Shown one piece after another: positions 1-64,000 of a DNA stretch of 64,000 bases. Numbering within the stretch: the first letter of the stretch is position 1; each line of letters starts with the position of its first letter. The notes under the pieces were generated by a model. The model saw only the letters and a list, made by a program, of their open reading frames with translations, was not told where the DNA came from and did no database searches. A program made the translations under genes and the position numbers. The stretch comes from Candidatus Woesearchaeota archaeon (GTDB lineage: Archaea; Nanobdellota; Nanobdellia; Woesearchaeales; GW2011-AR4), in contig NZDH01000004.1 in NCBI GenBank assembly GCA_002688775.1, positions 123,420 through 187,419 on the forward strand. Reading direction: 5' to 3'.

Positions 1-11
1 ATATTTAAAGC

Positions 12-278
12 TTAATACCAGCTTCCACGCCAGGTTGAATGCCCGAACTGGATTAGCAAGTCAACACCCAGTCTTTCCACCTGCAAAGGCACATCGCAAG
101 CTCCAAAACAGGAGCCCATCCAAGTAATTACTTTTGCATCTGTTGCATGTTCTATTGCATGCTGTATCTCATTTGCTCTTGGCTTTAATCCGTCAGGAAG
201 CTGAACACAAACAAGTTTAGCATTATCTTTGTTTATTCTTTCAATTACTTTGTTTAGTTCAAGGTCATAGTTTGACAT
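12..278 (-). pseudogene. dph2: Dph2 (2-(3-amino-3-carboxypropyl)histidine synthase, diphthamide step 1), N-terminal 88 aa only, ending at an in-frame TAA
   Basis: N-terminus has the archaeal Dph2 layout (VQLPDGL...GACD...LIQFGHS). Full-length Dph2 is about 330 aa. The stop lies at 9-11, next to the window edge. Confidence 0.55.
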
Positions 279-319
279 GATAGAATAGAAAGTAATATGA
301 GTTTAAAAAATTATTGGGA

Positions 320-802
320 CTACCTTCCTTCAGCAGCATGGACAAGGTCTATCAAACGTGTCCCTTCTGAGTCAGGTGAAGCAATCTTTGGTACAGTTAC
401 AGTTTGACCTTTGCCTATATCAGAATCACCATCTGCAAGCCCATTTTGTGCAGCTATGTATCGTGTAATCAAATGTTCTGTTACAGGATCGCTTCCAGAA
501 GGACTGACAGTAATTTCCCCTGCAATTCTTCTAGGTGTAGTGTCATAATCAAATGTCCTTGGAATTCCATTATACTTTACAACGGATGTAGCCCCATATC
601 TTACAGATTTCCCTAAATCAACAACAGTATCCATTCCACTTCTTCCTAAATTCAAAACAGGCTCTCTGACTTGAGGCATAGCTGATGCTGCGATTAATGT
701 TGCTGCGGCAAGTCCCCATCCAAGTTTTCTACCTGTTATAATTTGCCCAGGTTCCCTAGAGTCAACGTTAATAAATTCTGGTTCTGGTCTTTGGTCGTTC
801 AT
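320..802 (-). CDS. Hypothetical membrane-anchored protein with a possible LysM-like C-terminus
   Basis: One hydrophobic segment (GWGLAAATLIAASAM). The C-terminal IAAQNGLADGDSDIGKGQTVTVP resembles the LysM tail pattern. Visibly GC-richer than its neighbours. Confidence 0.4.
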   Translation of the reverse strand: MNDQRPEPEFINVDSREPGQIITGRKLGWGLAAATLIAASAMPQVREPVLNLGRSGMDTVVDLGKSVRYGATSVVKYNGIPRTFDYDTTPRRIAGEITVSPSGSDPVTEHLITRYIAAQNGLADGDSDIGKGQTVTVPKIASPDSEGTRLIDLVHAAEGR

Positions 803-810
803 TTTATCCC

Positions 811-1026
811 CTACATAAACATCTCATCCAATTCAAAATCGGATAGATCTTTCTTATTAATAAGCTTAGCGAAATCTTCGTCTTTAAGTTTTTTTCTTGA
901 CTCTCTCATGTTTTCAATCTGTTCCATGTCTGCATCCAAGAATAATTCGTCTGAGTCCATTTTATTTGTAAGTGCCTGTGCTTTGGCATGAGCCGTATTC
1001 TGCATTACTTGAATAGTCTGGCTCAC
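811..1026 (-). CDS. Hypothetical small acidic protein
   Basis: ORF only, with a GTG start in the track. No recognisable motif. Confidence 0.25.
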   Translation of the reverse strand: MSQTIQVMQNTAHAKAQALTNKMDSDELFLDADMEQIENMRESRKKLKDEDFAKLINKKDLSDFELDEMFM

Positions 1027-1183
1027 CAGCTAATTCACTAACGGTTTTTCCTTCTGAAACTGCTTTACAGCCTAAACACATAGTAATACCCCACTTATTT
1101 GTTACTTAGTAGTGATAGAACTTATATTTAAAGTTTTCGCTTGATAGAGTAAAATGATTTATTTTCAATATAGAAATTAATTA

Positions 1184-1498
1184 TTATCTGACTGGATGCC
1201 TTATATAGTGCTTACAACTAAAGCAATAATAAATGATTTTGTGCCTGTGAATCCTGACCCTGCAATTAACACCTGGCACTAAGTACTGATAGCAATTCTT
1301 GCAGAATTTTTTCTTAAGTGAAGAAGGCAGCCTGATCTTGTACTTCATGGCAATTCTTCTTGCCAGCTTGACGTTTTTGTCAGAAAGTCTTTTATCTTTC
1401 TTGAATGATTCTTTAGCTTCGTTAAAGAGAAATCTAATGCGTTTTTTAGCTATCTGCTGCTGCTTTGCTGGTTTTTTATAGTATTTTTTGCGGGGCAT
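1184..1498 (-). CDS. rnp4: Ribonuclease P protein component 4 (Rpp21/Rnp4)
   Basis: Basic N-terminal helices followed by a zinc ribbon, CKNC...(18)...CFSC, typical of archaeal Rpp21. Size matches. Confidence 0.8.
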   Translation of the reverse strand: MPRKKYYKKPAKQQQIAKKRIRFLFNEAKESFKKDKRLSDKNVKLARRIAMKYKIRLPSSLKKKFCKNCYQYLVPGVNCRVRIHRHKIIYYCFSCKHYIRHPVR

Positions 1499-1567
1499 TG
1501 TTTAAATCAGATGATAAAACACATTAATTTGATTGATAAATATAAAATTATCCATAGAAATATTATT

Positions 1568-3532
1568 TTACAAGAATAATGGAACAAATACAAGCGAAAC
1601 AATGGACATTAATTTGATTAAAATATTTAATGATGGCCCTGAAGTGTCTTTACAAGGATCTCCAACTGTGTCTCCAACAACTGCTGCTTTGTGTGCATCG
1701 CTTCCTTTTCCCCCTAAATGACCCTCTTCAATGTATTTCTTTGCATTATCCCAAGCACCGCCTGAATTGCTCAAGAAAACTGCCATTAAAAATCCAGTTA
1801 CTGTAACTCCAGCCAATAAACCGCCAAGCGCCTCTGCTCCGAATAGATATCCGAATAATACCGGAGTTATTATTGCTATCAAACTTGGCAAAATCATTTC
1901 CTTTAATGCAGCGTGAGTGCTTATGGCTATGCATTTGTTGTAATCAGGCTTTGCTGTGCCTTTCATCAAACCTTTTATTTCTTTGAATTGCCTTCTGACT
2001 TCATTGATAATGTGGAAAGCTGCATTTCCAACAGATTTCATTGTTAAGCTGGAAAACAGGAATGGCATCAAAGCGCCGATAAATAAACCAACAATGACTA
2101 ATGGTTTTCCAATGTCAATTGAAGTTAATCCAGTAATTGTCATATAGCTTGCAAACAAAGCCAGTGCAGTCAAAGCAGCTGAGCCGATTGCAAATCCCTT
2201 TCCGATAGCAGCTGTTGTGTTTCCGACAGCATCCAATGCCTCTGCTCTTTTTCTAACTTCTTTGCCCATCCTACCCATTTCTGCAATTCCTGCTGCATTG
2301 TCAGCAACAGGGCCGTAAGTGTCGCTTGCTAATGTGATTCCCAAAGTGGAAAGCATTCCGACTCCGGCAATTGCAATTCCGAATAAACCTCCAAACTTAA
2401 AGGAGATTAAGATTGCAGCAGAAACAGCAATGACTGGAATTACTGTTGACATCATGCCGACTGACAGACCTTGGATAATGTTTGTTGCAGATCCTGTCTT
2501 AGAGGCTTCTGCTATTGAAATTGTGGGTTTTCTATGAGACGAAGTGAAGTATTCTGTTGATACGCCAATTATTATTCCTGCGATTAATCCAGCAACTGTT
2601 GCAAAGAAAATCCCAACGTCATTGACTAAGAATTTTACAATAAAAAATGAACCAATCAACATTATCACTGATGAAGCAAAGATTCCCTTGTTTAATGCAG
2701 TATGCAAATGCTTCTTTTTTGCAGCCTTTACAAAATATGTGCCTAAGATTGCTGAAACAATTCCGAAAGCTGCTAATGCCAAAGGCAATTTAATCCCCTG
2801 AACTGAGAAAGCAACTACACCAAGAACCATCGCAGCGATTATGTTGTCAACATAGCTTTCAAACAGATCAGCACCCATGCCTGCAACATCTCCGACATTA
2901 TCACCTACATTATCTGCGATTACAGCTGGATTTCTCGGATCATCTTCTGGGATGCCTTTTTCAACCTTGCCTACCAGATCAGCGCCTACATCAGCTGCTT
3001 TAGTGTAAATTCCGCCGCCAACTCTTGCAAACAATGCTATTGAGGAAGCGCCAAATCCAAATCCAAAGATTATGTTTGGATCATCAAAAATTAGATACAA
3101 AGCTGTTACACCCAGCAAACCAAGTCCAACAACACTTAAGCCCATTACAACTCCTGATGAAAATGCAATTTTTAGCCCTTTGCTGATGCTTTTCTTAGCT
3201 GCAACTGCCGTCCTTGAATTTGATTTTGTTGCAATTCTCATTCCAATATTTCCTGCCAAAGCAGATAAAATGCTCCCAGCAACAAATGAAACAGCAAGTT
3301 TTGGTCCAGTCTGAGGAATTGCAAACCATAGAACTAATGCGACAACAATGACAAAAATGACTAAAATTTTATATTCCTTGTGAAGAAATGTCATTGCTCC
3401 CTGATGTATAGCATCAGCTATTTCCTTAATTTTTTGATTGCCTGCATCCTGCTTTAGAATTCTAGAAGCTGTAAATGCTGCAAAAATTAATGCTAAGATG
3501 CTAATTATTATTACTGCTATCAACAACCCCAT
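1568..3532 (-). CDS. hppA: Membrane-bound ion-translocating pyrophosphatase, K+-dependent subfamily signature
   Basis: [28 protein letters not shown] and [18 protein letters not shown] motifs in a multi-TM protein of 654 aa. The Ala in GNTTAA marks the K+-dependent class. Confidence 0.95.
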
Positions 3533-3603
3533 CGTAGATATTGGAAAAAATTGTCCATTTATAAAGGTTTTGAAAAAATAATTTAGCCCTACAATGCGCT
3601 AAA

Positions 3604-3724
3604 ATTCCGCCAATTCTATGATTAAAAGTTATCTAGTGGCGGAATTCGCTGAGTCAAGAACCGCCACTAACTGTCAAGGTCAATAATTTCTTGCAATATC
3701 GGTCACTGACAGGTGGTTCTTGAC
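3604..3724 (+). promoter_or_regulatory. Four-segment set of mutually exclusive hairpins (attenuator-like) between the divergent hppA and coiled-coil genes
   Basis: ATTCCGCCA (3604) pairs with TGGCGGAAT (3637). TAGTGGCGG (3634) pairs with CCGCCACTA (3661). GTCAAGAACCGCC (3653) pairs with GGTGGTTCTTGAC (3712), with one G.U pair that only works on the + strand. Confidence 0.4.
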
Positions 3725-3765
3725 AATAGTAAAAATTATATGCATCAAAGCATATCTACGATAAA

Positions 3766-5043
3766 ATGCTTGAATTCCTCAAAAAAATCTTTCTGACAGA
3801 TGTGGAAGAAGAAGTTAAAAAACCATTAACAGAGATTAATCTGCAAAATCTGGAAGAATGGATAAATGAGAAGATAAAGCCGTTGACTGAGGAAATAAAC
3901 CAAAAATCAAAAGAAGTTCTAATGAAAGTAAATGAAGAAGTTCAAAGGACAAGATTTAATCTTGAAGTCCTTGAAAATTCTAAATTGCAGAACCCAAATA
4001 TCCCTTTCAGGGCAAAACAATACATGGAAGGCAACAGGAAGGCCTATATGAAATCAATTAATGGTTTTCTAGGCCGTATGGAGATAAACAACAATGATTA
4101 TTTTTATCTTGTTAATTTTTGCAAGGAATTTGATGAACTGATGGATGTGCTTAACAAATCTACCTTGAAAAGCTATACAATACTCCAGGAATTTTTTGCT
4201 AATGAGACGATCAAGATCGCACAGAACCTCAAGAATTTTGACACGCTTTTCAAAGAATTGAAATCTGCGCTTAATAATGATATGGTAGTAGCTGCCAACA
4301 AATCAAAAGAAAAAATCCAGAGGTTAATAGCAAAGACAAAGCAAAAAATAAATCTTGATGTTGACTTCAAAAGTCTGGAGGCTAATGTCAAGCTTGCAAA
4401 TGATGAAAAAAACAAAATAATGGAGGAAATTGATAAATTCAATGACAGCGAGGAGCATAAGAATTTTCTGAATCTACAGGAAGAGAAGAAAAATAAGGAA
4501 AACAGCTTTCAAAATGATGAAAATCAAATATTGCAGTCTTTTGCTGTACTGGACAGGCCTTTGAGAAAATACTCCCATGTTGTTTTTGAGCATGAAGAGA
4601 TTGTCCTGGATTACATAAAGCATCCGATTGAAGCACTGGCCAGCGATAAAGAGCTAAAGATCACAGAAGTTCTGAAAAATTTGGAGAAAAAGCTTAATGA
4701 GAACAAACTTCAGCTGGATGACAAGAAAAAAGAAAAGGCGCTGGATGAGGTAAAGAAGCTGAACAAGGAATTCATTGAGCAATTCTTGAAAAAATATTCC
4801 ACATTCAAGTCAGAAATTGAGAATTTGGACAATAAAATGAAAGTAACAAGAGTTGCAGATAAATTAAAAGAGCTTAACAAGAAGCTTGAGGAAGCCAATT
4901 CAACGATTGAAAAAAGCACCAAAGATTTCGAGCAGCTAAAGAATGAAACCGCCAAAGCAGAAACTGCTGTTTCAGAACTTAAGGATGAAGTCGAGGAATC
5001 TATAAAAAGAATATTTGCAGAAAGTATTAAGGTTGCAGTTTGA
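3766..5043 (+). CDS. Hypothetical coiled-coil protein
   Basis: 425 aa, Lys/Glu/Leu-rich with heptad-like composition throughout. No catalytic motif recognised. Confidence 0.5.
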   Translation: MLEFLKKIFLTDVEEEVKKPLTEINLQNLEEWINEKIKPLTEEINQKSKEVLMKVNEEVQRTRFNLEVLENSKLQNPNIPFRAKQYMEGNRKAYMKSINGFLGRMEINNNDYFYLVNFCKEFDELMDVLNKSTLKSYTILQEFFANETIKIAQNLKNFDTLFKELKSALNNDMVVAANKSKEKIQRLIAKTKQKINLDVDFKSLEANVKLANDEKNKIMEEIDKFNDSEEHKNFLNLQEEKKNKENSFQNDENQILQSFAVLDRPLRKYSHVVFEHEEIVLDYIKHPIEALASDKELKITEVLKNLEKKLNENKLQLDDKKKEKALDEVKKLNKEFIEQFLKKYSTFKSEIENLDNKMKVTRVADKLKELNKKLEEANSTIEKSTKDFEQLKNETAKAETAVSELKDEVEESIKRIFAESIKVAV

Positions 5044-6232
5044 ACTTCTTATAACTCTCTTCCAAAGCGACCAATGCAGGCAATCTGCCTTCTTTTTCTA
5101 TGAATTGCAAAGAAGCTCCGCCGCCGGTGCTTACATGGGTCATTTTTTCTGCAAAGCCAAACTTTTCAACAGCAGCTGCGCTGTCACCTCCGCCGATTAT
5201 AGTTGCTGCATTCAAAGAAGAAATAAATTCTGCAATTTGTTTTGTGCCATTGGCAAATTTATCAAATTCAAAGACCCCCAAAGGCCCGGCCCAGACTATT
5301 GTTTTTGCATCTTTTAATTTTTCTTTATATGTATTAATGGTTTTGCTTCCGATGTCCATTATCATCCATCCATCAGGAATTTCATTAAAATCGACTTCTT
5401 TGCTTTCAGCATCTTTTTCAAATTTATCTGCGATAACAGCATCAGCAGGCAACATAAGTTTTTTATTTCCGATGAATTCTCCTGCGTACTGCAAACTTTC
5501 TTCATCAAACTTAGAAGCCTTGATATCTGTGCCTTTTGCCTTTAAAAAAGTATCAGCTAATACACCTCCAAGAATCAAAAAATCAACTTTTGGAAGCAAG
5601 GACCTTATAACTCCGATTTTATCGGCTTTGGCACCGCCTATGATGGCTGCAAAAGGCTTTTCTGGATTTAATAATTTGTTCATATGCTTAATTTCATTTT
5701 CCACTGCAAATCCCACATAGCTTGGTAAAAATTTAGGAATTCCTGTCATTGATGCATGATTCCTATGGCAATTTGGAAAGGCTTCATTAACATAAATATC
5801 GCCTAAATCTGATAATTGTTTTGAAAACTCCAATCTTTTGCTTTCATCTTTTTCTTTTTCTGCTTCATTAAATCTTAAATTTTCTAAAACCACAACATCT
5901 TTTGGTTTCATGTTGCCCACAAATTGCTTGACTTCTTCACCAATGCAATCATCTAATTTTTTAACTTCAGTGTTTAGCAATTCACCCAGTCTTTTAGCAA
6001 CTTTATCCATCTTTAGTTTTGCTATAATCTTACCTTTTGGCCTTCCGTTATGGGAGATTACAATAATTTTAGAATTCTTTTCCAATAAATATTCCATAGT
6101 TGAAATTACGGCCTTGATTCTCTTGTCATCGACTATGTTTCCTCCTTCATCAAGAGGAATATCAAAACCCGCTCTAACAAGAACCCTTTTTCCTTCAACA
6201 TTCAAGTCATTTAAAGTTAAAAAATTTTGCAT
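5027..6232 (-). CDS. pgk: Phosphoglycerate kinase
   Basis: N-terminal RVLVRAGFDIPLD...ISHNGRPKG and C-terminal STGGGASLQFIEK motifs. 401 aa. Confidence 0.95.
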   Translation of the reverse strand: MQNFLTLNDLNVEGKRVLVRAGFDIPLDEGGNIVDDKRIKAVISTMEYLLEKNSKIIVISHNGRPKGKIIAKLKMDKVAKRLGELLNTEVKKLDDCIGEEVKQFVGNMKPKDVVVLENLRFNEAEKEKDESKRLEFSKQLSDLGDIYVNEAFPNCHRNHASMTGIPKFLPSYVGFAVENEIKHMNKLLNPEKPFAAIIGGAKADKIGVIRSLLPKVDFLILGGVLADTFLKAKGTDIKASKFDEESLQYAGEFIGNKKLMLPADAVIADKFEKDAESKEVDFNEIPDGWMIMDIGSKTINTYKEKLKDAKTIVWAGPLGVFEFDKFANGTKQIAEFISSLNAATIIGGGDSAAAVEKFGFAEKMTHVSTGGGASLQFIEKEGRLPALVALEESYKKFKLQP

Positions 6233-6399
6233 AGGTAAAGTTATTTGCTGGTTGTTTAAAAATTTTATTATTCAACTCCTTGCTTTAATCCATAAATAAA
6301 GGTAAACAAGAAATGCAACAATCAAGACAAAATTAATTATGTGCAGAATGATTGGAAGATTTTTAAGAATTTTCTTCTTGGTTTTTTTGTTCATTATGG

Positions 6400-7017
6400 T
6401 CAAGTTTTTGCCTTTATCCTCTTCATCCTGAAAATGTTCTCCCGTTCCATCTCTTCTAATCTTAGCTGGATGAATGCCTTAACATTATCTAATTTCGGTA
6501 TGACCACGAATTCAAGTGCATTGACCCTTCTTTTGGTTTTTTCAATTTCATTGAGCAGTTTTCTCATTGAAGTCTCAACTTCTGCTGCTATTATTATTTT
6601 TTCAACGACTTTTTCATAAGCTGCAGCTGCCTCGTCAATAGCAGAGGAACTGTAAACACTATAACCTCGCTCCATAAATGCCTTTTTTATTTCAGAAGAT
6701 TCTATTTTTGGGACTTTTACTCCCATAATATTTTTCGTTGTTAACTTGACATCTGGGATTTGGTGGATGGCCATTGCTATTGACTTGACTTTTAAGTCTC
6801 CTTCCAAAGTTCTTGCAATATTTATTTTTTCCAGTGCAATCTTATATTCATTGACCAGCTCTTCCCTGAGGGATTTTGCCTTCTTTAAAATTTCAAAAAA
6901 TTCAAGAATCAAGCCGTCTCTTTTCTTCTTCAATAAACTGTATCCTGATTTAGCCAGCTTTATCTGCTTCTTTAGCTTCAACAATTCGCTTCTTGTTGGC
7001 TTGATATCCTGCGCCAT
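6400..7017 (-). CDS. atpD: A/V-type ATP synthase subunit D
   Basis: MAQDIKPTRSELLKLKKQIKLAKSGYSLLKKKRDGL is the canonical subunit D N-terminus. 205 aa. Confidence 0.9.
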   Translation of the reverse strand: MAQDIKPTRSELLKLKKQIKLAKSGYSLLKKKRDGLILEFFEILKKAKSLREELVNEYKIALEKINIARTLEGDLKVKSIAMAIHQIPDVKLTTKNIMGVKVPKIESSEIKKAFMERGYSVYSSSAIDEAAAAYEKVVEKIIIAAEVETSMRKLLNEIEKTKRRVNALEFVVIPKLDNVKAFIQLRLEEMERENIFRMKRIKAKT

Positions 7018-8175
7018 TTACATATCCCTCATTGCCCATGATAGTAATGGAGGTGCTATGAAAGTTGTGAGCATTATAACTACTATTAATAATGCGTACA
7101 AACCAGAATCAATGACCCCACTTGTCAGTCCAACTGTAGCAAAAATAATCCCAACTTCCCCTCTTGGCATCATGCCCAACCCGATTACGAGTTTTTTTGC
7201 CTTTACCCCTATTGCAGCCCATCCGGAAACAATTTTTCCGATTATTGCTATTACAAACAAAATTGCTATTGGGGCAATTATTTTTACATCGAATAATGTC
7301 CTGACATCCATCAGCATGCCTGCATGAACAAAAAATATTGGAACAAAAACATCTGCCAAAGGCTTTATTTTTTCCCTTATATGGTCCTTGTCCTCCCTTG
7401 TTTCCAGGATTAAACCTGCTGCAAACGCCCCAACTATTGTTGCCAGTCCAATCCTGTTTGCGATATAAGCCAAACCAAATGCAAAAATGATTGCAGTTAT
7501 TGCATAAGTCCTTTTTATGTTAAGTTTTTTAGTAACTTTTAACAAGAATGGTGCAAATTTTATTCCAATAAAAATAGACCCAGCTAAAAATATTATAGAA
7601 AATAAGGATATTTTTCCTATATTAAACAATGAAACTTTGCCGAATTCTACAATTCCAACCAGAACAGACAAAATAATCAAACCGATTATATCGTCAATAA
7701 CAGCTGCACCTAAAATTATCTTTCCTTCATTGGAATCTATTTTTTTCTTCTCTGCAAATATACGCATTGTAATCCCAATACTTGTTGCAGTCAATGTTGC
7801 TCCGATGAACAAAGCAATAATGGTGCTAGAACCTAGAAATGTGTAATATAGATAGCCCAGCAAAAATGGGAATACCATTCCAACAGTTGCAACTAAAGTT
7901 GAAGCCACTCCAACCTTAAGTAATTTATAAATATTTGATTCAAGTCCTACCTCAAATAACAACAAAATAACTCCAAGCTCAGCTAAAAAAGTGAAAATGT
8001 CCGCTGTTTCTGGATGCACAAGATTTATCAAACTTGGGCCGAGGATTAATCCGACTAATAACTCCCCTAAAACAGCAGATTGCTTGAATTTATGGAACAG
8101 CCACCCGGCTATTTTCGCCAATATTATGATTATCAAGAATTCCAATAATATAGTTCCTAGAACTTCTGCTTCCAT
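7018..8175 (-). CDS. Cation/proton antiporter, CPA2 (Kef/NapA-like) family, membrane domain only
   Basis: About 11-12 predicted TM segments. The N-terminus (AKIAGWLFHKFKQSAVLGELLVGLILGPS) is typical of the Na_H_Exchanger family. Its stop TAA (7018-7020) abuts the atpD ATG (7015-7017). Confidence 0.85.
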   Translation of the reverse strand: MEAEVLGTILLEFLIIIILAKIAGWLFHKFKQSAVLGELLVGLILGPSLINLVHPETADIFTFLAELGVILLLFEVGLESNIYKLLKVGVASTLVATVGMVFPFLLGYLYYTFLGSSTIIALFIGATLTATSIGITMRIFAEKKKIDSNEGKIILGAAVIDDIIGLIILSVLVGIVEFGKVSLFNIGKISLFSIIFLAGSIFIGIKFAPFLLKVTKKLNIKRTYAITAIIFAFGLAYIANRIGLATIVGAFAAGLILETREDKDHIREKIKPLADVFVPIFFVHAGMLMDVRTLFDVKIIAPIAILFVIAIIGKIVSGWAAIGVKAKKLVIGLGMMPRGEVGIIFATVGLTSGVIDSGLYALLIVVIMLTTFIAPPLLSWAMRDM

Positions 8176-8187
8176 TGGTAAAAATTT

Positions 8188-9561
8188 TTATTTTCCTTGC
8201 TCTTTGTAATATTTTTTCTTCAAGTCAGGGCTTATTCTTGTCAACTGGTTTTCAGGCAATAAACCTAATAATTTCCAACCTAAATCCAGAGTCTCTGAAA
8301 TGCTCCGGTCCTCATCTTTTCTTTGCCTTACAAATTTGTCTTCAAATTCAGCTGCAAACTTAAGCAGTTTCTTATCACGATCGCTTAATGCTTCTTCCCC
8401 TACAATTGCAACTAATCCTCTTAAATCACGACCTTCTGCATAAGCTGCATACATCTGGTCAGAAACTTGTTTATGATCTTCTCTTGTTCTTGTCGGTCCT
8501 ATGCCGAGATTCATTAATCTTGATAAAGAAGGAAGCACATCAATGCTGGGATAAATTCCTTTTCTGTGCAATTCCCTTGCCAAAACTATCTGACCTTCAG
8601 TTATATATCCTGTCAAATCCGGAATTGGATGTGTGATATCATCACCAACCATCGTTAGAATTGGAATTTGTGTAATGCTTCCTTTTTTTCCTTTTATAAC
8701 GCCTGCCCTTTCATATATTGTTGCTAAGTCAGTATACATGTAGCCAGGATAACCCCTTCTTCCTGGGATTTCTTCACGGGCAGCACCTATTTCTCTTAAT
8801 GATTCGCAGTAATTTGTCATGTCTGTTAAAATAACAAGAACATGGGCATTTTGTTCATAAGCAAAATATTCAGCTGCTGTTAATGCCATTTTTGGAGTGA
8901 CAAGCCTTTCAACAGCAGGATCATTTGCAAGATTTAGAAAAACAACACTTCTCTCAAGTGCGCCAGTCTGCTTGAAATCATCAATGAAATACTGAGCTTC
9001 TTCGTTTGTGATCCCCATTGCTGCAAATATAACCACGAAATTTTCCTGCTTGCCGATAACTTTTGCCTGTCTTGCAATCTGCAAGGCAATTTCATTATGA
9101 GGCAGGCCTGAACCTGAAAATAACGGCAGTTTTTGACCTCTAACAAGTGTATTCATTGCATCAATTGTTGAAACACCGGTCTGAATAAAATCATGAGGGG
9201 AAGCTCTTGAGAACGGGTTTATTGCAGCTCCTCCAATATCCAGTCTTTTTTCAGGTATGACTTCCGGACCATTGTCAATGGGTTTGCCACTGCCACTTAA
9301 AACTCTGCCAAGCATATCTTTTGAAACATTCAGCTTTAAAGTGTCTCCCAAAAATTTAACTCTTGAATCAACATCAATGCCGGCAGTTCCTTCAAATACC
9401 TGAACTACAACAATATCATCGCTTGTATCAAGCACCTGGCCATTTTTTATATCCCCGTTTGGCATGGATATTTTTACTATATCTGAATAACCGATCGGCT
9501 CTGTCTTCTCTACAAAGATTAAAGGTCCTGCAACTCTGTTTATTGTTTTGTATTCCTTCAT
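8188..9561 (-). CDS. atpB: A/V-type ATP synthase subunit B
   Basis: 457 aa with strong whole-length resemblance to archaeal AtpB ([31 protein letters not shown]). Confidence 0.97.
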
Positions 9562-9562
9562 A

Positions 9563-11299
9563 TCAAATCTTTAACTCCTTTTCCATCTGGCTTGTTAATT
9601 CTCCAAGTAATTTCTCATAATCCTTTACAAATTTCACTTCGCTTAACCTGTCTTTTGCTTTTGTAGTTATTATCTGCTGCAACCTCATGCCGCCATCAAG
9701 GGCTGCATTTGCGAGTTTTGAAAAGTGAAGAATTGATTTCATCATTTGGTATGTTTTCTTTGGTTCACAAAATGTGTCTATCTCATGGAACGCATTCTGC
9801 TGCAGTAAAACTTCCCTGATCAATCTGGCTACAAGCAAAGTGATCTGCTGTTTCTCAGGCAATGCATCTGAACCGACCAATTGGACGATTTCAAGCAATT
9901 TTTCCTCTTCCTGCAGGATTGTCATCATCTGTTCAACAAAATCATGCCAATCAGGTGCAATATTTTTTGCGAACCAAGGGTCAAGTGTATTTAAGTATAG
10001 AGAATATGAAGTAAGCCAATTTATTGAAGGGAAATGTCTTCTCTGGGCAAGTTTTGCATCCAAAGCCCAAAATACTTTTGTAACTCTCAAAGTGCTTTGC
10101 GTTACGGGCTCTGAAAAATCCCCTCCTGGTGGAGAGACAGCTCCAATAACACTGACGCTGCCTTCCTGTTTTGTTCCTAATGGTATTACACGACCTGCCC
10201 TTTCATAAAATTGTGCTAATCTTGTTGAAAGATAAGCAGGATAACCTTCTTCGCCAGGCATTTCCTCCAATCTTGAGGAAATTTCCCTCATTGCTTCTGC
10301 CCATCTTGATGTTGAGTCTGCCATCAACGCAACAGAGTAACCCATATCCCTGTAATATTCTGCTATTGTAATTCCTGTGTAAATGCTTGCTTCTCGCGCT
10401 GCAACTGGCATGTTTGAGGTATTTGCAATGAGCACTGTCCTGTTCATCAAAGGCTTGCCGCTTCTTGGATCAGTAAGTTCCGGGAATTCTGAAAGAACTT
10501 CTGTCATCTCGTTTCCACGCTCGCCACAGCCAACATAAACAATAATCTGGGCATCAGACCATTTTGCAAGCTGCTGCTGTGAAACTGTTTTTCCAGCTCC
10601 AAACGGACCAGGGATTGCTGCAACTCCTCCTTTTGCCAGCGGAAATAGTGCATCAAAAATTCTCTGGCCTGTAATCAACGGCAATTCTGGTTTTAGTTTA
10701 GAACTGACAGGCCTTGGAATCCTGACAGGCCAATTTTGCTTTAATCTCAGCTCAAACCCATTATCGAGTTTTCCTATTGCATCATTAACTGTAAATTTTC
10801 CTGACTTGATTTCTGTAATTTTGCCTTGTTGGTCTGGAGGAACCAAAATTTTATGGATTATTCCGGGATTTTCCTCAACTTCACCGATAATCTGGCCCGG
10901 AGAAACTTTTTCTCCGTTCTTAACAATAGCTTTGAAGTCCCATTTTTTTGTATGATCGAGACCAGGCGCATCAACTCCTCTTTTGATAAAATCACCCATC
11001 TGTTTTATCAGAACAGGCAAAGGTCTTTGAATGCCATCATAAATACTACTAAGCATTCCTGGACCAAGCTCAACACTTAATGGCTGGCCGGTATTCACAA
11101 CCGGTTCACCAGGTTTTATACCAGAAGTGTCTTCGTAAACCTGAATAATTGTCTTTTCGCCTTCAATCTGGATTACTTCGCCCATCAAGTTTTCATTTCC
11201 TACTCTGCAAACATCATACATTCTAGGCTTTATTCCTTTGGCTACAACAACCGGGCCTGCAATTCTGTATAAAACGCCTTTATCCATTTTATTCTTCAA
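9563..11299 (-). CDS. atpA: A/V-type ATP synthase catalytic subunit A
   Basis: Walker [10 protein letters not shown] and [10 protein letters not shown] motifs. No intein-sized insertion. The track start is TTG, and an ATG (MDKGVLY) lies at 11287. Confidence 0.97.
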
Positions 11300-11332
11300 T
11301 TTTAATTTAGTTGCAATACACCTTTTTTATTT

Positions 11333-11400
11333 GTTGGGGTTGGCAACATCACATTAGTTGTGCACTAAGGGGAGGATCGATAAGCAACGAAGTTGCTTAT
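11333..11400 (-). promoter_or_regulatory. Copy 1 of a conserved C-rich intergenic element: stop-codon hairpin plus a 43-nt block, sense to the atp operon
   Basis: The sense strand reads ATAAGCAAC-TTC-GTTGCTTAT (containing the atpF TAA), then CCTCCCCTTAGTGCACAACTAATGTGATGTTGCCAACCCCAAC. About 85% identical to 51894-51936. Confidence 0.6.
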
Positions 11401-11696
11401 TTCCATAAATCCACACCCACTGATTTTTTGATTAGCCTCTTTAAACTATCCTGCTCAACTTTTGTTGAGACTGGTATAAAAACCGGATCCACTGAATCTT
11501 CTATTTCAAGTCTTTGATGGGACTCTAAGTTATCAATTATTTTTTCATCGATTACAACAATTCCAATGTCTTTTTGAGTTTTTAAGTTCTTAATTTCAGT
11601 AAAAGGGTTATCGCCTAATTCGATCGTGTCCCTTATTCCAGCTAATTGAAAACCCACGATAAATTCACTTGTTCCGGCAGCGACAATTTTTACCAT
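11397..11696 (-). CDS. atpF: A/V-type ATP synthase subunit F
   Basis: 99 aa. MVKIVAAGTSEFIVGFQLAGI matches the subunit F N-terminus. Position in the operon fits. Confidence 0.85.
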   Translation of the reverse strand: MVKIVAAGTSEFIVGFQLAGIRDTIELGDNPFTEIKNLKTQKDIGIVVIDEKIIDNLESHQRLEIEDSVDPVFIPVSTKVEQDSLKRLIKKSVGVDLWK

Positions 11697-11697
11697 G

Positions 11698-12780
11698 TTA
11701 GTGTATTAGTTGACTTTCCATAAATTCTTCTTTTAATCCAAGCTGTTTTCCTTTTATTATTATTTTCAAGTTCCTGACTTCGATGTCCTTTGAAAACATA
11801 TAGCCGAGTATCACATCAATAGATAAAGGATGCTGATGCATAAACAAAACAGCTTGTTTTAGCAAATACTTGTAAAGCTCTGTTTCAAGAGAGATCAATG
11901 AATCACTTTTTTTGAATTCTTCAATGCCACTTGCAATTAAATTCTTATATTCAGTTTTTTCCAGCGATTTTGAAAGTTGCTCAAGATCGTCTAGGCCAGC
12001 CATAGCCATCATTTTTGAATCTTTTAATTTATCTCCTGATGGAATTATGAAATCCTTTATAGATTCTTTGTCTGATTTTGCTTTTTTAAATCTTAACAAT
12101 GTCAAAATATTCAAAATCTCGACTTCTTTAAGTAGAAAATTTCTGAATAAATCCCCTTCTTTTGGTAAAATCTCAGAAAATTTTATTAAATGTCCATAAT
12201 AGTATTTGTCCAATGAATTTTCTATGCTGACTAGATTATTTTTTTCGTTAAAATCCTTTAAGCTGCCTTTTAATAATGAAAAGTCAATTAATCGATTTGC
12301 TTTTAGCACTTCCTCTATTGATTCTTTTTTCAAGAGAGAAACCAAGAAGTCGTAACTTAAAGTTCCTGCTCCGGTTAATGAACCAGTAATGTTTTTTTCA
12401 TCTGCATTTGTGAACTTGCCCCTTATGATTGTCTTCAAATCATCTATATCCTTTCTTTTTGCGTATTCCCTGATCAAAAATCCAAGTTCTTCTGATGAAA
12501 TCCTCATTAATTTTTTAAAAGAATCAGCAAGATTTTTGTTCAAAGCCAGCTCAAGCAGATCAGCTCCGGAATATTGGGTTGCTAATTCATTGATCTCTTT
12601 TTTGTAATGGGATTCCTGCAAAAATTTTGCAATTTCACTAAAACTCATCTTAAGCATCCTATGATAATCATCTTTCCTGAAGAGCAGAGATCTCATTACA
12701 ACAGTCCTTACATACGTGTAAGGATAATGCCCAAGCTTCAGCTTTTTTGTTTCTGTTATTGGTTCTTTTAGTTTTAGCAT
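11698..12780 (-). CDS. atpC: A/V-type ATP synthase subunit C (eukaryotic d homologue)
   Basis: 360 aa helical protein between atpE and atpF. The HYPYTYVRTVVMRSLL motif is typical. Confidence 0.85.
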   Translation of the reverse strand: MLKLKEPITETKKLKLGHYPYTYVRTVVMRSLLFRKDDYHRMLKMSFSEIAKFLQESHYKKEINELATQYSGADLLELALNKNLADSFKKLMRISSEELGFLIREYAKRKDIDDLKTIIRGKFTNADEKNITGSLTGAGTLSYDFLVSLLKKESIEEVLKANRLIDFSLLKGSLKDFNEKNNLVSIENSLDKYYYGHLIKFSEILPKEGDLFRNFLLKEVEILNILTLLRFKKAKSDKESIKDFIIPSGDKLKDSKMMAMAGLDDLEQLSKSLEKTEYKNLIASGIEEFKKSDSLISLETELYKYLLKQAVLFMHQHPLSIDVILGYMFSKDIEVRNLKIIIKGKQLGLKEEFMESQLIH

Positions 12781-12782
12781 TT

Positions 12783-13328
12783 TTAACCAAATAATAATTT
12801 GTTTATATTCTGCATTTCGTTTTCTTTTATGCCTTCCAGCATAGTCTCAAAACTATAATCAACTCTGATAGTTTTTTCTTTGTTTTCAGCAATCAAGCCA
12901 CCGATTATATCTATTGGTTCTGAAGTTAATTCCTTGAAGAATCTTGTATCTTTTTTGTTGCAATAGAAATGATCCACATCGACTTCTTTTTTTGCCTTCT
13001 CAATAAGTTTTTTTATATAACCTTCTTTCTTTTGATTATCTAGTGTCTTGATTTTTTTCTTTGCTTCTGCAAATACATTTTCAATAATCTGCTTTTTTGT
13101 CTCAAGAAGTAATTTTTTATTCTCAAGCTCGGCATTTGCTAGCGCCTGCCTTTTAATAAAATCCATCATTTTTTTTGTGTTTGATTCGTTTTTTGCTTTA
13201 ATCCCTTCAATTCTCTTTTCTGTTTCCTTCATAATTCTATTGGATTCCATTCTAGCTTCTGCTAACAGAGCAGTTTCCTGCTCCTTGGCCTGCCTAATTA
13301 CTTCTTCCTTTACTTCTTCCAAGCCCAT
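12783..13328 (-). CDS. atpE: A/V-type ATP synthase subunit E
   Basis: 181 aa. Long charged N-terminal helix with a globular C-terminus. Operon position fits. Confidence 0.8.
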   Translation of the reverse strand: MGLEEVKEEVIRQAKEQETALLAEARMESNRIMKETEKRIEGIKAKNESNTKKMMDFIKRQALANAELENKKLLLETKKQIIENVFAEAKKKIKTLDNQKKEGYIKKLIEKAKKEVDVDHFYCNKKDTRFFKELTSEPIDIIGGLIAENKEKTIRVDYSFETMLEGIKENEMQNINKLLFG

Positions 13329-13334
13329 TTTGGT

Positions 13335-13565
13335 CTATCCTGCTAAATTCAATATTAATATAGCCACAACCAACCCAAAGATTACAATGGTCTCCGGGAT
13401 AACTGTAAGCACAAGGCCTTTACCGAATAGCTCTTCTTTCTCTGCCATTGCACCTATTGCAGCTACGCCAATTTCTTTTTCAGCAATAGCTGCTGCAATT
13501 GCACTTAATCCTATAGCTAGTCCAGAACCCAGTGCTATTAACCCTGTTGATATATCCGCTACCAT
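13335..13565 (-). CDS. atpK: A/V-type ATP synthase proteolipid subunit K (c)
   Basis: 76 aa two-TM hairpin. Gly/Ala-rich helix 1, and helix 2 carries the carboxylate in IPETIVIFG. Confidence 0.85.
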   Translation of the reverse strand: MVADISTGLIALGSGLAIGLSAIAAAIAEKEIGVAAIGAMAEKEELFGKGLVLTVIPETIVIFGLVVAILILNLAG

Positions 13566-13592
13566 TTTTTACCTCCGAATTTTATCATATTC

Positions 13593-15458
13593 TTATTCTT
13601 CTTTTAATCCAAACGGTTCATATTTCTCAGCACCGCCGTGGAAAAATTTTGAAAAAAATTCAACATAGTGTAACCTTAGTGAATGCAAGAAGCTTCCAAA
13701 TAATCCTAGTATTATATTTAAAATATGGCCTAGTACAATTATTAAGACTCCAACCAAGACTAAAAAGCCCCCATTATGGAATAATTGCTCTGCTGATTCA
13801 TTTATTATAACAGCTAACGTGACTGAAGATAATCCAATGGCCATCAATCTGATATATGATAATATGTTAGTAAATATGCTTGGCAGTTCCATCAAACCTT
13901 TAACACCTTCTGCTTTGTAGATCATTATTACAGCTATTGCCATAAATCCTGCTCCAATAACCGGGTGAATAAAAATTTTATTTAGGAATGATAATGCAAG
14001 CAGCGCAACTCCAATTTCTAAAATAATCCAGCTGGCTTTTTCATAGATTGCCATTTTAAGGCCATGATCGTTGTAAATGTTGATAAATCCTATGATCAGC
14101 CCTATATTTACATGAATAACTCCAATTCCAAGCACAATATACATTAAAGTGAACATATCGTGCGATCTGCTCAATAAATGCCATAAATGGTAATGCCCGA
14201 TTTCTTCGAATCCAAAAATCTCTCCATACAAAAATCCGAATAAAATTGATACAAAAGATGCGAGCATTAAAATATTGAAAAAATTGCCAAATTTTGGAAG
14301 TTTTTTCTTTAAGAGCCAAAAGGATAGCAAGCTTACAAGTCCATATCCTATATCACCGAGCATAATTCCGAAGAAAATCGGAAATGTCAAAAATATAAAG
14401 AATGTTGGATCAATTTCCCTGTAATTAGGCATACTATACAAATTGATGAAAAATTCGAATGGTTTTGCAATTTTTGCGTTGTCAAGCTTAATAGGCACCT
14501 TGTCTTGTTTCTTTGGCGGTTCGAAATGAACAAATACCTTATTTTTAGTAACTTTGTTCAATCTTTCTATTGACTTGTGTAATTCCTCAGTTGGTACCCA
14601 TCCTTTTATAAGAAAACTGCTTGGAGTTGATGCAAATTTCAATGGAGCTTCTGCTTTCTCAAGTTGTTCACTTAGAAAACTATCAGCTGCTGTTAAAAAT
14701 CCCTGGCTTTCTTTTCCTATCAATTCGAGCCTCTTTTTATTATAATCGATTTTTTTCTTAAGATTATTGTTTGCTTCTTCCAGTTTTCTTAGGTTGCTTG
14801 AGGCACTTCCCTTTAGATCACTTAGATGATCATTTAGATTTGCAAAATTAACCGGAGAAAAATCACTTCGTTGCAACAAATTGTTTACTTGTTCTTTGTA
14901 TTTTACATCAACAAACAAAACTATAAAAGGTCCTTTTTTTTCTATTTTATAAAACAGCATAAATCTATCTGTTATTTTTGATAATTGCCCTCTCAAGGCA
15001 TTTTCTTCAGTTTTTACATAACCCTTAACATAAGATAGCGATTTATAGGCTGTAAAACATTCAAGCGGAACGTCGATTTCTTTTAAGAGATTAAGTTCCT
15101 GTATAAGAGAATCATTCTTAGCATGAATTTGTTGTATTTTTTTAAGCTCATCTTGATATATATTTACTTCGTCATTAAGGCGTTTTAGGTTTGATCCTAT
15201 GTTTGTCAGGCCTTTTTTGAGCTCGAATTCATTATCTTCAGTCTTGATATTCAAAGCAGAGATTAATGCCCTTACTTTAACGAGAATTTCCGAAAGTTTG
15301 TTTGCGCTTTCCAATGGAGTTCCTATATCTGCTAAATCATTCTTAGAATGATCTACGATATGCAATACTTGCAGATTATGGAGCTCTTTTATAACAGATT
15401 CTTGTACATTCTTAGGTCCTGTTACTATTACACTGCACATGTCATGTGGTCTTAGCAT
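13593..15458 (-). CDS. atpI: A/V-type ATP synthase subunit I (a)
   Basis: 621 aa. Soluble coiled N-terminal half and a multi-TM C-terminal half with the conserved SYIRLMAIGLSS (Arg) motif. Confidence 0.9.
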   Translation of the reverse strand: MLRPHDMCSVIVTGPKNVQESVIKELHNLQVLHIVDHSKNDLADIGTPLESANKLSEILVKVRALISALNIKTEDNEFELKKGLTNIGSNLKRLNDEVNIYQDELKKIQQIHAKNDSLIQELNLLKEIDVPLECFTAYKSLSYVKGYVKTEENALRGQLSKITDRFMLFYKIEKKGPFIVLFVDVKYKEQVNNLLQRSDFSPVNFANLNDHLSDLKGSASSNLRKLEEANNNLKKKIDYNKKRLELIGKESQGFLTAADSFLSEQLEKAEAPLKFASTPSSFLIKGWVPTEELHKSIERLNKVTKNKVFVHFEPPKKQDKVPIKLDNAKIAKPFEFFINLYSMPNYREIDPTFFIFLTFPIFFGIMLGDIGYGLVSLLSFWLLKKKLPKFGNFFNILMLASFVSILFGFLYGEIFGFEEIGHYHLWHLLSRSHDMFTLMYIVLGIGVIHVNIGLIIGFINIYNDHGLKMAIYEKASWIILEIGVALLALSFLNKIFIHPVIGAGFMAIAVIMIYKAEGVKGLMELPSIFTNILSYIRLMAIGLSSVTLAVIINESAEQLFHNGGFLVLVGVLIIVLGHILNIILGLFGSFLHSLRLHYVEFFSKFFHGGAEKYEPFGLKEE

Positions 15459-15459
15459 T

Positions 15460-15777
15460 TTATATCAATTTTTCAAATTTTTTAATCACAAAATCAACTG
15501 CTTTGGAAACATTTTTTTCTGATTTAGTCTTAACTTGTTTCGCGGTTTTTCTTCCTTCTCCAATTTTTTCTTCTGTTATTAATTTGGATTTTTCTCTGAA
15601 ATCAATGAGTTTTTTTTCTTGAGTTTTTTTTATCTCTTCTTCCTTTGCCCCAAATAACTTCGAAGAATTGATCTTTGCTTTGTGTATCATGGATTCTCTT
15701 TCTCGTTTAGTTCTTTCTATAATATCTTCAGCTATCTTCTCAGAATTTCTTATTTCAGTAAGTATATTGCCTTCCAT
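15460..15777 (-). CDS. atpH: A/V-type ATP synthase subunit H
   Basis: 105 aa charged helical protein at the head of the operon, which is the usual AtpH position. Confidence 0.6.
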   Translation of the reverse strand: MEGNILTEIRNSEKIAEDIIERTKRERESMIHKAKINSSKLFGAKEEEIKKTQEKKLIDFREKSKLITEEKIGEGRKTAKQVKTKSEKNVSKAVDFVIKKFEKLI

Positions 15778-15883
15778 TTTGCTGAATTTGTTTTATATTG
15801 GTTATATATAAATATTACTGGTGTTGTCGATAAAAGTTGTTAATAAAAGTTTATAAATGTTATTAATTATCCCAACTATAAAT

Positions 15884-15984
15884 GCGCCGGTAGCTCAGCT
15901 TGGATAGAGCGTCTGAATTCATTGACGAACCTCCTATTCTTGGGTGAGAGCAGAAGGTCGGGAGTTCGAATCTCCCCCGGCGCG
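15884..15984 (+). tRNA. Class-I tRNA with a 26-nt intervening sequence in the anticodon arm; anticodon unresolved (only TCA or TGA possible)
   Basis: Acceptor GCGCCGG/CCGGCGC, D arm GCTC-AGCTTGGATA-GAGC, variable AGGTC, T arm GGGAG-TTCGAAT-CTCCC. TATA-like TTTATAAA lies about 30 nt upstream. Confidence 0.8.
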
Positions 15985-16035
15985 TTATTTATTTTTGCAA
16001 GCAAGATAGATAGAAAATAAAATAATTCAAAGAAA

Positions 16036-16464
16036 TCATTGAAAAGGCAATTTCATCTGAACTGGTTCACTAACTGGAGTATATGGTTGGCGTATGATAA
16101 TTTGAGGACTTAATACTAAGTTAAATAGTTCGTCGGTAACGCCATATTGTGAAAAATACGATCTTGCTTCTCCCTCAGAACCAAAATGATTTCTGTGGCT
16201 GTCGCTTCTGAAAAATCCACCAAGTCCATATTCAAGAGCTCTAATATCCCCCATTCCTCCAGTACCTGGCCTAACCCATATTTCAGTTTTGTCCAGTCTA
16301 TTTCTCCTTTGTCCTATACATATGTAGCCCCACCCCTCTAAATCTCTGCCACTTGGACCATCACGTGGGTGTAAAAGTAAATCTAATGATGTATCTAAAA
16401 ACTCTAATGTTAATGAACCATTTAGATTACTAGGTTCGAAATAATCTAGATTAACTTCCCCCAT
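16036..16464 (-). CDS. Hypothetical protein (orphan)
   Basis: 142 aa ORF with no motif recognised. Lies directly beside a tRNA gene. Confidence 0.35.
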   Translation of the reverse strand: MGEVNLDYFEPSNLNGSLTLEFLDTSLDLLLHPRDGPSGRDLEGWGYICIGQRRNRLDKTEIWVRPGTGGMGDIRALEYGLGGFFRSDSHRNHFGSEGEARSYFSQYGVTDELFNLVLSPQIIIRQPYTPVSEPVQMKLPFQ

Positions 16465-16515
16465 AGATATTAGAAATTACTTTCAATATATAAATTTTTG
16501 TATAAAATTTAGAAT

Positions 16516-16749
16516 TCACATATGCTCCAGCGCCTTCTGCATCACTGGAATCGCTTTCTCAGCTTCGTCCTTGAACATCCTGCCGAGTTTCGCAAAGCTC
16601 CATTCACCGTTCTGGTTCATATTTTCCCGGGAAATCTGTAATTTTTTCTCGCCGTCATTATAAGAGAAAACACCTACAGTTATCCTTGTTGTCTCAAAGT
16701 TGATTGTTTCTGAAAATAAATTTTTGTCTAAGTTCTTGTCAAATGCCAT
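16516..16749 (-). CDS. Small protein, possibly PC4/YdbC-like ssDNA-binding fold
   Basis: 77 aa. The pattern RITVGVFSYNDGEKKLQISRE...GEWSFAKLGRM resembles YdbC/PC4-type proteins. From memory only. Confidence 0.3.
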   Translation of the reverse strand: MAFDKNLDKNLFSETINFETTRITVGVFSYNDGEKKLQISRENMNQNGEWSFAKLGRMFKDEAEKAIPVMQKALEHM

Positions 16750-16797
16750 TATACCACCAAATTAAAGAAAAAATTGATTATATTAATACTTTTGCAA

Positions 16798-18231
16798 TTA
16801 ATTTGAAGATTTTTTGAGAAGTTCCATGACTTTTTTGCCGTCTACCTTTCCACGGTGTTTTGCCATCACCAACCCCATATAAGCACCTGTGCTTAGGCCT
16901 GGCTTTTCCTTCATCATGGTCTTTATTTCTTCTTCCAGCTCTTCATCTGAAATAGATTCAAATTTTTTTAAGTCAATTTCTTCGCCTTTTAATTTTTTGA
17001 TCAATAATTCTATAATTGCCTCCTTGGTCACTATACTTTTACTTAAATATTCGAGAACTTCCTCAAAATCTTTTTGGGTTAATTTTGAAGAATCGATCTT
17101 AAATCTCGTCTTAATCTCTTTCGGAATGGTTATTATTGTATTTGCTATTGCCACTGGCTGGATCTTATCAAATTTTTTAACTAGTGATTCGAATATTTTG
17201 TTGTTTATTGCTTCTTTTGCTAAATTTGATGACAACTTATATTTTTTCTCAATTTCTTCAGTTTTTTCAGTCAGTAATTTTGGCAGCTGCTTTTTTAGTT
17301 TTTGAATATAGTCATTACTAATTCTGACTGGCAGGACGTCTGTCTCAGGATACATGCGTGAAGCACCAGGTAAGGGTCTTAAGAACGATGTTGTAAAATC
17401 TGGTTCAGCCTTTCTGACTTCTTTTTCGATTTTTTTATTTTCTTCAATTGATTTTTGCTGCCTTTTAATCTCGTAATCTATTACTTTTTGTATGCTTCTT
17501 AAGTCCTGAAATCCCTTTATTTCTGTTCTTGCACCATGTTTTATGGAAATATTTACATCCTGCCTTATTGTTCCAAGACCCCTTTTTACCCCTTCAATAC
17601 TCCTTAAAACCATACCGATATGACTTGCAACTTCTTTTGCATGATCTGCGCTTTTAATCTCAGTTCCTGTTGCTATTTCTATCAATGGTATGCCTAACCT
17701 GTCTAATTTGTACCTTACAAAATCTTTGTCGCCTTTTAGTTTTTGGGCAGCTTCTTCCTCTAAGCAGATAGTTGGTATAGTGACTTTGCCTTTTGAAGTT
17801 TCTACGAAGCCGTCCATTGCAATCAAAGCAGTTCTTTGAAATCCGCTTACATTGCTGCCATCAACTACAATTTTTCTCATAATCTGGATTTCGTCAACTA
17901 TTTTGGCATTTAACAGCAATGCTACTTTGATTGCTGTTTCCAGAGCTTGCTTGTTCAATTCATGCGGCGGTTCTTCATCATATTCCACCAAACAAGTGTC
18001 TTCTGAATTGCTTAAGTATAGAAATTTTTTGCCTTTTGACATTTCAAATGCAGCTGCTTGGTCTATTTCGCCTGTTTCACCGACAACAGCCCTTAGTCTT
18101 CTTTCAACTCTAGTATCAGGATCTTTGTCAGAATTCAAAGTAGGGCAATCACAGAATAGTTTTTTCCCTTCAAGCTGCTGGTGGATTTCCAAGCCGCATT
18201 TAAACCCTAGTTTTTCGTAGTTGAGTTGCAT
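16798..18231 (-). CDS. gatE: Glutamyl-tRNA(Gln) amidotransferase subunit E
   Basis: N-terminal GFKCGLEIHQQL...KLFCDCPT is the GatE signature. Adjacent to gatD. 477 aa is short for GatE. Confidence 0.85.
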   Translation of the reverse strand: MQLNYEKLGFKCGLEIHQQLEGKKLFCDCPTLNSDKDPDTRVERRLRAVVGETGEIDQAAAFEMSKGKKFLYLSNSEDTCLVEYDEEPPHELNKQALETAIKVALLLNAKIVDEIQIMRKIVVDGSNVSGFQRTALIAMDGFVETSKGKVTIPTICLEEEAAQKLKGDKDFVRYKLDRLGIPLIEIATGTEIKSADHAKEVASHIGMVLRSIEGVKRGLGTIRQDVNISIKHGARTEIKGFQDLRSIQKVIDYEIKRQQKSIEENKKIEKEVRKAEPDFTTSFLRPLPGASRMYPETDVLPVRISNDYIQKLKKQLPKLLTEKTEEIEKKYKLSSNLAKEAINNKIFESLVKKFDKIQPVAIANTIITIPKEIKTRFKIDSSKLTQKDFEEVLEYLSKSIVTKEAIIELLIKKLKGEEIDLKKFESISDEELEEEIKTMMKEKPGLSTGAYMGLVMAKHRGKVDGKKVMELLKKSSN

Positions 18232-18248
18232 TTTACTAATTGGTTATT

Positions 18249-19526
18249 TTAAATGAAATTTGTAATCCTTTCATTAATTTCTCCTCTAAGATTTTTGGTT
18301 AACAGGTCCCTTACTTCTTCTTTCTTATAATTACCAAGAAGCCAAGCTAATTTTATGAAAGCTGTTTCTGTGAGCATATCTTTGCAATAAATCACTCCGG
18401 CATCTGATAAATTAATGGCTGCTGTATATACATGGGGGTGTGTTCTTCCAAAAATGCACTGTGAAGTCATTGCTACTATTGTTCCTGATTTTATTAATGA
18501 TTTAATAGATTCTAAAATATCTATATTTAATTTTTGTGGAGGATCAACTGGAGCATGTCCTAATCCAGTACCTTCTATTATTAATCCTTCATATCCTTTA
18601 AAGAAATCAAATTGCTCCTTAAACATATTAGGATGACATTTTATTATACCAATCTTATCCCCAAAGGAATCTCTGATAACAAGTTTTTTATCTGATGATT
18701 TTTGATAATCTTTTTTCATAAATTTGATGCTCCTTGTATCGTAATTAATTACTGCAATAGGTTTATCATTAATTGCCTTAAATGCGTCCCTTCTGGAAGT
18801 GTGCATTTTCCTTGTTTTACAAGGAGGAAGTATAACTGAATTATTATCATCTGTTTTTTCATGCATACATATAGCAACACCAGTAAAGTCAGTCTTTGCA
18901 ATAAATTCAGCAGCACATATTAGATTCATTACAGCATCGCTTGAACCTCTATCTGATGATCTTTGAGCACCAACTAATATGACGGGTATATCTATATTCT
19001 CTAAGATAAAGGAAAGTGCTGCAGAAGTATATGCTAATGTGTCTGTTCCGTGAGTTATGATTATTCCATCGATATTTTTTTCTATTTCTTTCTTAATGGC
19101 GTGCGTTATTTTCTCGTAATGCACAAAACGCATATCCTCAGAAAACATCTGTTCAATAAGCCTGCTATCAAAATTTGCAATTTTCTTGAGCTCTGGGAAC
19201 ATTTCCAGTAACTCGGCCGGACTAAATTTTGATATCACTCCCCCAGTTTCATAGTTTACTTTACTGGCGATTGTTCCGCCAGTATGTAAAATTGTGATGG
19301 TTGGTTTTTTGTCATCTTTTTTTATATTATTTTTTAATTGATCTTCTTTCTCCTCAAATTTTTTTACCACTTTAATTTCCTTAATTTTTTTATCATCAAT
19401 ACCAATATTATAACCATTATCTAACTTAATCACAACAGAATCTGTCTCTTTATTCGGCATTAGAATTCCTTCAAAAGTCTCTTCTTTTGTATGTACCTTG
19501 ACAACATCTCCGTACTCTGGTTTCAT
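18249..19526 (-). CDS. gatD: Glutamyl-tRNA(Gln) amidotransferase subunit D
   Basis: Asparaginase-like core with ILHTGGTIAS and HGTDT motifs. 425 aa. Confidence 0.9.
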   Translation of the reverse strand: MKPEYGDVVKVHTKEETFEGILMPNKETDSVVIKLDNGYNIGIDDKKIKEIKVVKKFEEKEDQLKNNIKKDDKKPTITILHTGGTIASKVNYETGGVISKFSPAELLEMFPELKKIANFDSRLIEQMFSEDMRFVHYEKITHAIKKEIEKNIDGIIITHGTDTLAYTSAALSFILENIDIPVILVGAQRSSDRGSSDAVMNLICAAEFIAKTDFTGVAICMHEKTDDNNSVILPPCKTRKMHTSRRDAFKAINDKPIAVINYDTRSIKFMKKDYQKSSDKKLVIRDSFGDKIGIIKCHPNMFKEQFDFFKGYEGLIIEGTGLGHAPVDPPQKLNIDILESIKSLIKSGTIVAMTSQCIFGRTHPHVYTAAINLSDAGVIYCKDMLTETAFIKLAWLLGNYKKEEVRDLLTKNLRGEINERITNFI

Positions 19527-19572
19527 ATTAAGAAAGGTAGAATGAAGTTATATAAAGTTTTTGATGAAACTG

Positions 19573-22203
19573 TTATCCCATATAGCCTGGCTTTTCATCC
19601 AGCATTTGCTTTGCTCTTGCTGATGTTAATTGCTGCTGCAATTCTTGGTAATAACTTTCCACATCTTTTGTAACGCTTGGCCTGACTTTTTGAAGAGCCA
19701 GATCGAAATGCCTTCTAAGGATGACTTTTGAATTGATGTTCTCCCTTAGAGTAAGAATAGCAGCTTCTCTGCAAACTGCTTCAATATCAGCACCAACATA
19801 GCCTTCTGTTTTCTTAGCCAGTGACTTTAAGATTTCCTCTTTGCTCTTTATTTCCTTTTTATCTGAAATTGATGTAGTGGCGTTTTCAAATTCCATCCCA
19901 GTTGCAGGACTGCCACTTTTTGCTACAGTCTTTGTGGCTATCATTTTCTTTTGTTTTACCTTTTCTTCTTGTGCACTTATGCTAATTGGCATTCCTTTTG
20001 TATGGACCTTGAAAATCTCAAATCTTGATTTTTCATCAGGTATAGATGTTAAAATCATCCTATCAAACCTACCTGGCCTTAATAATGCAGTATCCACTAT
20101 GTCTGGCCTGTTGGTAGCAGCGATAACAATCACATCTTGCAGATCTTCCAAGCCATCAATTTCTGTAAGCAATTGATTTACAACCCTTTCACTTACATGA
20201 CTGTCCGAGCTTGCGCCTCGCTTTGGAGCTAATGAATCAAGTTCGTCAAAGAAAATAATACATGGGCTTACCTGCCTGGCTTTCTTGAAAACTTCCCGTA
20301 CAGCTTTTTCACTTTCACCAACCCATTTTGACAGAAGTTCAGGACCTTTAACGCTGATGAAATTCGCTTCGCTTTCATTTGCAACAGCCTTTGCCAGTAA
20401 TGTCTTTCCTGAACCAGGAGCACCATACAATAAAATACCTCTTGGTGGCCTTACACCCAATCTCTTGAAAGATTCTGGATGTTTCAAAGGCCATTCAACA
20501 GCCTCTATCAACTCTTGTTTTAAATTATCCAGGCCGCCGATGTCAAACCATTTTATATTAGGTATTTCAACAAGAACTTCCCTTAATGCACTTGGCCTTA
20601 CAACCTTCAAAGCCTCTTTAAAATCATGCTGCGTTAATATAAGTTTTTCAAGCAATTCCTTTGGCAATGGTTCATCTTCTTTTAATCTTAAATCAGGCAG
20701 GGCCTTACGCAGTACAATCATAGCAGCTTCTTTAGCTAATGAGGATAAGTCAGCTCCAACAAAACCATGTGTTACTTCAGATAGTTCCTTAAGAGAAACC
20801 AATTTTGTTTCATGGGACAATTTTTCCATATGTCTTTTTAGCTTTGATATATCAATTTTCTTGAATAGCTCATTTTTTTCAGGATTATCCACAAGATATT
20901 TGTTTATTGTTCTTTCTAAGTTTCTTGAATTGGTATCTTTGTATCTTAATAAATTGAAAACTGCCTCTTTGTATTCCTGCTCAAAATCACTGTCTTTTAC
21001 AATGTTTTCTTTTGTATACATTGGCATGTTTCTTGTGTGGATTTTAAGAATATTAAGCCTGCCCTCTGTACCTGGAACACCGATTTCTATTTCCCTATCA
21101 AATCGTCCTGGTCTTCTTAACGCAGGGTCAAGGATATTTGGCACGTTTGTTGCTGCAATGACAACAACTTTGCCTCTTGACTGCAGGCCATCCATCAAAG
21201 CAAGCATTTGAGCAACAACTCTTCTCTCAACTTCACCCCTTGTCTCTTCCCTTTTGGATGCAATTGCATCAATCTCATCAATAAAAATTATGGAAGGCGC
21301 ATTTTTCTCTGCTTCCTCAAATTTTTTTCTTAAGTTTTCTTCTGATTGGCCATAATATTTGCTCATAATCTCAGGCCCATTGATCAATAGAAAATGTGAA
21401 TTTGTCTCGTTTGCAACAGCCTTCGCCAGCAAAGTCTTTCCAGTTCCCGGAGGGCCGTGCAATAAAACACCTTTTGGAGCTTCGATTCCGAGTCTTTCGA
21501 ATATTTCAGGATGTTTTAATGGGAGTTCAACCATCTCTCTGACTTTTTTAATTTCATCCTGCAAGCCACCAACATCTTCGTAAGTTATATCGGGAACTCT
21601 TTCTTCATCAATTTCAACAGCTTCTGACCTGAATTCAATCTCTGTTTGATCTAAGATAATAACAGGCTGCTTTGGACTAGTGTCAACAACAACAAATTTT
21701 ATGTCTCCGAAACCAATGCCCATCATGCTTTCATCAAGAATACTAAAAATATCCTCATCAAAAAAAGGATTATTCATCATTGTTGATTTACGCCTTCTTG
21801 CACCACCTAATGAGACTATGTCACCTTTTACAACAGCCCTTCCAAGAAGTCCCTGCTTGAAAATTTCAGAAGAAGCCCTTATGACAATTCCCTTTCTTGC
21901 AGGAGCAATAATGATCTTTTTGGCCTCTTTTACAAGAGCTTTTCTTATCTTTACTATCTCTCCTATGCCTGTTTTGCCGTTCTTTCTTACGATGCCGTCC
22001 ATCCTTATGATGTTCAATCCAATATCGCCAGGGTAAGATCTGTCAGCAATAGCAACTGTTTTTCTTTCGCCTTCTATCTCAACTATGTCTCCTGGTTTTA
22101 TGTCTACCTCTGCCAAGTATCCCGAGTCAATCCTGACTATTCCCTTGTTTACGTCATCTTGAATAGCCTCTGCTACCTTTAGTTTGAGTTCCTTTTCTGG
22201 CAT
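19573..22203 (-). CDS. cdc48: CDC48/VCP-type AAA+ ATPase (two ATPase domains), with two lineage-specific insertions
   Basis: N-domain ([23 protein letters not shown]) and two Walker A sites ([16 protein letters not shown]). 876 aa, against about 730-750 as usual. Confidence 0.95.
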
Positions 22204-22265
22204 TTTATTACTTTCAGATAGATAACAGTTTTATAAATCTTTTGTTTCAATTTATGAGAAGAATC

Positions 22266-22694
22266 CTATCCAATATAATTCTTATCTGGAACTGCCACCT
22301 GCACTTTGGGCATTGGAATTGGCGGGGGTAAATTAACCTGCTGACTTAGTATCAACGCCTGTATATTGCATTTTGTAAGTATTGTATTAAGCATGCCTGC
22401 CATAATCTCTTTTGGTAATTTTTTGTCTTTTTTCCAAGAATTTAGTATTTCCTTATTCTTTTTTGGATCCTGCATATACAAAAGCTCTCCCTCAAATAAT
22501 ATTGTAGCGACAGATGGTTCATATTTTGATGTGAACTCAAATACAAATTTCAAGACGTTTTGCTTGTCCTTGCCTAAAGAAAAATTATCTTGTGTAACAT
22601 CCTTAATCTTTACATTGTTATTTATATCAATCTTGCCTTTTGCTTTTTCTTTCTTTTCAACACTTAGTTTTGTGAAACCGAATCCAACTATCAT
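22266..22694 (-). CDS. Hypothetical protein
   Basis: 142 aa ORF with a plausible start and coding-like composition. No motif recognised. Confidence 0.45.
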   Translation of the reverse strand: MIVGFGFTKLSVEKKEKAKGKIDINNNVKIKDVTQDNFSLGKDKQNVLKFVFEFTSKYEPSVATILFEGELLYMQDPKKNKEILNSWKKDKKLPKEIMAGMLNTILTKCNIQALILSQQVNLPPPIPMPKVQVAVPDKNYIG

Positions 22695-22738
22695 TTTAAT
22701 TTTAGGTTTATAATGATATATATAAATGTTATTGATGA

Positions 22739-24496
22739 TTAACTCTTTTTTTGAGAGGCATACAATTCTTTAACATACAGCAAATTAGAAGCATTTCTGG
22801 AGCCTTTGTCCTCTCTAACTTGGATGATCCTCGGAAATCTGAGCGAATATCCTGAGCTAGAAGTCGGAGATTTCTGTATTTCTTCATAACCTACCTCAAT
22901 GACGATTTTTGGCTTTATTTTGACTTCTTTTCCTTTTTCGCTTATGATTAACGGCTTGAGCAGCTTTGTCATTTCTTCAAAACTTAGTCCTTCTTCCTTT
23001 TTCTCCTTCAATCCAGTGCTTGCCTTGCCAATCTCAAGATATCCTCCCTGATCAACGCAAGCTATATGATAACTGCTCAACCATCTGGCCCTCTTGCCTT
23101 CCCCCCACTCAGCACCTACAATTACTAAATCAAGCGTGTCCATTATGTGCTTGAATTTAACCATATAACCGACTCTTGCGCCTGGTTTGTAAGGTGATTT
23201 AAGCGATTTAAACATCAAACCTTCATTTCCTGCGTTCACTGATTCCTTGAAAAATTTTTCAACATCGTGACTGTTGCTAGTTGTTTTATTTTTTGAACAA
23301 ACGATTTTTTTAGGTTCATGTTTGACTATTTTCTCAATCAACTTTCTCCTTTTTTCAAATTCCTCATTAAGCAAGTTCTTTCCCTGGTAATTAATGACAT
23401 CAAAAACATTTAACTCCACTGGAAAATCTTTTGACATTTTGTCAATGTCATATTTTCTCTTGATTCTTTGAGAAATGTTCTGGAAAGGTAAGTATTGTCC
23501 AGTCTTTTTGCTGTATCCAACTGCCTCAGAATCTATAATGAAACTCTTGCCCTTGACATATTTTTTGATGAATTCAACTGCATCTGGAAATTGTTTTGTG
23601 ACATCCTCTAATCTTCTGGTGAATAATCTTATATTTCCATGGTGGTCTTTGTGAGCCTGAATTCTAAAGCCGTCATACTTGAATTCAATTGCAGCTGGCT
23701 TTCCGACTGTCTCAAATCCCTCTTCTACAGTATCAACTTTCAAAGCCAGCATAACCTGAATTGGAATGCCTACTTTCATCTCTATGTTTTCAAGTCCTTT
23801 CAATCCATGTGTTTTTGCAGCTTTTACAACTACAGAAAATTCGTTTGTAACATCATATGCGCTTTGCACTGCATCTAAGTATTTGTTATAGACTTCTCTG
23901 TCTTCAACTTCAATGTCATTTTCCTCTTTTGTGTATTTTACTCCAATTTTATCGTTGAAGAAAGCCCATGTAATCGCATCACGCATTACCCCTTCTCCGA
24001 CACCGATGCGCATTACTCCAAGAATAGTCTTGACAATGTATTTTGCTTCCAAAGGTTTTGATGATGTCAGGAGTTCTGCTATCAACTGAGTTTTTCTATC
24101 AACAGTGCCTTGCCCTTCAAGTTCCGCAAGTTTTCTTATATTATCAAATACTTTCTTTAAGTTTAACTTTGTGGAGTGTAAAGTGGCTTGTTTTTTTGTC
24201 TTAATCAAAGATTCAGCAACCAAACCTAAGTCTCCTTTCTTTTTCCATTCTTTTTCTATTTTATCAACAGTTGTTCCGGTTGCAATATTGATTGCTTTCA
24301 GCATCAACCTGGATGCGACTCCAGTTTCTCTTGGATCATAATTTGGAAAAGCCCTGCCTTCTAAAAGGAGCATTACATGCTCTATATCATCCAGGTGCAC
24401 ATTTTTCAAGAATTCTGAGATTACATGAGTCTTTTCAAGCCTTTTTGTGGTCTTGTTTAAATCTTCGTAGATCTCGACTAATTTAGAGTATTCCAT
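22739..24496 (-). CDS. lig: ATP-dependent DNA ligase
   Basis: Motif I EFKYDGFRIQ (active-site Lys) and the C-terminal LRFPRI motif. 585 aa. Confidence 0.95.
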   Translation of the reverse strand: MEYSKLVEIYEDLNKTTKRLEKTHVISEFLKNVHLDDIEHVMLLLEGRAFPNYDPRETGVASRLMLKAINIATGTTVDKIEKEWKKKGDLGLVAESLIKTKKQATLHSTKLNLKKVFDNIRKLAELEGQGTVDRKTQLIAELLTSSKPLEAKYIVKTILGVMRIGVGEGVMRDAITWAFFNDKIGVKYTKEENDIEVEDREVYNKYLDAVQSAYDVTNEFSVVVKAAKTHGLKGLENIEMKVGIPIQVMLALKVDTVEEGFETVGKPAAIEFKYDGFRIQAHKDHHGNIRLFTRRLEDVTKQFPDAVEFIKKYVKGKSFIIDSEAVGYSKKTGQYLPFQNISQRIKRKYDIDKMSKDFPVELNVFDVINYQGKNLLNEEFEKRRKLIEKIVKHEPKKIVCSKNKTTSNSHDVEKFFKESVNAGNEGLMFKSLKSPYKPGARVGYMVKFKHIMDTLDLVIVGAEWGEGKRARWLSSYHIACVDQGGYLEIGKASTGLKEKKEEGLSFEEMTKLLKPLIISEKGKEVKIKPKIVIEVGYEEIQKSPTSSSGYSLRFPRIIQVREDKGSRNASNLLYVKELYASQKKS

Positions 24497-24588
24497 AGAA
24501 TAAATATGTATTATTGCGGGTTTATTAATTTTATTGGTGTTTACTATTTTCAGTTAACTATTTAAATATCCTTATACAAAAATACATT

Positions 24589-25248
24589 ATGGACGTTTTT
24601 GATTGCATAAGGACAAGAAGATCAATAAGGAAGTACAAAGACAAGCCTGTTCCGTGGGACAATATTGTGGAGATTATGCAGGCTGGCAAATATGCTCCTT
24701 TTGCCGGCAATATAATGAATTGCAAGTTCATTGTTGTAAAAGATGAAGCTAAAAGAAGGTCTATTGCTGAATGTTGCGCTCAACAATACTGGATGCAGGA
24801 TGCCCCCGTACACATCGTTGTTGTCGGTGAGCCTCAAAAAGCAGACAGGTATTATGGAACAAGAGGGGTAAGACTTTACACAATACAGGGAATAGCTGCT
24901 GCAGTTGAAAATATGCTGTTGACTGCGCATTCTCTTGGCTTAGGCGCTTGTTGGGTTGGAGCTTTTGATGAGGATGAAATAAGAAGGAATTGCAATCTTC
25001 CAGAGGATGTAAATGTGCAGGCAATTGTCACAATAGGGTATGCTGATGAATATCCTGAAATGCCGCCAAAATTAAGGATAGAGCATGCAATGTACTTTGA
25101 AAAATGGTGGGGCAGAATTGAAGGACCAAAAACAGGATTAGGGATGTGGAGTCCTGTAATCAAAAAGCAAGTCACAGAAACCCATAAGAACATAAAGAAA
25201 GCAATTGGGAGAGTTAAGAAGAAGTTGAAGAAAAAGAAAAAAGAATAG
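24589..25248 (+). CDS. Nitroreductase family protein
   Basis: The N-terminal RRSIRKY motif and the GLGACWVGAF segment are typical of the nitroreductase fold. Lys-rich tail. Confidence 0.85.
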   Translation: MDVFDCIRTRRSIRKYKDKPVPWDNIVEIMQAGKYAPFAGNIMNCKFIVVKDEAKRRSIAECCAQQYWMQDAPVHIVVVGEPQKADRYYGTRGVRLYTIQGIAAAVENMLLTAHSLGLGACWVGAFDEDEIRRNCNLPEDVNVQAIVTIGYADEYPEMPPKLRIEHAMYFEKWWGRIEGPKTGLGMWSPVIKKQVTETHKNIKKAIGRVKKKLKKKKKE

Positions 25249-25328
25249 AATTCTAATAAATAGGCGAGCCATTGAGCGAGCCTAACTTTTGCCGAAGGTG
25301 GGTTTAATAATTATTATCATTAATTATT

Positions 25329-25453
25329 GAAAATTAGTCGCATATACATTACTGATTTGTTCACAAACACTTAATGAATTATTTGTGCACTCATTTCTTC
25401 TGTATTGTACTGGGCCCCTAATAACAATGAAAAAATCAAAATTTTAAAAATAA
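25329..25453. repeat. Intergenic repeat family R1, copy A
   Basis: Shares AAATTAGYCRCATATACATTA, TTCACAAAC, TCATTTCTTCNGTATTGTACTGGGCYC and AATAACAATGAAAAA blocks with 36710-36887 and 42821-42986. Confidence 0.75.
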
Positions 25454-25469
25454 TAAAAAACCAAAAAGA

Positions 25470-25594
25470 AAAAAATGTGGCCCATTGCTGAGCCACCGCT
25501 TGCCTTCATATTAAAAACGTTGGGGGTGGTTTTCTTAATGAAGGCAAAGAAACAATCTCACCACAAAGACTAAAGGGGTGATCGTGAGTTTTGA
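25470..25594 (-). ncRNA. GC-rich, three-hairpin region directly downstream of the ftsZ stop, ending in an oligo-T tract (candidate sRNA or structured 3' UTR)
   Basis: Sense strand: CTCAC-GAT-CAC...GTG-GTGAG, then TGCCTTCAT...ATGAAGGCA, then GTGGC...GCCAC, followed by ATTTTTTTCTTTTT. Partial similarity to the element at 11333-11400. Confidence 0.35.
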
Positions 25595-26695
25595 TTATTG
25601 CCTAACTAATTCTATTCCCAGCTCTTCACTGACAGCAACTGCTTCCGGTGATGGTTTTGAGTAATCAACTTTGCCAAGTATCCAAGGGCTTTTTACTCCA
25701 GTCACAATGGTCATTACTGTTATCCTTCCTTTCATATCATCTTGGACTCTGGCACCCCAGATTACATTTGCATCCTGGTCTAAACTTTCAGTTACCATCT
25801 CTCCTGCCTTGTTGATATCTTCCAGTGTCATGTCAGGGCCGCCGACAATATGGATCAATGCGCCTGTTGCACCGGCATAATCTACTTCAAGCAGAGGATT
25901 TGCTAACGCTCCCTTTACAGCTTCCTCAACTTTGCTGTTAGTGTCAGAAGATCCAACTCCTATCGCTGCAACTCCTCCATTCTGCATGATTGCTTTTACA
26001 TCAGCGTAGTCCAGATTGACAAGTGATGGAACTGCGATTGTTTCCACAATTCCCTTGATCATTGTTGCAATTAATTCATTAGCAACTGCAAAAGCATGTT
26101 GTATTGGGAGATTTCCTGCAATTTGAACTAATCTATTGTTGTCAATTACAATAACTGTGTCTGTTACTTGCCTTAATTGCTGCAGTCCAAATTCTGCCTT
26201 GTCAACTCTAGCCCTTTCTATCTTGAAAGGCATTGTGACTGTTCCAATTACAATAGCTCCTGTGTCTTGTGCAAGATGCGCTACAATCGGTGCACTTCCA
26301 GTTCCTGTGCCACCGCCCATTCCAGCGCAAACAAAAACCATGTCAGCTCCTTTTAGAGATTCTTTTAACTCCGGCAATGATTCTTTTGCTGCTTCAGCCC
26401 CCTTTTCAGGAAAACCGCCGCATCCCAGACCGCGAGTTACACCTTTTCCAATCAAGAACTTACGATCAGCATCAATTATTGTAAGATGCTGCTTATCGGT
26501 GTTGCATGCTATTATTTCAGCGCCTTTTATACCTTTTTTGTAGAGCCATCCAACCATGTTGTTGCCAGCTCCACCAGCGCCTAAAACTTTTATATTTGCC
26601 CGGCCAACTTCAAATCCCAAGCTTGTATCCTTTAACTGATTTACCGCTCCTTCTACCAAAAAGTCCATTTTTATCTCCCCCTTTTCCCCAGCCAT
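25595..26695 (-). CDS. ftsZ: Cell division GTPase FtsZ
   Basis: GAGGAGNNMV and the tubulin signature GMGGGTGTGSAP. 366 aa. Confidence 0.96.
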   Translation of the reverse strand: MAGEKGEIKMDFLVEGAVNQLKDTSLGFEVGRANIKVLGAGGAGNNMVGWLYKKGIKGAEIIACNTDKQHLTIIDADRKFLIGKGVTRGLGCGGFPEKGAEAAKESLPELKESLKGADMVFVCAGMGGGTGTGSAPIVAHLAQDTGAIVIGTVTMPFKIERARVDKAEFGLQQLRQVTDTVIVIDNNRLVQIAGNLPIQHAFAVANELIATMIKGIVETIAVPSLVNLDYADVKAIMQNGGVAAIGVGSSDTNSKVEEAVKGALANPLLEVDYAGATGALIHIVGGPDMTLEDINKAGEMVTESLDQDANVIWGARVQDDMKGRITVMTIVTGVKSPWILGKVDYSKPSPEAVAVSEELGIELVRQ

Positions 26696-26814
26696 AGTGG
26701 TTTTTTATACAGTTTACAATATATTCTTTCGATTACCGAAATATTTATATTGCTCTTCGATGCTTATCCTTTTAGAATTAGTTTGTGCTAACAGGCTGAT
26801 TTGATACCGTTTTG

Positions 26815-26916
26815 TAGTTTTTTTCGTACTAAAAAACTAGAATTTACAAACCAAGATTATTTAATGTTGCTTTTCGCCAAAAAAGCACTTAAATTGAGTT
26901 TTTCGCCAAAAAAACT
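26815..26916. promoter_or_regulatory. Inverted repeat plus two direct TTTTCGCCAAAAAA boxes in the ftsZ/dph5 divergent intergenic region
   Basis: TAGTTTTTT-N7-AAAAAACTA at 26815-26839. CTTTTCGCCAAAAAAG at 26870 and GTTTTTCGCCAAAAAAAC at 26899. Confidence 0.35.
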
Positions 26917-27057
26917 CTTATTTAATCTTTCTTTTATTTTCATATTATATATAAAGTGATTTATATTTATTTCTGGGATTTAAAATATATGTTAGGGGAT
27001 ATAGTTTTTAATTCAAAAATAGGAATAAATTAAAATTGGATATAATTTCGATCAAAT

Positions 27058-27810
27058 ATGACACTCTACTTCATCGGTTTAGGCCTGAACAACGAGAAAG
27101 ACATCACAGTTGCTGGTCTAGAGGCAGTAAAAAAATGTGATGGTGTTTATTTAGAAAGCTATACTTCTGTTCTGAACTGTGCGAAAGGTGATTTAGAGAA
27201 ATTTTATGGTAAAAAAATCATATCTGCAAGAAGAAATTTGGTAGAAGGAGATGATAATGAAATCATAGAGAATGCCAAGACAAAAAATGTTGCCTTTTTG
27301 GTTATTGGTGATCCGATGGCTGCGACAACGCATATTGATTTATACTTAAGAGCTAAAAAAGAGGAAATTAAGTGTGAAGTGATTCATAATGCTTCCATCA
27401 TCAGCGCTGTAGGTGTTACTGGATTGCAGCTGTATAAGTTTGGTAAGGTGACTAGCATCCCATTGGAAAATGAAAATGTTGAAACTCCTTATGATGTCTT
27501 AAAAGATAACCTGAAATCGGGATTGCATACCTTATTTCTGCTTGACTTGAATCCTGACGAAGAAAAATACATGAGCGTGACTGACGCAATAAGATATTTG
27601 CTCAAAATTGAACTAAAAAGGAATGAAAGGGTTTTTTCTGAGAGGACTTTATGCGTTGGATGTGCAAGAATCGGAAGCAAAGATCAAGTAATAAAAGCCG
27701 GAAGTGCAGGAGCTTTATTGAAGCATGATTTTGGAAAGCCGGTTCACTGCCTGATTGTCCCTGGAAAAATGCATTTTATGGAGGAGGAAACTCTAAAACT
27801 TTATTCTTAA
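27058..27810 (+). CDS. dph5: Diphthine synthase
   Basis: MTLYFIGLGL...LESYTS... tetrapyrrole-methylase fold, typical of Dph5. 250 aa. Confidence 0.93.
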   Translation: MTLYFIGLGLNNEKDITVAGLEAVKKCDGVYLESYTSVLNCAKGDLEKFYGKKIISARRNLVEGDDNEIIENAKTKNVAFLVIGDPMAATTHIDLYLRAKKEEIKCEVIHNASIISAVGVTGLQLYKFGKVTSIPLENENVETPYDVLKDNLKSGLHTLFLLDLNPDEEKYMSVTDAIRYLLKIELKRNERVFSERTLCVGCARIGSKDQVIKAGSAGALLKHDFGKPVHCLIVPGKMHFMEEETLKLYS

Positions 27811-28178
27811 GTGCAGTGACCATCAACGCATCCACTTTTACAAAGGAAGTATTCGTTTTTTGGCTCTTCGTCTTCACAATAATATTCAGAAACGTGGTTT
27901 TTATCAACGCAGAAATCCTTTAACTCAAATCTTTCTGATTTATTTGTGAATCCAAGTACGGTACCATTTACCCATTTTATAGTTCCATTATCCGTGTCGT
28001 GGCAAAGCTTAACTGTGAGAATCTCTTCTTCTGGCTCAATTTCTGCTTCAACAGTTTCATCTTGCGTTTCTTCTGCAACAACTTCTCCAGTTATTTCTTC
28101 GGATTCAACCTCTTCTTTACCGCAACCAATAACTAGAATTAGTATAATAATGAATATAATGTATAGATATTGCTTCAT
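27807..28178 (-). CDS. Putative secreted/lipid-anchored Cys-rich protein
   Basis: Signal peptide ending in the lipobox-like LVIGC, an acidic linker, and a C-terminal domain with 7 Cys. Confidence 0.5.
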   Translation of the reverse strand: MKQYLYIIFIIILILVIGCGKEEVESEEITGEVVAEETQDETVEAEIEPEEEILTVKLCHDTDNGTIKWVNGTVLGFTNKSERFELKDFCVDKNHVSEYYCEDEEPKNEYFLCKSGCVDGHCT

Positions 28179-28224
28179 ATAGTTATCGGGAATCTTTTCC
28201 TATAAAAAATTTTGGGTTTTGAAT

Positions 28225-28875
28225 TTAATTTTTGCACAGATTATAAATCAAATCAAAAGCTTTGAGCAATTTTTCATCATCTATTATCAGGATATGCTCA
28301 TTAGATGATATTAAAGCATCTATTATGCTTATATTATGCTCTGCCAATTCATTGTAGATGGTGGCAAATACTCCTGGAGTTTTTTTCAAAATTCTCGGAT
28401 AAGTTATCTCTATCAAACCTACTTTCTTGTTTTCCTCCAATAAAAGGTCCTTTGGGAATATTGCTTTTATTTTGTCAAAATTTTTTTGGTCAATGACAAT
28501 TGTCAAAGCCTGAGACCCCTCAAGAACTCTTATGACATCGTGACCCTGGAAATCCATAAGCTTGTCTGGCCTTCCAAGCTTCGTCTTGACCAAATCAGTC
28601 CTTTTAAGAAGCAGAGTTGACATTTTCGTCCTTGTTGCAACCCTTGCCTGCCTTAAGACATTATGAACTGAATGTGTATCTTCACTTTTTTTTGTATTTA
28701 TTTCGTATCTTCTTATCGCGCTTATGACTGAGTCAATTGAAGTGTTTAATTTCTGTGTTGCAATAATATGCTTTGCCAAGCTTCTTACATTTATTATTTT
28801 TCTTGAAAGGGTTTTTTTTATTGAAATGTCTGTATCAATAAGTTTCCAAACCAACCCCCTTATATTATCCTGCAT
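28225..28875 (-). CDS. ACT-domain protein (predicted amino-acid-responsive regulator)
   Basis: The C-terminal ITYPRILKKTPGVFATIYNELAEHNISIID is ACT-like. Divergent from the serA-like gene. Confidence 0.45.
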   Translation of the reverse strand: MQDNIRGLVWKLIDTDISIKKTLSRKIINVRSLAKHIIATQKLNTSIDSVISAIRRYEINTKKSEDTHSVHNVLRQARVATRTKMSTLLLKRTDLVKTKLGRPDKLMDFQGHDVIRVLEGSQALTIVIDQKNFDKIKAIFPKDLLLEENKKVGLIEITYPRILKKTPGVFATIYNELAEHNISIIDALISSNEHILIIDDEKLLKAFDLIYNLCKN

Positions 28876-28993
28876 TTCTCTTGACAGAAATTTATGTCAA
28901 TTTATAAAGTTTTGTGCTAAATTTGTCATTTTTAGAAGAAAGTTAGCATATGTGTCAAAAGGGATTTAAAGGGAATATTACTCCAAAATTTAG

Positions 28994-30199
28994 ATGAAAG
29001 TTTTACTTAATGATGGATTAAACAAAGAGGGAATCCAATTATTTGAAGAGGCTGGAATACAAACTGACACCAGAAAAAGAAATTTAAGTTCACTTGTTCA
29101 AGAAGTTGAGGAGTTTGATGCACTGATTGTAAGAAGTGCTACACAAGTTACACCAGAAGTTATAAGGGCTGGTGCAGAAGGGAAATTAAAAATTATTGGC
29201 AGATCTGGAGTCGGTTATGAAAATGTTGATTTAGAGGCTGCAATTGAATATGGGGTTGTTGTTAAGAATGCTCCTTCTGGGAATACTAATGCAACTGCAG
29301 AACTTGCATTAGGGTTGATGTATAGTCTTTCAAGGAATATTGCTAGAGCTGATGCGTTATCAAGAAGTGGTTTTTGGAAGAAAAAGGATTTGAAAGGTGC
29401 AGAATTATCACACAAAACTCTTGGCATTATAGGATGTGGGAGGATTGGTCAGAGATTGAGTGAATTGGTCAATGCGTACATGACCGTTATAGGTTATGAT
29501 CCGGATTTGGAAAGAGTAATGGCTAGATTTCCAGAATCAAGAATAACCTACAAATCTAAAGACGAAGTTCTTGCTGAAGCAGATTATGTTAGCATACATA
29601 CTGCTGGAAATGGTGTAGTTGTAGGTGAAAGAGAGATTGCCCTCATGAAACCAAGTGCATATCTTATCAATGTTGCAAGGGGGGAGTATGTGGATGAGCG
29701 AGCTCTTTATGAAGCATTAAAAAATGGCAGATTAGCTGGAGCGGGCATAGATGTATATTCAAGAGAGCCTGAGAAGGATGCTACGGATACTCCCAATTTC
29801 AACAGCCCATTTGGAGATCTTCCTAATGTAGTATTGACTCAACATCAAGGTGCATCTACAGACCGCGCACAGCAAAAAACATCGGAAGAAATAGCTAATG
29901 TTGTGATAGACTATCTCTTGAGGGGTGATTTTTCAAATGCTGTCAATGCAGGTGAAACTATCCAAGCTGAAAGAAGGCAGGTATATCCACTGTTCGTGCA
30001 TCACAGCGATGTTCCTGGAGCTTTTGCAACCATAGATGGGGTTTTAGCTGCTAATAAAATAAATATAAGAGAAAACCCATCAAGACAAATTGGAAGAAAC
30101 GGTGAAGTTGTTACTGTATATCTTTTGCATCAGCAAGTCGGTGAAGGTGCCCTCACTCAGCTTAGGGGGCTTGATATGGTACATAGTGCAAAGATGTGA
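28994..30199 (+). CDS. serA: D-3-phosphoglycerate dehydrogenase-like 2-hydroxyacid dehydrogenase with a C-terminal ACT domain
   Basis: NAD-binding GIIGCGRIGQRL, catalytic region NVARGEYVDE...LTQHQG, and an ACT-like tail (HSDVPGAFATIDGVLA). Confidence 0.8.
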   Translation: MKVLLNDGLNKEGIQLFEEAGIQTDTRKRNLSSLVQEVEEFDALIVRSATQVTPEVIRAGAEGKLKIIGRSGVGYENVDLEAAIEYGVVVKNAPSGNTNATAELALGLMYSLSRNIARADALSRSGFWKKKDLKGAELSHKTLGIIGCGRIGQRLSELVNAYMTVIGYDPDLERVMARFPESRITYKSKDEVLAEADYVSIHTAGNGVVVGEREIALMKPSAYLINVARGEYVDERALYEALKNGRLAGAGIDVYSREPEKDATDTPNFNSPFGDLPNVVLTQHQGASTDRAQQKTSEEIANVVIDYLLRGDFSNAVNAGETIQAERRQVYPLFVHHSDVPGAFATIDGVLAANKINIRENPSRQIGRNGEVVTVYLLHQQVGEGALTQLRGLDMVHSAKM

Positions 30200-30299
30200 A
30201 TTTAGTATACTCATCCTAAAATTCAATATTACTCATTTAATATTTCCAGATTAATGCATTAAATTTAAATAGAAACAATCAGTTTAATTCTTATTCTAA

Positions 30300-30372
30300 A
30301 GCCCTGTAGTCTAGCGGTCAAGGATACGGCCCTTTGGAGGCTGAGACGGCAGTTCGAATCTGCCCGGGGCTA
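30300..30372 (+). tRNA. tRNA-Gln (anticodon TTG), no intron
   Basis: Acceptor AGCCCTG/CGGGGCT, anticodon arm CGGCC-CTTTGGA-GGCTG, T arm GGCAG-TTCGAAT-CTGCC, discriminator A. Confidence 0.9.
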
Positions 30373-30545
30373 TTTATTCTCCATTTTTTCCATAAGCTTT
30401 ATAAATTGCCCATTCTTCCCCCTTATTGAAAGATAACTCGGTGAAAGCTTGGTTATACTGGATGAAAACGTCTTTTTCTCCAGATAATTGTTATGTTCCG
30501 AGGCAAAAATTAGTGGCAAAACAATTTTTGCCGAGGCAAGATATT

Positions 30546-30567
30546 GAAAATTTGCTTGCAAATTTTC
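30546..30567. promoter_or_regulatory. Perfect 10-bp palindrome GAAAATTTGC-TT-GCAAATTTTC, 44 nt upstream of rps15
   Basis: Direct reading. Related GAAAAT...ATTTTC palindromes occur at 43701-43717, 60294-60314 and 60322-60338. Confidence 0.35.
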
Positions 30568-30610
30568 GGATTTAAAATAAAAATCAAGCAGCTTTAATAA
30601 TCAAAATAAA

Positions 30611-31066
30611 ATGGCAAGAATGCATTCAAGGAAGAGAGGAAAGCATGGCTCCAAGAAGCCTGCTAAGAAAACAGCACCTTCCTGGATTAGATACAAGGCC
30701 AAGGAAGTGGAATTGTTAATAGCAAAACTTTCTAAGGATGGAAAGTCAACATCACAGATTGGAATCTTATTAAGGGATACTTATGGAATTCCAAATGTTC
30801 ACGCTCTGTGTGGAAAATCAGTAAGTGCAATTCTAAAGGAAAAAAAGATTGTTCCAGAAGTGCCTGAAAACTTAACTGCAATGTTCAGGAGATTTGCAGC
30901 AATCAAAAAGCATCTTGAGACCAACAAACATGATGAAACAGCAGCAAGAGGTTTGCATCTTGCAGAATCAAAGATCAACAGACTGGTTAAATACTACAAA
31001 AGAACAGGCAGGCTTGAAGAAACCTGGAAGTTTGATCCTGACAGAATGGGATTTTTTGCAGAATAA
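30611..31066 (+). CDS. rps15: 30S ribosomal protein S15 (uS15)
   Basis: MARMHSRKRGKHGSKKP N-terminus and archaeal S15/S13e length (151 aa). Confidence 0.95.
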   Translation: MARMHSRKRGKHGSKKPAKKTAPSWIRYKAKEVELLIAKLSKDGKSTSQIGILLRDTYGIPNVHALCGKSVSAILKEKKIVPEVPENLTAMFRRFAAIKKHLETNKHDETAARGLHLAESKINRLVKYYKRTGRLEETWKFDPDRMGFFAE

Positions 31067-32005
31067 TCATGCAGCTAATTCTTTTATTTTATTCACAACT
31101 TCATCAATCAGATAATCTGGAGTTGAAGCTCCTGCTGTAACACCAACTTTATCTTTTTGATTGAACCAATCAGCCTGTAATTGCTCTGCTGATTGGATGA
31201 AATAGGACTCAACACCTAATTCTTTGCATTTAGTATAGAGTTCTTTTGAATTGCTTGAGTTTTTTCCGCCAATGACAATTACAATGTCGGATTCTTTGGC
31301 GATTTCCTCTGTTCCGCTCTGCCTTTGCTTGGTTGGGTTGCAGATTGTGTCTACATAACCATATTTTTCAGATAAATCCCTCAAGCTTAATTGAATTTGC
31401 CCGAATTTATTTCCGCTTAGGTTTGAATTTATGTTTTCTATCAATTTTTTGTATCCATAAACAGACATTGTTGTCTGGGAAATGATGGCAACTTTTTCTG
31501 AATTGTTATTTTTTATGAACTCAAGTACTTTTTGATATTCCTCAGGCTCCTCGACAATTATTGTATCGTTCCCTTTTAAATGGAACTTTGTCCCTATAGA
31601 TTCCGGATGATCTGCTTTGCCGAAAATGATAACTTCATATCCGTTTTCTTTTAATTTAATGCCTACATTGTGGACTAAAGTCACTAAGGGGCAAGTTGCA
31701 TCTGTCAAATTATTGTCTTTTGTAATGGATTTCTCATTTAAAGTTTTATAAGTAGAACCTGGCTCACCGTGAGCTCTTAAAACAGTTATAGCGCCATCCG
31801 GGATTTCAGCAAGATTTTCCACAAAGACTATACCTTTGTTCCCTAAGTCATTTATTACTTTCTCATTGTGAACTAATTGTCCATGGACATATGTTTTGCC
31901 TTTGTTATTTTTTGCTACCTCTTCCGCTACTTCTATAGCTTTCTTTACTCCAAAGCAAAAGCCTGAATTTTTGGCTATTTTAATTTCCAAAACAATCCAC
32001 CCCAA
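31067..32005 (-). CDS. ispH: 4-hydroxy-3-methylbut-2-enyl diphosphate reductase (MEP pathway, last step)
   Basis: GFCFGVKKAIE, VHGQLVHNE, ATCPLVTLVH and TICNPT place the conserved Cys residues as in IspH/LytB. Confidence 0.9.
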   Translation of the reverse strand: MGWIVLEIKIAKNSGFCFGVKKAIEVAEEVAKNNKGKTYVHGQLVHNEKVINDLGNKGIVFVENLAEIPDGAITVLRAHGEPGSTYKTLNEKSITKDNNLTDATCPLVTLVHNVGIKLKENGYEVIIFGKADHPESIGTKFHLKGNDTIIVEEPEEYQKVLEFIKNNNSEKVAIISQTTMSVYGYKKLIENINSNLSGNKFGQIQLSLRDLSEKYGYVDTICNPTKQRQSGTEEIAKESDIVIVIGGKNSSNSKELYTKCKELGVESYFIQSAEQLQADWFNQKDKVGVTAGASTPDYLIDEVVNKIKELAA

Positions 32006-32027
32006 ACTTAAGTATTACTTTTTCCTT

Positions 32028-32876
32028 TTATATGGTTTTTGTCAAAAAAACAAACGGATAATCATACTGTATCTTGAAAAAAGCCTCCCTTGCTTCATAA
32101 ATGCTGTTGAAAATCCCAAATACGGTCGGACCTGAGCCAGACACCAATGCATTCAGTGCGTCATTTCTAAGCAGATTGGTTTTTATGTCATTAATTACCT
32201 TGTATTTTTTCATGACAATCGGCTCGAAATCATTATGCAGGTTATCTGCTATCTGGCTTATGTCTTTTTTTTCTATTGCCTTCACTAAATCTTTGATATC
32301 TGCCTTTGTCTTTATCTTTGGTTTTTTCCTGTCAAATGTAGAATAAGCCCATTTTGTTGAAACTCGGAAGCCCGGATTGATCAATACAACATTTATACTG
32401 AAAGATTTTTTTATTCTTTTTATTTTTTCACCAATGCCTTCAACTAATGCCGCATTTTCTGCAACAAAAAAAGGGACATCTGAACCAATTTGCGATGCCA
32501 GATTAATTAATTGCTTTTCCTTAAGCTTTAATCTCCATAATCTGTTCAGGTTCATCAATGCAGTTGCTGCATTGCTGCTTCCGCCTCCCAAGCCTGCCTC
32601 TAATGGTATATTTTTTTGAATAAATATCTTGATACCATACTTAACCTTATATTTTTTCTTTAACACCGATGCTACCTTATAAACAAGATTTTCTTCATTC
32701 TCAATATCTTTATTAGTGGATTCTACTATTATTCTATCTTCATTTATAGGCTCAATAGACATATTGTCGCTTAATTCTATGTTCTGCATAACTGACTGCA
32801 GGTTATGGTAGCCAGAGCTTAGTTTCCTGCCTATCTTCAGGAACAGGTTTATCTTTGCATATGAACTGATAGCCAT
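32028..32876 (-). CDS. ispE: 4-diphosphocytidyl-2-C-methyl-D-erythritol kinase
   Basis: AKINLFLKI...GYHNLQSV and the GHMP kinase motif PLEAGLGGGSSNAA. Confidence 0.9.
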   Translation of the reverse strand: MAISSYAKINLFLKIGRKLSSGYHNLQSVMQNIELSDNMSIEPINEDRIIVESTNKDIENEENLVYKVASVLKKKYKVKYGIKIFIQKNIPLEAGLGGGSSNAATALMNLNRLWRLKLKEKQLINLASQIGSDVPFFVAENAALVEGIGEKIKRIKKSFSINVVLINPGFRVSTKWAYSTFDRKKPKIKTKADIKDLVKAIEKKDISQIADNLHNDFEPIVMKKYKVINDIKTNLLRNDALNALVSGSGPTVFGIFNSIYEAREAFFKIQYDYPFVFLTKTI

Positions 32877-32966
32877 GATAGAATTGATAATACTAATAAT
32901 ATATTAATATTGCTGAATTTGATACTAAAAGATAGGTATATAAATACCAGCCGCCCTCTTATTTAG

Positions 32967-33350
32967 TTGGGTGGTAATATGGACTTAGATCTTATTGCTG
33001 ATGATGGCAAGATAAGTGTATTCAATGCAAAAAGGTTCCTTTCTGAGAGAATGGCAGGGCTACGTTTAACGTTTTCAGGGTCATTGAATTCTGCTATAAT
33101 CCAATGTGTTGACCCAGATTCTGGAGAGGTGATAGACTATAAAGCAGTGCATAGTGGTATTAAAGGACCTGATCCAGAAAACTACAGTGGAGGTAAAACC
33201 AGAATAGATGCTATTGTTCAAAACATTGAAGAAGATCTGTGGTTACTTAATTTTGAATTTGATAGTGGCAGAAACATGTATGTGTTCAGACCTGAACCAG
33301 AGTCACAACCACGAAGCACTGCATCCCCTTACCTTGCCCAAAGGCAGTAA
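32967..33350 (+). CDS. Hypothetical protein (orphan, opposite strand inside the MEP cluster)
   Basis: 127 aa ORF, GC-richer than the flanking genes. Its 3' end overlaps the ispDF 3' end by 65 nt. No motif recognised. Confidence 0.3.
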   Translation: MGGNMDLDLIADDGKISVFNAKRFLSERMAGLRLTFSGSLNSAIIQCVDPDSGEVIDYKAVHSGIKGPDPENYSGGKTRIDAIVQNIEEDLWLLNFEFDSGRNMYVFRPEPESQPRSTASPYLAQRQ

Positions 33351-34449
33351 GATTCTCTCCAGAAGTGTAGGTAATTCCAATTTTTTCTTTTTCTAAATCC
33401 AGTATTTTTGACATTGATTCCTTGATTTTGTCTGTATGCGGCTCAAGTTTTGGCCTACTAGCCTCTATCATGACACCAACATTGTTTAATTTTTGATTCT
33501 TTTCATTTAATTTATCTAAAATAACTTTAATATATTCTTTACTATCAATTACTCCTTTCTTTAACATTGGATCTGCATAATAACCTAATGATTTTTCTCC
33601 AATGGCTTGGCTTATTGCATTGAACAAAGCATGCAAAATAACATCCCCATCAGAGTTTGCCTCAAAACCAGCTTCATTTAGGATTTTACAGCCACCCAGA
33701 GTTAATTCCTTATTTGATGAGAATTTATGGCTATCCTGGCCAATTCCTATCCTGGTGAATCTGCCTGTTCTCCTAACTAGGATTCCTTCTGCAATTTTTA
33801 GATCATCATCTGTAGTGATTTTTATGTTTTCGTAAGAGCAAGGCACCAGCTCTACTTTTTGACCAATCAATTCCACCAATGAAACATCATCGGTAACTGT
33901 CAAATTTTTCTTTTTTGCATTTTCAAATGCTTCAAGAAACAATTTATTTCTAACAGCTTGCGGTGTTTGAACTTGAAATATGTCTTTTCTGTCGATTGTT
34001 CTTTCAACAAAATTATTATTTATTTTTTTTATGGTGTCCTTTAACTGAAATCCGACAACAGCTGCACCATTATTTTTTGCAGCTTTAATACAATCATCTA
34101 TTTCCTTTTCCCTGACTAATGGGTTGCTTGCGTTATGAACTACTACAATATCATTGCTCTTATTGTTTTTTATAGAAGTTAATCCATTATATACTGAATC
34201 CTGTCTTTCTTTGCCTCCTTCAACAATTTTTTTTATTTTGTCAAAGTTATATTTCTTTTTTATATTTTCAAGTATTTCAAAATTTTCTTTCTGGGTTACT
34301 ATTATTATCTCGTCGATATTTTTGCATTCATTGAAAACTTTGATTGTATAATATATTATAGGTTTATTAAATAATGGAAGAAATACTTTATTTCCATTCT
34401 TATTCATTCTTTTGCTATTGCCAGCTGCAACTATAATTGCATAATTCAT
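33286..34449 (-). CDS. ispDF: Bifunctional IspD/IspF (MEP cytidylyltransferase / MEcPP synthase)
   Basis: N-terminal IIVAAGNSKRM (IspD) and C-terminal IGIGQDSHKF...DGDVILHAL (IspF). Confidence 0.9.
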   Translation of the reverse strand: MNYAIIVAAGNSKRMNKNGNKVFLPLFNKPIIYYTIKVFNECKNIDEIIIVTQKENFEILENIKKKYNFDKIKKIVEGGKERQDSVYNGLTSIKNNKSNDIVVVHNASNPLVREKEIDDCIKAAKNNGAAVVGFQLKDTIKKINNNFVERTIDRKDIFQVQTPQAVRNKLFLEAFENAKKKNLTVTDDVSLVELIGQKVELVPCSYENIKITTDDDLKIAEGILVRRTGRFTRIGIGQDSHKFSSNKELTLGGCKILNEAGFEANSDGDVILHALFNAISQAIGEKSLGYYADPMLKKGVIDSKEYIKVILDKLNEKNQKLNNVGVMIEASRPKLEPHTDKIKESMSKILDLEKEKIGITYTSGENLTAFGQGKGMQCFVVVTLVQV

Positions 34450-35618
34450 TTTATTATTGTAATTTCCTCTTCAATGATATTTTTTGTTTTTTCTTTGATA
34501 TTTTTATCAATTGAAAGAATATCATTTAAGCCTGGATTTTTAATTATATTATGCTCATCCATCATTTTTCTGATCAATCTTGGAATGTCCAGAAATCTTA
34601 TTTTATTGTCTAAAAAGGCATGGACTGCAGCTTCATTTGCAGCATTCATTACTGCCGGCAGTGTTCCGCCTTTGATTCCTGCTTCATATGCGTAGTTCAA
34701 GCATGGAAACATATCAAAATCAGGATCTTTGAAGTCGAGAGTCTTTATTTTTGCAAGATCCAGTGATGCCTGCATATTAGTAAATCTTCCTGGATATGTT
34801 AATGCATACTGGATGGGTATTCTCATGTTTGGCAATCCAAGCTGCGCTATGACTGACCTGTCATTAAATTCAACCAATGAATGTATGACGCTTTGGGGGT
34901 GAATGACAATTTTGATTTTTTTATAATCAATCCCGTAAAGCCAATGTGTTTCAAGAACCTCAAAACCCTTGTTCATGAGAGTTGCGCTATCAATTGTTAT
35001 CTTTGCACCCATATTCCATGTTGGGTGCTTGAGAGCATCACTTGCTGTGACATCTTCAAATTGTTCTCTTGAATGATTTCTAAAAGGTCCTCCTGAACAG
35101 GTTAATGTTATTTTATTGACATCGTTGATATTTTCTCCGTTTAAGCATTGGAAAATTGCACTGTGCTCGGAATCAATAGGCATCAATTTTACATCGTTTT
35201 TCTTTATCTCATTTATGATGGCGGAACCTGCTGCAACTAAAGTTTCTTTGTTTGCGAGCGCAATATTTTTTTTGTTTCTGGCAGCATTGTAAGTTGGTTC
35301 AATACCAACAGAACCGACCAGAGAATTTACAACAGTGTCTGCCTCATTTAAAGCTGCAATTTTGTTTAATCCTTGAATTCCAGAATAAACTTGTGTAGAA
35401 GTGAAATTCATCAATTCGTTTGCTTTTGTTTTATCCATTACAGCAACTGCTGCCGGCTTAAATTCGTTGATCTGCTGCCTTAATAAATCAATATTTTTAT
35501 TTGTAGTAAGGCCAACAACCTTGAATTCATCAGGAAATTGTTTTACTATGTCCAAAGTCTGCGTGCCGATACTGCCTGTCGATCCCAGAATTGATATGTT
35601 TTTCATTTTAATTGCCAT
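34446..35618 (-). CDS. dxr: 1-deoxy-D-xylulose 5-phosphate reductoisomerase
   Basis: ILGSTGSIGTQTLDIV, LANKETLV, PIDSEHSAIFQC and HPTWNMG motifs. Confidence 0.95.
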   Translation of the reverse strand: MAIKMKNISILGSTGSIGTQTLDIVKQFPDEFKVVGLTTNKNIDLLRQQINEFKPAAVAVMDKTKANELMNFTSTQVYSGIQGLNKIAALNEADTVVNSLVGSVGIEPTYNAARNKKNIALANKETLVAAGSAIINEIKKNDVKLMPIDSEHSAIFQCLNGENINDVNKITLTCSGGPFRNHSREQFEDVTASDALKHPTWNMGAKITIDSATLMNKGFEVLETHWLYGIDYKKIKIVIHPQSVIHSLVEFNDRSVIAQLGLPNMRIPIQYALTYPGRFTNMQASLDLAKIKTLDFKDPDFDMFPCLNYAYEAGIKGGTLPAVMNAANEAAVHAFLDNKIRFLDIPRLIRKMMDEHNIIKNPGLNDILSIDKNIKEKTKNIIEEEITIIK

Positions 35619-36669
35619 TGCTGGCTATTTCATTGATTTCTTTTAATAGAACCTCTTTTATCTCATTATCGTTAATTCTTTTGACAATTTTACCATCTCT
35701 ATATAGGAGATGATTTCCTGGAGCCCCTACAATCCCAATGTCTGATTTTTTGCTTTCCCCGGGGCCATTAACTGCGCATCCCATGACGGCAACCTTAATC
35801 GGTTTTTTTATTTTTTCCGTTTGGTTTTCAAGCTCTTCAACCAATTTGATCACATCTATTTCTGTTCTTGCACATGTTGGACAACTTGTAACTTGAACGC
35901 CATCATTTCTTAATCCAAGTGACCTTAAAATGTATTTTCCGACTTTTACTTCTTCTTTTGGATCTTCAGAAAGCGAGATTCTTATCGTATCGCCAATGCC
36001 TTCAGAAAGCAGCATTCCTATGCCCATTGAAGACTTTACAGTTCCAGGAATTTTTGATCCTGATTCTGTAACTCCTAGATGCAATGGGTAATCTGTTTTT
36101 TCAGCAAATGATCTATACGCTTCCACCATTCTCGGAACATCGGATGCTTTTAATGAAACAATTGTATCATAGAAATCCAAATCTTCCAGAATTTTAAGAT
36201 GGCGCATTGCACTTTCAACCATTGCTGCAGGCGAATAACCATGTTTCATGAACAAGTCCCTTTCAAGGGAGCCAAGATTTACACCGATTCTCATCGGAAT
36301 TCCATGATCTTTTACTGTCTTGACAACTTGCTGCACTTTATCCGGATTCCCTATGTTGCCGGGGTTGATTCTTAGTTTATCGACGTATTTTACTGCCTCC
36401 AAAGCAATCCTGTAATCAAAATGTATGTCAACAACAAGCGGAATCGTGATATTTTCTCTAATTTCCTTTAATGATTTCGCTGCTTCCATTGTCGGAGCGC
36501 TTACTCTTATTATTTCGCATCCCACATCTTCCAATCCGTGAATCTGGTCAATAGTTGCTTTAACATCTGTTGTATCTGTTGTTGTCATTGACTGAACAGT
36601 TATCGGTGCATCTCCTCCGATGAATAATTTTCCAACCTTGACTTTGCGTGATTTTCTTCTTTGTAGCAT
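35608..36669 (-). CDS. ispG: 4-hydroxy-3-methylbut-2-en-1-yl diphosphate synthase
   Basis: GGDAPITVQSMT, RINPGNIG, SCPTCART and VMGCAVNGPGE motifs of GcpE. Confidence 0.95.
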   Translation of the reverse strand: MLQRRKSRKVKVGKLFIGGDAPITVQSMTTTDTTDVKATIDQIHGLEDVGCEIIRVSAPTMEAAKSLKEIRENITIPLVVDIHFDYRIALEAVKYVDKLRINPGNIGNPDKVQQVVKTVKDHGIPMRIGVNLGSLERDLFMKHGYSPAAMVESAMRHLKILEDLDFYDTIVSLKASDVPRMVEAYRSFAEKTDYPLHLGVTESGSKIPGTVKSSMGIGMLLSEGIGDTIRISLSEDPKEEVKVGKYILRSLGLRNDGVQVTSCPTCARTEIDVIKLVEELENQTEKIKKPIKVAVMGCAVNGPGESKKSDIGIVGAPGNHLLYRDGKIVKRINDNEIKEVLLKEINEIASNGN

Positions 36670-36709
36670 TTTTTATTGGGTTTTTTGATTTGTTTTTATG
36701 AGTTTTTTT

Positions 36710-36887
36710 GATTTTAATAGTTTTTTATATTATTTTTATTATTTAATTTCTTTTAATTTTATTATTGGAGATTAGCCGCATATACATTAATTATTAATTC
36801 ACTAACAATTTAACAATATTTTTTAATTCGTTTCATCTGTAATGTACTGGGCTCTTAATAACAATGAAAAACTATTTTAAAAAATAA
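36710..36887. repeat. Intergenic repeat family R1, copy B (between the dxs stop and the ispG start)
   Basis: Same conserved blocks as copies A and C. Ends are inverted-repeat-like: GATTTTAATAGTTTTTTAT versus ATGAAAAACTATTTTAAAA. Confidence 0.75.
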
Positions 36888-36940
36888 ACCAACCCCTTTT
36901 TAATAATAAAAAATATTTCTAAAAAATTAAAATCTTAAAA

Positions 36941-38839
36941 TTATTCCTTCTTCAAAATTTCCACAATTGCTTTCTTTATACTTTCTTTATCGATTCCTGC
37001 AAGCTTTTTCTGTATGTCGGGCTTGCCATGATCTATAAACTTGTCAGGAATCCCTATTCTTTTTACATTAGCTTTTATTCCATTATCTTCCAGCAATTCC
37101 AATACTGCAGATCCAAATCCCCCATTAATTGTTCCTTCTTCCAATGTGATAATATTTTTTATTTTATTAGCATATTTTAATATCACTTTTTCATCAAGGG
37201 GCTTGACGAATCTTGCATTAACAATTGTTGCATTGCATTTGAGTTCTTCAACAGCATACATGGCATCATACAAAATAGGGCCTACGCCTAGAATCAATAA
37301 ATCACTGCCTTGTTCCAGTATTTCTGCTTTTCCGATTTCAAGCTCTCTTAATTCCGGATCTAAGCCAACACCAATACCTCCACCTCTGGGATATCTTAAG
37401 GTTGAAGGCCCTTGCAGTAAAGTAGCTGTGTAAAGCATATGCTGCAATTCGTTTTCGTCTTTTGGAACCATAATTGTAATATTTGGGACTAATCTGAAGT
37501 AAGCAATGTCAAATGGCCCATTATGGGTTGGGCCGTCATCTCCAACTAAGCCTGCCCTGTCCAAAGCAAATATCACTGGGAGATTTTGCAAGCATACATC
37601 GTGGATTATCATGTCAAACGATCTTTGCAAGAAAGTCGAGTATATAGCACAAACTGGTTTCATTCCGTTGATTGCTAGGCCAGCTGCAAATGTGACGGCA
37701 TGCTGCTCTGCTATCCCTACGTCAATTGTCCTGTCTGGAAAGTGTTTTTCAAATTTATTTAATCCAGTACCGGCCTTCATTGCTGCTGTTATGGCAACAA
37801 TTTTTTTATCTTCTTCTGCAATTCTTATCAAAGCATTGGCAAATGCGTCTGTATATGTAATGTTTGTGGATTTAACATATTTCTGGCCATTGATGGGGTC
37901 AAAGGGAGACATGCCATGGAATTTGTCCAGATCTTTTTCTGCAAATTCATATCCTTTGCCTTTTTCTGTTTTTACATGCAATAAAACCGGACCTTTCAAA
38001 TTTTTTACATTTTCCAGTGCAGTAATCAGCTCGTCAATGTTATGGCCGTCAATCGGTCCGAAGTATTGAAAGCCAAGGCTTTCAAAGAAAATTCCTTCGC
38101 TGTATATATTTCTCAGTCTTTCCTGTGCTTTGAAAACTTTTTCAAGTTCTTGTTCCCCAATTCCTGGGATTTTTTTTAATAAATTCCTTGTTCTTTTTCT
38201 TAATTGGAAATATTTTGGATTTAGAACAATCTTATTCAGATAATTAGAGATAGCACCGACATTTGGAGAGATGCTCATTCGGTTATCGTTTAAGATAACC
38301 AGCATGTTTGTTTTAGAAGCGCCTAGATTGTTTAATCCTTCAAAAGCCAGGCCAGCTGTCAATGCTCCATCTCCAACAATTACAACAACTTTATCATCTT
38401 CATTTTTGTAATCTCGGGCTTTTGCAATTCCCAGGGCTGCTGAAATTGAAGTTGCTGCATGACCTGCTCCAAAAACATCATATTCTGATTCTGAAATATT
38501 GCAAAAACCACATACGCCTTTGTACTGCCTTAAAGTGTGAAAATTATCCCTTCTTCCTGTAATAAGTTTGTGTGGGTAACTCTGATGTCCTGTGTCTATA
38601 ATGATTTTGTCTTTTGGTGCATCAAATATATAATGAACTGCCAGTGTCAGTTCAACTGCCCCTAATGGACTGCCCAAATGACCGCCTGTTTTTGAAACTA
38701 CATTCAGGATTTTACCTCTTATTTCCTGTGCAAGAACTTTAAGCTGGTCTTTGCCCAGTTTCTTAAGGTCATTTGGGAAATTAACTTTATCAAGAAAACT
38801 AGTCTTTTCTAGATGGTCCTGTTGTTGCATTAAACACAC
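36941..38839 (-). CDS. dxs: 1-deoxy-D-xylulose-5-phosphate synthase
   Basis: TGGHLGSPLG, the TPP motif GDGALTAG...NDN and the transketolase-like C-terminal domains. 632 aa. Confidence 0.95.
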   Translation of the reverse strand: MCLMQQQDHLEKTSFLDKVNFPNDLKKLGKDQLKVLAQEIRGKILNVVSKTGGHLGSPLGAVELTLAVHYIFDAPKDKIIIDTGHQSYPHKLITGRRDNFHTLRQYKGVCGFCNISESEYDVFGAGHAATSISAALGIAKARDYKNEDDKVVVIVGDGALTAGLAFEGLNNLGASKTNMLVILNDNRMSISPNVGAISNYLNKIVLNPKYFQLRKRTRNLLKKIPGIGEQELEKVFKAQERLRNIYSEGIFFESLGFQYFGPIDGHNIDELITALENVKNLKGPVLLHVKTEKGKGYEFAEKDLDKFHGMSPFDPINGQKYVKSTNITYTDAFANALIRIAEEDKKIVAITAAMKAGTGLNKFEKHFPDRTIDVGIAEQHAVTFAAGLAINGMKPVCAIYSTFLQRSFDMIIHDVCLQNLPVIFALDRAGLVGDDGPTHNGPFDIAYFRLVPNITIMVPKDENELQHMLYTATLLQGPSTLRYPRGGGIGVGLDPELRELEIGKAEILEQGSDLLILGVGPILYDAMYAVEELKCNATIVNARFVKPLDEKVILKYANKIKNIITLEEGTINGGFGSAVLELLEDNGIKANVKRIGIPDKFIDHGKPDIQKKLAGIDKESIKKAIVEILKKE

Positions 38840-39137
38840 CCCTTAAAAATTGAAGTTTTTCAAGGTTTATAAAACTTTTCAATGTATATATAGAAAATAA
38901 AGAATAAGTGCATGTCAAAAACCAACAGACAATTTTGTCCCGTTTCATCGAAAATATAACATAATTGACAACAACATTGGACTTATGTCCATCAATCAAA
39001 GACTGATGGTATATTTTCGACATATAAAAAGAAAATGTTCGAAAATCCTACTGCTTTAGAAGATTTCCGTCACACTTCTTAGCATGTTTCGCATTTGTCT
39101 CCGCCTTTCATGAATTCCACCTCCATATGATTAAAAT

Positions 39138-39202
39138 ATTGGGGGTGAAGGACTTTTCCGGGAAAAGAGGGTTCAAACCCAGAGTTCCTTCAAATTCCCA
39201 AT
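39138..39202 (+). ncRNA. Candidate structured RNA (long closing stem with two inner hairpins) in the 550-nt gap upstream of rpl1
   Basis: ATTGGG/CCCAAT plus TGAAGGA-C/G-TTCCTTCA enclose CTTTTC-CGG-GAAAAG and GGGT-TCAA-ACCC. Locally GC-rich. Strand not established. Confidence 0.3.
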
Positions 39203-39388
39203 AATACTAGAAAGAGTATATTTGCTTTATATTCTATCTACAAGTGTTAAAGCATGGTTTGAAGGTTTAAATTAAGTGGATTAATAAACGGTGTTTATGA
39301 TTAAAAGGGAGTTTGTCATAGTTAACTTTAAAAACTCCATAATATTTCCTTATCTATTACCCGTTGTACTACCTAGGTAGGAGGGCAG

Positions 39389-40069
39389 ATGAACAAAGAA
39401 CAAATACAAGCTGCATTAGCAAAAGCAAAGGATATTTCTAGCAAAAGGAATTTCAAGCAAAGCTATGATCTAATCATAAATTTAAAGGGAATTGATAAAA
39501 AGAAGCAAGAGCATCAGATTGACGCGTTCATAACATTGCCGCATTCCAGAGGAAAAAAATTAAAGATATGTGCCATAGTCGGGCCAGAGCTTGAAGAACA
39601 AGCTAAAGGCATTTATGATTCTGTTATTTTACCTACTAATTTTCAAAAATACAAGGAAAAGAAAGATGTGAAGAAGGTTGCAAATGAATTTAATTTCTTT
39701 ATTGCGCAGGCAAATATAATGCCGAAGATTGCAACAACATTCGGTAGAGTTTTTGGGCCAAGAGGAAAGATGCCAAACCCAAAATTCGGAGGGGTTGTGC
39801 CGCCAAACGCCAATATTAAGCCATTGTATGAAAAGCTGCAAAGGACCATTAGAGTAAACACAAAGACTGCTCCGATGATCCAGTCCAGTATAGGAACTGA
39901 AGACATGGACAAAGAAGAGATAACCGATAATGCGCTTGCTATTTACGACTCACTTTTACACCTGTTGCCAAATGAAAAACACAACATAAAAGATGTTCAC
40001 ATTAAGCTAACTATGGGTAAGCCTGTCAAAGTCGGAGAAAAACTTAAGGTAGTAAAAGAGACTAAGTAA
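39389..40069 (+). CDS. rpl1: 50S ribosomal protein L1 (uL1)
   Basis: Typical uL1 sequence and length (226 aa). GGAGGG Shine-Dalgarno-like sequence upstream. Heads the L1-P0-P1 cluster. Confidence 0.95.
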   Translation: MNKEQIQAALAKAKDISSKRNFKQSYDLIINLKGIDKKKQEHQIDAFITLPHSRGKKLKICAIVGPELEEQAKGIYDSVILPTNFQKYKEKKDVKKVANEFNFFIAQANIMPKIATTFGRVFGPRGKMPNPKFGGVVPPNANIKPLYEKLQRTIRVNTKTAPMIQSSIGTEDMDKEEITDNALAIYDSLLHLLPNEKHNIKDVHIKLTMGKPVKVGEKLKVVKETK

Positions 40070-40070
40070 A

Positions 40071-41336
40071 ATGACCCAGATACAAGCGCACGTAGCAGAA
40101 TACAAAAAGAAAATTGTAGGTAATTTGGTTAATCTGATTAGCAAAAATCCTATTGTCGGTGTTGTGAATATGGAGAATTTGCCAGCGCCTCAGCTGCAGA
40201 AAATGAGGGCCCAGCTAAGAGGCAAATTTTACATTACAATGACCAAGAGAAGGCTGATCAAACTAGCTTTTGAGAAAAGCAAATCCAAGACTAAAGGAAT
40301 TGAAGAGCTAGAATCACATCTTGGTGGAATGCCTGCTTTGATATTCACGAAAGAAAATCCCTTCAAATTAAGCAAGACACTGCAGAAAAGCAAAAGTCCA
40401 GCGCCTGCAAAAGCAGGACAAACAGCACCAAGAGACATTGTTGTGAACAAAGGAGCAACTCCTTTTGCACCTGGACCAATCATTGGAGAATTGGCTGTTG
40501 CAGGCATAAAATCAGGAGTTGAGGGCGGAAAAGTAGCGATAAAAGAAGACACTGTTGTTGTAAAAGCCGGAGAAAAGATAAAGCCAAAAGTTGCTGAGAT
40601 CTTAACAAGATTAGGAGTAGAACCAATGGAAGTTGGCTTGGATTTAGTGGCTGTTCTTGAAAATGGCCTTATCTATAAGAGGGACATATTATCCATTGAT
40701 GAAAGTGAATATATAAACAGATTATCAAATGCATCAAGATGGGCGTTTAATCTTGCAAATTTCGTAAGCTATCCAACAAAAGAAACAATAAAATTACTAA
40801 TTGGAAAGGCTTTCAATGATGCAAAATCACTTGGAATTGCTCAGGAAATATTTGATAAAGTGATTATTGATTCACTATTGGGAAAAGCAGAGCAGCAAAT
40901 GCTTAGCCTGAAAGCAGAAGCAAACATCCAGGTTGTTGAGAAAAAGGTTGAAGAACCAACTAAGGAAAAAGTTGGATCAAAGCCAGAGGTAAAAAAAGAG
41001 GAAGCTAAACCTGAACCAAAAAAGGAAGTCGCAAAATCGGAAGAGAAAAAAGAAAAAATTGAGGCAAAGCCTGAAGTCAAAAAGGAAGAGTCCAAACCTA
41101 AGACCGAAGAAAAACAGAAAGAAGAGCCAAAACCAGAGAAAAAGATAGAAGAAGTAAAGCCTAAAACTCAAGATCCAAAGCAAAAAGCAGAATCAACTGA
41201 AATTAAGGCCCCTACAAGAGAGGAATTAGAAGCAAACATAAGGATGAGGGAAAAAGAAAAAGAGATTAAGGATGTTGAGAAAATAGCTCAGGATCTTCAA
41301 AGAAAAGCAATTAAAGATCAAGAAAAGAAAAAATAA
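40071..41336 (+). CDS. rpl10: 50S ribosomal stalk protein P0 (uL10) with a long Lys/Glu/Pro-rich C-terminal extension
   Basis: The N-terminal 280 aa are P0-like (ENLPAPQLQKMRAQLRG). The C-terminal 130 aa or so are KPEVKKEE-type repeats. No GLxxLF terminal motif. Confidence 0.9.
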   Translation: MTQIQAHVAEYKKKIVGNLVNLISKNPIVGVVNMENLPAPQLQKMRAQLRGKFYITMTKRRLIKLAFEKSKSKTKGIEELESHLGGMPALIFTKENPFKLSKTLQKSKSPAPAKAGQTAPRDIVVNKGATPFAPGPIIGELAVAGIKSGVEGGKVAIKEDTVVVKAGEKIKPKVAEILTRLGVEPMEVGLDLVAVLENGLIYKRDILSIDESEYINRLSNASRWAFNLANFVSYPTKETIKLLIGKAFNDAKSLGIAQEIFDKVIIDSLLGKAEQQMLSLKAEANIQVVEKKVEEPTKEKVGSKPEVKKEEAKPEPKKEVAKSEEKKEKIEAKPEVKKEESKPKTEEKQKEEPKPEKKIEEVKPKTQDPKQKAESTEIKAPTREELEANIRMREKEKEIKDVEKIAQDLQRKAIKDQEKKK

Positions 41337-41352
41337 AAATAATAAATAAAGT

Positions 41353-41682
41353 ATGGAGGCAAAAATGGAATATGTATATGCAGCAATGTTGCTTCACAAA
41401 GCAGGTCAAAAAGTCGATGAAGCTGGCGTCAAGAAAGTTCTTGAAGCAGCTGGCGTCAAGGTAGACGATGCAAGGGCTAAGGCACTTGTAGCAGCTTTGG
41501 AAGGAGTAAACATAGACGAAGCAATAGAAAAGGCAGCAGTTGCACAAGTCGCAGCAGCACCAGCAGCGGCTCCATCAGGAGACGGAAAGGCTGAGGCAAA
41601 AGTTGACGAAAAGAAGAAGGCAGCTGAAGAGAAGAAAAGCGAAGAATCTGCAGCGGCAGGTCTAGGCGCTTTATTCGGCTAA
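41353..41682 (+). CDS. rpl12: 50S ribosomal stalk protein P1 (L12e)
   Basis: [11 protein letters not shown]..., an Ala/Pro hinge and the terminal AAGLGALFG. The likely true start is the MEYVY Met at 41365. Confidence 0.93.
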
Positions 41683-41705
41683 AATGTTGTTGTTGAATCA
41701 AATTC

Positions 41706-42593
41706 ATGACATCACAGCAAAGCCAAAAGGAGCTAGTTGAGGAACTAAAGAAACATAAGTTAGAGGTATCTAAACTCAAGACTGCTTTAAATGACTTAGA
41801 TAAGGAAAAAGAAAAATGGTTCAGCAGAGGATCAGGATACTCTAAAAAAATAAAAGATGGAATAGCAGAAATAAGGGCGAGTAAATCAAAAAGGGATTCA
41901 TTCACAAAAGAAGTAAAGGATCTTAAGGAAAAGAGAGACAAGCTTAATAAGCTATCTTCCAGTATTTCTGATGATATAATTGATTTGAGAAAGGAGAAAA
42001 CTGGCTTAGCTAAATTTCTAAAAATAAAAGATTCGCCTTCTCAGATAAAGGACACTATTGAAAAGCTGGAATTTACAATAGAAACGCAGCCGATGGCTTT
42101 TGACAAAGAGCAGAGTTTAATGAAAAAGATCAAGGCAATGAAAAAATTGTTTAAATCAGCCGCCGTTTTACAAGAATCCAGTAAAAAAATAAGGGATTCC
42201 AGTCATGAGATGAAAGATAAGAAAAATGATGCCAATGAATTCCATCTTTTGATCCAGGTTAAGGCAAAAAGAAGCCAAGAAATGCATAAAAAAATTTTAA
42301 ATGTATCTGACGAGATTAAAAAGATTAAATTTGACGAACAGGAAGCTTTTAAGAAATTCTATGAATTCAAAAAGAAATTTAATGAAGTTAACAGCCAGTT
42401 GAAGGAAAGATTAAAGATTATGAATGGCGTTAGAGAAGAACTAGACAAAATATATGCTGCCATAAAGGAAAAGAAAAAGGCAGAGCAAGACGCCTTATTG
42501 AAATCCAAGGAAGAAGAAGTAAATCAAAAAATCAAGAAAAAGCAGAAATTGACTACTGAAGATTTGCTGGTTTTTCAGAAGGCAGGTAAATAA
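41706..42593 (+). CDS. Archaeal coiled-coil protein (COG1340-like)
   Basis: 295 aa, continuous coiled-coil composition. This location, downstream of the L12e gene, is common in archaea. Confidence 0.45.
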   Translation: MTSQQSQKELVEELKKHKLEVSKLKTALNDLDKEKEKWFSRGSGYSKKIKDGIAEIRASKSKRDSFTKEVKDLKEKRDKLNKLSSSISDDIIDLRKEKTGLAKFLKIKDSPSQIKDTIEKLEFTIETQPMAFDKEQSLMKKIKAMKKLFKSAAVLQESSKKIRDSSHEMKDKKNDANEFHLLIQVKAKRSQEMHKKILNVSDEIKKIKFDEQEAFKKFYEFKKKFNEVNSQLKERLKIMNGVREELDKIYAAIKEKKKAEQDALLKSKEEEVNQKIKKKQKLTTEDLLVFQKAGK

Positions 42594-42614
42594 TAATCAC
42601 TAAATTCTAAAGAA

Positions 42615-42803
42615 TTACTTAGATTGGGTATTAAAAGTGGTGTATCTGCAAGATCCACATGTTTCCCTATTACCATGCTTTGCCATGAAAGTTCCAGAGC
42701 CGCATTTTGGGCATGACTTGTTTTTTCTTTCAAGCTTATCGCCGGTTTTATTATACATATTCCATCTTCCTGATACTTTTTTCTTTTCTTGAGGTTTTGC
42801 CAT
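42615..42803 (-). CDS. rps27ae: 30S ribosomal protein S27ae (eS31)
   Basis: 62 aa zinc ribbon, CPKCGSG...CGSC, with a basic N-terminus. Confidence 0.9.
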   Translation of the reverse strand: MAKPQEKKKVSGRWNMYNKTGDKLERKNKSCPKCGSGTFMAKHGNRETCGSCRYTTFNTQSK

Positions 42804-42820
42804 TTTTATTTATTTTTTTT

Positions 42821-42986
42821 ATTTTAATGGTTTTTTATCTTTATTTAATGAGTTTTTCGTCAATGGAAATTAGCCACATATACATTAATTATTTCTTCAC
42901 AACCACATACACAATCGTTTGTGTACTCATTTCTTCAGTATTGTACTGGGCTCCAAATATCAAATAAAAACTATTTTTTAAAAATA
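42821..42986. repeat. Intergenic repeat family R1, copy C (between the rps24e stop and the rps27ae start)
   Basis: Same conserved blocks as copies A and B. It splits the normally adjacent rps24e-rps27ae pair. Confidence 0.75.
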
Positions 42987-42987
42987 A

Positions 42988-43470
42988 TTATTTCTTATCC
43001 CCTTTCTTTTGTTCTTTTGCTTCCTTCTTGACTTCAGTCTTTTTTGGCGCTTCTTTCTTTTCAGCTGCTGATTTTTCTTGTTTTGGTGCTGGTTTAGCGT
43101 CTTTAGTCTCTTTCTTTTCCTCTTTTGGCTTTTCTTCTGTTTTCTTAGTTTCAGCCGGCTTTTGCCCTTCTTTTTTCTCTTCTGAAGGTTTTGATTCTTT
43201 TTGCTTCTTTATTTTCGGCTCAATCAATATTTTTTTCTTTTCATCAGTATAAACATAGGCTATAACATTAGCCTTTTTATTTCCAAAAGAAGTGTAAATA
43301 TGCCTAACTGATATTAATTTCTCGTCTTTTTTAAGGTTTGATGCTATCAGGGAAATAGTTTCCTTGTTAGAAGGAGTTGCATTATCAAATTCCAATGTAG
43401 CATTAATCAGTTTTCTTGACAATAATGGCTCTTCCTGTTGTTTTGTAATATTTAATTGCAAAGAAATCAC
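42988..43470 (-). CDS. rps24e: 30S ribosomal protein S24e with a Lys/Glu/Pro-rich C-terminal tail
   Basis: The N-terminal 95 aa or so are S24e-like (EPLLSRKLINATLEF...HIYTSFG). The tail has about 65 aa of KKEEK/PKEEKK repeats. Confidence 0.9.
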   Translation of the reverse strand: MISLQLNITKQQEEPLLSRKLINATLEFDNATPSNKETISLIASNLKKDEKLISVRHIYTSFGNKKANVIAYVYTDEKKKILIEPKIKKQKESKPSEEKKEGQKPAETKKTEEKPKEEKKETKDAKPAPKQEKSAAEKKEAPKKTEVKKEAKEQKKGDKK

Positions 43471-43664
43471 CTTACTTTAATGGCATAATCTCCTTTTGTT
43501 TTTATATCAATTTTTTCAGCAATCACTGATTTGTTTGCGTCAATAACTGAGAGTCTGCCCTGCCAGTTAGTTGAAAATTGATTAGTCTTGCATATGGGGC
43601 ATTCACTGCCTTCAACAAACATTTTACATCTCTTACAAACTTTTTTTTTCATGTTAAAAATCAC
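43467..43664 (-). CDS. spt4: Transcription elongation factor Spt4 / RNA polymerase subunit E''
   Basis: Zinc ribbon CKRC...CPIC followed by WQGRLSVID. The likely start is MKKKVCKRC at 43652. Confidence 0.85.
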   Translation of the reverse strand: MIFNMKKKVCKRCKMFVEGSECPICKTNQFSTNWQGRLSVIDANKSVIAEKIDIKTKGDYAIKVR

Positions 43665-43723
43665 TCATTGTCACTGGATATCCAGTGATTTTTAATATTT
43701 GAAAATCTTTGATTTTCATTATT

Positions 43724-44335
43724 TTATTTTTTACCCTTCTTCTTATCTTTAGGTTCTTTTTCTTTGGTCTCTTTCTTCTCTTCTTTTTTAGGAGCTTTTT
43801 CCTGTCCTTCCTCCTTTATCCAGTCTAATCTTCCCAGACCTTGCTGTCTCATTGTTAAACCAAGTTTTGGGTTTAAAATATCCTTGAATGACACAGCTAT
43901 TATTCTTGCCCTGCAGACATCGCTAACCTTCAATACTCTTTTTGATTCCTTTCCTGCAAGTGTCTTGTCTTTACTGAAGCTGACAAAATCATCCATCGTC
44001 TGGCTTATGTGAATCATGCCATCAATCGGCCCAATATTGATAAAAGCGCCGAATTCAGCTATGTCCTTGATCTTGCCAATGACTATTTCCTGCATTTCCG
44101 GCTTGAATGTAAGCAATTCAAATGATACATCATAGTAAGATGCCCCATCTCCTGGTATTATGATGCCTTCTCCAATCTCCTTCATTCCTGAAACATCTAT
44201 TACAATGCCCAGGTCCTTTGAAATGAAACCATTATACTTGGTTTTTATTCTCTTAATTACTGCCTCTTCCAAAGGGAGGTCGAATAGATTAGGAGGAACC
44301 CTGATATGGTCTTTTAATTCTACTTTATAGAACAT
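43724..44335 (-). CDS. rpoE1: DNA-directed RNA polymerase subunit E' (Rpo7) with a Lys/Glu-rich tail
   Basis: N-terminal Rpb7-like domain plus an S1 domain (GKIKDIAEFGAFINIG). Tail is KKEEKKETKEKEPKDKKKGKK. Confidence 0.92.
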   Translation of the reverse strand: MFYKVELKDHIRVPPNLFDLPLEEAVIKRIKTKYNGFISKDLGIVIDVSGMKEIGEGIIIPGDGASYYDVSFELLTFKPEMQEIVIGKIKDIAEFGAFINIGPIDGMIHISQTMDDFVSFSKDKTLAGKESKRVLKVSDVCRARIIAVSFKDILNPKLGLTMRQQGLGRLDWIKEEGQEKAPKKEEKKETKEKEPKDKKKGKK

Positions 44336-44388
44336 TTTAAACCTGTATTTTATGACTTCAACTAGTCAATACTTATAGTAGAATTGGT

Positions 44389-44787
44389 TCATTTATAAAG
44401 CTTTCTTTCAACCAATTTGAGGTATTTTTTCTGCCTTAGTATAATAACCGAAGAGCCCTTGTCAAGCACTTTGTTTTTAAGTTCCATATCCTGAGTTGCA
44501 ATAATAGTATCTTTATCTAGGTTTTCCAATATCAATGAATCAACATATTGTTCATCGGATCTGATCATGCCTATATTTTTTGATTTGATCAGTTTAAGCG
44601 CTATCTGAGCTGCTTTTTTGTTTTTTCCCTTTTGGTTTGAGATTATTTTTTTTAATTCATTGATTGATGATTCAAAAACAAATAGTTTGTAATTGAAATT
44701 GCAGATTCTATTGAATTCTGAGAATATATCTACTTTGAATTGCATGGGGATTAATAGGAAGTTTGTGTCTAAGATTATTTTTTTCAT
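44389..44787 (-). CDS. PIN-domain nuclease (Fcf1/Utp24-like, COG1412-type)
   Basis: MKKIILDTNFLL...ATQDMELK carries the PIN acidic residues. I start at Met63 of the track ORF because the upstream part overlaps a structured RNA. Confidence 0.75.
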   Translation of the reverse strand: MKKIILDTNFLLIPMQFKVDIFSEFNRICNFNYKLFVFESSINELKKIISNQKGKNKKAAQIALKLIKSKNIGMIRSDEQYVDSLILENLDKDTIIATQDMELKNKVLDKGSSVIILRQKKYLKLVERKLYK

Positions 44788-44860
44788 TAAGATTGAGATT
44801 AAAGCTGTGGATATAAATATTTCTATTCTGTAAAATAAAATTGTAAAATATACATTTGTC

Positions 44861-44992
44861 AGAAAAATTCCAACAACAAAGGGTTCAAATACGGGTTTTC
44901 TTCGTGAAAACCCTATTCGCAAAGGAAAAATCCGAACTATGTAACGGATTTTCCCTCTGCACTCAATTTTCACCCATTGTTGGAATTTTTCT
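44861..44992 (+). ncRNA. Three-way-junction RNA, copy 1 (unclassified family; second copy at 63414-63546)
   Basis: Closing stem GAAAAATTCCAACAA/TTGTTGGAATTTTTC and hairpins GGGTTTTC/GAAAACCC and GGAAAAATCCG/CGGATTTTCC. Junction strands match copy 2 while the helices covary. 3' T-tract. Confidence 0.65.
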
Positions 44993-45059
44993 TTAATAAA
45001 GTGGATAGTTAGAAAGTGTACTTAACATATTAAAAACGTTTTTAAATAAAGTTAGTTGC

Positions 45060-46199
45060 TTGCAATATATGAAAGGTCTAGCCATCACATCAAAGGGTAT
45101 TGAGGAAACTGCCTGTACAGAGATAAAGGAACTGATAAATTCCAGATGCAAGGCAGAGGAAGGCTGTGTTAGTTTTGATTTCAAAAAATTTGAGGATTTG
45201 TGTTTGTTATGCTACAAATCACAGTCTGTTGACAGGGTATTGTATTTGATTGACAGTCTTGAGTTTAAGGATTTTTTTGACGAGTTTGAAACTTTCATTG
45301 AAAAATTAGATATAGATAAATGGCTCAGTAAAGACAAAAAATTCAAAGTTGAATGTATCAGGTTAGGCAAGCATGACTTTAAAAGCGTGGATGTTGAAAA
45401 GAAAGCTGCAGACTTGATCGTAAAAAAATATAAGGAGGATAATATTAAAGTGGGTCTGAAGAATAATGACCTCATCTTTTTTGTTTACATAATCAATGAT
45501 AAATGTTATTTTGGGATAGATTTTTCAGGATTTGAGCTGAATAAAAGACCCTATAAGATTTTTTTGCATCCCAATTCTTTAAGAGGGACTGTTGCTTATT
45601 CATTAATAAGAGAAAGCGGATTTAAGAAAAACAAGGTTATGCTTGATCCATTTTCAAGGGATGGGGTCATTTCGATAGAAACTGCGGTTTATGCAACTGG
45701 ATTTCCAACTAATTATTTCAAAAAGGACAGGTTTGCATTTTTGAGATTAGATCTTGGTATTGATTCTGAAAAATTCTTTGATAAAATTGATAAAAAGATA
45801 AAAAAATCAAAATTAGGAATTTATAGCTATGATTATTTGTTTAAGTTTGTTGATTATTCTAAAAAAAATGCCAAAATTGCCGGTGTTGACAAACAAATCA
45901 ATTTCAGCAGAGTTGAGCTGGAATGGCTTGATATAAAATTTAAGGAAAATAGCGTTGATGTAATAATAACAAACCCCCCAACTTCAAAAAATACAAATTT
46001 GGATAAGATCTACAATGAGTTTTTTTATCAATGTGAATACATATTAAAGAAAGATGGATTGATTGCAATAATTTCCAGAGTTACTGATTTTGCCAAGGAA
46101 AAGGCTTCAAAACACAATTTTATTGTTTCAAAAGAGAAAGATGTATGGAGCGGCGGGCAATTGCTTAAAATCGTAGTTTTTAAAAAGAAAAGTATATAA
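45060..46199 (+). CDS. THUMP-domain RNA (guanine-N2) methyltransferase, Trm14/RlmL-like
   Basis: N-terminal THUMP-like region and a C-terminal Rossmann methyltransferase with the VIITNPP motif. The likely start is MKGLAITS at 45069. Confidence 0.6.
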   Translation: MQYMKGLAITSKGIEETACTEIKELINSRCKAEEGCVSFDFKKFEDLCLLCYKSQSVDRVLYLIDSLEFKDFFDEFETFIEKLDIDKWLSKDKKFKVECIRLGKHDFKSVDVEKKAADLIVKKYKEDNIKVGLKNNDLIFFVYIINDKCYFGIDFSGFELNKRPYKIFLHPNSLRGTVAYSLIRESGFKKNKVMLDPFSRDGVISIETAVYATGFPTNYFKKDRFAFLRLDLGIDSEKFFDKIDKKIKKSKLGIYSYDYLFKFVDYSKKNAKIAGVDKQINFSRVELEWLDIKFKENSVDVIITNPPTSKNTNLDKIYNEFFYQCEYILKKDGLIAIISRVTDFAKEKASKHNFIVSKEKDVWSGGQLLKIVVFKKKSI

Positions 46200-46234
46200 A
46201 GATAAATATTCAAATTGACCCATAGTTAGGTAAC

Positions 46235-46510
46235 ATGCAAAAAAAGAGGAGTACTAGTATTTTTGAGAAGCTACTGTTAGTAGTAGGATTTTTAGTTCTA
46301 ATAATGGGCTATTTCTTTATCAATAGGGTTTTTGCAGCAGAAGGGTTCCAAGTAAGCTGGGGCTTTTTGCAGACAGTTTTCCTGTGGCTTTTGATGGTCA
46401 TATTCATCATACTTCTGGCTATTGGTGAGGATATAAAAGAGGGGATTTTGCTTGAGCAGCTTGATGAGATTAGGGGCCTTAAAGATGCTATTTTGAGAAG
46501 GAAAAAATAG
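46235..46510 (+). CDS. Small membrane protein, hypothetical
   Basis: 91 aa with two clear hydrophobic helices. Confidence 0.45.
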   Translation: MQKKRSTSIFEKLLLVVGFLVLIMGYFFINRVFAAEGFQVSWGFLQTVFLWLLMVIFIILLAIGEDIKEGILLEQLDEIRGLKDAILRRKK

Positions 46511-46565
46511 TCAATTTACGATAAAAACAGATAATTTTATATATCCACTTTTCTTACTATTATAT

Positions 46566-46944
46566 GGCAAGGGTTAGTACTTAGCTTCGGCAATGTGATT
46601 GCTGAGGAAAGTCCGCCCACTACAACCGCAAAATCGGTTGACGCTTTGCGGGACATTCGCTATCGCGAAGTCCCGAGTAGCCACTCACGGAAGTGAGCTC
46701 TAGAAAATAGAGGGCAACCACTCAGAAACGAGACCGCCTTAAAGGAGCATGATGTGGAGAAGGATTTGGTGACAAATCTGAGATAACCCACTGACATTCT
46801 TTTAGGAATGGGTGAAACGGTGAGTCCTGGCTGGTGCAAGTCAATGGTCTAGTACCAGACGCTTAGTTTAATGCTAAGACAGGCTATCGCAATGCAAATA
46901 TTGCACTTAGGGCCTGACAAAAGGCGGCTTACTCTAACCCTGCC
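46566..46944 (+). ncRNA. rnpB: RNase P RNA (archaeal type A-like)
   Basis: P1 GGCAAGGGTTAG.../...CTAACCCTGCC, CR-I GAGGAAAGTCCGCCC and the CR-V-like ACAAAAGGCGGCTTAC. GC-rich island with a TATA-like box about 30 nt upstream. Confidence 0.9.
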
Positions 46945-46966
46945 ACTTTAATTTATTACTGAAACA

Positions 46967-47143
46967 ATGGCACAAGACAGAATTTCAATGCCCAGCGGAA
47001 TGGGGGGATTAGTAAGGTATTTTGATGAGTACAAAAGCAAGATAAAATTCAAGCCAGGCCATATAATCGTGCTTTCTATCGTGGTTATGCTAATCATGTT
47101 TTTTCTTTATAATTACGGCAACAGGCTGCTTGGGATAAGGTGA
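46967..47143 (+). CDS. secG: Preprotein translocase subunit Sec61 beta (not in the ORF track, 58 aa)
   Basis: My translation is MAQDRISMPSGMGGLVRYFDEYKSKIKFKPGHIIVLSIVVMLIMFFLYNYGNRLLGIR. It has the GLVRYFDE motif and a C-terminal TM anchor. Confidence 0.8.
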   Translation: MAQDRISMPSGMGGLVRYFDEYKSKIKFKPGHIIVLSIVVMLIMFFLYNYGNRLLGIR

Positions 47144-47147
47144 GAAT

Positions 47148-47489
47148 ATGTTTCCAGGAATGAATCCGAGAGAGATGCAGAAAGCAATGAAAAGGCTTGG
47201 CATAAAACAAGAAGAGATTGATGCCGAGGTAGTGATCATTAAAACAGCTGATAAAGACCTGATAATCAATAATCCTCAGGTAAGCAAAGTAAATATGATG
47301 GGCCAGGAAACCTTCCAGGTAGTCGGTGAGATTAGCGAAGCTGCAAAAGACAGCAAGGTTGAGATTAACGAAGATGATATGGAGACTGTTATGAAACAGA
47401 CAAATTGCAGCAAAGAAGAAGCTTTAGAGGCTCTGCAAAACAGCAATGGAAATTTAGCCGAAGCTATATTAAAATTGCAAAAGAAATAA
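47148..47489 (+). CDS. nac: Nascent polypeptide-associated complex protein (NAC, with UBA tail)
   Basis: MNPREMQKAMKRLGI, a NAC beta-barrel region, and a C-terminal UBA-like EEALEALQNSNGNLAEAI. Confidence 0.9.
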   Translation: MFPGMNPREMQKAMKRLGIKQEEIDAEVVIIKTADKDLIINNPQVSKVNMMGQETFQVVGEISEAAKDSKVEINEDDMETVMKQTNCSKEEALEALQNSNGNLAEAILKLQKK

Positions 47490-47502
47490 TTCTCGGGAAA
47501 AT

Positions 47503-47973
47503 ATGAAAGAATCCTTTGATGATGCAGTTCAGGAATTGAAGAGGGTAGACCATTTATTCTGGGTAAGCTTAAAGTATACCAGGACTGTTGATGTTATAAA
47601 GCATACAATTGACAGATTAATAAACTGCATTGGTTTTGGATTGGAAGCGCTGCTCAAGTATGCAAAAGAAAAAAAACTGATAACAGCGATACCTGCAAAT
47701 GCCGGACTTAGATGCGATCTGCTGAAGAAAACTTATCCAGACAACCAAGAGCTGATTGATTATATCAATTTTTATTTAAGGTTGAGAAAACTAAGCAAAG
47801 CAGAATTTACAAGAAGGGAAGAATTTAGAAGGCATGTCACAATGATTGCAACAATTGATAAAGGTGAAGTTGTCGAGGTTACCATTGATTCTTTAAAAGA
47901 AGATTTTGAAAAAACAAAGGAATTTGTAAGATTTGTGAAAAAGATAATTAATGAAGAAAAGGAAGAGCAGTGA
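47503..47973 (+). CDS. Hypothetical helical protein
   Basis: 156 aa ORF with coding-like composition. No motif recognised. Confidence 0.45.
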   Translation: MKESFDDAVQELKRVDHLFWVSLKYTRTVDVIKHTIDRLINCIGFGLEALLKYAKEKKLITAIPANAGLRCDLLKKTYPDNQELIDYINFYLRLRKLSKAEFTRREEFRRHVTMIATIDKGEVVEVTIDSLKEDFEKTKEFVRFVKKIINEEKEEQ

Positions 47974-48518
47974 CATGCAGGCTTTGCCTGCTCGCGTTCA
48001 ATATGGAAAACCTAGTCAAAAGGCTTGGAAAAAGGGGATGGGGCCAAAAAGAAATTAACAAGGCAGTTGATGTAATAAAAAATGCTAAGCAGAACAAAAC
48101 AAAGGATAACATATTTCTTGAAAAAAGGATATACTGGATTTTATTAGCTGTTATAATTGTTGGAAATTTTGCTATTGCCATCTCGTTAATACCGTTATTG
48201 ATGGCTTTGAAAGGAGCTTTTCTGTATATCATAGTGATTACATTAGGAATTGTTTTTGGCCTGATATTTGAACTTGTAATAAGGAGCATTGAACACTTAG
48301 AAGCAAAGCACCATTTTATCCTGGCGTTTTTGATTCCGCTGATTGCCTTGGTCAATGTTTTTATCATAACAAGGATATCAAACAATTTAGCATCAACATT
48401 AAGTTTGGGAAATTTTAATTCACCTATGATTGTTTCAATAGTTTATGCTGCTTCTTTTGTACTGCCCTACATACTTTATAGATTTGTCTTAAAAATGGGA
48501 TATTATGCGAAAGAATGA
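47970..48518 (+). CDS. Hypothetical membrane protein
   Basis: Four hydrophobic segments after a basic N-terminus. The start is possibly MENLVKRLG at 48003. Confidence 0.45.
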   Translation: MTCRLCLLAFNMENLVKRLGKRGWGQKEINKAVDVIKNAKQNKTKDNIFLEKRIYWILLAVIIVGNFAIAISLIPLLMALKGAFLYIIVITLGIVFGLIFELVIRSIEHLEAKHHFILAFLIPLIALVNVFIITRISNNLASTLSLGNFNSPMIVSIVYAASFVLPYILYRFVLKMGYYAKE

Positions 48519-48911
48519 TTATTTTTTCTTGAAATTTAATGATGCAGAGTTGATGCAAAAACGTTTTCCAGTTGGTTTAGGTCCGTCGTTAAAGACATGA
48601 CCAAGATGGCCTTTGCATTTGCTGCACATTACCTCTGTCCTTTTCATCAGGAAGCTGAAATCTGATTTTGATTCTATTTTATCCTTTGCTGTTGGTGCAT
48701 AAAAACTGGGCCACCCCGATCTGGAATCAAACTTTGAATCTGAAGAAAACAGCTTTTCTCCGCAGCCGGCGCAGACGTACATTCCCTTTTCTTTGCTATC
48801 GTGATATTTTCCTGTGAATGCCTGTTCAGTGCCTTTTTCCCGCAGAATGTGATACTGTTCTTTTGTTAGTTTCTTTTTCCAGTCTTGCTCTGATTTTGGG
48901 GTTGAGGGCAT
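48519..48911 (-). CDS. msrB: Peptide-methionine (R)-S-oxide reductase
   Basis: Two CxxC pairs ([17 protein letters not shown]) and the RSGWPSF motif. Confidence 0.92.
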
Positions 48912-49008
48912 TTTATCTCCGAAATATTATAATATCTCATATTAAAATTCAGTTAACATTATAAATGGAGATATGTTCATATATTTAAATATAAGTTAAA
49001 CGATTCTA

Positions 49009-50052
49009 ATGAATATAAAAAAACTTTACAATAAAGAGGATATTAAAAATTTTCGGAATATTATCAAATATTTTGAAACTTTGTACGAAGAGAAGTGGAT
49101 TCTAGATAAATTGAAGAAAGACGTTTTGAGTCTTAAAAGGGGCCATGTTAAAAAAAAGGATAATTTCCAAAGAGCTAAAATTGCTAGGCATTTTACCGAA
49201 AATTCTCAACTTTTGATTTATGCTTTACTGAAATACAATAAAGATAAAAAGTATGATAATATTATTAACAAATTATTGAAAATCAAGAATTCTGGGGAAC
49301 TGGTACTAAGAGAAAATCCTATTTTGATGACGAAGCCACCTGTCGATGTTCTTAAGTGGGAAGATATGCCAGTCAGATACGCACTTAATATAGATGGAAG
49401 GAAAGAATTAAGAAAGGGGTTTGGATTGCATACAAACCCATTTAATGAGGCGGGGCTTTCGATAACAATCGCATTTACGCCAGCCAATTATGCCCAATTA
49501 TTTCATCATCATTCCGTAAGTGAATTCTCCTTCAATCTAGACGTAGGAATAATTGGATTTTACAGAAATAATACTACAGAAAAACATTTCAAAATAAACA
49601 AAGAAGAGGTAGCTTATTACAAAGCAGATACTATCCATAAGTTAGTTAATCGGAGCAACATCATTAATAGAAATATAAGTGTGAAATCTGACCAGGCCAT
49701 ATTAAAATGGAAACCATATTACCTTAACAATAGTGTCATAAAAGGCTACGGTAAATCCATTAAGCATTATGCTACAAAAAAATACAAAAATTATTTGATC
49801 AAAATATACAAGGTTAAGGACAAATTCTATAATTATGTGATCAATATTTTAAAAATCAATCCAGATAAAAGTGTAAATCTGATAAATAAATCCGCACTTT
49901 ATATGTATGTTATTGATGGAAAACTTAAAGTTTATTCAAATGGTAAAAACTTTTGGTGTGGTAAAAATGATTTGATAGTTGTTGATCCTGGAATAAGGTT
50001 TACCATCAAAAGCATTACAAAGTCAAGAATTTATTATGTCACTCCGAATTAA
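49009..50052 (+). CDS. Hypothetical protein with cupin-like segments
   Basis: Extremely Lys/Asn/Ile-rich. FHHHSVSEFSF and YMYVIDGKLKV resemble cupin strands. Weak call. Confidence 0.35.
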   Translation: MNIKKLYNKEDIKNFRNIIKYFETLYEEKWILDKLKKDVLSLKRGHVKKKDNFQRAKIARHFTENSQLLIYALLKYNKDKKYDNIINKLLKIKNSGELVLRENPILMTKPPVDVLKWEDMPVRYALNIDGRKELRKGFGLHTNPFNEAGLSITIAFTPANYAQLFHHHSVSEFSFNLDVGIIGFYRNNTTEKHFKINKEEVAYYKADTIHKLVNRSNIINRNISVKSDQAILKWKPYYLNNSVIKGYGKSIKHYATKKYKNYLIKIYKVKDKFYNYVINILKINPDKSVNLINKSALYMYVIDGKLKVYSNGKNFWCGKNDLIVVDPGIRFTIKSITKSRIYYVTPN

Positions 50053-50088
50053 CATTGGTTTAACAGCCTTATTAATTTGACTAGAAAG

Positions 50089-50199
50089 GACCGCGGGCGA
50101 GAATCGAACTCGCGCCAAGCGGATTTCAAAGCAAGATGACAACCCTAAGTTGCAACCAGCTACCACAACCGCTTATTCTACCATTAAACTACCGCAGTC
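50089..50199 (-). tRNA. tRNA-His (anticodon GTG) with encoded G-1 and a 39-nt intron after position 37
   Basis: Sense strand: G-1, ACTGCGG/CCGCGGT acceptor, anticodon stem AGCGG/CCGCT, loop TTGTGG|intron, T arm GCGAG-TTCGATT-CTCGC, discriminator C. Confidence 0.85.
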
Positions 50200-50258
50200 A
50201 CAGAAATAAGGATATAAAATCAGATTATAAATGTTATGGATTTGAAATATATCAGTAA

Positions 50259-50382
50259 CCTTTATAAACGGACCATACCTTCCTTTCTCTACGCCCGAGT
50301 TCAAGATAGAGCGTTTTTAGGGTTAGCTGGTGATTCTATAGTTAATCACATTCAATAACGCTTTATTCTGGGTTATTTTATT
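50259..50382 (+). promoter_or_regulatory. Promoter-like box and structured leader upstream of the rps13-rps4-rps11 operon
   Basis: CCTTTATAAAC box, then nested stems AGCGTT/AACGCT enclosing GTGATT/AATCAC in the roughly 110 nt before the rps13 ATG. Confidence 0.35.
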
Positions 50383-50868
50383 ATGGCAGAAGAACAAAAA
50401 CAAGAACTGAAATATTTTGTAAGAATCGCTAATACTGACTTAAATGGGAATAAACCTATTTTCCAGTCTTTGACAAAAATTAAGGGCATAAGTTTCATGT
50501 TTTCTAATGCAATTTGCAGAACTGCAGGCATTGAAACTACAAAAAAGACTGGTTATTTGACAGACAATGAAGCAGCAAAGATTGATGACATAATAAAAGA
50601 TCCTTTGAAGTTTAAATTGCCGTCATGGCTGCTTAACAGGAAGAGGGATCCTGAAAATAACTTGGACAAGCATTTGATCGGCCCAACATTGACATTTACC
50701 CAGGATAATGACATCAAGATGATGAAGAAAATCAAGTCTTACAAAGGTGTAAGGCATTCTTTTGGCCAGCCTGTCAGAGGTCAAAGGACAAGATCAAATT
50801 TCAGAAGAAACAAGGGGAAAGTTTTAGGAGTCAAGAGAAAAGAAGGGGCAAAAGCCGGAAGACCATAA
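50383..50868 (+). CDS. rps13: 30S ribosomal protein S13 (uS13)
   Basis: RIANTDLNGNKPI...LTKIKGIS and a basic C-terminus. 161 aa. Confidence 0.95.
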   Translation: MAEEQKQELKYFVRIANTDLNGNKPIFQSLTKIKGISFMFSNAICRTAGIETTKKTGYLTDNEAAKIDDIIKDPLKFKLPSWLLNRKRDPENNLDKHLIGPTLTFTQDNDIKMMKKIKSYKGVRHSFGQPVRGQRTRSNFRRNKGKVLGVKRKEGAKAGRP

Positions 50869-50869
50869 G

Positions 50870-51475
50870 ATGGGAGACCCAAGAAAACACAGGAAGAAGT
50901 ATTCAACGCCAGGACATCCATGGCAGAAAGAAAGGATTGATGCAGAGAAGGAACTGCTTAAGCAGTATGGCTTACGGAGAAAGTATGAAATATGGAAAGT
51001 GGACTCTTTCCTGAGGAAATTTTTGAACAGAGCCAAAACAATAATCAGGGAAAGGACTTTACAATCAGATATTGAAAAAAAGCAATTGCTAACCAGACTT
51101 AGTTCATTGGGACTGCTGAAAAAAGATTCAAAAGTCGAGGATGTCTTGAACTTAAATCTAAAGGATGTTTTGGAGAGAAGACTGCAAACATTATTGTGCA
51201 GAAAACAAATTGCGAAGAATATGCTTCAGGCAAGGCAGTTCATAACGCACGAGCATGTAGCTGTCGGGACAAAAAAAATCACAACTCCATCTTATCTAGT
51301 TTCAATAGAAGAAGAACCTAATATCAGATTAGTGCATGCTATAAAAATGCCAGAAAATACGGATGTGAAAAAGGAGGAAGCTAAACCTGAAGTAAAAGAA
51401 GAAGCTGCAAAATCGCAGGTGAAAAAAGAAAAAACCGGGGCAAAGCCAGAGGTAAAGAAGGAGGAAGCTAAATAA
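50870..51475 (+). CDS. rps4: 30S ribosomal protein S4 (uS4) with a Lys/Glu/Pro-rich tail
   Basis: MGDPRKHRKKYSTPGHPW N-terminus and an S4 domain. The tail is DVKKEEAKPEVKEEAAKSQVKKEKTGAKPEVKKEEAK. Confidence 0.93.
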   Translation: MGDPRKHRKKYSTPGHPWQKERIDAEKELLKQYGLRRKYEIWKVDSFLRKFLNRAKTIIRERTLQSDIEKKQLLTRLSSLGLLKKDSKVEDVLNLNLKDVLERRLQTLLCRKQIAKNMLQARQFITHEHVAVGTKKITTPSYLVSIEEEPNIRLVHAIKMPENTDVKKEEAKPEVKEEAAKSQVKKEKTGAKPEVKKEEAK

Positions 51476-51874
51476 ATGGAGCAAAGACAATTCAGATGGG
51501 GAATTGCGCATATTTATGCATCATATAACAATACGATTATCCATATCACCGATATAACAGGCACAGAAACTTTGGCTGTTGGATCTGGCGGGATGGTTGT
51601 CAAGAGCGACAGAATGGAAGGAAGCCCTACAGCTGCGATGATTGCTGCAAAAAAAGCAGCTGAAACTGCAAGAGACAAGGGAATTACAGGAATTCATGTA
51701 AGAATAAAAGCACCAGGCGGCCACAATGGCCCAACAAGTCCAGGACCAGGCGCACAAGCTGCAATCAGGGCATTATCAAGAATGGGATTAAAGATTGGGA
51801 TTATTGAAGAAGTAACTCCTTTACCGCATGACGGCTGCAGAAAGAAGGGCGGAAGAAGAGGAAGACGAGTTTAG
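51476..51874 (+). CDS. rps11: 30S ribosomal protein S11 (uS11)
   Basis: [18 protein letters not shown]...[12 protein letters not shown], typical of uS11. 132 aa. Confidence 0.95.
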
Positions 51875-51936
51875 CTTCGCTAAAACTCTTTAACCTCCCC
51901 ACTAGCGCACAACTAAGGTGATGTGCCCACCCCGAC
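51870..51936 (+). promoter_or_regulatory. Copy 2 of the conserved C-rich intergenic element (stop-codon hairpin plus 43-nt block), sense to the operon
   Basis: TTTAGC-TTC-GCTAAA contains the rps11 TAG, followed by CCTCCCCACTAGCGCACAACTAAGGTGATGTGCCCACCCCGAC. Confidence 0.6.
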
Positions 51937-51982
51937 ACTTATGATTAAAGTTCACAACTAACATAATAAACTGGAGGGAAAA

Positions 51983-52780
51983 ATGGAAGTAAGAGTTTTA
52001 GAGAACAATAAAGATCAAGGCAAACTTTCTTTTATTTTGAAAGGCTCAAATCCTGTATTTGTAAATACGCTAAGAAGACTTATGATAGACCAAGTGCCAA
52101 CAATGGCTATTGAGGAAGTTGAATTTGCCAAGAACAATTCAATCCTGTATGATGAGATAATTGCACATAGACTTAGTCTTGTTCCATTAAAAACTGATTT
52201 AAAATCTTATAATCTTCCTGACAAATGCAAGTGCGAAGGCAAAGGCTGCAACAGATGCCAATTAAAACTTGTGCTTAAAGCCACAAAAGGTTCAGGTGTT
52301 GTTTATGCTTCTGAAATAAAAAGCAAGGATCCTGCTGTAAAGCCGGTTTTTGGTGATATGCCCATTGTAAAACTTCTGAAAGGACAAAATTTGGAGTTGG
52401 AAGCAACTGCAGTCTTAGGCCGAGGCAAGCAACATATGAAATGGAGTCCTTGTCATGCTTACTATAAGTATAAACCGATTGTGGAAATTACAGGGGATGT
52501 GAAAAATCCAGAAGCTATTATTGAAGTTGACCACAACAATATATTCGAAATAAAAGACAGAAAATTAGTCATAAATAAGGATAAGGTGCTAGAAAGTGAT
52601 TTATCAATGGATTTTACCGATATAGACAAAAATGTCAAAGTTTCTGCAAGCGACACGGATTTTGTTTTTTATGTTGAATCATTCAAGCAGTTAAGTTGTA
52701 AGGAAATTGTCAACAAAGCGATTAATATTTTAGATGAACAGCTTGATGAATTTGTAGAAGAGCTCAAGAAGGCAAAATAA
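51983..52780 (+). CDS. rpoD: DNA-directed RNA polymerase subunit D (Rpo3)
   Basis: FVNTLRRLMIDQVPTMAIEEV...YDEIIAHRLSLVPL and a Cys cluster CKCEGKGCNRC. Confidence 0.93.
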   Translation: MEVRVLENNKDQGKLSFILKGSNPVFVNTLRRLMIDQVPTMAIEEVEFAKNNSILYDEIIAHRLSLVPLKTDLKSYNLPDKCKCEGKGCNRCQLKLVLKATKGSGVVYASEIKSKDPAVKPVFGDMPIVKLLKGQNLELEATAVLGRGKQHMKWSPCHAYYKYKPIVEITGDVKNPEAIIEVDHNNIFEIKDRKLVINKDKVLESDLSMDFTDIDKNVKVSASDTDFVFYVESFKQLSCKEIVNKAINILDEQLDEFVEELKKAK

Positions 52781-52801
52781 TTGTTTGCAAATCCCGATCA
52801 C

Positions 52802-52909
52802 GCGGGGGTGGCAGAGCCTGGCCAAATGCGCAAATTCATGATAAATGGAGTGGATGGTTGAGGGCCTTGTCCCTTAGTGGGTGCGAGGGTTCGAATCCCT
52901 TCCCCCGCA
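52802..52909 (+). tRNA. tRNA-Leu (anticodon GAG) with a 22-nt intron at non-canonical position 29/30
   Basis: Class II tRNA. Acceptor GCGGGGG/CCCCCGC, variable arm TCCCTTAGTGGGTGC. Removing 52834-52855 yields CAAGG-TTGAGGG-CCTTG. Confidence 0.85.
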
Positions 52910-52930
52910 TTGATAATCAATAACAATAAA

Positions 52931-53293
52931 ATGAAAAGAACAGGACCGACAAATCCAATTTTATTCGGGATTATTGCGGAATTGAAGAAGAGAAGCAACT
53001 CTCAAAATGTGAACATATGGAAGAGGGTTGCAAAAGATCTAGAGAGATCTACAAGACAAAGAAGGGTTGTCAATCTTTCGAGCATAAACAGGTATACGAA
53101 GGAAGACGAAGTCATTGTTGTTCCTGGAAAAGTGCTTGGTGCTGGTGATTTGAAGCACAAGTTAACGATTTCAGCATTCCAATTTTCATCAGGAGCAAAA
53201 GAAAAAATAGAGAAAAACGGATCAAAGATTGTTCCATTACTGGAATTAAGCAAAGACAAGCCAAATGGGAAAAAAATTAAAATAATTGGTTAG
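52931..53293 (+). CDS. rpl18e: 50S ribosomal protein L18e (eL18)
   Basis: MKRTGPTNPIL...VVPGKVLGAG. Start moved to Met19 of the track ORF because its upstream part overlaps the tRNA-Leu gene. Confidence 0.9.
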   Translation: MKRTGPTNPILFGIIAELKKRSNSQNVNIWKRVAKDLERSTRQRRVVNLSSINRYTKEDEVIVVPGKVLGAGDLKHKLTISAFQFSSGAKEKIEKNGSKIVPLLELSKDKPNGKKIKIIG

Positions 53294-53714
53294 TACTATG
53301 ATAATAGACGCAAAAGATGCAATTTTGGGAAGATTAAGCACCTATGCTGCAAAACAGGTTTTGCTAGGGGGCAAGGTAGATGTGATAAACTGCGAGGAAT
53401 GCGTCATCAGCGGGAAAAGACATTCAACATTGAGAGAATACATACACAGGCTTTCTAGAAAAGCCCCTACAAAAGGACCATATTTTTACAGAAGGCCTGA
53501 CATGTTCGTTAAGAGAACCATAAGGGGAATGCTACCACATAAGAGAACGCGCGGAAGAGATGCTTTTCAAAATATAAAATGCCACATCGGAGTCCCTGAA
53601 GAGCTAAAGAACGAAAAAGCACAATCCATAGAAAGTTCAAGTGTCGAAGGATTAAGGGCGGATTACTTGAAAGTAAAAGATGTCTGCAAAGCGGTAGGTT
53701 GGAAGGAGCAATGA
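53286..53714 (+). CDS. rpl13: 50S ribosomal protein L13 (uL13)
   Basis: IIDAKDAILGRLSTYAAKQ...VKRTIRGMLP. The likely start is MIIDAKD at 53298. Confidence 0.93.
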   Translation: MVSTMIIDAKDAILGRLSTYAAKQVLLGGKVDVINCEECVISGKRHSTLREYIHRLSRKAPTKGPYFYRRPDMFVKRTIRGMLPHKRTRGRDAFQNIKCHIGVPEELKNEKAQSIESSSVEGLRADYLKVKDVCKAVGWKEQ

Positions 53715-54112
53715 AGAACATTCACGCATCTGGAAAAAGAAAGACGGCAATTGCAAGAGCCACATTAAAGCAGGGAAGCGGCTTGGTAAGAGTCAATAGT
53801 GTCCCGATAGACCTTGTAGAGCCAAAAATGTCAAGGCTAAAATTAAGGGAGCCATTGATATTAGCAGGAGATGTTGCCAACAAAGTAAATATCGATGTCA
53901 CAGTTTTTGGAGGCGGAGCAACAAGCCAGGCAGATGCATCAAGGCTTGCAATTGCAAAAGCACTTGTTGATTTCACAAAAAATGATAAATTAAAAGAGAT
54001 TTTTTTAAGTTATGACAGAAACCTGCTTGTTGCTGATGTCAGAAGAAAAGAAGCTGCAAAACCAAACAGGCATGGAAAAGCAAGATCAAAAATTCAGAAG
54101 TCTTATCGTTAG
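53699..54112 (+). CDS. rps9: 30S ribosomal protein S9 (uS9)
   Basis: ASGKRKTAIARATL...GGGATSQADA...KSYR terminus. The likely start is MKNIH at 53711. Confidence 0.93.
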   Translation: MEGAMKNIHASGKRKTAIARATLKQGSGLVRVNSVPIDLVEPKMSRLKLREPLILAGDVANKVNIDVTVFGGGATSQADASRLAIAKALVDFTKNDKLKEIFLSYDRNLLVADVRRKEAAKPNRHGKARSKIQKSYR

Positions 54113-54348
54113 AAAGTAACAAATATCTTTTTAATTCTTTTTTCTAATATATAGTTTAGTGTAGCACTGGACAAAAAAGGCCACTGGACATAGTCACGTG
54201 AACTATTTAAACTACAAATCCTTCTAAATTTTTGATTAACTCGTGTTTTAATCACCTTAAACGATGTTTCAACTACCAAATTAAGTCTTTTGATTAACAT
54301 CGAAATACTTTTACACAGTCTCAACCAAATAAAAATCGGTGATTCAAA

Positions 54349-55278
54349 ATGAACTCGTATAGAAATCAAAAAATTTGTTTGAAAGAATTGTATTGGAATA
54401 AACATATGTCAACATCACAAATTGGAAGAATATATAATTGTAACGCTGAAACAATTCGCAGATATATGATTAAATTTGGAATTGATAGAAGAAAGTTACA
54501 TGAAAGAAAATATAAAATATCAAAGAAACAGTTAGAAAATTTGTATCTTAAAAAAAGATTATCTATTATAGAAATTGCTAGGAAATATGGCTGTTCTCAA
54601 TGGGTAATTTGGTCTCTACTTAGATACCATAGGATAAGAGCAAGAGGCACTAATGATTATCATTCATGGAAGGCCCCTGCTAATCAAATTAAGCCATCTT
54701 TAGAGGTTACTTCAACTCTTGCGTACGTTATAGGTGTTATTTTAGGAGATGGTTGGGTTTACAAAAGAGGCTATTGGTATACTATAGGTTTAGAAGCATT
54801 AGATAAAAAATTTTGTGAAAGTTTTTACCATGCGTTAAAGCAATTGAAAATTAATCCTTCAATTTTTCATAGTAGAAACTATTGGAGAGTTGTATGTTCC
54901 TCAAAATTATTTTATATATGGTTCAAATCTTTAGATTTTAATAAAATAAAGGAAATTTCCGAAAAATATCCTATAGATTTCTTAAGAGGTTTCTATGAAA
55001 GCGAAGGAAATTTCTCTACTTATAAAAGTAAGAAATATTTTTTTATAACATACAAAATAACTATTGTGAATACTGATAAAAAACTTATCGATTTAGTAAA
55101 ATTTTTATTAGATAGATTAGGTTTCCATCCTACATATCATAAGAGAAATCAGTTAAAATCAAATTGGAAGCCACTTTGGGCTTTAACTTTGTGTAGAAAA
55201 TTGGAGGTTAAGCAATTCATTCAATTGATAAAACCCTGTATCAAAACTGGAGAGAGAAGGCGCAGTAGAAACATTTAA
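54349..55278 (+). mobile_element. Free-standing LAGLIDADG homing-endonuclease-like gene with two N-terminal HTH repeats
   Basis: Two LAGLIDADG motifs (LAYVIGVILGDGW and FLRGFYESEGNF). Duplicated N-terminal HTH units of about 45 aa. Inserted between rps9 and rpoN. Confidence 0.8.
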
Positions 55279-55321
55279 AAATCAGGCATTTTTCTTATAT
55301 ATGTTTAAATAGGTATTAAAA

Positions 55322-55519
55322 ATGATTATACCAATTCGTTGTTGGTCATGTGGATTCCCAATAGCGCACCTCTGGGAGCGCTACAATGAAAGAGTCAACA
55401 AAGGCGAAGAGAGAAAGAAAGCATTAGATGATCTTGGATTGGATAGATATTGCTGCAGAGCAATGTTACTTGGTCATGTTGATCTGATCGACACAGCAGC
55501 GCAATTCAAGAAATTTTAG
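55322..55519 (+). CDS. rpoN: DNA-directed RNA polymerase subunit N (Rpo10)
   Basis: MIIPIRCWSCGFPI...RYCCRAML zinc motif. 65 aa. Confidence 0.93.
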   Translation: MIIPIRCWSCGFPIAHLWERYNERVNKGEERKKALDDLGLDRYCCRAMLLGHVDLIDTAAQFKKF

Positions 55520-55623
55520 GTAATTTTTTAATTTCTTATTATTATATGATTTTAAAATAATTAAATCCGTTGCTTCGCAACAATATTTACTCTGGCCGGC
55601 ATTGGCCAGACATCTATTAACAA

Positions 55624-56199
55624 ATGAAATTCATTATTGAACACCTGGAAAAAGAACTTTATGATTGGTGCTTGATTGAATATGAACATATTTCTAAGAT
55701 TGTTGGCAAGGAAAATCTTATTTTTACGAATGTTAGTAGTAAAGACGTGTGGAAATTGGATAAATATGGCATAGTTCATGTGGAAAGTTTTTCAGACCTG
55801 GATTTTGACAAAATTTGTGTGTTGAGCCAATATGCAGAAGGAGGATTAAGTCAAGAAGATGCAGCTAAGTTTGACTATTTTCTTTTTGGGGGCATCTTGG
55901 GGGATAATCCGGCCAAAAAAAGGACTAATGAACTTATTGACAAATTAAAAAAGTCGGGAAAACATTATGGTACAAGGAATTTAACTGATAAGCAGATGCC
56001 AACTGATGTTGCAGTTTTTGCTGCAAAAAAAGTTCTTGAAGGCGCCAAAATCAGTGATTTGAAATTTGTTGATGAAGTGGAGATCCAGATAAAAGAAGGT
56101 GAGAGCACTGTTTTGCCGTTTAGGTATGTTGTCGATGGAAAGAAGGCAGTCATTTCTGAAAAGATGGTTGAGTATCTGAGGAAGAAGAAGGGGTTTTGA
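55624..56199 (+). CDS. Predicted SPOUT-type methyltransferase, Sfm1/YOR021C (PF04252-like) family
   Basis: MKFIIEHLE..., KFDYFLFGGILGDNP, KQMPTDVAV and LPFRYV resemble my memory of this family. Not verified by a search. Confidence 0.5.
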   Translation: MKFIIEHLEKELYDWCLIEYEHISKIVGKENLIFTNVSSKDVWKLDKYGIVHVESFSDLDFDKICVLSQYAEGGLSQEDAAKFDYFLFGGILGDNPAKKRTNELIDKLKKSGKHYGTRNLTDKQMPTDVAVFAAKKVLEGAKISDLKFVDEVEIQIKEGESTVLPFRYVVDGKKAVISEKMVEYLRKKKGF

Positions 56200-56258
56200 T
56201 TTCTAAAAGAAAATATTTAAATATTCAAATTATAATTAATAATAAAAAAGAGGTATTG

Positions 56259-56897
56259 ATGACAGGTAAAATAGAGAAGCGATTAAAAGAAATTTTCTCA
56301 AAATCGTCTCAATCAGCATTAGAATTTCTAACAACATATGGTTGGGCCTTTATTGTTATTTTGATTATGATAGCTACATTATCTTATTTTGGTATTTTGC
56401 AGCCAAGTAAACTGTTGCCAAATAGGTGTAATCTAGGTTCTGAGTTTGGGTGTGTGGATTATTTAATAGCCGAGAATGGATTACAACTAAAGTTAAAAAA
56501 TAATGTCGGATCACCTATTATAATTGATTCATTTACTGTTTCCCATCAAAATATAAATCTAGATTGCAGTTCATCAACAATTGGGGCTTCATGGAATTCC
56601 GGCCATTTAAGAGATGTACCAATAATCTGCAATTTTTCCAACACAAGAATAATATCCGGAAATAAAGAAAAAATTAACTTGATGATATCATACTATGGGG
56701 TCGATAGTGGCAGTAATTACATAAGCTCTGTTCAAGGTGAGATTCTTGCTCCTGTAATTAATGCTACAATTACAGTATCGGATAATAATATATGCCAAAA
56801 TGCAGAAGATAATGGTCTGTGCGATGGCTTGGATATTGTATTTGGCCTAGGTTATAAAACTGCATGTTGCAGTGAATATAATTTATGCTGCTCATAA
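56259..56897 (+). CDS. Archaeal type IV pilin-like protein (class III signal peptide) with a Cys-rich C-terminus
   Basis: KSSQSALEFLTTYGWAFIVILIMIATL is a class III signal/prepilin-type N-terminus. Start taken at Met22 of the track ORF. Confidence 0.6.
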   Translation: MTGKIEKRLKEIFSKSSQSALEFLTTYGWAFIVILIMIATLSYFGILQPSKLLPNRCNLGSEFGCVDYLIAENGLQLKLKNNVGSPIIIDSFTVSHQNINLDCSSSTIGASWNSGHLRDVPIICNFSNTRIISGNKEKINLMISYYGVDSGSNYISSVQGEILAPVINATITVSDNNICQNAEDNGLCDGLDIVFGLGYKTACCSEYNLCCS

Positions 56898-56937
56898 AAA
56901 CAAGATTTAAAAACAAAATTACAAAACTAGTTCTGAA

Positions 56938-59646
56938 ATGGTAGATTTTAACAAAATAGCCCATAAATGGCAGAAGAAATGGGAAGAGAAGAAAATCTTC
57001 AATGTGAAAGAAGATTTGAAGAAAAAAAAATTCTATTGCCTGGAGATGTATCCCTATCCTTCTGAAAGACTTCACATGGGGCATCTAAGGAATTATTCCA
57101 TAGGAGATGCGCTTGCCCGTTACAAGAGAATGCAGGGCTTTAATGTTTTATATCCGATGGGTTATGATTCATTTGGGTTGCCGGCTGAGAATGCTGCCAT
57201 AAAGCACGGAATCGATCCTGAGAAATGGACATTGGCGAATATCGATGCGATCAGGCAGCAGCAAAAAGACATGGGTTTTTCTTATGACTGGAACAGGGAG
57301 ATTGCAAGCCTGCACGAGGATTATTACAAATGGAACCAGTGGATATTCCTAAAATTTTATGAAAAAGAATTGGCTTACAAGAAAAAAGCTGCTGTCAATT
57401 GGTGTCCAAGCTGCAATACAGTGCTTGCGAATGAGCAAGTTGTGGAAGGCAAATGCTGGCGATGTAGCAGTGAAGTTAATGAGAAAATGCTGGATCAATG
57501 GTTCTTTAAAATTACTAAATATGCTGATGAATTACTAGACGACATTAAAAAACTGAATAATTGGCCTGAAAGAGTCAGGGTCATGCAAAAAAATTGGATT
57601 GACAGAAAAGAATGGATTGATATTGATTATGAAATCGAAGGAACTGACAAGAAAGTAACTGTTGCAACAACAAGACCAGATACAAACTTTGGTGCAACTT
57701 TTATTGTAATAGCGGCAGAACACCCATTATTATCAAAAGAAAGCAATCTAATCCCGGATAAATACAGAAAAACTGTCGATAGTTACATAGAAAAAGCAAA
57801 GAAAAAAACAGTTGATGAAAGAATTAATGAGGGTATCAAGAAAACTGGTGTTTTTACGGGTTTATACTGCATCAATAATTTAACTAAAACAAAAATGCCT
57901 GTATGGGTCGCTGACTTTGTTCTGATGTCTGTTGGAACTGGTGTTGTAGTTGGAGTTCCCGGGCATGATATAAGAGATTTTGATTTTGCAAAAGAATTTA
58001 ACTTGCCAATAATAAGGGTTGTGGTTGGGCCTGATGGCGACAAAACTGGGATAACAAGAAGGGAACAAGTCCAGGAAGAAGCAGGAACTATGGTTAATTC
58101 TGATTTTTTGAATGGAATGGATATTCACAAAGCGAAGAAAAGGATAATGGATTATTTTGAAGAAAAAAAATGGGGAAGGAGATCCATACGTTACAAACTA
58201 AGAGACTGGCTTATATCACGTCAAAGATATTGGGGCACACCAATTCCAATAATTTATTGTGAAAAATGCGGCATTGTTCCTGTTCCTTATGAAGATCTTC
58301 CTGTTAGATTGCCAAAGCATGACAAATGCAAATTTACTGGAAAAGGAAATCCATTGGCAACCTGCAATGAGTTTGTTGAAACAAAATGTCCGAAATGCAA
58401 AGGAAATGCAAAAAGAGATACTGATACAATGGACACTTTTGTTGACAGCTCGTGGTATTTCATAAGATACTGCTCACCTAAATTTGAAAAAGGGCCTTTT
58501 GACAAGAAAGCAGCAGAGTATTGGATGCCTGTTGATCAATATATTGGGGGGATAGAGCATGCAATATTGCACCTGCTTTATGCTAGATTCTTTACAAAGG
58601 CATTAAGAGATATTGGATTAGCTGCTGTTGACGAGCCTTTTTCAAGATTGCTGACCCAGGGAATGGTGATAAAAGACGGCGCAAAGATGAGCAAAAGCCT
58701 TGGCAATGTTGTTGACCCTGCTGAAATAAGCGACAAATACGGACCTGACACAGCAAGGTTGTTCATTTTATTTACTGCTTTGCCTGAAAAAGAATTGGAG
58801 TGGAGTGATAGGGGAGTTAATGGTTCATTTAGATTCTTAAATAGAATTTACAATTTAATTAATGATAATCTGGATAATATTTCCTTGAAGCATTATGACG
58901 AGCGTAAATTGGACAATAATGACAAGTATGTCTTGAGTAGGATGCACCTAACAATAAAAAATGTGACTGAGCATATTGAAGATTTTGAATTTAGCCTGGC
59001 AATTGGAAAAATAATGGAATATGTCGATGTTTTACAGAGATACAAAGAGAAGAATGAGGGAGTTTTTGGCGAAGCTGCTAAAAATCTTGTGTTGTTGATG
59101 CTGCCTTTCATACCTCATTTAAGCGAAGAGTTTTGGCACATGATCAAAGGCAATGGTTTTGCATCATTACAGAAATGGCCTAGCTATGATGAAAATAAAA
59201 TAGATAAAAGAGCAGAAGCAGTCGCTATGTTTATTGAATATACAAGAAAAGACATAATTGAAATTTTAAGATTGACAAAAATAGAGAAACCAGAGAAAAT
59301 TAAGTTATTTGTGGCTGATAAATGGAAATATGATTTTATCTCCAAATTGAAAGAAGAGATGAAAAAAACACGGAATGCCGGAGAGATAATCAAAACAATC
59401 ATGTCCTCTGATTTGAAAAGATATGGGCAGGAAATAACAAAACTAATTCCAAAATTAGTGAATGATGAAACTAAAATAACCCAAATTGTTTTGGATCAAG
59501 AAACAGAATTTGATGCTTTAAACAATGCTTCTAAGGATTATAAAGAAGAGCTTAATTGCAGTATTGAGGTTATAGCAGCTGACAAATCAAAAGAGAGCAA
59601 GGCAAAACAGGCATTTCCAGGCAAAGCGGCTATTTTGGTTGGGTGA
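56938..59646 (+). CDS. leuS: Leucyl-tRNA synthetase, bacterial-type architecture
   Basis: The HMGH (HIGH) and KMSKS motifs. [15 protein letters not shown] and [20 protein letters not shown] are bacterial LeuRS hallmarks. Confidence 0.93.
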
Positions 59647-59647
59647 A

Positions 59648-60097
59648 TTATTTTTCCGTATTAGAGCGTTTATGATTACTTTGCGAGGGCTTTTTATTCA
59701 CATTTAAATATTTTAATTTTTGCCAAAATGTGGATGTGTGTGACCTGATTTTTATTGTGCTTAATCTTTCTATCCAGAAGTGCTCTCTAATCCCAACAAA
59801 GAAAGAGGCAAAAATATAAAGTCCGTACAGCACAACCCCCACACCTAAAAGTATGTAAAATATTGTAAATATCTTTCCTGCATCAGTTTGTGGCGTAATA
59901 TCACCATAGCCAATTGTAGTAAGTGTGAAGGTGGAGAAATAGAGCGCATCAATGAATCTCCAGTTCTCTACATAATAGTAAAAAATAGAACCAGTTAACA
60001 GGATTATTACAATCAGCAAGAATATAAATACTAACCTTGCTCGGTATTTGGTCTTTTCGCTTTCTTCAATGCTTTCTAGTTGTTCCTGATCTATCAT
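59648..60097 (-). CDS. Two-TM potassium channel
   Basis: The selectivity filter TLTTIGYGD lies between two TM helices. 149 aa. Confidence 0.85.
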   Translation of the reverse strand: MIDQEQLESIEESEKTKYRARLVFIFLLIVIILLTGSIFYYYVENWRFIDALYFSTFTLTTIGYGDITPQTDAGKIFTIFYILLGVGVVLYGLYIFASFFVGIREHFWIERLSTIKIRSHTSTFWQKLKYLNVNKKPSQSNHKRSNTEK

Positions 60098-60184
60098 CTG
60101 TGAGTTTAGCGGTGTATTTCAGCACTGGTTTATATTCTTTTCTGAATTTTATATAAGAAAATGAAAATTATTGTATTCTTCCAT

Positions 60185-60340
60185 ATGTCAAAAACCACCA
60201 ATCATAGATAGGTGGCACAATTTCATCAGCCTAAATTTCAGGTGGTTTTTGATACTCAAAATTCCAATTTTTATGACTGGTTTTTGAGCATCATGAAAAT
60301 GCTATGCATTTTCAGGATCCCGAAAATCTTTGATTTTCGC
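60185..60340. repeat. Cluster of four hairpins between the CPA2 antiporter and K+ channel genes
   Basis: GTCAAAAACCACC (60187)/GGTGGTTTTTGA (60241). CTCAAAATTCCA (60255)/CTGGTTTTTGAG (60277). TGAAAATGC-TAT-GCATTTTCA (60294). GAAAATC-TTT-GATTTTC (60322). Confidence 0.55.
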
Positions 60341-60381
60341 GACACAAAATCCCATGCTATGTTTAGCTACACATAAACTAC

Positions 60382-62163
60382 TTATCTTAGACGAGTGGAA
60401 TTTTGTTGTTTTAGCTGCTTCTTGAACAATAGTTTATATCTTTTGCTAAAATTGTTGATTACTTGACCACGTTTTTTTATGATATTCTGTATCAAGCTTG
60501 AGCATCTGAAAGCGTGTATCAAAATCCCCAATATCAATATCGGCACAACTATATGGAAAACTGGGTTTATCCTGATAAGCAAGGATATTCCGGGGAAAAT
60601 CAAAAGAAACAGGAAAAAGACTATTATAAAGATGAAACTGGTGAATATCTTCCTTTCACTGAGCTTTTCTTTTGGAGACAGCCTTGTAAAGAATGTTAAA
60701 ATGTCACCCAGAAGATGCTTTACATTCCTTACTATGTTCAATGCAGGTAAAAATATTGCGATTGCTGTCAAAAAAATGATTATATTCAGGATAAACCTGC
60801 TTTTCAGGAATTCCACCAGTATTTCACTATAAAGATTCCAGATAAAAAATCCTGCTGTCAGGATTATGAACAAAGAAAAAATATTGTTCAGAATTGTTTT
60901 CCATTCCTGTGCAATTCTTCTTGCATTGACTTTGTTTGTAACCATGCTTAAGGAAATGCTGTTCAGAAAGTTGGAGGTATATTTGACACTCTTAACTAAC
61001 TTTGCAGGGATTATGGCATCCAAAGAACTGTGAATTTTTTTATAATTGGCTATTGAAACGGACATAGCAAATGAAGAAAGCAAAATGATCCCTGCGGTTA
61101 TGCTCACTAAGTCAATTCCAGCCAGAGAACCCGCTTCTTTTGCAATCAACAGCGAAAATTCCCCTACTGAAAGCATCGCTACACCAGCAAATACAGCCTG
61201 CTTGCCTGTGTAGTTTGAAAACAAATAACTTCCAAATCCAATTGTAAAGAATTTAGACAGGATATTCACGATGAACAGAGCCAGTATAAGAAAGATGCTG
61301 CTGAAAATAACTGAAAAATCAACAATTGTACCTATCGAAAAGAAGAATAAGGCTGTAAATGTCAATATGAATGGGTGTATAGATTTCTCAAAATTCTTTG
61401 CCTCTGGCAGCGACGCTACTATATTGCCTGCCAAGAATGCGCCTACTGATGGAGAAAGCTTGAGCACTATTGCAATATAGGTCATAATGCCCAACAGACC
61501 TAATGATACAAAAGTAAATGTATCTTCTGTCCTGTATTTTATAAGCCAGTTGATTATGGGTTTTAAGATTCTCAGCAGAACTAAATAAGCTACGAGCAGT
61601 ATTACCAATGAGATGAGCAAGCTAGTTAAAATGTTCAATGGCTCCAGCACCCCATTTGCTTTAAGGCTTGAGAAAAAGGTCAATGCAAAAATTCCAAAAA
61701 TATCTTCGATTATGAGAATTGCTATCAATAAGGGTATTTCATCCCTGCCAGCAAAACCTTTTTGGTCCAAAATCTTGAGAAAGATTACTGTACTTGTTAT
61801 TGATATGATCACCCCTATAAATAACGCTGTGACAAAACCAAAGCCGAATAATAATGCAGTGTAATATGACAAAAGAAAGACCAAGCCGAGCTTCAGTACG
61901 GCTATGACAATAGACCTTAATCCCAGATTAAACAAACGCTTTAAACTAAATTCTATTCCGATCGTGAAAAGCAAAAGAACAGCCCCTATCTCTATCGCTG
62001 CGTTGATCAGGGAAGTATCGGATATAAGGCCTAAAGCGTTTGGACCCACGATTGCTCCGACTATTATGAGCCCCAGGACAGATGGCTGCTTAAATCTTAC
62101 AGCCAGCACGCCACCTACAATTGAAAACAGCAGAATGATCAATAATTCTATATTAAACGCCAT
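60382..62163 (-). CDS. Cation/proton antiporter, CPA2 family, with an extra C-terminal membrane domain
   Basis: N-terminal RFKQPSVLGLIIVGAIVGPNALG, typical of Na_H_Exchanger. About 13 or more TM segments. 593 aa. Confidence 0.85.
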   Translation of the reverse strand: MAFNIELLIILLFSIVGGVLAVRFKQPSVLGLIIVGAIVGPNALGLISDTSLINAAIEIGAVLLLFTIGIEFSLKRLFNLGLRSIVIAVLKLGLVFLLSYYTALLFGFGFVTALFIGVIISITSTVIFLKILDQKGFAGRDEIPLLIAILIIEDIFGIFALTFFSSLKANGVLEPLNILTSLLISLVILLVAYLVLLRILKPIINWLIKYRTEDTFTFVSLGLLGIMTYIAIVLKLSPSVGAFLAGNIVASLPEAKNFEKSIHPFILTFTALFFFSIGTIVDFSVIFSSIFLILALFIVNILSKFFTIGFGSYLFSNYTGKQAVFAGVAMLSVGEFSLLIAKEAGSLAGIDLVSITAGIILLSSFAMSVSIANYKKIHSSLDAIIPAKLVKSVKYTSNFLNSISLSMVTNKVNARRIAQEWKTILNNIFSLFIILTAGFFIWNLYSEILVEFLKSRFILNIIIFLTAIAIFLPALNIVRNVKHLLGDILTFFTRLSPKEKLSERKIFTSFIFIIVFFLFLLIFPGISLLIRINPVFHIVVPILILGILIHAFRCSSLIQNIIKKRGQVINNFSKRYKLLFKKQLKQQNSTRLR

Positions 62164-62250
62164 AGCATCAATTAAAAGTAAAGGATATATAAAATTATTG
62201 AAAACAAAAACAATATAAATAAGATATTAACTTTAGATTTAAAATTCTAA

Positions 62251-63381
62251 ATGAAATACAAAATCGCTGTTTTTGCAGGAGATGGTGTAGGGCCTGAGCT
62301 GATAGATGAAGGCATCAAGGTAATTGAAAAAGCAGCTGAGCTTGACAAGTTTGAGATTGAATGGGTGAAATATCCACATGGTGCAGAGCATTTCAGTGAA
62401 ACAAAGGAATCGCTGTCGAATAAAGCCTTGAAGGAGATAAAAGATTCATGCAAATCAGTTTATTGCGGCACATTCGATAATTCTAAAAACGGAAATGCTG
62501 CTGAAAATAATGTCTCATCTGCCATAAAAAATTATTTCGACCAGTTTGTGAGCCTGAGACCTATAAGACTACTTCCAAATGTGCAAAGCCCGCTTAACGG
62601 CAAAACAGACAAGGAGATTGATTTTACTGTAATCAGGGAGAATACAGAGGATTTCTATAGCGGGATCAACGGCAGAGTGAAGAACGGCAAGAATAAGCAT
62701 CAGTTTGATTTGAACAATAGCACATTGAAAGCTAAATTCGGGCTGAATGTGGAGGCAAAAGGCGGCGAGATGGCCTATCAGATAGGTGTTTTGAGTAAAA
62801 AGGGGTGTGAAAGGGTCATCAAGTTCGCTTTCGAATATGCAAAAAGCAAGAACAAGAAAAAAATTGCGGCTGTCGACAAGGCAAATATGATCGAATGCTA
62901 CGATTTTTGGAGGGAAAATGTCAATAAAGTTTCAAAAGGCTATGGCGACATCAAATGTGAATTTGAGTTTATTGATGCAGCTGTGATGAATTTCATAAGG
63001 CAGCCCGAGAAATATGAAGTCATAATCGCCCCTAACATGTTCGGGGATATTTTAGGTGATTTAGGGACAGTGATGCAGGGAAGTCTGGCTGTTGCAGCAA
63101 GAGGAAATATCAATCCAGGGGGAATTTCAATGTTCGAGCCTGTCCATGGGAGCGCTCCCGGACTAAAAGAAAAAGGTGTTGTAAATCCGATCGCAACTAT
63201 CTGGGCAGGGGCGATGATGCTCGACAACATAGGGCAGCAAAAATCAGCTGACCTGATGATAAAGTCCATTGAATATGTGCTAAAGGGAGGCAAAACGATG
63301 ACTCTGGATCTGGGCGGCAACAACTCGACATCTGAGATGGGAGATGCAATCAAAGATAAATTTATTGAATTGCACGATTGA
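62251..63381 (+). CDS. Isocitrate/isopropylmalate/tartrate dehydrogenase family protein
   Basis: KIAVFAGDGVGPE, IRENTEDFYSG, APNMFGDILGDL and EPVHGSAP motifs. Substrate not assignable from sequence alone. Confidence 0.85.
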   Translation: MKYKIAVFAGDGVGPELIDEGIKVIEKAAELDKFEIEWVKYPHGAEHFSETKESLSNKALKEIKDSCKSVYCGTFDNSKNGNAAENNVSSAIKNYFDQFVSLRPIRLLPNVQSPLNGKTDKEIDFTVIRENTEDFYSGINGRVKNGKNKHQFDLNNSTLKAKFGLNVEAKGGEMAYQIGVLSKKGCERVIKFAFEYAKSKNKKKIAAVDKANMIECYDFWRENVNKVSKGYGDIKCEFEFIDAAVMNFIRQPEKYEVIIAPNMFGDILGDLGTVMQGSLAVAARGNINPGGISMFEPVHGSAPGLKEKGVVNPIATIWAGAMMLDNIGQQKSADLMIKSIEYVLKGGKTMTLDLGGNNSTSEMGDAIKDKFIELHD

Positions 63382-63413
63382 AAAAGAGTTGTTTTGATAA
63401 TTATATCCTATTT

Positions 63414-63546
63414 AGAAAGATAATAACAACAAGGGATTCAAACACGGCTTTTCTTGGTGAAAAGCCTATTCGCAAAGTAAATTTCCACACTGTGTATGGA
63501 AATTTACTCTGCACTCAATTTTCATCCAGGTTGTTACCTTTTCTTC
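63414..63546 (+). ncRNA. Three-way-junction RNA, copy 2 (same family as 44861-44992)
   Basis: Hairpins GGCTTTTC/GAAAAGCC and GTAAATTTCCA/TGGAAATTTAC with stem TAACAAC/GTTGTTA. The junction strands TATTCGCAAAG and CTCTGCACTCAATTTTCA match copy 1 exactly. Confidence 0.65.
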
Positions 63547-63607
63547 GAAGTCTAAAACAAATGCGAAGATACATATATTTAAATACGAAATTTGATTCTA
63601 TTTCTAT

Positions 63608-64000
63608 ATGAAACTTGATAAAATCCTGGTTGTGTATACCAATCCAACAACCAATGAGTACAGATTGACACTGGGTAAAGTCAAGAAAGTACTGAAAAAA
63701 TACAGGGCTAAGTATAATCTTGCTAATAGGGACAAGCTTAAAGATATCCAGTTTGAAAACCATGACCTGGTGATTGCTGTTGGGGGAGATGGGACTTTCT
63801 TAAGAGCTGCCCAGTTTGTCAAAAATCAGCTTATATTAGGAGTGAATGCAGATGTCAAGAACAAAGAAGGCTTTTTTATGCAGAGCGATAAAAAAAATTT
63901 TGAAGCCAGATTAAGAAAGATAATCAAGAACAAATTCAAGATAAAAAAGCTGCATAGGCTGGAAGCTTACATAAACAATAAGAAAATCGAGAATCCTGCG
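63608..64000 (+). CDS. nadK: NAD kinase (5' part, runs off the window; not in the ORF track)
   Basis: My translation is MKLDKILVVYTNP...HDLVIAVGGDGTFLRAAQF, with the GGDGT motif. A TATA-like box lies about 25 nt upstream. Confidence 0.8.
   Translation, partial: MKLDKILVVYTNPTTNEYRLTLGKVKKVLKKYRAKYNLANRDKLKDIQFENHDLVIAVGGDGTFLRAAQFVKNQLILGVNADVKNKEGFFMQSDKKNFEARLRKIIKNKFKIKKLHRLEAYINNKKIENPA

Follow-up and report, generated by a model that had tools for sequence, protein, structure and literature searches.

A lineage-specific, non-coding intergenic repeat with terminator- and promoter-like signals in a Woesearchaeota genome

The window analysed here is a stretch of 64,000 nt (C3:123420-187419, where C3 is the contig) from a 1.04-Mb Woesearchaeota MAG of 19 contigs, with 36% G+C and a completeness of about 73%. 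It holds three copies, named A, B, and C, of an intergenic repeat that we call R1. As the initial annotation had described, all three follow closely on the 3' end of a minus-strand gene, at distances of 141 nt (A), 54 nt (B), and 3 nt (C), and the neighbors named there were recovered by Pfam searches. Copy A is located between ftsZ, 141 nt upstream in the sense direction, and a convergent nitroreductase gene, whose 3' end it faces. Copy B lies between the stop codon of dxs and the start of ispG, with the minus strand being the gene-sense strand. Copy C fills the spacer between rps24e and rps27ae, and its tail begins at the S24e stop codon. The features are listed below, and the three parts of copy B are given separately.

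25298..25456, minus strand: R1 copy A, with a truncated arm (nhmmer E 3.3e-33)
25595-26695, minus strand: FtsZ (Pfam)
35608-36669, minus strand: IspG/GcpE (Pfam)
36711..36895, minus strand: R1 copy B, the flagged copy, as a whole element whose extent was set by the copy at C1:68994 (nhmmer E 8e-31)
36711..36766, minus strand: A-rich arm of copy B, sense AATAATAAAATTAAAAGAAATTAAATAATAAAAATAATATAAAAAACTATTAAAAT, common to the C1:68994 copy
36767..36854, minus strand: core of copy B, about 88 nt, delimited by alignments of the copies (palindromy z=3.65)
36855..36895, minus strand: T-rich tail of copy B, sense GGTTGG-TTTATTTTTTAAAATAGTTTTTCATTGTTATTAA, with a 5' boundary conserved across copies
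36941-38839, minus strand: Dxs (Pfam)
42615-42803, minus strand: S27a (Pfam)
42804..42990, minus strand: R1 copy C, filling the rps24e-rps27ae spacer (nhmmer E 9.5e-34)
42988-43470, minus strand: S24e (Pfam)

Two of these neighborhoods show additional features. Between the ftsZ stop codon and copy A (25455-25594, minus strand) lies a unique, GC-richer sequence of about 120 nt with three predicted hairpins (-40.6 kcal/mol), which ends in GTGGCTCAGCAATGGGCCAC followed by T7 and resembles a bacterial-style intrinsic terminator; the genome has one copy of this sequence, and Rfam gives no match to it. The S24e protein next to copy C has 160 aa, about 55 of which form a C-terminal extension rich in Lys, Glu, and Pro; in congeners it has about 97-110 aa.

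A profile HMM was built from copies A, B, and C and used to search the whole genome with nhmmer. All three copies were found again at the E values listed above, and about 21 further matches at E<1e-6 were identified across 14 contigs of the genome. After dropping a match on a duplicate contig and merging one split match, the genome contains 23 unique copies of R1, so that the family extends well beyond the three copies first described, and all of them (23/23) are intergenic. The refuting outcome set out in the initial annotation, which included a lack of further copies, therefore does not apply. The duplicate arises from redundant assembly: C18 at about 27.2 kb and C2 at about 58.7 kb are identical over an R1 copy and its flanks, which would raise the count by one. 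With about 190 bp per copy, R1 occupies about 0.4% of the assembled DNA, a noticeable investment in a compact DPANN genome. Copies A, B, and C align with a mean column identity of 75%, and their likeness is genuine and far above chance. From copy to copy, core identity ranges from 57 to 89% (median 74%). The closest pair consists of copy B and the C1:68994 copy, which are located on different contigs and are 94.5% identical over 165 nt; this pair is recent. The C1:68994 copy also looks like a mosaic, in which the tail and a nested insert resemble the copy at C10:31389 and the core and arm resemble copy B, and it may have arisen by recombination between R1 copies.

R1 is read here on the gene-sense strand, the reverse complement of the strand used initially, because it shows a strong bias in orientation relative to the neighboring genes. 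With a length of about 185-230 nt, the element extends beyond the ordered blocks listed first, and alignments identify those blocks as the conserved blocks of the entire family. Briefly, three regions can be distinguished. All pairwise alignments start about 40-45 nt upstream of AGTACAATAC, which gives the element a sharp, conserved 5' boundary. The tail often opens with a G-rich patch followed by TTTATTTTTTAAAATAGTTTTTTATTGTTATTAAGAG, holds two T5-6 tracts, and in most copies begins 0-50 nt past a stop codon. The core spans 88 nt from GAGCCCAGTACAATACAGAAGAAATGAGTGCACAAATAATTCATTAAGTGTTTGTGAAC to ATCGTTATTGTATATGTGGCTAATCTCC; in copy B it runs from GAGCCC AGTACAWTACAGAAGAAATGA through a central CACAAA/TTTGTG to GTTAWTGTAT.TG.GGCTAATCTCC. 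The central CACAAA/TTTGTG stem, noted earlier in the window, is found in most copies of the family, with 68% of cells paired. The arm is A-rich and built from recurring modules such as AAAACTCATTAAATAA, AAAAATCCAATCAAAAAA, and AAAATAGAAAAAATAA; it is kept even beside a convergent gene and is therefore part of the element.

The conservation of R1 is uneven along its length, with a variance-to-mean ratio of 2.98 per site against 0.81 expected. The blocks AGTACAATACAGAAGAAATGA, CACAAATAATT, GTTATTGTAT, and GTTAWTGTAT are near-invariant, and AGTACAATACAGAAGAAATGA, CACAAATAATT, and GTTAWTGTAT are kept among variable positions even in the most decayed copies. This pattern may reflect sequence constraint or subfamily structure. 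The left arm had been described as roughly the inverted complement of the right end, and the symmetry itself is genuine: when the element is aligned with its own reverse complement, the score reaches z=3.9 over its full length (0/300 shuffles as high) and z=3.65 for the core (3/1000 shuffles as high). R1 is thus an imperfect palindrome, and the left arm that mirrors the right end consists of an A/T-rich promoter-like or T-tract motif. The ends are A/T-rich and of low complexity, the pair GGTTGG...CCAATC was seen by inspection in only about half of the copies, and crisp terminal inverted repeats were not found in the R1 copies.

The position of R1 relative to genes is far from even. In 20 of the 23 copies the tail adjoins a 3' gene end, in 17 of 23 the arm end faces a gene start, and the copies between co-directional genes are split 15:1 in orientation; a rough binomial estimate is about 5e-4 for each of the two biases (20/23 and 15:1). 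The genes downstream of R1 have unrelated functions, including BatA/VWA, T2SSE ATPase, PurH, PPAT, PTH2, DHFR, IspG, and S27a, and a common regulon was ruled out on this ground.

To describe the signals within R1, we used a promoter weight matrix (PWM) learnt from 891 upstream regions of the genome. The genomic promoter is a BRE/TATA motif, cRAAA-NN-TTTAWA, in an 18-nt window; among 261 strong cases, 95 have this window beginning precisely at position -42 relative to the ATG, and this fixed position indicates that most mRNAs would be leaderless. Matches to the matrix that face outward occur in the arm of 18/23 R1 copies, and weaker outward matches occur on the opposite strand of the tail in 11/23, while no site in the 23 copies points into the core from either side. 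Only two of 19 genes downstream of R1 have a canonical promoter at -42/-43; for the remaining ones, the promoter-like sites fall within the arm, between -30 and -75. In copy B, the arm carries the promoter-like site AATATAAAAAACTATTAA (9.8 bits), 62 nt from the ispG ATG and off the canonical -42 position, and the opposite strand of the tail carries the promoter-like AAAAACTATTTTAAAAAA. The arm is a putative promoter for the downstream gene. Oligo-T is a termination signal for archaeal RNA polymerase, and for this reason we infer that the tail is a putative terminator of the upstream gene, which in copy B would be a predicted oligo-T terminator of dxs. Across the genome, the 8-mers most frequent immediately past stop codons are T-runs, among them TTATTTTT and TTTTTAAA, both of which occur in the R1 tail.

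A second palindromic repeat family, with units of 57-67 nt and at least 15 copies or fragments in the genome, interrupts three of the R1 copies. In two R1 copies of different subfamilies, this nested repeat sits at one common site, TTATTA|AGAGCC, and compensatory changes distinguish one insert from the other (TCAAAAACC/GGTTTTTGA versus TCGAAAACC/GGTTTTCGA). The following members were located.

C10:31217-31283: nested-repeat family, outside the window
C1:69097-69163: nested-repeat family, outside the window
C1:31992-32048: nested-repeat family, outside the window
C8:51859-51916: nested-repeat family, outside the window
About 38913-38942 (C3:162332-162361): related fragment in the window

The distribution of R1 is narrow. 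BLAST with the R1 consensus found it absent from 24 congeners and 16 other genomes of the order; matches to the tail in relatives proved to be coding low-complexity sequence and were rejected. A sequence-only covariance model gave no credible R1 in 300 genomes of the order, and weak profile matches in four genomes of the order were attributed to chance. A 19-base conserved word of R1 gave only five bacterial chance matches among GTDB representatives, and a 16-base word gave only chance matches in IMG/VR, none of which fits the R1 profile. In metagenomes, every contig on which the 19-base word led to a full R1 copy matches the genome at 99.9-100% identity. Among the genomes and databases searched, R1 is restricted to one species. 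The host, whose genome derives from Tara-type ocean samples, forms a marine population that is widespread and near-clonal: six S27a contigs from different samples were compared over 2 kb that include copy C, and five of them are 100% identical there, with a single differing base in the remaining one. No presence/absence polymorphism was found among these six conspecific contigs at copy C. The conspecific contigs are identical or nearly so, and therefore movement of R1 was never observed; we infer from the sequences that the element may be mobile.

Several marks of mobility were searched for. The longest match between the two flanks of an R1 copy averages 7.0 nt, compared with 6.6 +/- 1.1 nt for mismatched flank pairs, and no target-site duplication rises above this shuffled-pairing control. 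Neither Y1 (PF01797) nor DDE_Tnp_1 (PF01609) transposases were matched in the assembled 73% of the genome, and among the nhmmer matches no partial R1 ends were found to bracket an ORF. A partner transposase could lie in the missing part of this 73%-complete MAG. A single TnpB-like ORF is present on C6 at about 10.6-11.8 kb (about 396-400 aa; PF07282, 69 bits); its locus has no R1-like ends, although an R1 copy sits 5 kb away.

Intergenic palindromic repeats are well known as a class, and R1 shares features with several of them. Like the MITEs of Sulfolobus (SM1-SM4), Neisseria (Correia/NEMIS), pneumococcus (RUP), and enterobacteria (ERIC/IRU), it is short, non-coding, AT-rich, and an imperfect palindrome. 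As in other prokaryotic MITEs, tens of intergenic copies are dispersed in one lineage with an orientation biased by transcription, terminator- and promoter-like signals are carried, and other elements are nested inside. The initial annotation had suggested a MITE, and the multiple copies, intergenic location, and inverted symmetry agree with this suggestion; the target-site duplication, sharp terminal inverted repeats, and cognate IS or transposase of such elements were not found with R1. In duplications and partner transposase, R1 falls outside a strict definition of MITEs. R1 also resembles the REP/BIME/REPIN sequences of RAYT systems and the PATEs of IS200/IS605 in lying extragenically just past genes with a biased orientation, in lacking target-site duplications, and in being species-specific and palindromic. 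In contrast to REP/REPIN sequences, whose unit is a GC-rich hairpin of about 20-40 nt, R1 measures about 190 bp, with an AT-rich core of 88 nt and no stable GC-rich hairpin; unlike RAYT-associated REPs, it is accompanied by no Y1/HUH gene in the assembled 73%, and the ends of the TnpB locus are unrelated to it. R1 is therefore not a member of the REP/RAYT class on the hairpin unit and on RAYT. A further parallel comes from halovirus HF2: one report (PMC8707807) describes AT-rich intergenic repeats of 29-58 bp with promoter activity shown by reporters. R1 is likewise an AT-rich intergenic repeat of an archaeal genome with promoter motifs, and it differs from the viral repeats in being cellular and longer, with a palindromic core, a terminator-like tail, and promoter motifs that are predicted.

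On balance, we lean towards R1 being a lineage-specific, non-coding insertion, dispersed in the manner of MITE/REP elements, with termination and promotion of transcription as side-effects. Such an element would have multiplied in one Woesearchaeota lineage, either selfishly or after secondary co-option. Its tail would end the upstream transcript at the T5-6 tracts directly past the stop codon, and the BRE/TATA-like motifs of the arm would supply or reinforce the promoter of the downstream gene. The core would form the main body, which may be recognized during copying. The orientation bias may then result from selection, if only copies that terminate inward and promote outward are tolerated in a compact genome; alternatively, it could stem from an orientation-specific insertion mechanism.

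The orthologous junctions in relatives of the host provide further information. Most of them are without R1, which agrees in part with the empty sites proposed for comparison earlier, but these relatives are too diverged to give a clean empty site. At dxs-ispG, the genomes G006 and G011 and two metagenomic relatives (loci L129 and L130) have a single-copy spacer with the shared motif AATGCG.TG.GAAAGA. These four lineages share the spacer, and therefore the R1-bearing state in the present genome (G000) is derived, which would fit either insertion or replacement. The nearest other IspG among 5.8 billion proteins is 90% identical, and the spacers of the next relatives (IspG identity of 90% or less) contain neither R1 nor the repeat family described below. 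The source names of IspG homologues place the host in the Woesearchaeota (DPANN). In its cross-species form, the spacer motif reads (T)AATGCG-N-TG-R-GAAAGA-W-A; it is lost where R1 (G000) or the other repeat family (G001/G002) occupies the junction, and it may act in cis on the MEP cluster. At the ribosomal protein junction, the rps24e-rps27ae pair had been regarded as normally contiguous. This does not hold for the genus, in which congeners have spacers of 65 nt and about 200 nt, the former in G011.

The genome G001 contains about 20 copies of a different intergenic repeat family, here R-alt, which is also present in G002, G011, and G013. R-alt lies directly past stop codons and consists of a T6-G-A6 palindrome, a small hairpin, and then AAGAAGCAC...ACATTAACTAAAGGATAACTT. 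The 5-bp hairpin GCCYY/RRGGC shows compensatory changes (GCCTT/AAGGC, GCCCT/AGGGC, GCTCT/AAAGC; GCGC/GCGC in G002), and this small covarying hairpin in congeners is reminiscent of REPs. Two examples, from the loci L077-L090, are as follows.

G001:C9:95882-96084: R-alt copy
G001:C9:88343-88539: R-alt copy

The 3' ends of 16 R1-flanking genes were mapped on G001 as one concatenated query. At four of about 16 R1 junctions (dxs-ispG, S24e-S27a, thyA-folA, and one more), R-alt immediately follows the orthologous gene and is oriented like R1, compared with a rough expectation of 0.2-0.8. The remaining 12 of about 16 junctions have no R-alt in G001. Random insertion does not predict this sharing, which needs a strong site preference or the replacement of resident elements. 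The shared junctions with this sister-species family would be either insertion hot spots or places where the family that dominates locally displaces the elements already there. R1 and R-alt have in common the entry motif T6-(G/A)-A4-6-TA-(A/G)-T5-6-ATTG and A-rich exits, and their consensus sequences align at z=3.1; the likeness is weak and lies mostly in the A/T-rich ends.

These observations raise the question of whether R1 is a selected module, that is, a terminator-insulator-promoter cassette kept at operon junctions and homogenized within each genome by gene conversion or replacement. The equal orientation of R1 and R-alt at the four shared junctions, their common T-tract entry and A-rich ends, the mosaic C1:68994 copy with its hint of recombination, and the uneven per-site conservation all point in this direction, as does the scarcity of canonical -42 promoters among the downstream genes (2 of 19), which leaves these genes possibly reliant on the arm. 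However, most relatives have a unique dxs-ispG spacer and G011 has a short S24e-S27ae spacer, and therefore the module is not a conserved requirement of these two junctions. The spacer variant of G006 at dxs-ispG does not belong to a multi-copy family in that genome, most R1 junctions have no R-alt counterpart in G001, the likeness of the two families is weak, and no R-alt relics were found in G000 at a significant score. We regard the selected module as rather unlikely. The broader form of this idea, in which particular junctions of the genus are long-term homes for interchangeable selected cassettes and species-specific families turn over without transposase or duplication, is also unlikely in our judgment; under it, all cassettes would begin with the common T-tract palindrome, end A-rich, and act as terminator-insulator-promoter modules instead of ordinary junk MITEs.

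A second possibility is that R1 represents genes of small non-coding RNAs, or a cis-acting RNA in operon transcripts, with the core as the functional RNA. Its core does combine conserved blocks with an inverted-repeat build, its orientation is fixed relative to genes, and it sits between the operon partners dxs-ispG, S24e-S27a, and thyA-folA, where a read-through RNA would include it. Some changes also appear compensatory, such as TACAATA/TATTGTA to TACATTA/TAATGTA (three rows) and AGCC/GGCT to AGTC/GACT. Against this, RNAalifold returned no consensus structure for the R1 copies on either strand, and the fold z-scores of single copies average about -1. In three specified helices, 76.8% of cells pair, compared with 74.9% in shuffles, and the covariation score of 0.100 compares with 0.083 in shuffles, 49/500 of which score as high. 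Pairing and covariation do not stand out from shuffles, and thus the inverted repeat is a property of the conserved sequence rather than a selected fold; R1 as a structured RNA was rejected, and the long hairpin proposed initially finds no covariation support. With gathering thresholds, Rfam 15 gave no R1 match anywhere in the window, and a search of copy B at E<=10 yielded nothing beyond noise (E>7). No promoter-like site is directed into the core, though the promoters of this genome are very regular, T-tracts precede the core in both directions, and conservation does not extend beyond one species. On structure, promoter, and conservation, R1 does not qualify as a small-RNA family, and we consider an RNA function very unlikely.

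Related candidates were set aside as well. The absence of a conserved ORF, noted at the outset, applies to the whole family: indels are present, the ATG is not conserved, and inspection of the copies revealed only frames of 7-15 aa, so that a protein-coding role was ruled out. ARAGORN finds no tRNA or tmRNA in the copies, which excludes such an origin. No box C/D or H/ACA motifs were found in R1 by eye, and a kinship with the structured RNA family at 44861-44992 was dismissed, as the sequences are unrelated.

Finally, we judge it highly improbable that the core serves as a recurring DNA site to which some protein binds, for instance a regulator, a recombinase, or a nucleoid or chromatin protein, and owes its retention to primary sequence rather than to mobility: near-invariant blocks do persist in the most decayed copies, the two-fold symmetry suits a dimeric binder, and a core between a predicted terminator and a predicted promoter would be untranscribed DNA, but the flanking genes form no common regulon, only one species has the repeat though such a protein would be expected in congeners, subfamily structure could also explain the uneven conservation, and no candidate protein was found.

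If R1 is a dispersed insertion and its tail and arm work as their motifs suggest, a selfish repeat would have re-wired operons by separating dxs from ispG, rpS24e from rpS27a, and thyA from folA. The downstream gene may thereby gain a non-canonical promoter in an otherwise rigidly leaderless organism. R1 also marks its species cleanly and causes breaks in the assembly of such MAGs.

Apart from R1, the Rfam search identified an archaeal RNase P in the window. It also gave tRNA matches of 100-110 nt at 15884-15984, 50089-50198, and 52802-52909, for which ARAGORN makes no call; these three tRNA genes presumably bear introns.

Follow-up and report, generated by a model that had tools for sequence, protein, structure and literature searches.

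A three-way-junction sequence that occurs twice in the 64-kb stretch of DNA analysed here (the window) raises the question of what these loci encode and from which strand. The initial annotation regarded them as small-RNA genes read from the plus strand. The fold, the relatives of the two copies and their genomic settings were examined computationally, and the structure was found on the opposite strand.

Two copies and the strand that carries the fold

The window is archaeal, with an archaeal RNase P RNA at 46571–46940, intron-bearing tRNAs and a G+C content of about 35%. It belongs to a marine Candidatus Woesearchaeota MAG, its THUMP protein being 100% identical to CMO83_01880. The two stretches originally proposed, 44861–44992 (copy A) and 63414–63546 (copy B), are correctly placed and can be aligned over their full length, with identity in 88% of 134 columns. 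They are the only copies in the window, and two covariance models run with filters off find no further copy there, including copies of the second variant (type 2, see below). The 18-mer CTCTGCACTCAATTTTCA occurs window-wide only at 44955–44972 and 63507–63524; allowing up to three mismatches, its chance expectation is 0.12. Every helix listed in the initial annotation is present, and the differences between the copies keep the pairing. P2 is GGGTTTTC/GAAAACCC in copy A versus GGCTTTTC/GAAAAGCC in copy B, the inner P1 is GGGT/ACCC versus GGAT/ATCC, and the P3 arms and the outer P1 are likewise compensatory.

The choice of the plus strand did not survive the analysis. Compared with dinucleotide shuffles, folding gives z scores of −8.0 (copy A) and −6.0 (copy B) on the plus strand and −9.2 and −8.1 on the minus strand. 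The minimum free energy (MFE) on the minus strand is −61.0 versus −49.3 kcal/mol for copy A and −51.7 versus −40.0 kcal/mol for copy B. The helix mismatches on the plus strand are all A·C, and the same positions are G·U on the minus strand; the symmetric TC/TC of the plus strand corresponds to a tandem GA/GA loop. Covariance model scores are 101 and 96 bits on the minus strand and at most 25 on the plus strand. The same asymmetry extends to the family, in which 127 of 128 distinct cores fold better on the strand corresponding to the window's minus strand (mean gain 8.4 kcal/mol), and in helix columns unconstrained by the search pattern G·U and U·G total 46 versus 8 for A·C and C·A. Relatives also lie in the 16S–23S spacers of at least four distinct rRNA operons (L028/L103, L018, L081, L122, L050), every one on the rRNA sense strand and co-oriented with 16S and 23S. 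Because of this co-orientation, a single transcript of the operon would contain the element in the minus-sense orientation. We conclude that the element is very probably encoded by the minus strand of the window. Its features are as follows.

44861–44992, minus strand: copy A, full element of type 1, outer helix plus 97-nt core (101.3 bits, E = 7e-25; MFE −61.0 kcal/mol, z = −9.2)
44880–44976, minus strand: copy A core, covariance model positions 1–97 (P1a, GA/GA loop, P1b, three-way junction, P3, P2)
44977–44992, minus strand: copy A outer helix, 5′ strand AGAAAAAUUCCAACAA with the A-run (from the fold; the outer helix covaries family-wide)
44861–44879, minus strand: copy A outer helix, 3′ strand UUGUUGUUGGAAUUUUUCU with the U-tract at its end (fold and family covariation)
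44919–44960, minus strand: copy A long arm P3, base GCAGAG/CUUUGC with the family-wide G·U, A-U/U-A run and apical AC-AUA-GU (fold and alignment)
44961–44965, minus strand: copy A internal-loop module, 5′ side UGAGU, with predicted non-canonical pairing to GAAUA at 44914–44918 (GAGU/GAAU is rotated in type-2 copies)
44914–44918, minus strand: copy A internal-loop module, 3′ side GAAUA (variant comparison)
44893–44913, minus strand: copy A short arm P2, GGGUUUUC-ACGAA-GAAAACCC (helix 98.6% paired, seven of eight pairs covarying)
45041–45048, no strand assigned: near-palindromic TATA box TTTAAATA of the divergent THUMP gene, 49–56 nt upstream of copy A on the minus strand
63414–63546, minus strand: copy B, full element of type 1 (95.9 bits, E = 2e-23; MFE −51.7 kcal/mol, z = −8.1)
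63433–63528, minus strand: copy B core, covariance model positions 1–97 with one deletion
63472–63512, minus strand: copy B long arm P3 (fold and alignment)
63446–63466, minus strand: copy B short arm P2, GGCUUUUC-ACCAA-GAAAAGCC (fold and alignment)
63578–63585, no strand assigned: near-palindromic TATA box TTTAAATA of the divergent NAD-kinase gene, 32–39 nt upstream of copy B on the minus strand

Fold, variants and covariation of the family

On the minus strand the element folds into a compact Y, which consists of a terminal helix closed by a 5′ A-run and a 3′ U-run, P1a, a GA/GA or GC/GC step, P1b and the three-way junction. In copy A, AGAAAAAUUCCAACAA (44992–44977) pairs with UUGUUGG..AAUUUUUCU (44879–44861) to form the outer helix, followed inward by P1a (GGGU/ACCC), the tandem GA/GA, P1b (AAAU/AUUU) and the junction. 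UGAGU (44965–44961) precedes P3 (44960–44919) and lies opposite GAAUA (44918–44914); the modelled pairs may be read as U-A, G·U, A·A, G·A and U·G. The initial annotation had described conserved single-stranded junctions. The strings in question are indeed identical in the two copies, but most of them are helical or in non-canonical pairs rather than single-stranded: they form P1b (AAAU/RUUU), the tandem GA/GA loop, a 2 × 2 purine loop between G·U pairs and the base of P3. Only about two junction bases are unpaired, G-U at 44892–44891 in copy A.

P3, the 5′ arm, begins with the 2 × 2 purine loop bracketed by G·U wobbles and continues into AGAG/CUUU with a near-invariant G·U. In about 99% of copies, five consecutive pairs of this arm are A-U or U-A, with free exchange between the two; G-C almost never occurs there, although the route passes via the tolerated G·U, which suggests selection for weak pairs or for a particular helix shape. 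The tip of P3 is a conserved AC-RNA-GU, with the triloop GAA in 75 of about 125 copies. P2, the 3′ arm, is an 8-bp hairpin with an A-rich pentaloop. About 20 bases are near-invariant, and these are concentrated in the junction and internal loops between freely covarying stems. The outer helix varies in sequence and length between copies and covaries across the family (UUCC/GGAA, AUAA/UUAU, CCAC/GUGG and others), with a median energy of −13.6 versus −8.5 kcal/mol in mismatched controls. Large insertions are tolerated at the P2 and P3 tips and outside the core, and an accessory hairpin may occupy any of three insertion points.

Two main variants were distinguished in the first set of copies, type 1 with UGAGU...CGAAUA (n = 59) and type 2 with CGAAU...UGAGUA (n = 25). 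Their four-pair blocks, GAGU/GAAU in type 1 and GAAU/GAGU in type 2, are the same block rotated by 180°, from which we infer a structural role or a two-fold symmetric contact and not a directional active site. A third internal-loop variant occurs among 28 copies outside the search pattern. The GA/GA loop (n = 68) alternates with GC/GC (n = 31) across the family.

The family was collected in steps of decreasing stringency. A strict three-block pattern, searched in one genome per species, matched 13 stretches; ten were chance matches in bacteria and three were real, in a Woesearchaeota MAG, a Nanoarchaeota MAG and a contig binned as Methanosarcinales, which we suspect to be misbinned. At two of these three loci the second variant lies on the opposite strand. 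A second pattern, built from the columns common to both variants, gave at least 117 stretches in metagenomes, mostly from groundwater. With model R1 (97 positions, 41 pairs) the family comprises at least 150 copies (106 + 44) in Woesearchaeota and Nanoarchaeota genomes and in groundwater or marine metagenomes.

The initial annotation had suggested a covariance model and a search for homologues; both were carried out, and the additional homologues covary at the proposed pairs. In the 106-copy alignment, double-sided changes affect 26 of the 41 pairs (526 cells), 89.9% of cells are paired and none of 500 column shuffles reaches any observed covariation measure; a second, independent set of copies reproduces the covariation, both alignments having been fitted to the model and so being somewhat biased toward the structure. 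When the partners are slid by one to three columns the signal collapses. The first seven sequences, aligned with MAFFT and analysed with RNAalifold, show 16 covarying pairs out of 34 and almost no broken pairs, and the 28 copies outside the search pattern keep AGAG/CUUU with its G·U, while neighbouring pairs covary (C-G to G-C or A-U). What these results show is a conserved, branched nucleic-acid fold that is specific to one strand and maintained by purifying selection across many DPANN genomes, and we are highly confident that it represents a real structured RNA family.

Copies on the same contig are only 53–80% identical, no closer than random pairs (median 71%), and none of 29 such pairs exceeds 80%. 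The closest relatives of copy A, 95% identical, are found in other organisms and other contexts, and copy A has an identical score in four assemblies of the window's species from different samples. Judged from their sequences, copies A and B are two diverged, old paralogues of one RNA family.

Neighbouring genes, promoters and arrangement of copies

According to Pfam, copy A lies between a PIN_9 gene (minus strand, 44392–44787) and a THUMP/UPF0020 methyltransferase gene (plus strand, ATG 45069), so that its intergenic region is divergent and neither gene reads into the element. Copy B lies between a gene of the isocitrate/isopropylmalate-dehydrogenase family and the NAD-kinase gene (ATG 63608), both on the plus strand. 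Both copies are antisense to the THUMP and NAD-kinase genes to which they had been linked, and each of these genes is preceded by a TATA box of its own, about 25 nt from the ATG (45041–45048 and 63578–63585), in agreement with the earlier view that the element is not their 5′ leader. These two boxes may serve as shared bidirectional promoters for minus-strand transcription, as their near-palindromic sequence would allow. The TATA-like boxes (44845–44854 and 63400–63407) and the T-tract reported on the plus strand are present; they do not single out that strand, since the A-run/T-run of the outer helix is symmetric and gives the minus strand equivalent features. At copy A, the plus-strand box coincides with the promoter place of a plus-strand ORF of 60 aa found in relatives (see below). 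Across 39 free-standing members, a strict and a soft scan, each anchored in two ways, find no TATA box at a fixed offset on either strand and no asymmetry of the two. Plus-strand small-RNA genes with their own TATA box and T-tract, or a riboswitch-like leader of the THUMP and NAD-kinase genes, are hardly probable at all: both copies do have an AWTATA box at an equal upstream offset and a T-tract, and the plus strand also folds significantly better than shuffles, but all strand tests favour the minus strand, the box is 10–16 nt from the helix and too near for an archaeal TATA box starting transcription at the helix, no fixed box exists family-wide, and the genes downstream of the at least 150 copies are unrelated.

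When 350 flanking ORFs were clustered, no protein family was linked to more than five loci among the matches listed. The largest cluster, at five loci and within about 600 nt, is an Xer-like recombinase; a DDE transposase or Xer-like gene is found nearby at three to five of about 120 loci (up to 20 kb around each copy). The gene on the 5′ side of the element is on the opposite strand in 49 cases and co-oriented in 29, and this mostly divergent arrangement excludes a 3′ UTR feature. Of 79 downstream genes, 43 point the same way as the element. Independent small-RNA genes, as initially proposed, are plausible. Gene callers currently place spurious ORFs over the element. A coding ORF was considered and rejected: a plus-strand frame that is open through copy B (63378–63611) is interrupted in copy A by a TAA in the P3 loop; the copies differ by indels of 1 nt and of 40–75 nt, and their substitutions are pairwise compensatory.

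The site of copy A is occupied differently in relatives. In the THUMP neighbourhoods of six relatives (121 kb, 68–72% protein identity) no copy is found. In three of them (L133, L135 and L136) a conserved plus-strand ORF of 60 aa lies directly upstream of the THUMP gene; in L136 it fills the whole PIN–THUMP slot that copy A occupies in the window, and it is absent from the window. Relatives without a copy at the site indicate that new sites do become occupied, which would be expected of a mobile or cis-acting element and counts against a trans-acting RNA. Orthologous sites are kept with compensatory change, for example, in the L001/L053/L076/L036 group and in the rRNA-spacer group. The outer helix is an inverted repeat; no direct repeats are visible in the flanks, and the slots of relatives hold additional genes or the 60-aa ORF and not a clean empty site.

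Among the matches listed, about 20 loci carry two copies head-to-head with cores 7–41 nt apart, and no neighbouring copies are arranged tail-to-tail. Wherever both partners could be typed they are different variants, about 60% identical and thus less alike than random pairs. A different element of about 110 nt (X), with the same A-run/U-run closure, adjoins the 5′ side of the element in at least nine loci. X is assigned to the opposite strand by its G·U versus A·C counts and by its consensus energy (−23.8 versus −14.5 kcal/mol), so that this arrangement is also head-to-head. X is recognized neither by Rfam nor by the family models (two models, either strand, E ≤ 1), and in spite of its similar layout it was rejected as a family member. 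Some relatives, then, abut an RNA-like element without room for a promoter and others sit in a 16S–23S spacer. In the head-to-head pairs and X loci the 5′ ends are separated by 4–41 nt, too little for conventional archaeal promoters. The spacer copies, placed just after a tRNA-Ala-like sequence (identified by eye) and before 23S, do not have the terminal U-tract of the free-standing copies; if the operon is one transcript, they are embedded in a longer precursor, the pre-rRNA.

Proposed function, alternatives and known systems

At about even confidence, we favour a stable, structured, trans-acting non-coding RNA that is putatively protein-bound. Transcription of a free-standing unit, perhaps from the bidirectional TATA region of the divergent neighbour, would begin near the A-run and stop at the U-tract, and the terminal helix would seal off both ends of the product. 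For spacer copies the source would be the pre-rRNA, provided that the operon is transcribed as a whole, and they would then be excised from it. The invariant G·U sites, the purine loop, the G-U junction and the tip would form a putative docking surface, most likely for a protein, and the product would be a stable ribonucleoprotein RNA acting in trans, perhaps tied to ribosome or stable-RNA metabolism. Several results count against this reading: the lack of a fixed-offset promoter on either strand, the closeness of the 5′ ends, and the lack of both a partner protein and any rRNA complementarity or similarity. We consider it unlikely, although worth stating, that the element is a catalytic or ribosome-linked RNA class specific to Nanobdellota/Woesearchaeota, either self-excising or part of a ribonucleoprotein needed by these reduced symbionts; such a class would be made with rRNA in some lineages and from heterotypic head-to-head pairs elsewhere.

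The alternatives (ALTERNATIVES) are an element that acts in cis on processing, stability or termination, a repeat that has become domesticated, a ribozyme of a new self-cleaving class and a site that works as single-stranded DNA. A cis-acting 'punctuation' element, to which we give a minority chance, would direct or block nucleases or stop read-through between packed transcription units. Its presence in the pre-rRNA spacer after an apparent tRNA-Ala and before 23S would suit this role, as would the resemblance of the A-run/U-run helix of free-standing copies to a two-way terminator, the missing U-tract of spacer copies (expected if termination there is harmful), the lack of a detectable promoter of its own and the diverse contexts without a partner gene. 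However, a terminator or exonuclease block needs neither a three-way junction with invariant unpaired bases nor a conserved loop at its tip; co-oriented genes precede the element less often than divergent ones (29 versus 49), and no gene reads into the divergent intergenic region of copy A. The chance is smaller that the family is a selfish or domesticated structured repeat (MITE, SINE, REP or BIME) whose fold is kept for an RNA or single-stranded-DNA mobility intermediate. The copies are multiple and intergenic with terminal inverted repeats, their occupancy is patchy (no copy in the 121 kb of relatives, with a small ORF in the slot of copy A), their presence within the rRNA spacer can be counted as insertion, and an Xer-like recombinase or DDE transposase is near a few loci; the inverted pairs of two subtypes recall the Y and Z REPs of BIMEs. 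Against this stand the absence of recent bursts (no same-contig pair above 80% identity), flanks without visible target-site duplications, no consistently linked transposase, no copies on viral contigs (IMG/VR), and orthologous retention with compensatory change, including invariance in four population assemblies.

Dispersal, inverted pairs, embedding in precursors and conserved loop bases are habits of known self-cleaving classes. The element shares them, being dispersed in multiple copies and inverted pairs, found in pre-rRNA and adjoining the RNA-like X, with its near-invariant bases in junction and internal loops between covarying stems. Nevertheless, a new small self-cleaving class that trims host transcripts is improbable: no Rfam ribozyme matches even at E ≤ 10, and no cleavage site can be inferred. 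The internal loop with the strongest conservation, moreover, is turned by 180° in some copies and has a third form in others, which would hardly suit an active site at that place. A single-stranded-DNA site associated with recombination or replication is very improbable. G·T wobbles and sheared G·A also stabilize DNA hairpins, so that strand asymmetry alone is no proof of RNA; a single-stranded-DNA role predicts the same asymmetry, which counts against a stable trans-acting RNA. The head-to-head geometry amounts to a large imperfect palindrome, an Xer-like recombinase lies within about 600 nt at five loci, and no promoters were found. Every spacer copy, however, is co-oriented with rRNA, where transcription is expected; folded RNAs typically have such features as the conserved triloop and pentaloop and the expansion segments at the periphery; and there are no integron-like arrays or cassettes, with the recombinase rare among loci.

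Comparison with the 4227 models of Rfam 15 gave no match at the gathering score or at E ≤ 10 for either copy, in line with the initial failure to recognize a known family; the best sub-threshold scores are at most 22 bits versus thresholds of 40–155 and align to the P3 hairpin only. No description was found in the full-text literature searched, although a corpus outside the search may hold one. The element thus apparently represents a new, undescribed family of folded RNAs of about 100–130 nt, where 'new' refers to the family and not to a functional category. Several known classes were considered and rejected. Box C/D sRNAs are excluded by the absence of C (RUGAUGA) and D (CUGA) boxes from both copies, and H/ACA sRNAs by the absence of their boxes from both copies and of a large pocket in P3. 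The GA/GA step is not a K-turn, having no 3-nt bulge and being GC/GC in 31 copies. An rRNA guide or mimic was rejected since the 16S and 23S of L028 contain no sequence complementary or identical to the conserved loops, and blastn-short returns only chance 7–10-mers. The known self-cleaving ribozymes (hammerhead, twister, twister-sister, pistol, hatchet and HDV-like) do not match at E ≤ 10. A riboswitch or leader is at odds with the antisense orientation to THUMP and NAD kinase and with the lack of a recurrent gene set. For an integron attC site, CAACAAC/GTTGTTG fits RYYYAAC/GTTRRRY only partly, no integrase is consistently linked, there are no arrays, and an interval of 18.5 kb with ordinary genes separates the two window copies.

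To our knowledge, few structured non-coding RNA classes are established in archaea beyond rRNA, tRNA, RNase P, SRP RNA and guide sRNAs, and we know of almost none in DPANN archaea, whose biology has been inferred mainly from protein genes. The present family has at least 150 members and covariation support comparable to that of curated Rfam families, together with unusual traits: a module rotated by 180°, a five-pair A-U/U-A stretch, near-touching 5′ ends and residence in the 16S–23S spacer. Its covariance model can be used to annotate DPANN genomes, and the element is a defined target for metatranscriptomics and biochemistry. It also poses the puzzle of how archaeal RNA genes, head-to-head partners included, are expressed without promoter space.

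Several known systems share parts of this description. Like 5S rRNA, the element has about 120 nt, a three-way junction, a terminal helix formed by the 5′ and 3′ ends and an arm with a purine-rich non-canonical loop flanked by G·U in the manner of loop E; it can occupy the rRNA operon and can be multi-copy. In contrast to 5S rRNA, the loop-E-like arm is the 5′ one, the 5S consensus strings are absent and the element lies upstream, not downstream, of 23S. A divergent 5S rRNA was rejected on the reversed arm order, the lack of an RF00001 match at E ≤ 10 and the presence of conventional 5S in the clade, which was detected in 203 of 208 complete Nanobdellota genomes (bioRxiv 10.64898/2026.05.13.725050).

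With the structured intergenic repeats of bacteria (REP/BIME, ERIC, Rickettsia palindromic elements) and with MITEs, the element shares dispersed, intergenic imperfect palindromes in either orientation, inverted doublets of two subtypes and patchy sites among relatives. It differs from them in being archaeal and branched with invariant unpaired bases, in within-genome copies as diverged as the whole family, and in having no linked RAYT or transposase and no visible target duplication. Purine and TPP riboswitch aptamers and the hammerhead likewise have a three-way junction of no more than about 100 nt, in which the junction bases are conserved and the stems covary. The element, in contrast, matches no Rfam model, has no consistent downstream gene set, is antisense to THUMP and NAD kinase and does not contain the hammerhead core strings CUGANGA and GAAA.

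The element also resembles orphan structured non-coding RNAs (such as raiA, OLE and Y-RNA-like RNAs), which are likewise free-standing and non-coding, with an elaborate covarying fold, a terminal stem and a 3′ U-tract. It is distinguished from these by its DPANN hosts, the diverged paralogues in each genome, the heterotypic head-to-head pairs and the lack of an Rfam 15 match. Although it has no cloverleaf, no tRNA matches and no anticodon-like variable loop, the element resembles tRNA genes in behaviour: diverged paralogues are built on a fixed scaffold whose stems covary, copies reside in the 16S–23S spacer, adjoin RNA genes or are dispersed among unrelated genes, and orthologues of other genomes are the closest relatives.

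Open reading frames across the element and the slot of copy A

The three-way-junction element, a structured RNA family with two copies (A and B) in the window, is read straight through by mechanical ORFs at several sites:

window 63378-63611, + strand, mechanical ORF through the element
window 44389-44973, - strand, mechanical ORF through the element
L036:4130-4486, mechanical ORF through the element; others likewise

In L138, one gene call lengthens the PIN protein to 177 aa, across copy A. Therefore, public annotations probably contain false entries at the element sites, in the form of hypothetical proteins or N-terminal extensions. In relatives, a conserved, very basic 60-aa ORF (MIKKLKGKYVVLSETTGR...) lies directly upstream of the THUMP methyltransferase gene (L136:9780-9962, L135:9781-9963 and L133:9780-9962). 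The window is without this ORF, and the corresponding slot (44788-45068) is occupied by copy A instead.

Other RNA and gene features

A free-standing LAGLIDADG_3 ORF is found in the window's species between the genes for ribosomal protein S9 and RNA polymerase subunit N (window about 54406-55278, placed by correspondence with L137:19338-20210), and most of the compared relatives (L131-L133, L135) lack it. At window 46571-46940, the archaeal RNase P RNA carries several sizeable insertions and is 370 nt long, compared with the 288-position model. Long introns of 35-45 nt are present in the window tRNA genes at 15884-15984, 50089-50198 and 52802-52909, one of which scores 35.6 bits, barely above the tRNA threshold. 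At about 22000-24000 of the window the GC skew switches sign, with a cumulative-skew minimum near 22 kb; this switch could be a replication origin, a terminus or a shift in gene-strand bias.

Outside the window, a putative tRNA-Ala(UGC) was recognized by eye in a 16S-23S spacer (L028:4994-5135), where it is missed by ARAGORN and Rfam. By the same inspection, it has a G3.U70 pair and two introns, located in the anticodon loop and the T arm. The spacer also holds a possible small ORF (4536-4953).

Sequences flanking the copies and element X

Some copies of the three-way-junction element contain an accessory hairpin, (U/A)CGAAUGCGAGUGAxC...CUCGCUCACAU, inserted at one of three positions that differ between copies, which gives it the look of a portable peripheral module:

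3' of the core, L004:858-893, L023, L026, L077
5' of the core, L054, L056
tip of P2 (the short 3' arm), L037, L030, L113, L106

Just upstream of some copies lie two more conserved sequences, the hairpin GCAAGCACGAAGUGCAAUCUG and GAAAAGUUAUGACGCAGGCAUUUUUUCC, the latter ending in a U-tract (loci listed: L089, L092, L066, L062, L017, L052; and L056, L066, L017). Neither has an Rfam match, and they may be further unannotated RNAs.

At loci that are all outside the window, the three-way-junction element is directly adjoined on its 5' side by a second RNA-like element, element X (~110 nt):

L043:1500-1612
L061:1797-1911
L065:1411-1527
L033:3119-3233
further loci L038, L101, L114, L117, L125

The closing helix of element X is AAAAAAUCCAGCC...GGCUGGAUUUUUU, and the orientation of X is most likely head-to-head, on the opposite strand. 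Element X is detected neither by Rfam nor by the three-way-junction-element models; its layout is nevertheless similar to that of the three-way-junction element, with a GA-type loop, a three-way junction and GAGUAG before a GG-UUUUC hairpin.

Follow-up and report, generated by a model that had tools for sequence, protein, structure and literature searches.

Self-propagating structured repeats (REP/REPIN, ERIC and Correia) and the folded-DNA attC sites are well known in bacteria. To our knowledge such repeats and sites are essentially undescribed in archaea, and certainly in the DPANN archaea; we know of REPIN-RAYT systems only from bacteria, and a search of the literature found no description of an archaeal REPIN-RAYT. 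Archaeal integrons have reportedly been treated by Ghaly et al. The streamlined genomes of DPANN episymbionts are a setting in which every non-coding base is unexpected. Here we describe a structured intergenic element that is present twice in a stretch of 64,000 nucleotides from a Candidatus Woesearchaeota archaeon (hereafter the window, C3:123420-187419). The host genome comprises 1.04 Mb in 19 contigs (35.7% GC, 73% complete), and an Rfam scan found an archaeal RNase P RNA and intron-bearing tRNAs in it.

Copy 2 in the IDH-NADK spacer

The two copies of the element, the genes on either side of copy 2, and the open reading frames (ORFs) that overlap copy 2 are listed below by their positions in the window.

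44861..44992, minus strand: copy 1, same family, 142.3 bits, between divergent PIN and THUMP-type genes
62251..63381, plus strand: upstream gene of 376 aa, presumably isocitrate/isopropylmalate dehydrogenase-like (IDH), ending 33 nt before copy 2
63378..63611, plus strand: spurious 77-aa ORF spanning the whole IDH-NADK spacer
63414..63546, folded strand minus: copy 2 of the three-way-junction element, by covariance model and MFE
63515..63763, minus strand: spurious 82-aa ORF, a shadow on the strand opposite the NAD kinase start
63608..64000, plus strand: downstream gene, NAD kinase (NADK; GGDGT motif), cut by the window end

A previous reading of the window, made from the letters alone (the sequence-only reading), had placed copy 2 in the same family as 44861-44992. 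This assignment held, with a mean column identity of 82% over ∼200 columns of alignment. By covariance model copy 2 occupies window positions 63415-63544 (C3:186834-186963) and scores 135.7 bits, or 129.7 bits with R2. The exact 18-mer CTCTGCACTCAATTTTCA is common to copies 1 and 2 and is found nowhere else in the window (0.12 expected; two occurrences in 0 of 100 shuffles). Shuffle z-scores were -6.0 for copy 2 and -8.0 for copy 1 on the plus strand, and -8.1 and -9.2, respectively, on the minus strand. No Rfam 15 family, ribozymes and riboswitches included, was matched at gathering threshold at the copy 2 locus, and at E < 10 the same locus gave only chance miRNA-like hairpin matches of 11-18 bits; a full pair and the GC-rich subfamily reached at most 25 bits when searched against Rfam, where the thresholds were 36-114. 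The literature search did not yield a description of such a three-way-junction repeat family. It is confirmed that 63414-63546 is a genuine copy of a previously undescribed structured repeat family of Woesearchaeota-type DPANN archaea.

Next, we examined the flanks of copy 2. The upstream gene, which we take to be isocitrate/isopropylmalate dehydrogenase-like from its sequence motifs, has orthologues of 57-75% identity. The NAD kinase gene starts 62 nt past copy 2, and a NADK orthologue is present in 37 of the 41 genomes of the genus. Five relatives or metagenome contigs keep the IDH-NADK order with spacers of 46, 65, 70, 72, and 98 nt, all without the element, and the element occurs at 0 of 29 NADK loci of the genus and at 0 of the 14 closest metagenome IDH loci. 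The corresponding spacer in the host genome measures 226 nt, or 95 nt with the element subtracted. We concluded that copy 2 was inserted between the housekeeping genes IDH and NADK in its own lineage only. The best metagenome relative shows 73-75% protein identity, no strain-level empty allele is found among the relatives, and the empty sites are too diverged to map the exact element ends or a target duplication. A TATA-like box at ∼63577-63590 is probably the NADK promoter; an equivalent TATA box is found in the empty-site spacers of relatives.

The three ORFs that had been drawn through the two copies do exist: 63378..63611 (plus strand, 77 aa), 63515..63763 (minus strand, 82 aa), and the PIN ORF at 44389..44973 (minus strand, 194 aa). 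The first two had been called spurious, and we agree. That small proteins are encoded by the 77-aa plus-strand ORF or the 82-aa minus-strand ORF is effectively refuted, although both frames are open in the host genome: the evidence from Pfam, reading frame, codon position and copy length is all contrary. Neither ORF was matched in Pfam, and no frame is conserved across the family, the best anchored frame being stop-free in only 13 of 30 members. In the codon-level comparison that had been proposed for these ORFs, substitutions relative to copy 2 numbered 84/116/78 at positions 1/2/3, so that neither a third-position nor a synonymous bias is seen, and the copy lengths differ by non-multiples of three. 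Since the empty spacers of relatives span only 46-98 nt, the 77-aa ORF cannot exist there; the 82-aa ORF overlaps conserved NADK coding sequence on the opposite strand. The extension of the PIN ORF across copy 1 proved false as well. The PIN_9 domain covers only residues 66-182 of the 194 aa, and as this match starts at residue 66 the N-terminal extension over copy 1 lies outside the domain; the true start of the PIN gene is likely at 44787. Automated annotation buries the copies under hypothetical ORFs and a false 62-aa PIN extension, and a covariance model would clear such false calls across hundreds of MAGs.

The three-way junction and the strand that folds

BLAST and a covariance model built from the host's own copies gave 13 members in the host genome, distributed over nine contigs. 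Ten are full copies (120-145 bits), one is partial (C12), and two belong to a third subfamily in which the long arm is GC-rich. The three-way junction proposed from the two window copies covaries strongly across the family. In 41 members from ∼30 genomes, 93.4% of the cells are standard pairs and double-sided (compensatory) change is found in 39 of the 45 pairs, with 0 of 500 shuffles reaching the observed values. In a control, sliding the partners by 1-3 columns lowered pairing to 38-52%. The helices of copy 2 are as follows.

63414..63430: outer stem P1, one strand (63414-19 and 63424-30; partners 63530-36 and 63539-44)
63434..63439: P1b, formed by 63434-37 and 63524-27; next comes a tandem U.C/C.U mismatch (63438-39 vs 63522-23)
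63446..63466: hairpin P2, 8 bp with a 5-nt loop
63469..63517: long arm P3, with junction-proximal covarying pairs 63469-63517 and 63472-63514
63530..63544: outer stem P1, partner strand, by folds and family covariation

P1 of copy 2 is partly degenerate, carrying an AUAA/CC internal loop. Across the family all 15 of its pairs show double-sided changes, and the stem is variable between subfamilies and missing in about one quarter of the matches (model positions 16-113 only). Such a variable or missing P1 is unlike the inverted repeats bound by transposases and speaks against a mobile-repeat reading. The tandem mismatch of P1b, which is a tandem G.A/A.G on the minus strand, is replaced by G-C/C-G pairs in other subfamilies (U.C 22 vs G-C 13 at columns 25/222; C.U 23 vs C-G 14 at columns 26/221). 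P2 (helix 3) is 97.8% paired, with compensatory changes in six of its eight pairs; the third pair occurs in all four Watson-Crick combinations (G-C, A-U, C-G, and U-A). In P3 the tandem mismatches at 63470-71 vs 63515-16 are invariant (U.C/C.U, or G.A/A.G on the minus strand), the CA bulge at 63512-13 reads UG on the minus strand, and 63475/63509 is a near-invariant A.C that turns into G.U there (column 110/207: A.C 33, G-C 4). The ten own copies had led us to predict two junction-proximal pairs, and both show clean covariation in the larger set (103-215: UA 29, CG 11; 107-212: GC 23, AU 12, CG 5). The A5/U5 tract of P3 is flipped in some members with the loop sequence kept. Between the very similar units of genomes G001 and G022 nearly all internal differences are compensatory, and matched 1-nt deletions are found in both P2 strands. 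A pseudoknot between the J1/2 strand and the P3 loop is compatible with only six of the ten own copies. Substitutions per column amount to 2.39 at paired positions vs 1.47 at unpaired junction bases. Conserved junction bases and tandem G.A and G.U motifs are classic RNA features; their conservation in this family is a further observation that weighs against a mobile repeat.

Three known structured RNAs were compared with this fold and rejected. RF00001 (5S rRNA) was unmatched at the copy 2 locus even at E < 10, and because a canonical 5S gene is present on another contig (C14:21765-21880, 52.7 bits) the element is not a divergent 5S. A hammerhead core, compared by eye with the covarying junction, gave no fit. 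For the K-turn, which is bound by L7Ae, the geometry read from the covarying pairs was set against the consensus of the motif. In that consensus the bulged strand carries three unpaired nucleotides directly 5' of the tandem G.A pairs, whereas on the minus strand of the element a 2-nt bulge lies to the 3' side of the tandem G.A, from which a single Watson-Crick pair separates it.

The sequence-only reading had taken one G.U pair of the copy 2 outer stem as weak support for the plus strand. The pair is real (G63419.U63539), but it is outweighed by family-wide evidence for the minus strand. In 87 of 88 distinct members the minus sense folds at lower energy than the plus sense (mean difference 8.4 kcal/mol, Wilcoxon p = 4e-16), and DNA folding parameters also favored minus, by 83 vs 4. 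The MFE is -51.7 (minus) vs -40.0 (plus) kcal/mol for copy 2 and -61.0 vs -49.3 kcal/mol for copy 1. Plus-strand helices contain 29 G.U vs 44 A.C, together with the near-invariant A.C (33/41) and two tandem U.C/C.U mismatches; minus-strand helices contain 77 G.U vs 29 A.C, a fixed G.U pair, and tandem sheared G.A/A.G pairs. We concluded that the folded strand is the minus strand of the window, opposite to the earlier proposal. The asymmetry indicates that the selected form is a single strand (RNA or single-stranded DNA) and not a double-stranded cruciform. Some protein must recognize a fold that is confined to one strand and carries conserved G.A and G.U motifs.

Distribution, inverted pairs and neighboring recombinases

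Well over 100 matches were detected in 29 of 61 related genomes, covering 24 of the 37 species of the genus (1-20 copies each) and 5 of 24 other families of the order. A broader model with lax filters recovered all 13 own copies and found none in 13 of the 37 congeneric genomes, four of which are at least 90% complete; copy number per congeneric species ranges from 0 to 20. The public genomes that carry the core pattern are Woesearchaeota/Nanoarchaeota-type DPANN MAGs, mostly from groundwater, and a few bins that are apparently mislabeled.

All 13 own copies are intergenic, and their neighbors are functionally unrelated (PIN, PCMT, uL16, Nop5, a transporter, RFC, LipA, and NADK). The 45 units that could be classified lie disproportionately often in divergent spacers (16) and seldom in convergent ones (4). 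For singletons located between tandem genes, neither orientation is significantly preferred (10 vs 5). A riboswitch or leader was rejected on account of the unrelated neighbor genes and the lack of a fixed orientation. The minus sense lies 5' of a co-directional gene in 10 of 12 own copies, a bias that was discounted after exclusion of the divergent spacers, when it disappeared (3 vs 2 in the host genome; 5 vs 10 in the larger set).

Cores of >90% identity occur in surroundings that are not syntenic, in species with 53-60% identity to the host at the NAD-kinase N-terminus. A C1-type locus that had appeared 'orthologous' was rejected, as the neighbor genes are not common to both loci. The L025/L027 unit, with its sharp similarity ends, proved weaker as evidence of mobility than it had appeared: one and the same recombinase lies downstream of both copies, and gene insertion next to the unit can account for the difference. 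Carriage by viruses, phages or plasmids was not detected in IMG/VR (searched by pattern) or in phage and plasmid collections. The flanks of 36 members contain no recurrent direct repeat at the edges that could represent a target-site duplication, and no sharply defined terminus is common to the family. Neither excision products nor circle junctions were seen, and there was no empty allele at strain level. In three 'long' copies a separate mobile repeat of 55 nt with two hairpins is nested at an identical position in the P3 loop. Singletons are intact, and decayed fragments are rare.

A promoter and terminator scan found no promoter at a fixed distance from the element. At 20-35 nt from the edges of the element there is a weak excess of TATA-like boxes; the flank motif of copy 1, C10, C18, and L117 is best explained as TATA promoters of the neighboring genes. 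Runs of T5 or longer are present inside the folded strand in 22 of 36 elements. The internal T5+ runs and the lack of a fixed-distance promoter argue against a dedicated transcript.

In the named genomes, 38 of 78 members stand in adjacent pairs. One and the same arrangement is found in 19/19 pairs, '+ then -' relative to the model, and the gap between the two units ranges from -25 to +49 nt. Read along the folded strand, the 5' ends of the two units meet or overlap, and one P1 strand often serves both; several pairs fold as one long hairpin. The partners usually come from different subfamilies. The host genome has two such inverted pairs, at C10 and C18, and only one tandem pair of the same orientation was found in all (L104/L254). 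The members with the top model scores are mostly singletons that have a full P1; a P1 of its own is often missing from a pair member. Abutting 5' ends leave no upstream promoter space and are hard to reconcile with independent minus-strand RNA genes. The fixed architecture of the inverted pairs constrains the possible mechanisms.

We also examined candidate mobilizers. The transposase search covered Y1 (PF01797, the TnpA of IS200/IS605) and TnpB (PF07282). Neither domain correlated with copy number, and both were rejected as mobilizers: the high-copy host genome (13 copies), G018 (20), and G027 (13) are without PF01797, and only 6 of the 61 genomes encode TnpB. Nor was any transposase seen in an arrangement of the type '+ unit ... 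ORF ... - unit'. In six genomes an element has a tyrosine recombinase (Phage_integrase, E = 4.6e-45; domains assigned as Pfam Phage_integrase and SAM-like N-terminal only) at a distance of 135-1974 nt. The element is always upstream, and its folded strand is co-directional with the recombinase gene. The host genome has two recombinases, at C3:15100-15912 and C18:53865-54722. Among 51 recombinases of the genus placed in a tree, seven form a well-supported clade (IV) that is present only in element-bearing genomes, and adjacency was observed for 4/7 clade-IV genes vs 2/44 others; recombinases of other clades are also present in element-free genomes. The clade-IV recombinase adjoins ftsZ or parA in a context conserved among closely related species. 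This context means that the adjacency may stem from one ancestral insertion and that the events are not independent; the six adjacencies may represent only 2-3 independent events. The interval between recombinase and element varies among relatives: 214 nt, ∼680 nt, ∼680 nt plus a second element, and 1974 nt with two ORFs. Such variation brings an integron platform to mind and is taken here as a lead only.

Competing readings and comparison with known systems

From the family membership, fold, strand asymmetry, non-coding status, insertion polymorphism, patchy copy number and fixed inverted pairs observed above, we tentatively favor a non-autonomous, dispersed, non-coding structured repeat that may spread through a folded single strand, in a REPIN- or attC-like manner. 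Mobility is further supported by the near-identical cores in non-syntenic surroundings, the intergenic placement beside unrelated genes and the lack of an orientation preference. One DNA strand, or its transcript, folds into the conserved three-way junction that defines the family, made up of a variable closing stem (P1/P1b), the 8-bp hairpin P2, and the long arm P3, which presents its tandem G.A pairs, 2-nt bulge and fixed G.U next to the junction. We infer that this folded single strand would be the form recognized by the propagation machinery, and that mobility could proceed through a single-stranded DNA intermediate with the tyrosine recombinase as a candidate enzyme; copy 2 would have entered the IDH-NADK spacer in its own lineage by such a route. 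The parallels are REP/REPIN hairpins with RAYT, the ends of IS200/IS605, and the bottom strands of integron attC sites with IntI. Covariation would then record selection on lineages that keep spreading. The family is a clear example of very strong covariation that may be something other than the mark of an RNA gene.

The intact singletons and the few decayed fragments count against a mobile repeat: they fit with every copy being selected where it stands, which is what RNA genes would lead one to expect. The main rival, possible though we regard it as doubtful, is that the family consists of multicopy sRNA genes of ∼100-130 nt, predicted to be transcribed from the minus strand, whose copies would be kept by in-place selection (e.g., for protein binding or regulation) and lost or duplicated by species. 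The strong covariation, the unpaired junction bases that are more conserved than the stems (1.47 vs 2.39), and the fixed G.U and tandem G.A motifs on one strand only would suit such genes; a closing stem followed by a U-run resembles an RNA 3' end, and the weak enrichment of TATA-like boxes 20-35 nt from the edges points the same way. Set against this, the element is absent from 13/37 congeneric species and is therefore not essential, it shows insertion polymorphism at the focal locus, and pairs with gaps of -25 to +49 nt leave no promoter room. T5+ runs are archaeal termination signals, yet 22/36 elements contain them inside the folded strand; no promoter stands at a fixed distance, and the TATA boxes that were seen are explained by flanking genes. 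A further reading, a host-domesticated cis element acting as a bidirectional terminator, an insulator or a transcript-stabilizing hairpin (cf. REP/BIME/ERIC), appears very improbable. Every copy is intergenic and tens of nt from gene ends or promoters, the long closing stem with flanking A- and T-runs on both strands resembles a bidirectional terminator, and copy 2, C2, and C7 are among the copies located between co-directional genes. Convergent spacers, however, are the neediest of terminators and are under-represented (4/45), whereas divergent ones are over-represented (16/45); a simple hairpin would suffice for these roles, yet a three-way junction with invariant junction bases is maintained, and relatives manage without the element at the same loci.

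The recombinase adjacencies bear on two further readings. In one, the elements would be integron-like sites, that is attC-like folded bottom strands used by an Xer-type tyrosine recombinase, with gene-sized DNA gained or lost beside them and the dispersed copies comparable to solitary attC sites. The six genomes in which the element lies 135-1974 nt upstream of a recombinase do reproduce the bottom-strand geometry of intI/attC, close relatives differ in what lies between recombinase and element, the fold is one-strand-specific, elements of 100-133 nt fall in the size range of attC, and the most conserved part of P1 reads ...AAC / GTT... Against these likenesses stand the facts that most copies are far from any recombinase and form no same-orientation arrays, that the focal insertion brought no ORF (95 nt vs empty sites of 46-98 nt), and that inverted pairs are not an integron feature. 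Clade IV is found beside ftsZ/parA in a conserved chromosomal context, so that the adjacencies may amount to only 2-3 independent events, and recombinases of other clades reside in element-free genomes. We consider integron-like sites quite improbable. It also seems unlikely, to a slightly lesser degree, that the family represents an undescribed structure-specific mobile DNA of Woesearchaeota-type DPANN archaea in which three-way-junction modules (100-130 nt) are recognized as folded ssDNA by a plain Xer-type tyrosine recombinase and the fixed inverted doublet is the unit moved; if true, this would be an archaeal attC/IntI- or REPIN/RAYT-like system built from different parts.

Among described elements, 5S rRNA shares only a topology with the family: ∼120-130 nt, a three-way junction, a closing helix, and one long and one shorter arm. 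The element differs in being multicopy, patchy in distribution, low in GC, and without a match to RF00001. The MITE-like repeats (Correia/NEMIS, ERIC/IRU, BOX, and RUP) are also ∼100-150-nt intergenic units with terminal inverted repeats that fold when transcribed, show insertion polymorphism and are promoter-proximal. Of the classical MITE features, insertion polymorphism is present here, and the P1 inverted repeat covaries but is subfamily-variable. Unlike those repeats, the present family shows no target-site duplication and no related autonomous IS was found; its terminal stem is variable or absent, its single-strand asymmetry is marked, and its internal helices covary extensively.

The integron attC/IntI system resembles the family in a one-strand-specific fold, poorly conserved stem sequence and a similar length range. 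In some genomes a recombinase is nearby with the folded strand equal to the recombinase coding strand, and gene content beside the sites is variable. It differs in that the copies studied here form no same-orientation cassette arrays and are mostly solitary or in inverted pairs, the focal insertion is without an ORF, the junction sequence is strongly conserved, and the recombinases look like plain Xer-type enzymes in housekeeping contexts.

REP/REPIN-RAYT systems (PMC3116915) resemble the family in several respects. Both are short non-coding intergenic repeats in which structure is conserved over sequence; inverted doublets are over-represented and may form a long hairpin in ssDNA or mRNA; and both persist in lineages while copy number differs between relatives. 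The REPIN systems known to us are bacterial and the hosts here are archaea, and the host genome and other high-copy genomes are without a Y1/RAYT gene. REPIN singletons are decayed, whereas the singletons of this family are intact and top-scoring, and in place of palindromes of 20-60 nt the family has three-way junctions of 100-133 nt with conserved junction bases.

PIN gene start and RNA genes in the window

The PIN ORF of 194 aa (window 44389-44973, - strand) is over-extended; the PIN_9 domain covers only residues 66-182, and the start is likely the ATG at window 44787 (MKKIILDTNFLL), 74 nt from copy 1 of the three-way-junction element. The RNA genes of the same stretch are listed below; long introns of about 35-42 nt are located in or near the anticodon loop of the three tRNA genes.

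RNA genes in the window
46571-46940, + strand: archaeal RNase P RNA carrying large insertions (99.4 bits)
15884-15984, + strand: tRNA gene
50089-50198, - strand: tRNA gene
52802-52909, + strand: tRNA gene

Repeats within and around the three-way-junction element

A separate mobile repeat of about 55 nt, consisting of two hairpins (TGTCGG...CGACA), is present in this genome (G000) both free and nested inside three of the three-way-junction elements. The host elements belong to different subfamilies, and the P3-loop position of the insert is exactly identical in all three, which suggests either target specificity for the loop or exchange between element copies.

Copies of the 55-nt repeat in G000
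Nested (all outside the window): C3:89924-89976
Nested: C7:52563-52617
Nested: C12:218-290
Free: C1:31993-32047
Free: C12:2271-2325
Free: C3:118224-118261

The copies resembling that on contig C1 (L011, L013 and L017 from related genomes, and G000:C1:320-365) have a common conserved flank of about 45 nt, which holds the sequence UCUUCGAGAAA together with a small hairpin that covaries (ACCUAAAGGU / GCCUAAAGGC). On the opposite side, about 20 nt off, a short ORF-like stretch is conserved, with the pattern M-x-x-K-I-I-I-E-K. In two related genomes, G001 and G022, a further inverted repeat (TTTTCTTTAGTTTGAAATGCAG ... CTGCATTTGCCAAATGAACTAAAGAAAA) encloses the three-way junction from outside; the resulting unit measures about 227 nt, and its similarity boundaries are sharp.

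Units of about 227 nt
G001:C8:1-250 (L025/L259)
G022:C36:about 9640-9870 (L027/L262)

A palindrome-centred motif, TTTCCGAGCATGCTCAAAAAC(C), was also observed at many intergenic sites of G000, at some of them followed by CGGGACAAAATTGTCTGTTGGTTT; it resembles either a further repeat family or a widespread regulatory site.

Sites of TTTCCGAGCATGCTCAAAAAC(C) in G000
C18:9044 and C18:38964
C2:40542
C4:3917 and C4:30829
C11:52204
C14:12851
C1:69128
C10:27929

Tyrosine recombinase genes and their neighbors

Two sites share a repeat of about 95 nt: C1:1-95, at the very start of contig C1, which breaks exactly at the repeat and has the C1 copy of the three-way-junction element adjoining it, and C18:about 54790-54890, 100 nt upstream of a clade-IV tyrosine recombinase gene (C18:53865-54722). 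This repeat could be att-like or could mark an assembly junction.

In three species, a distinct tyrosine recombinase clade directly adjoins ftsZ and a gene for an FKBP-type isomerase; the G000 member of this clade adjoins a parA-like gene (C18:51300-55067).

Recombinase loci adjacent to ftsZ
G001:C8 (L259)
G021:C16 (L254)
G029:C49 (L260)

The clade next to ftsZ or parA may represent the genuine XerA-like recombinase for dimer resolution; if so, the more widespread recombinase clade would be something else.
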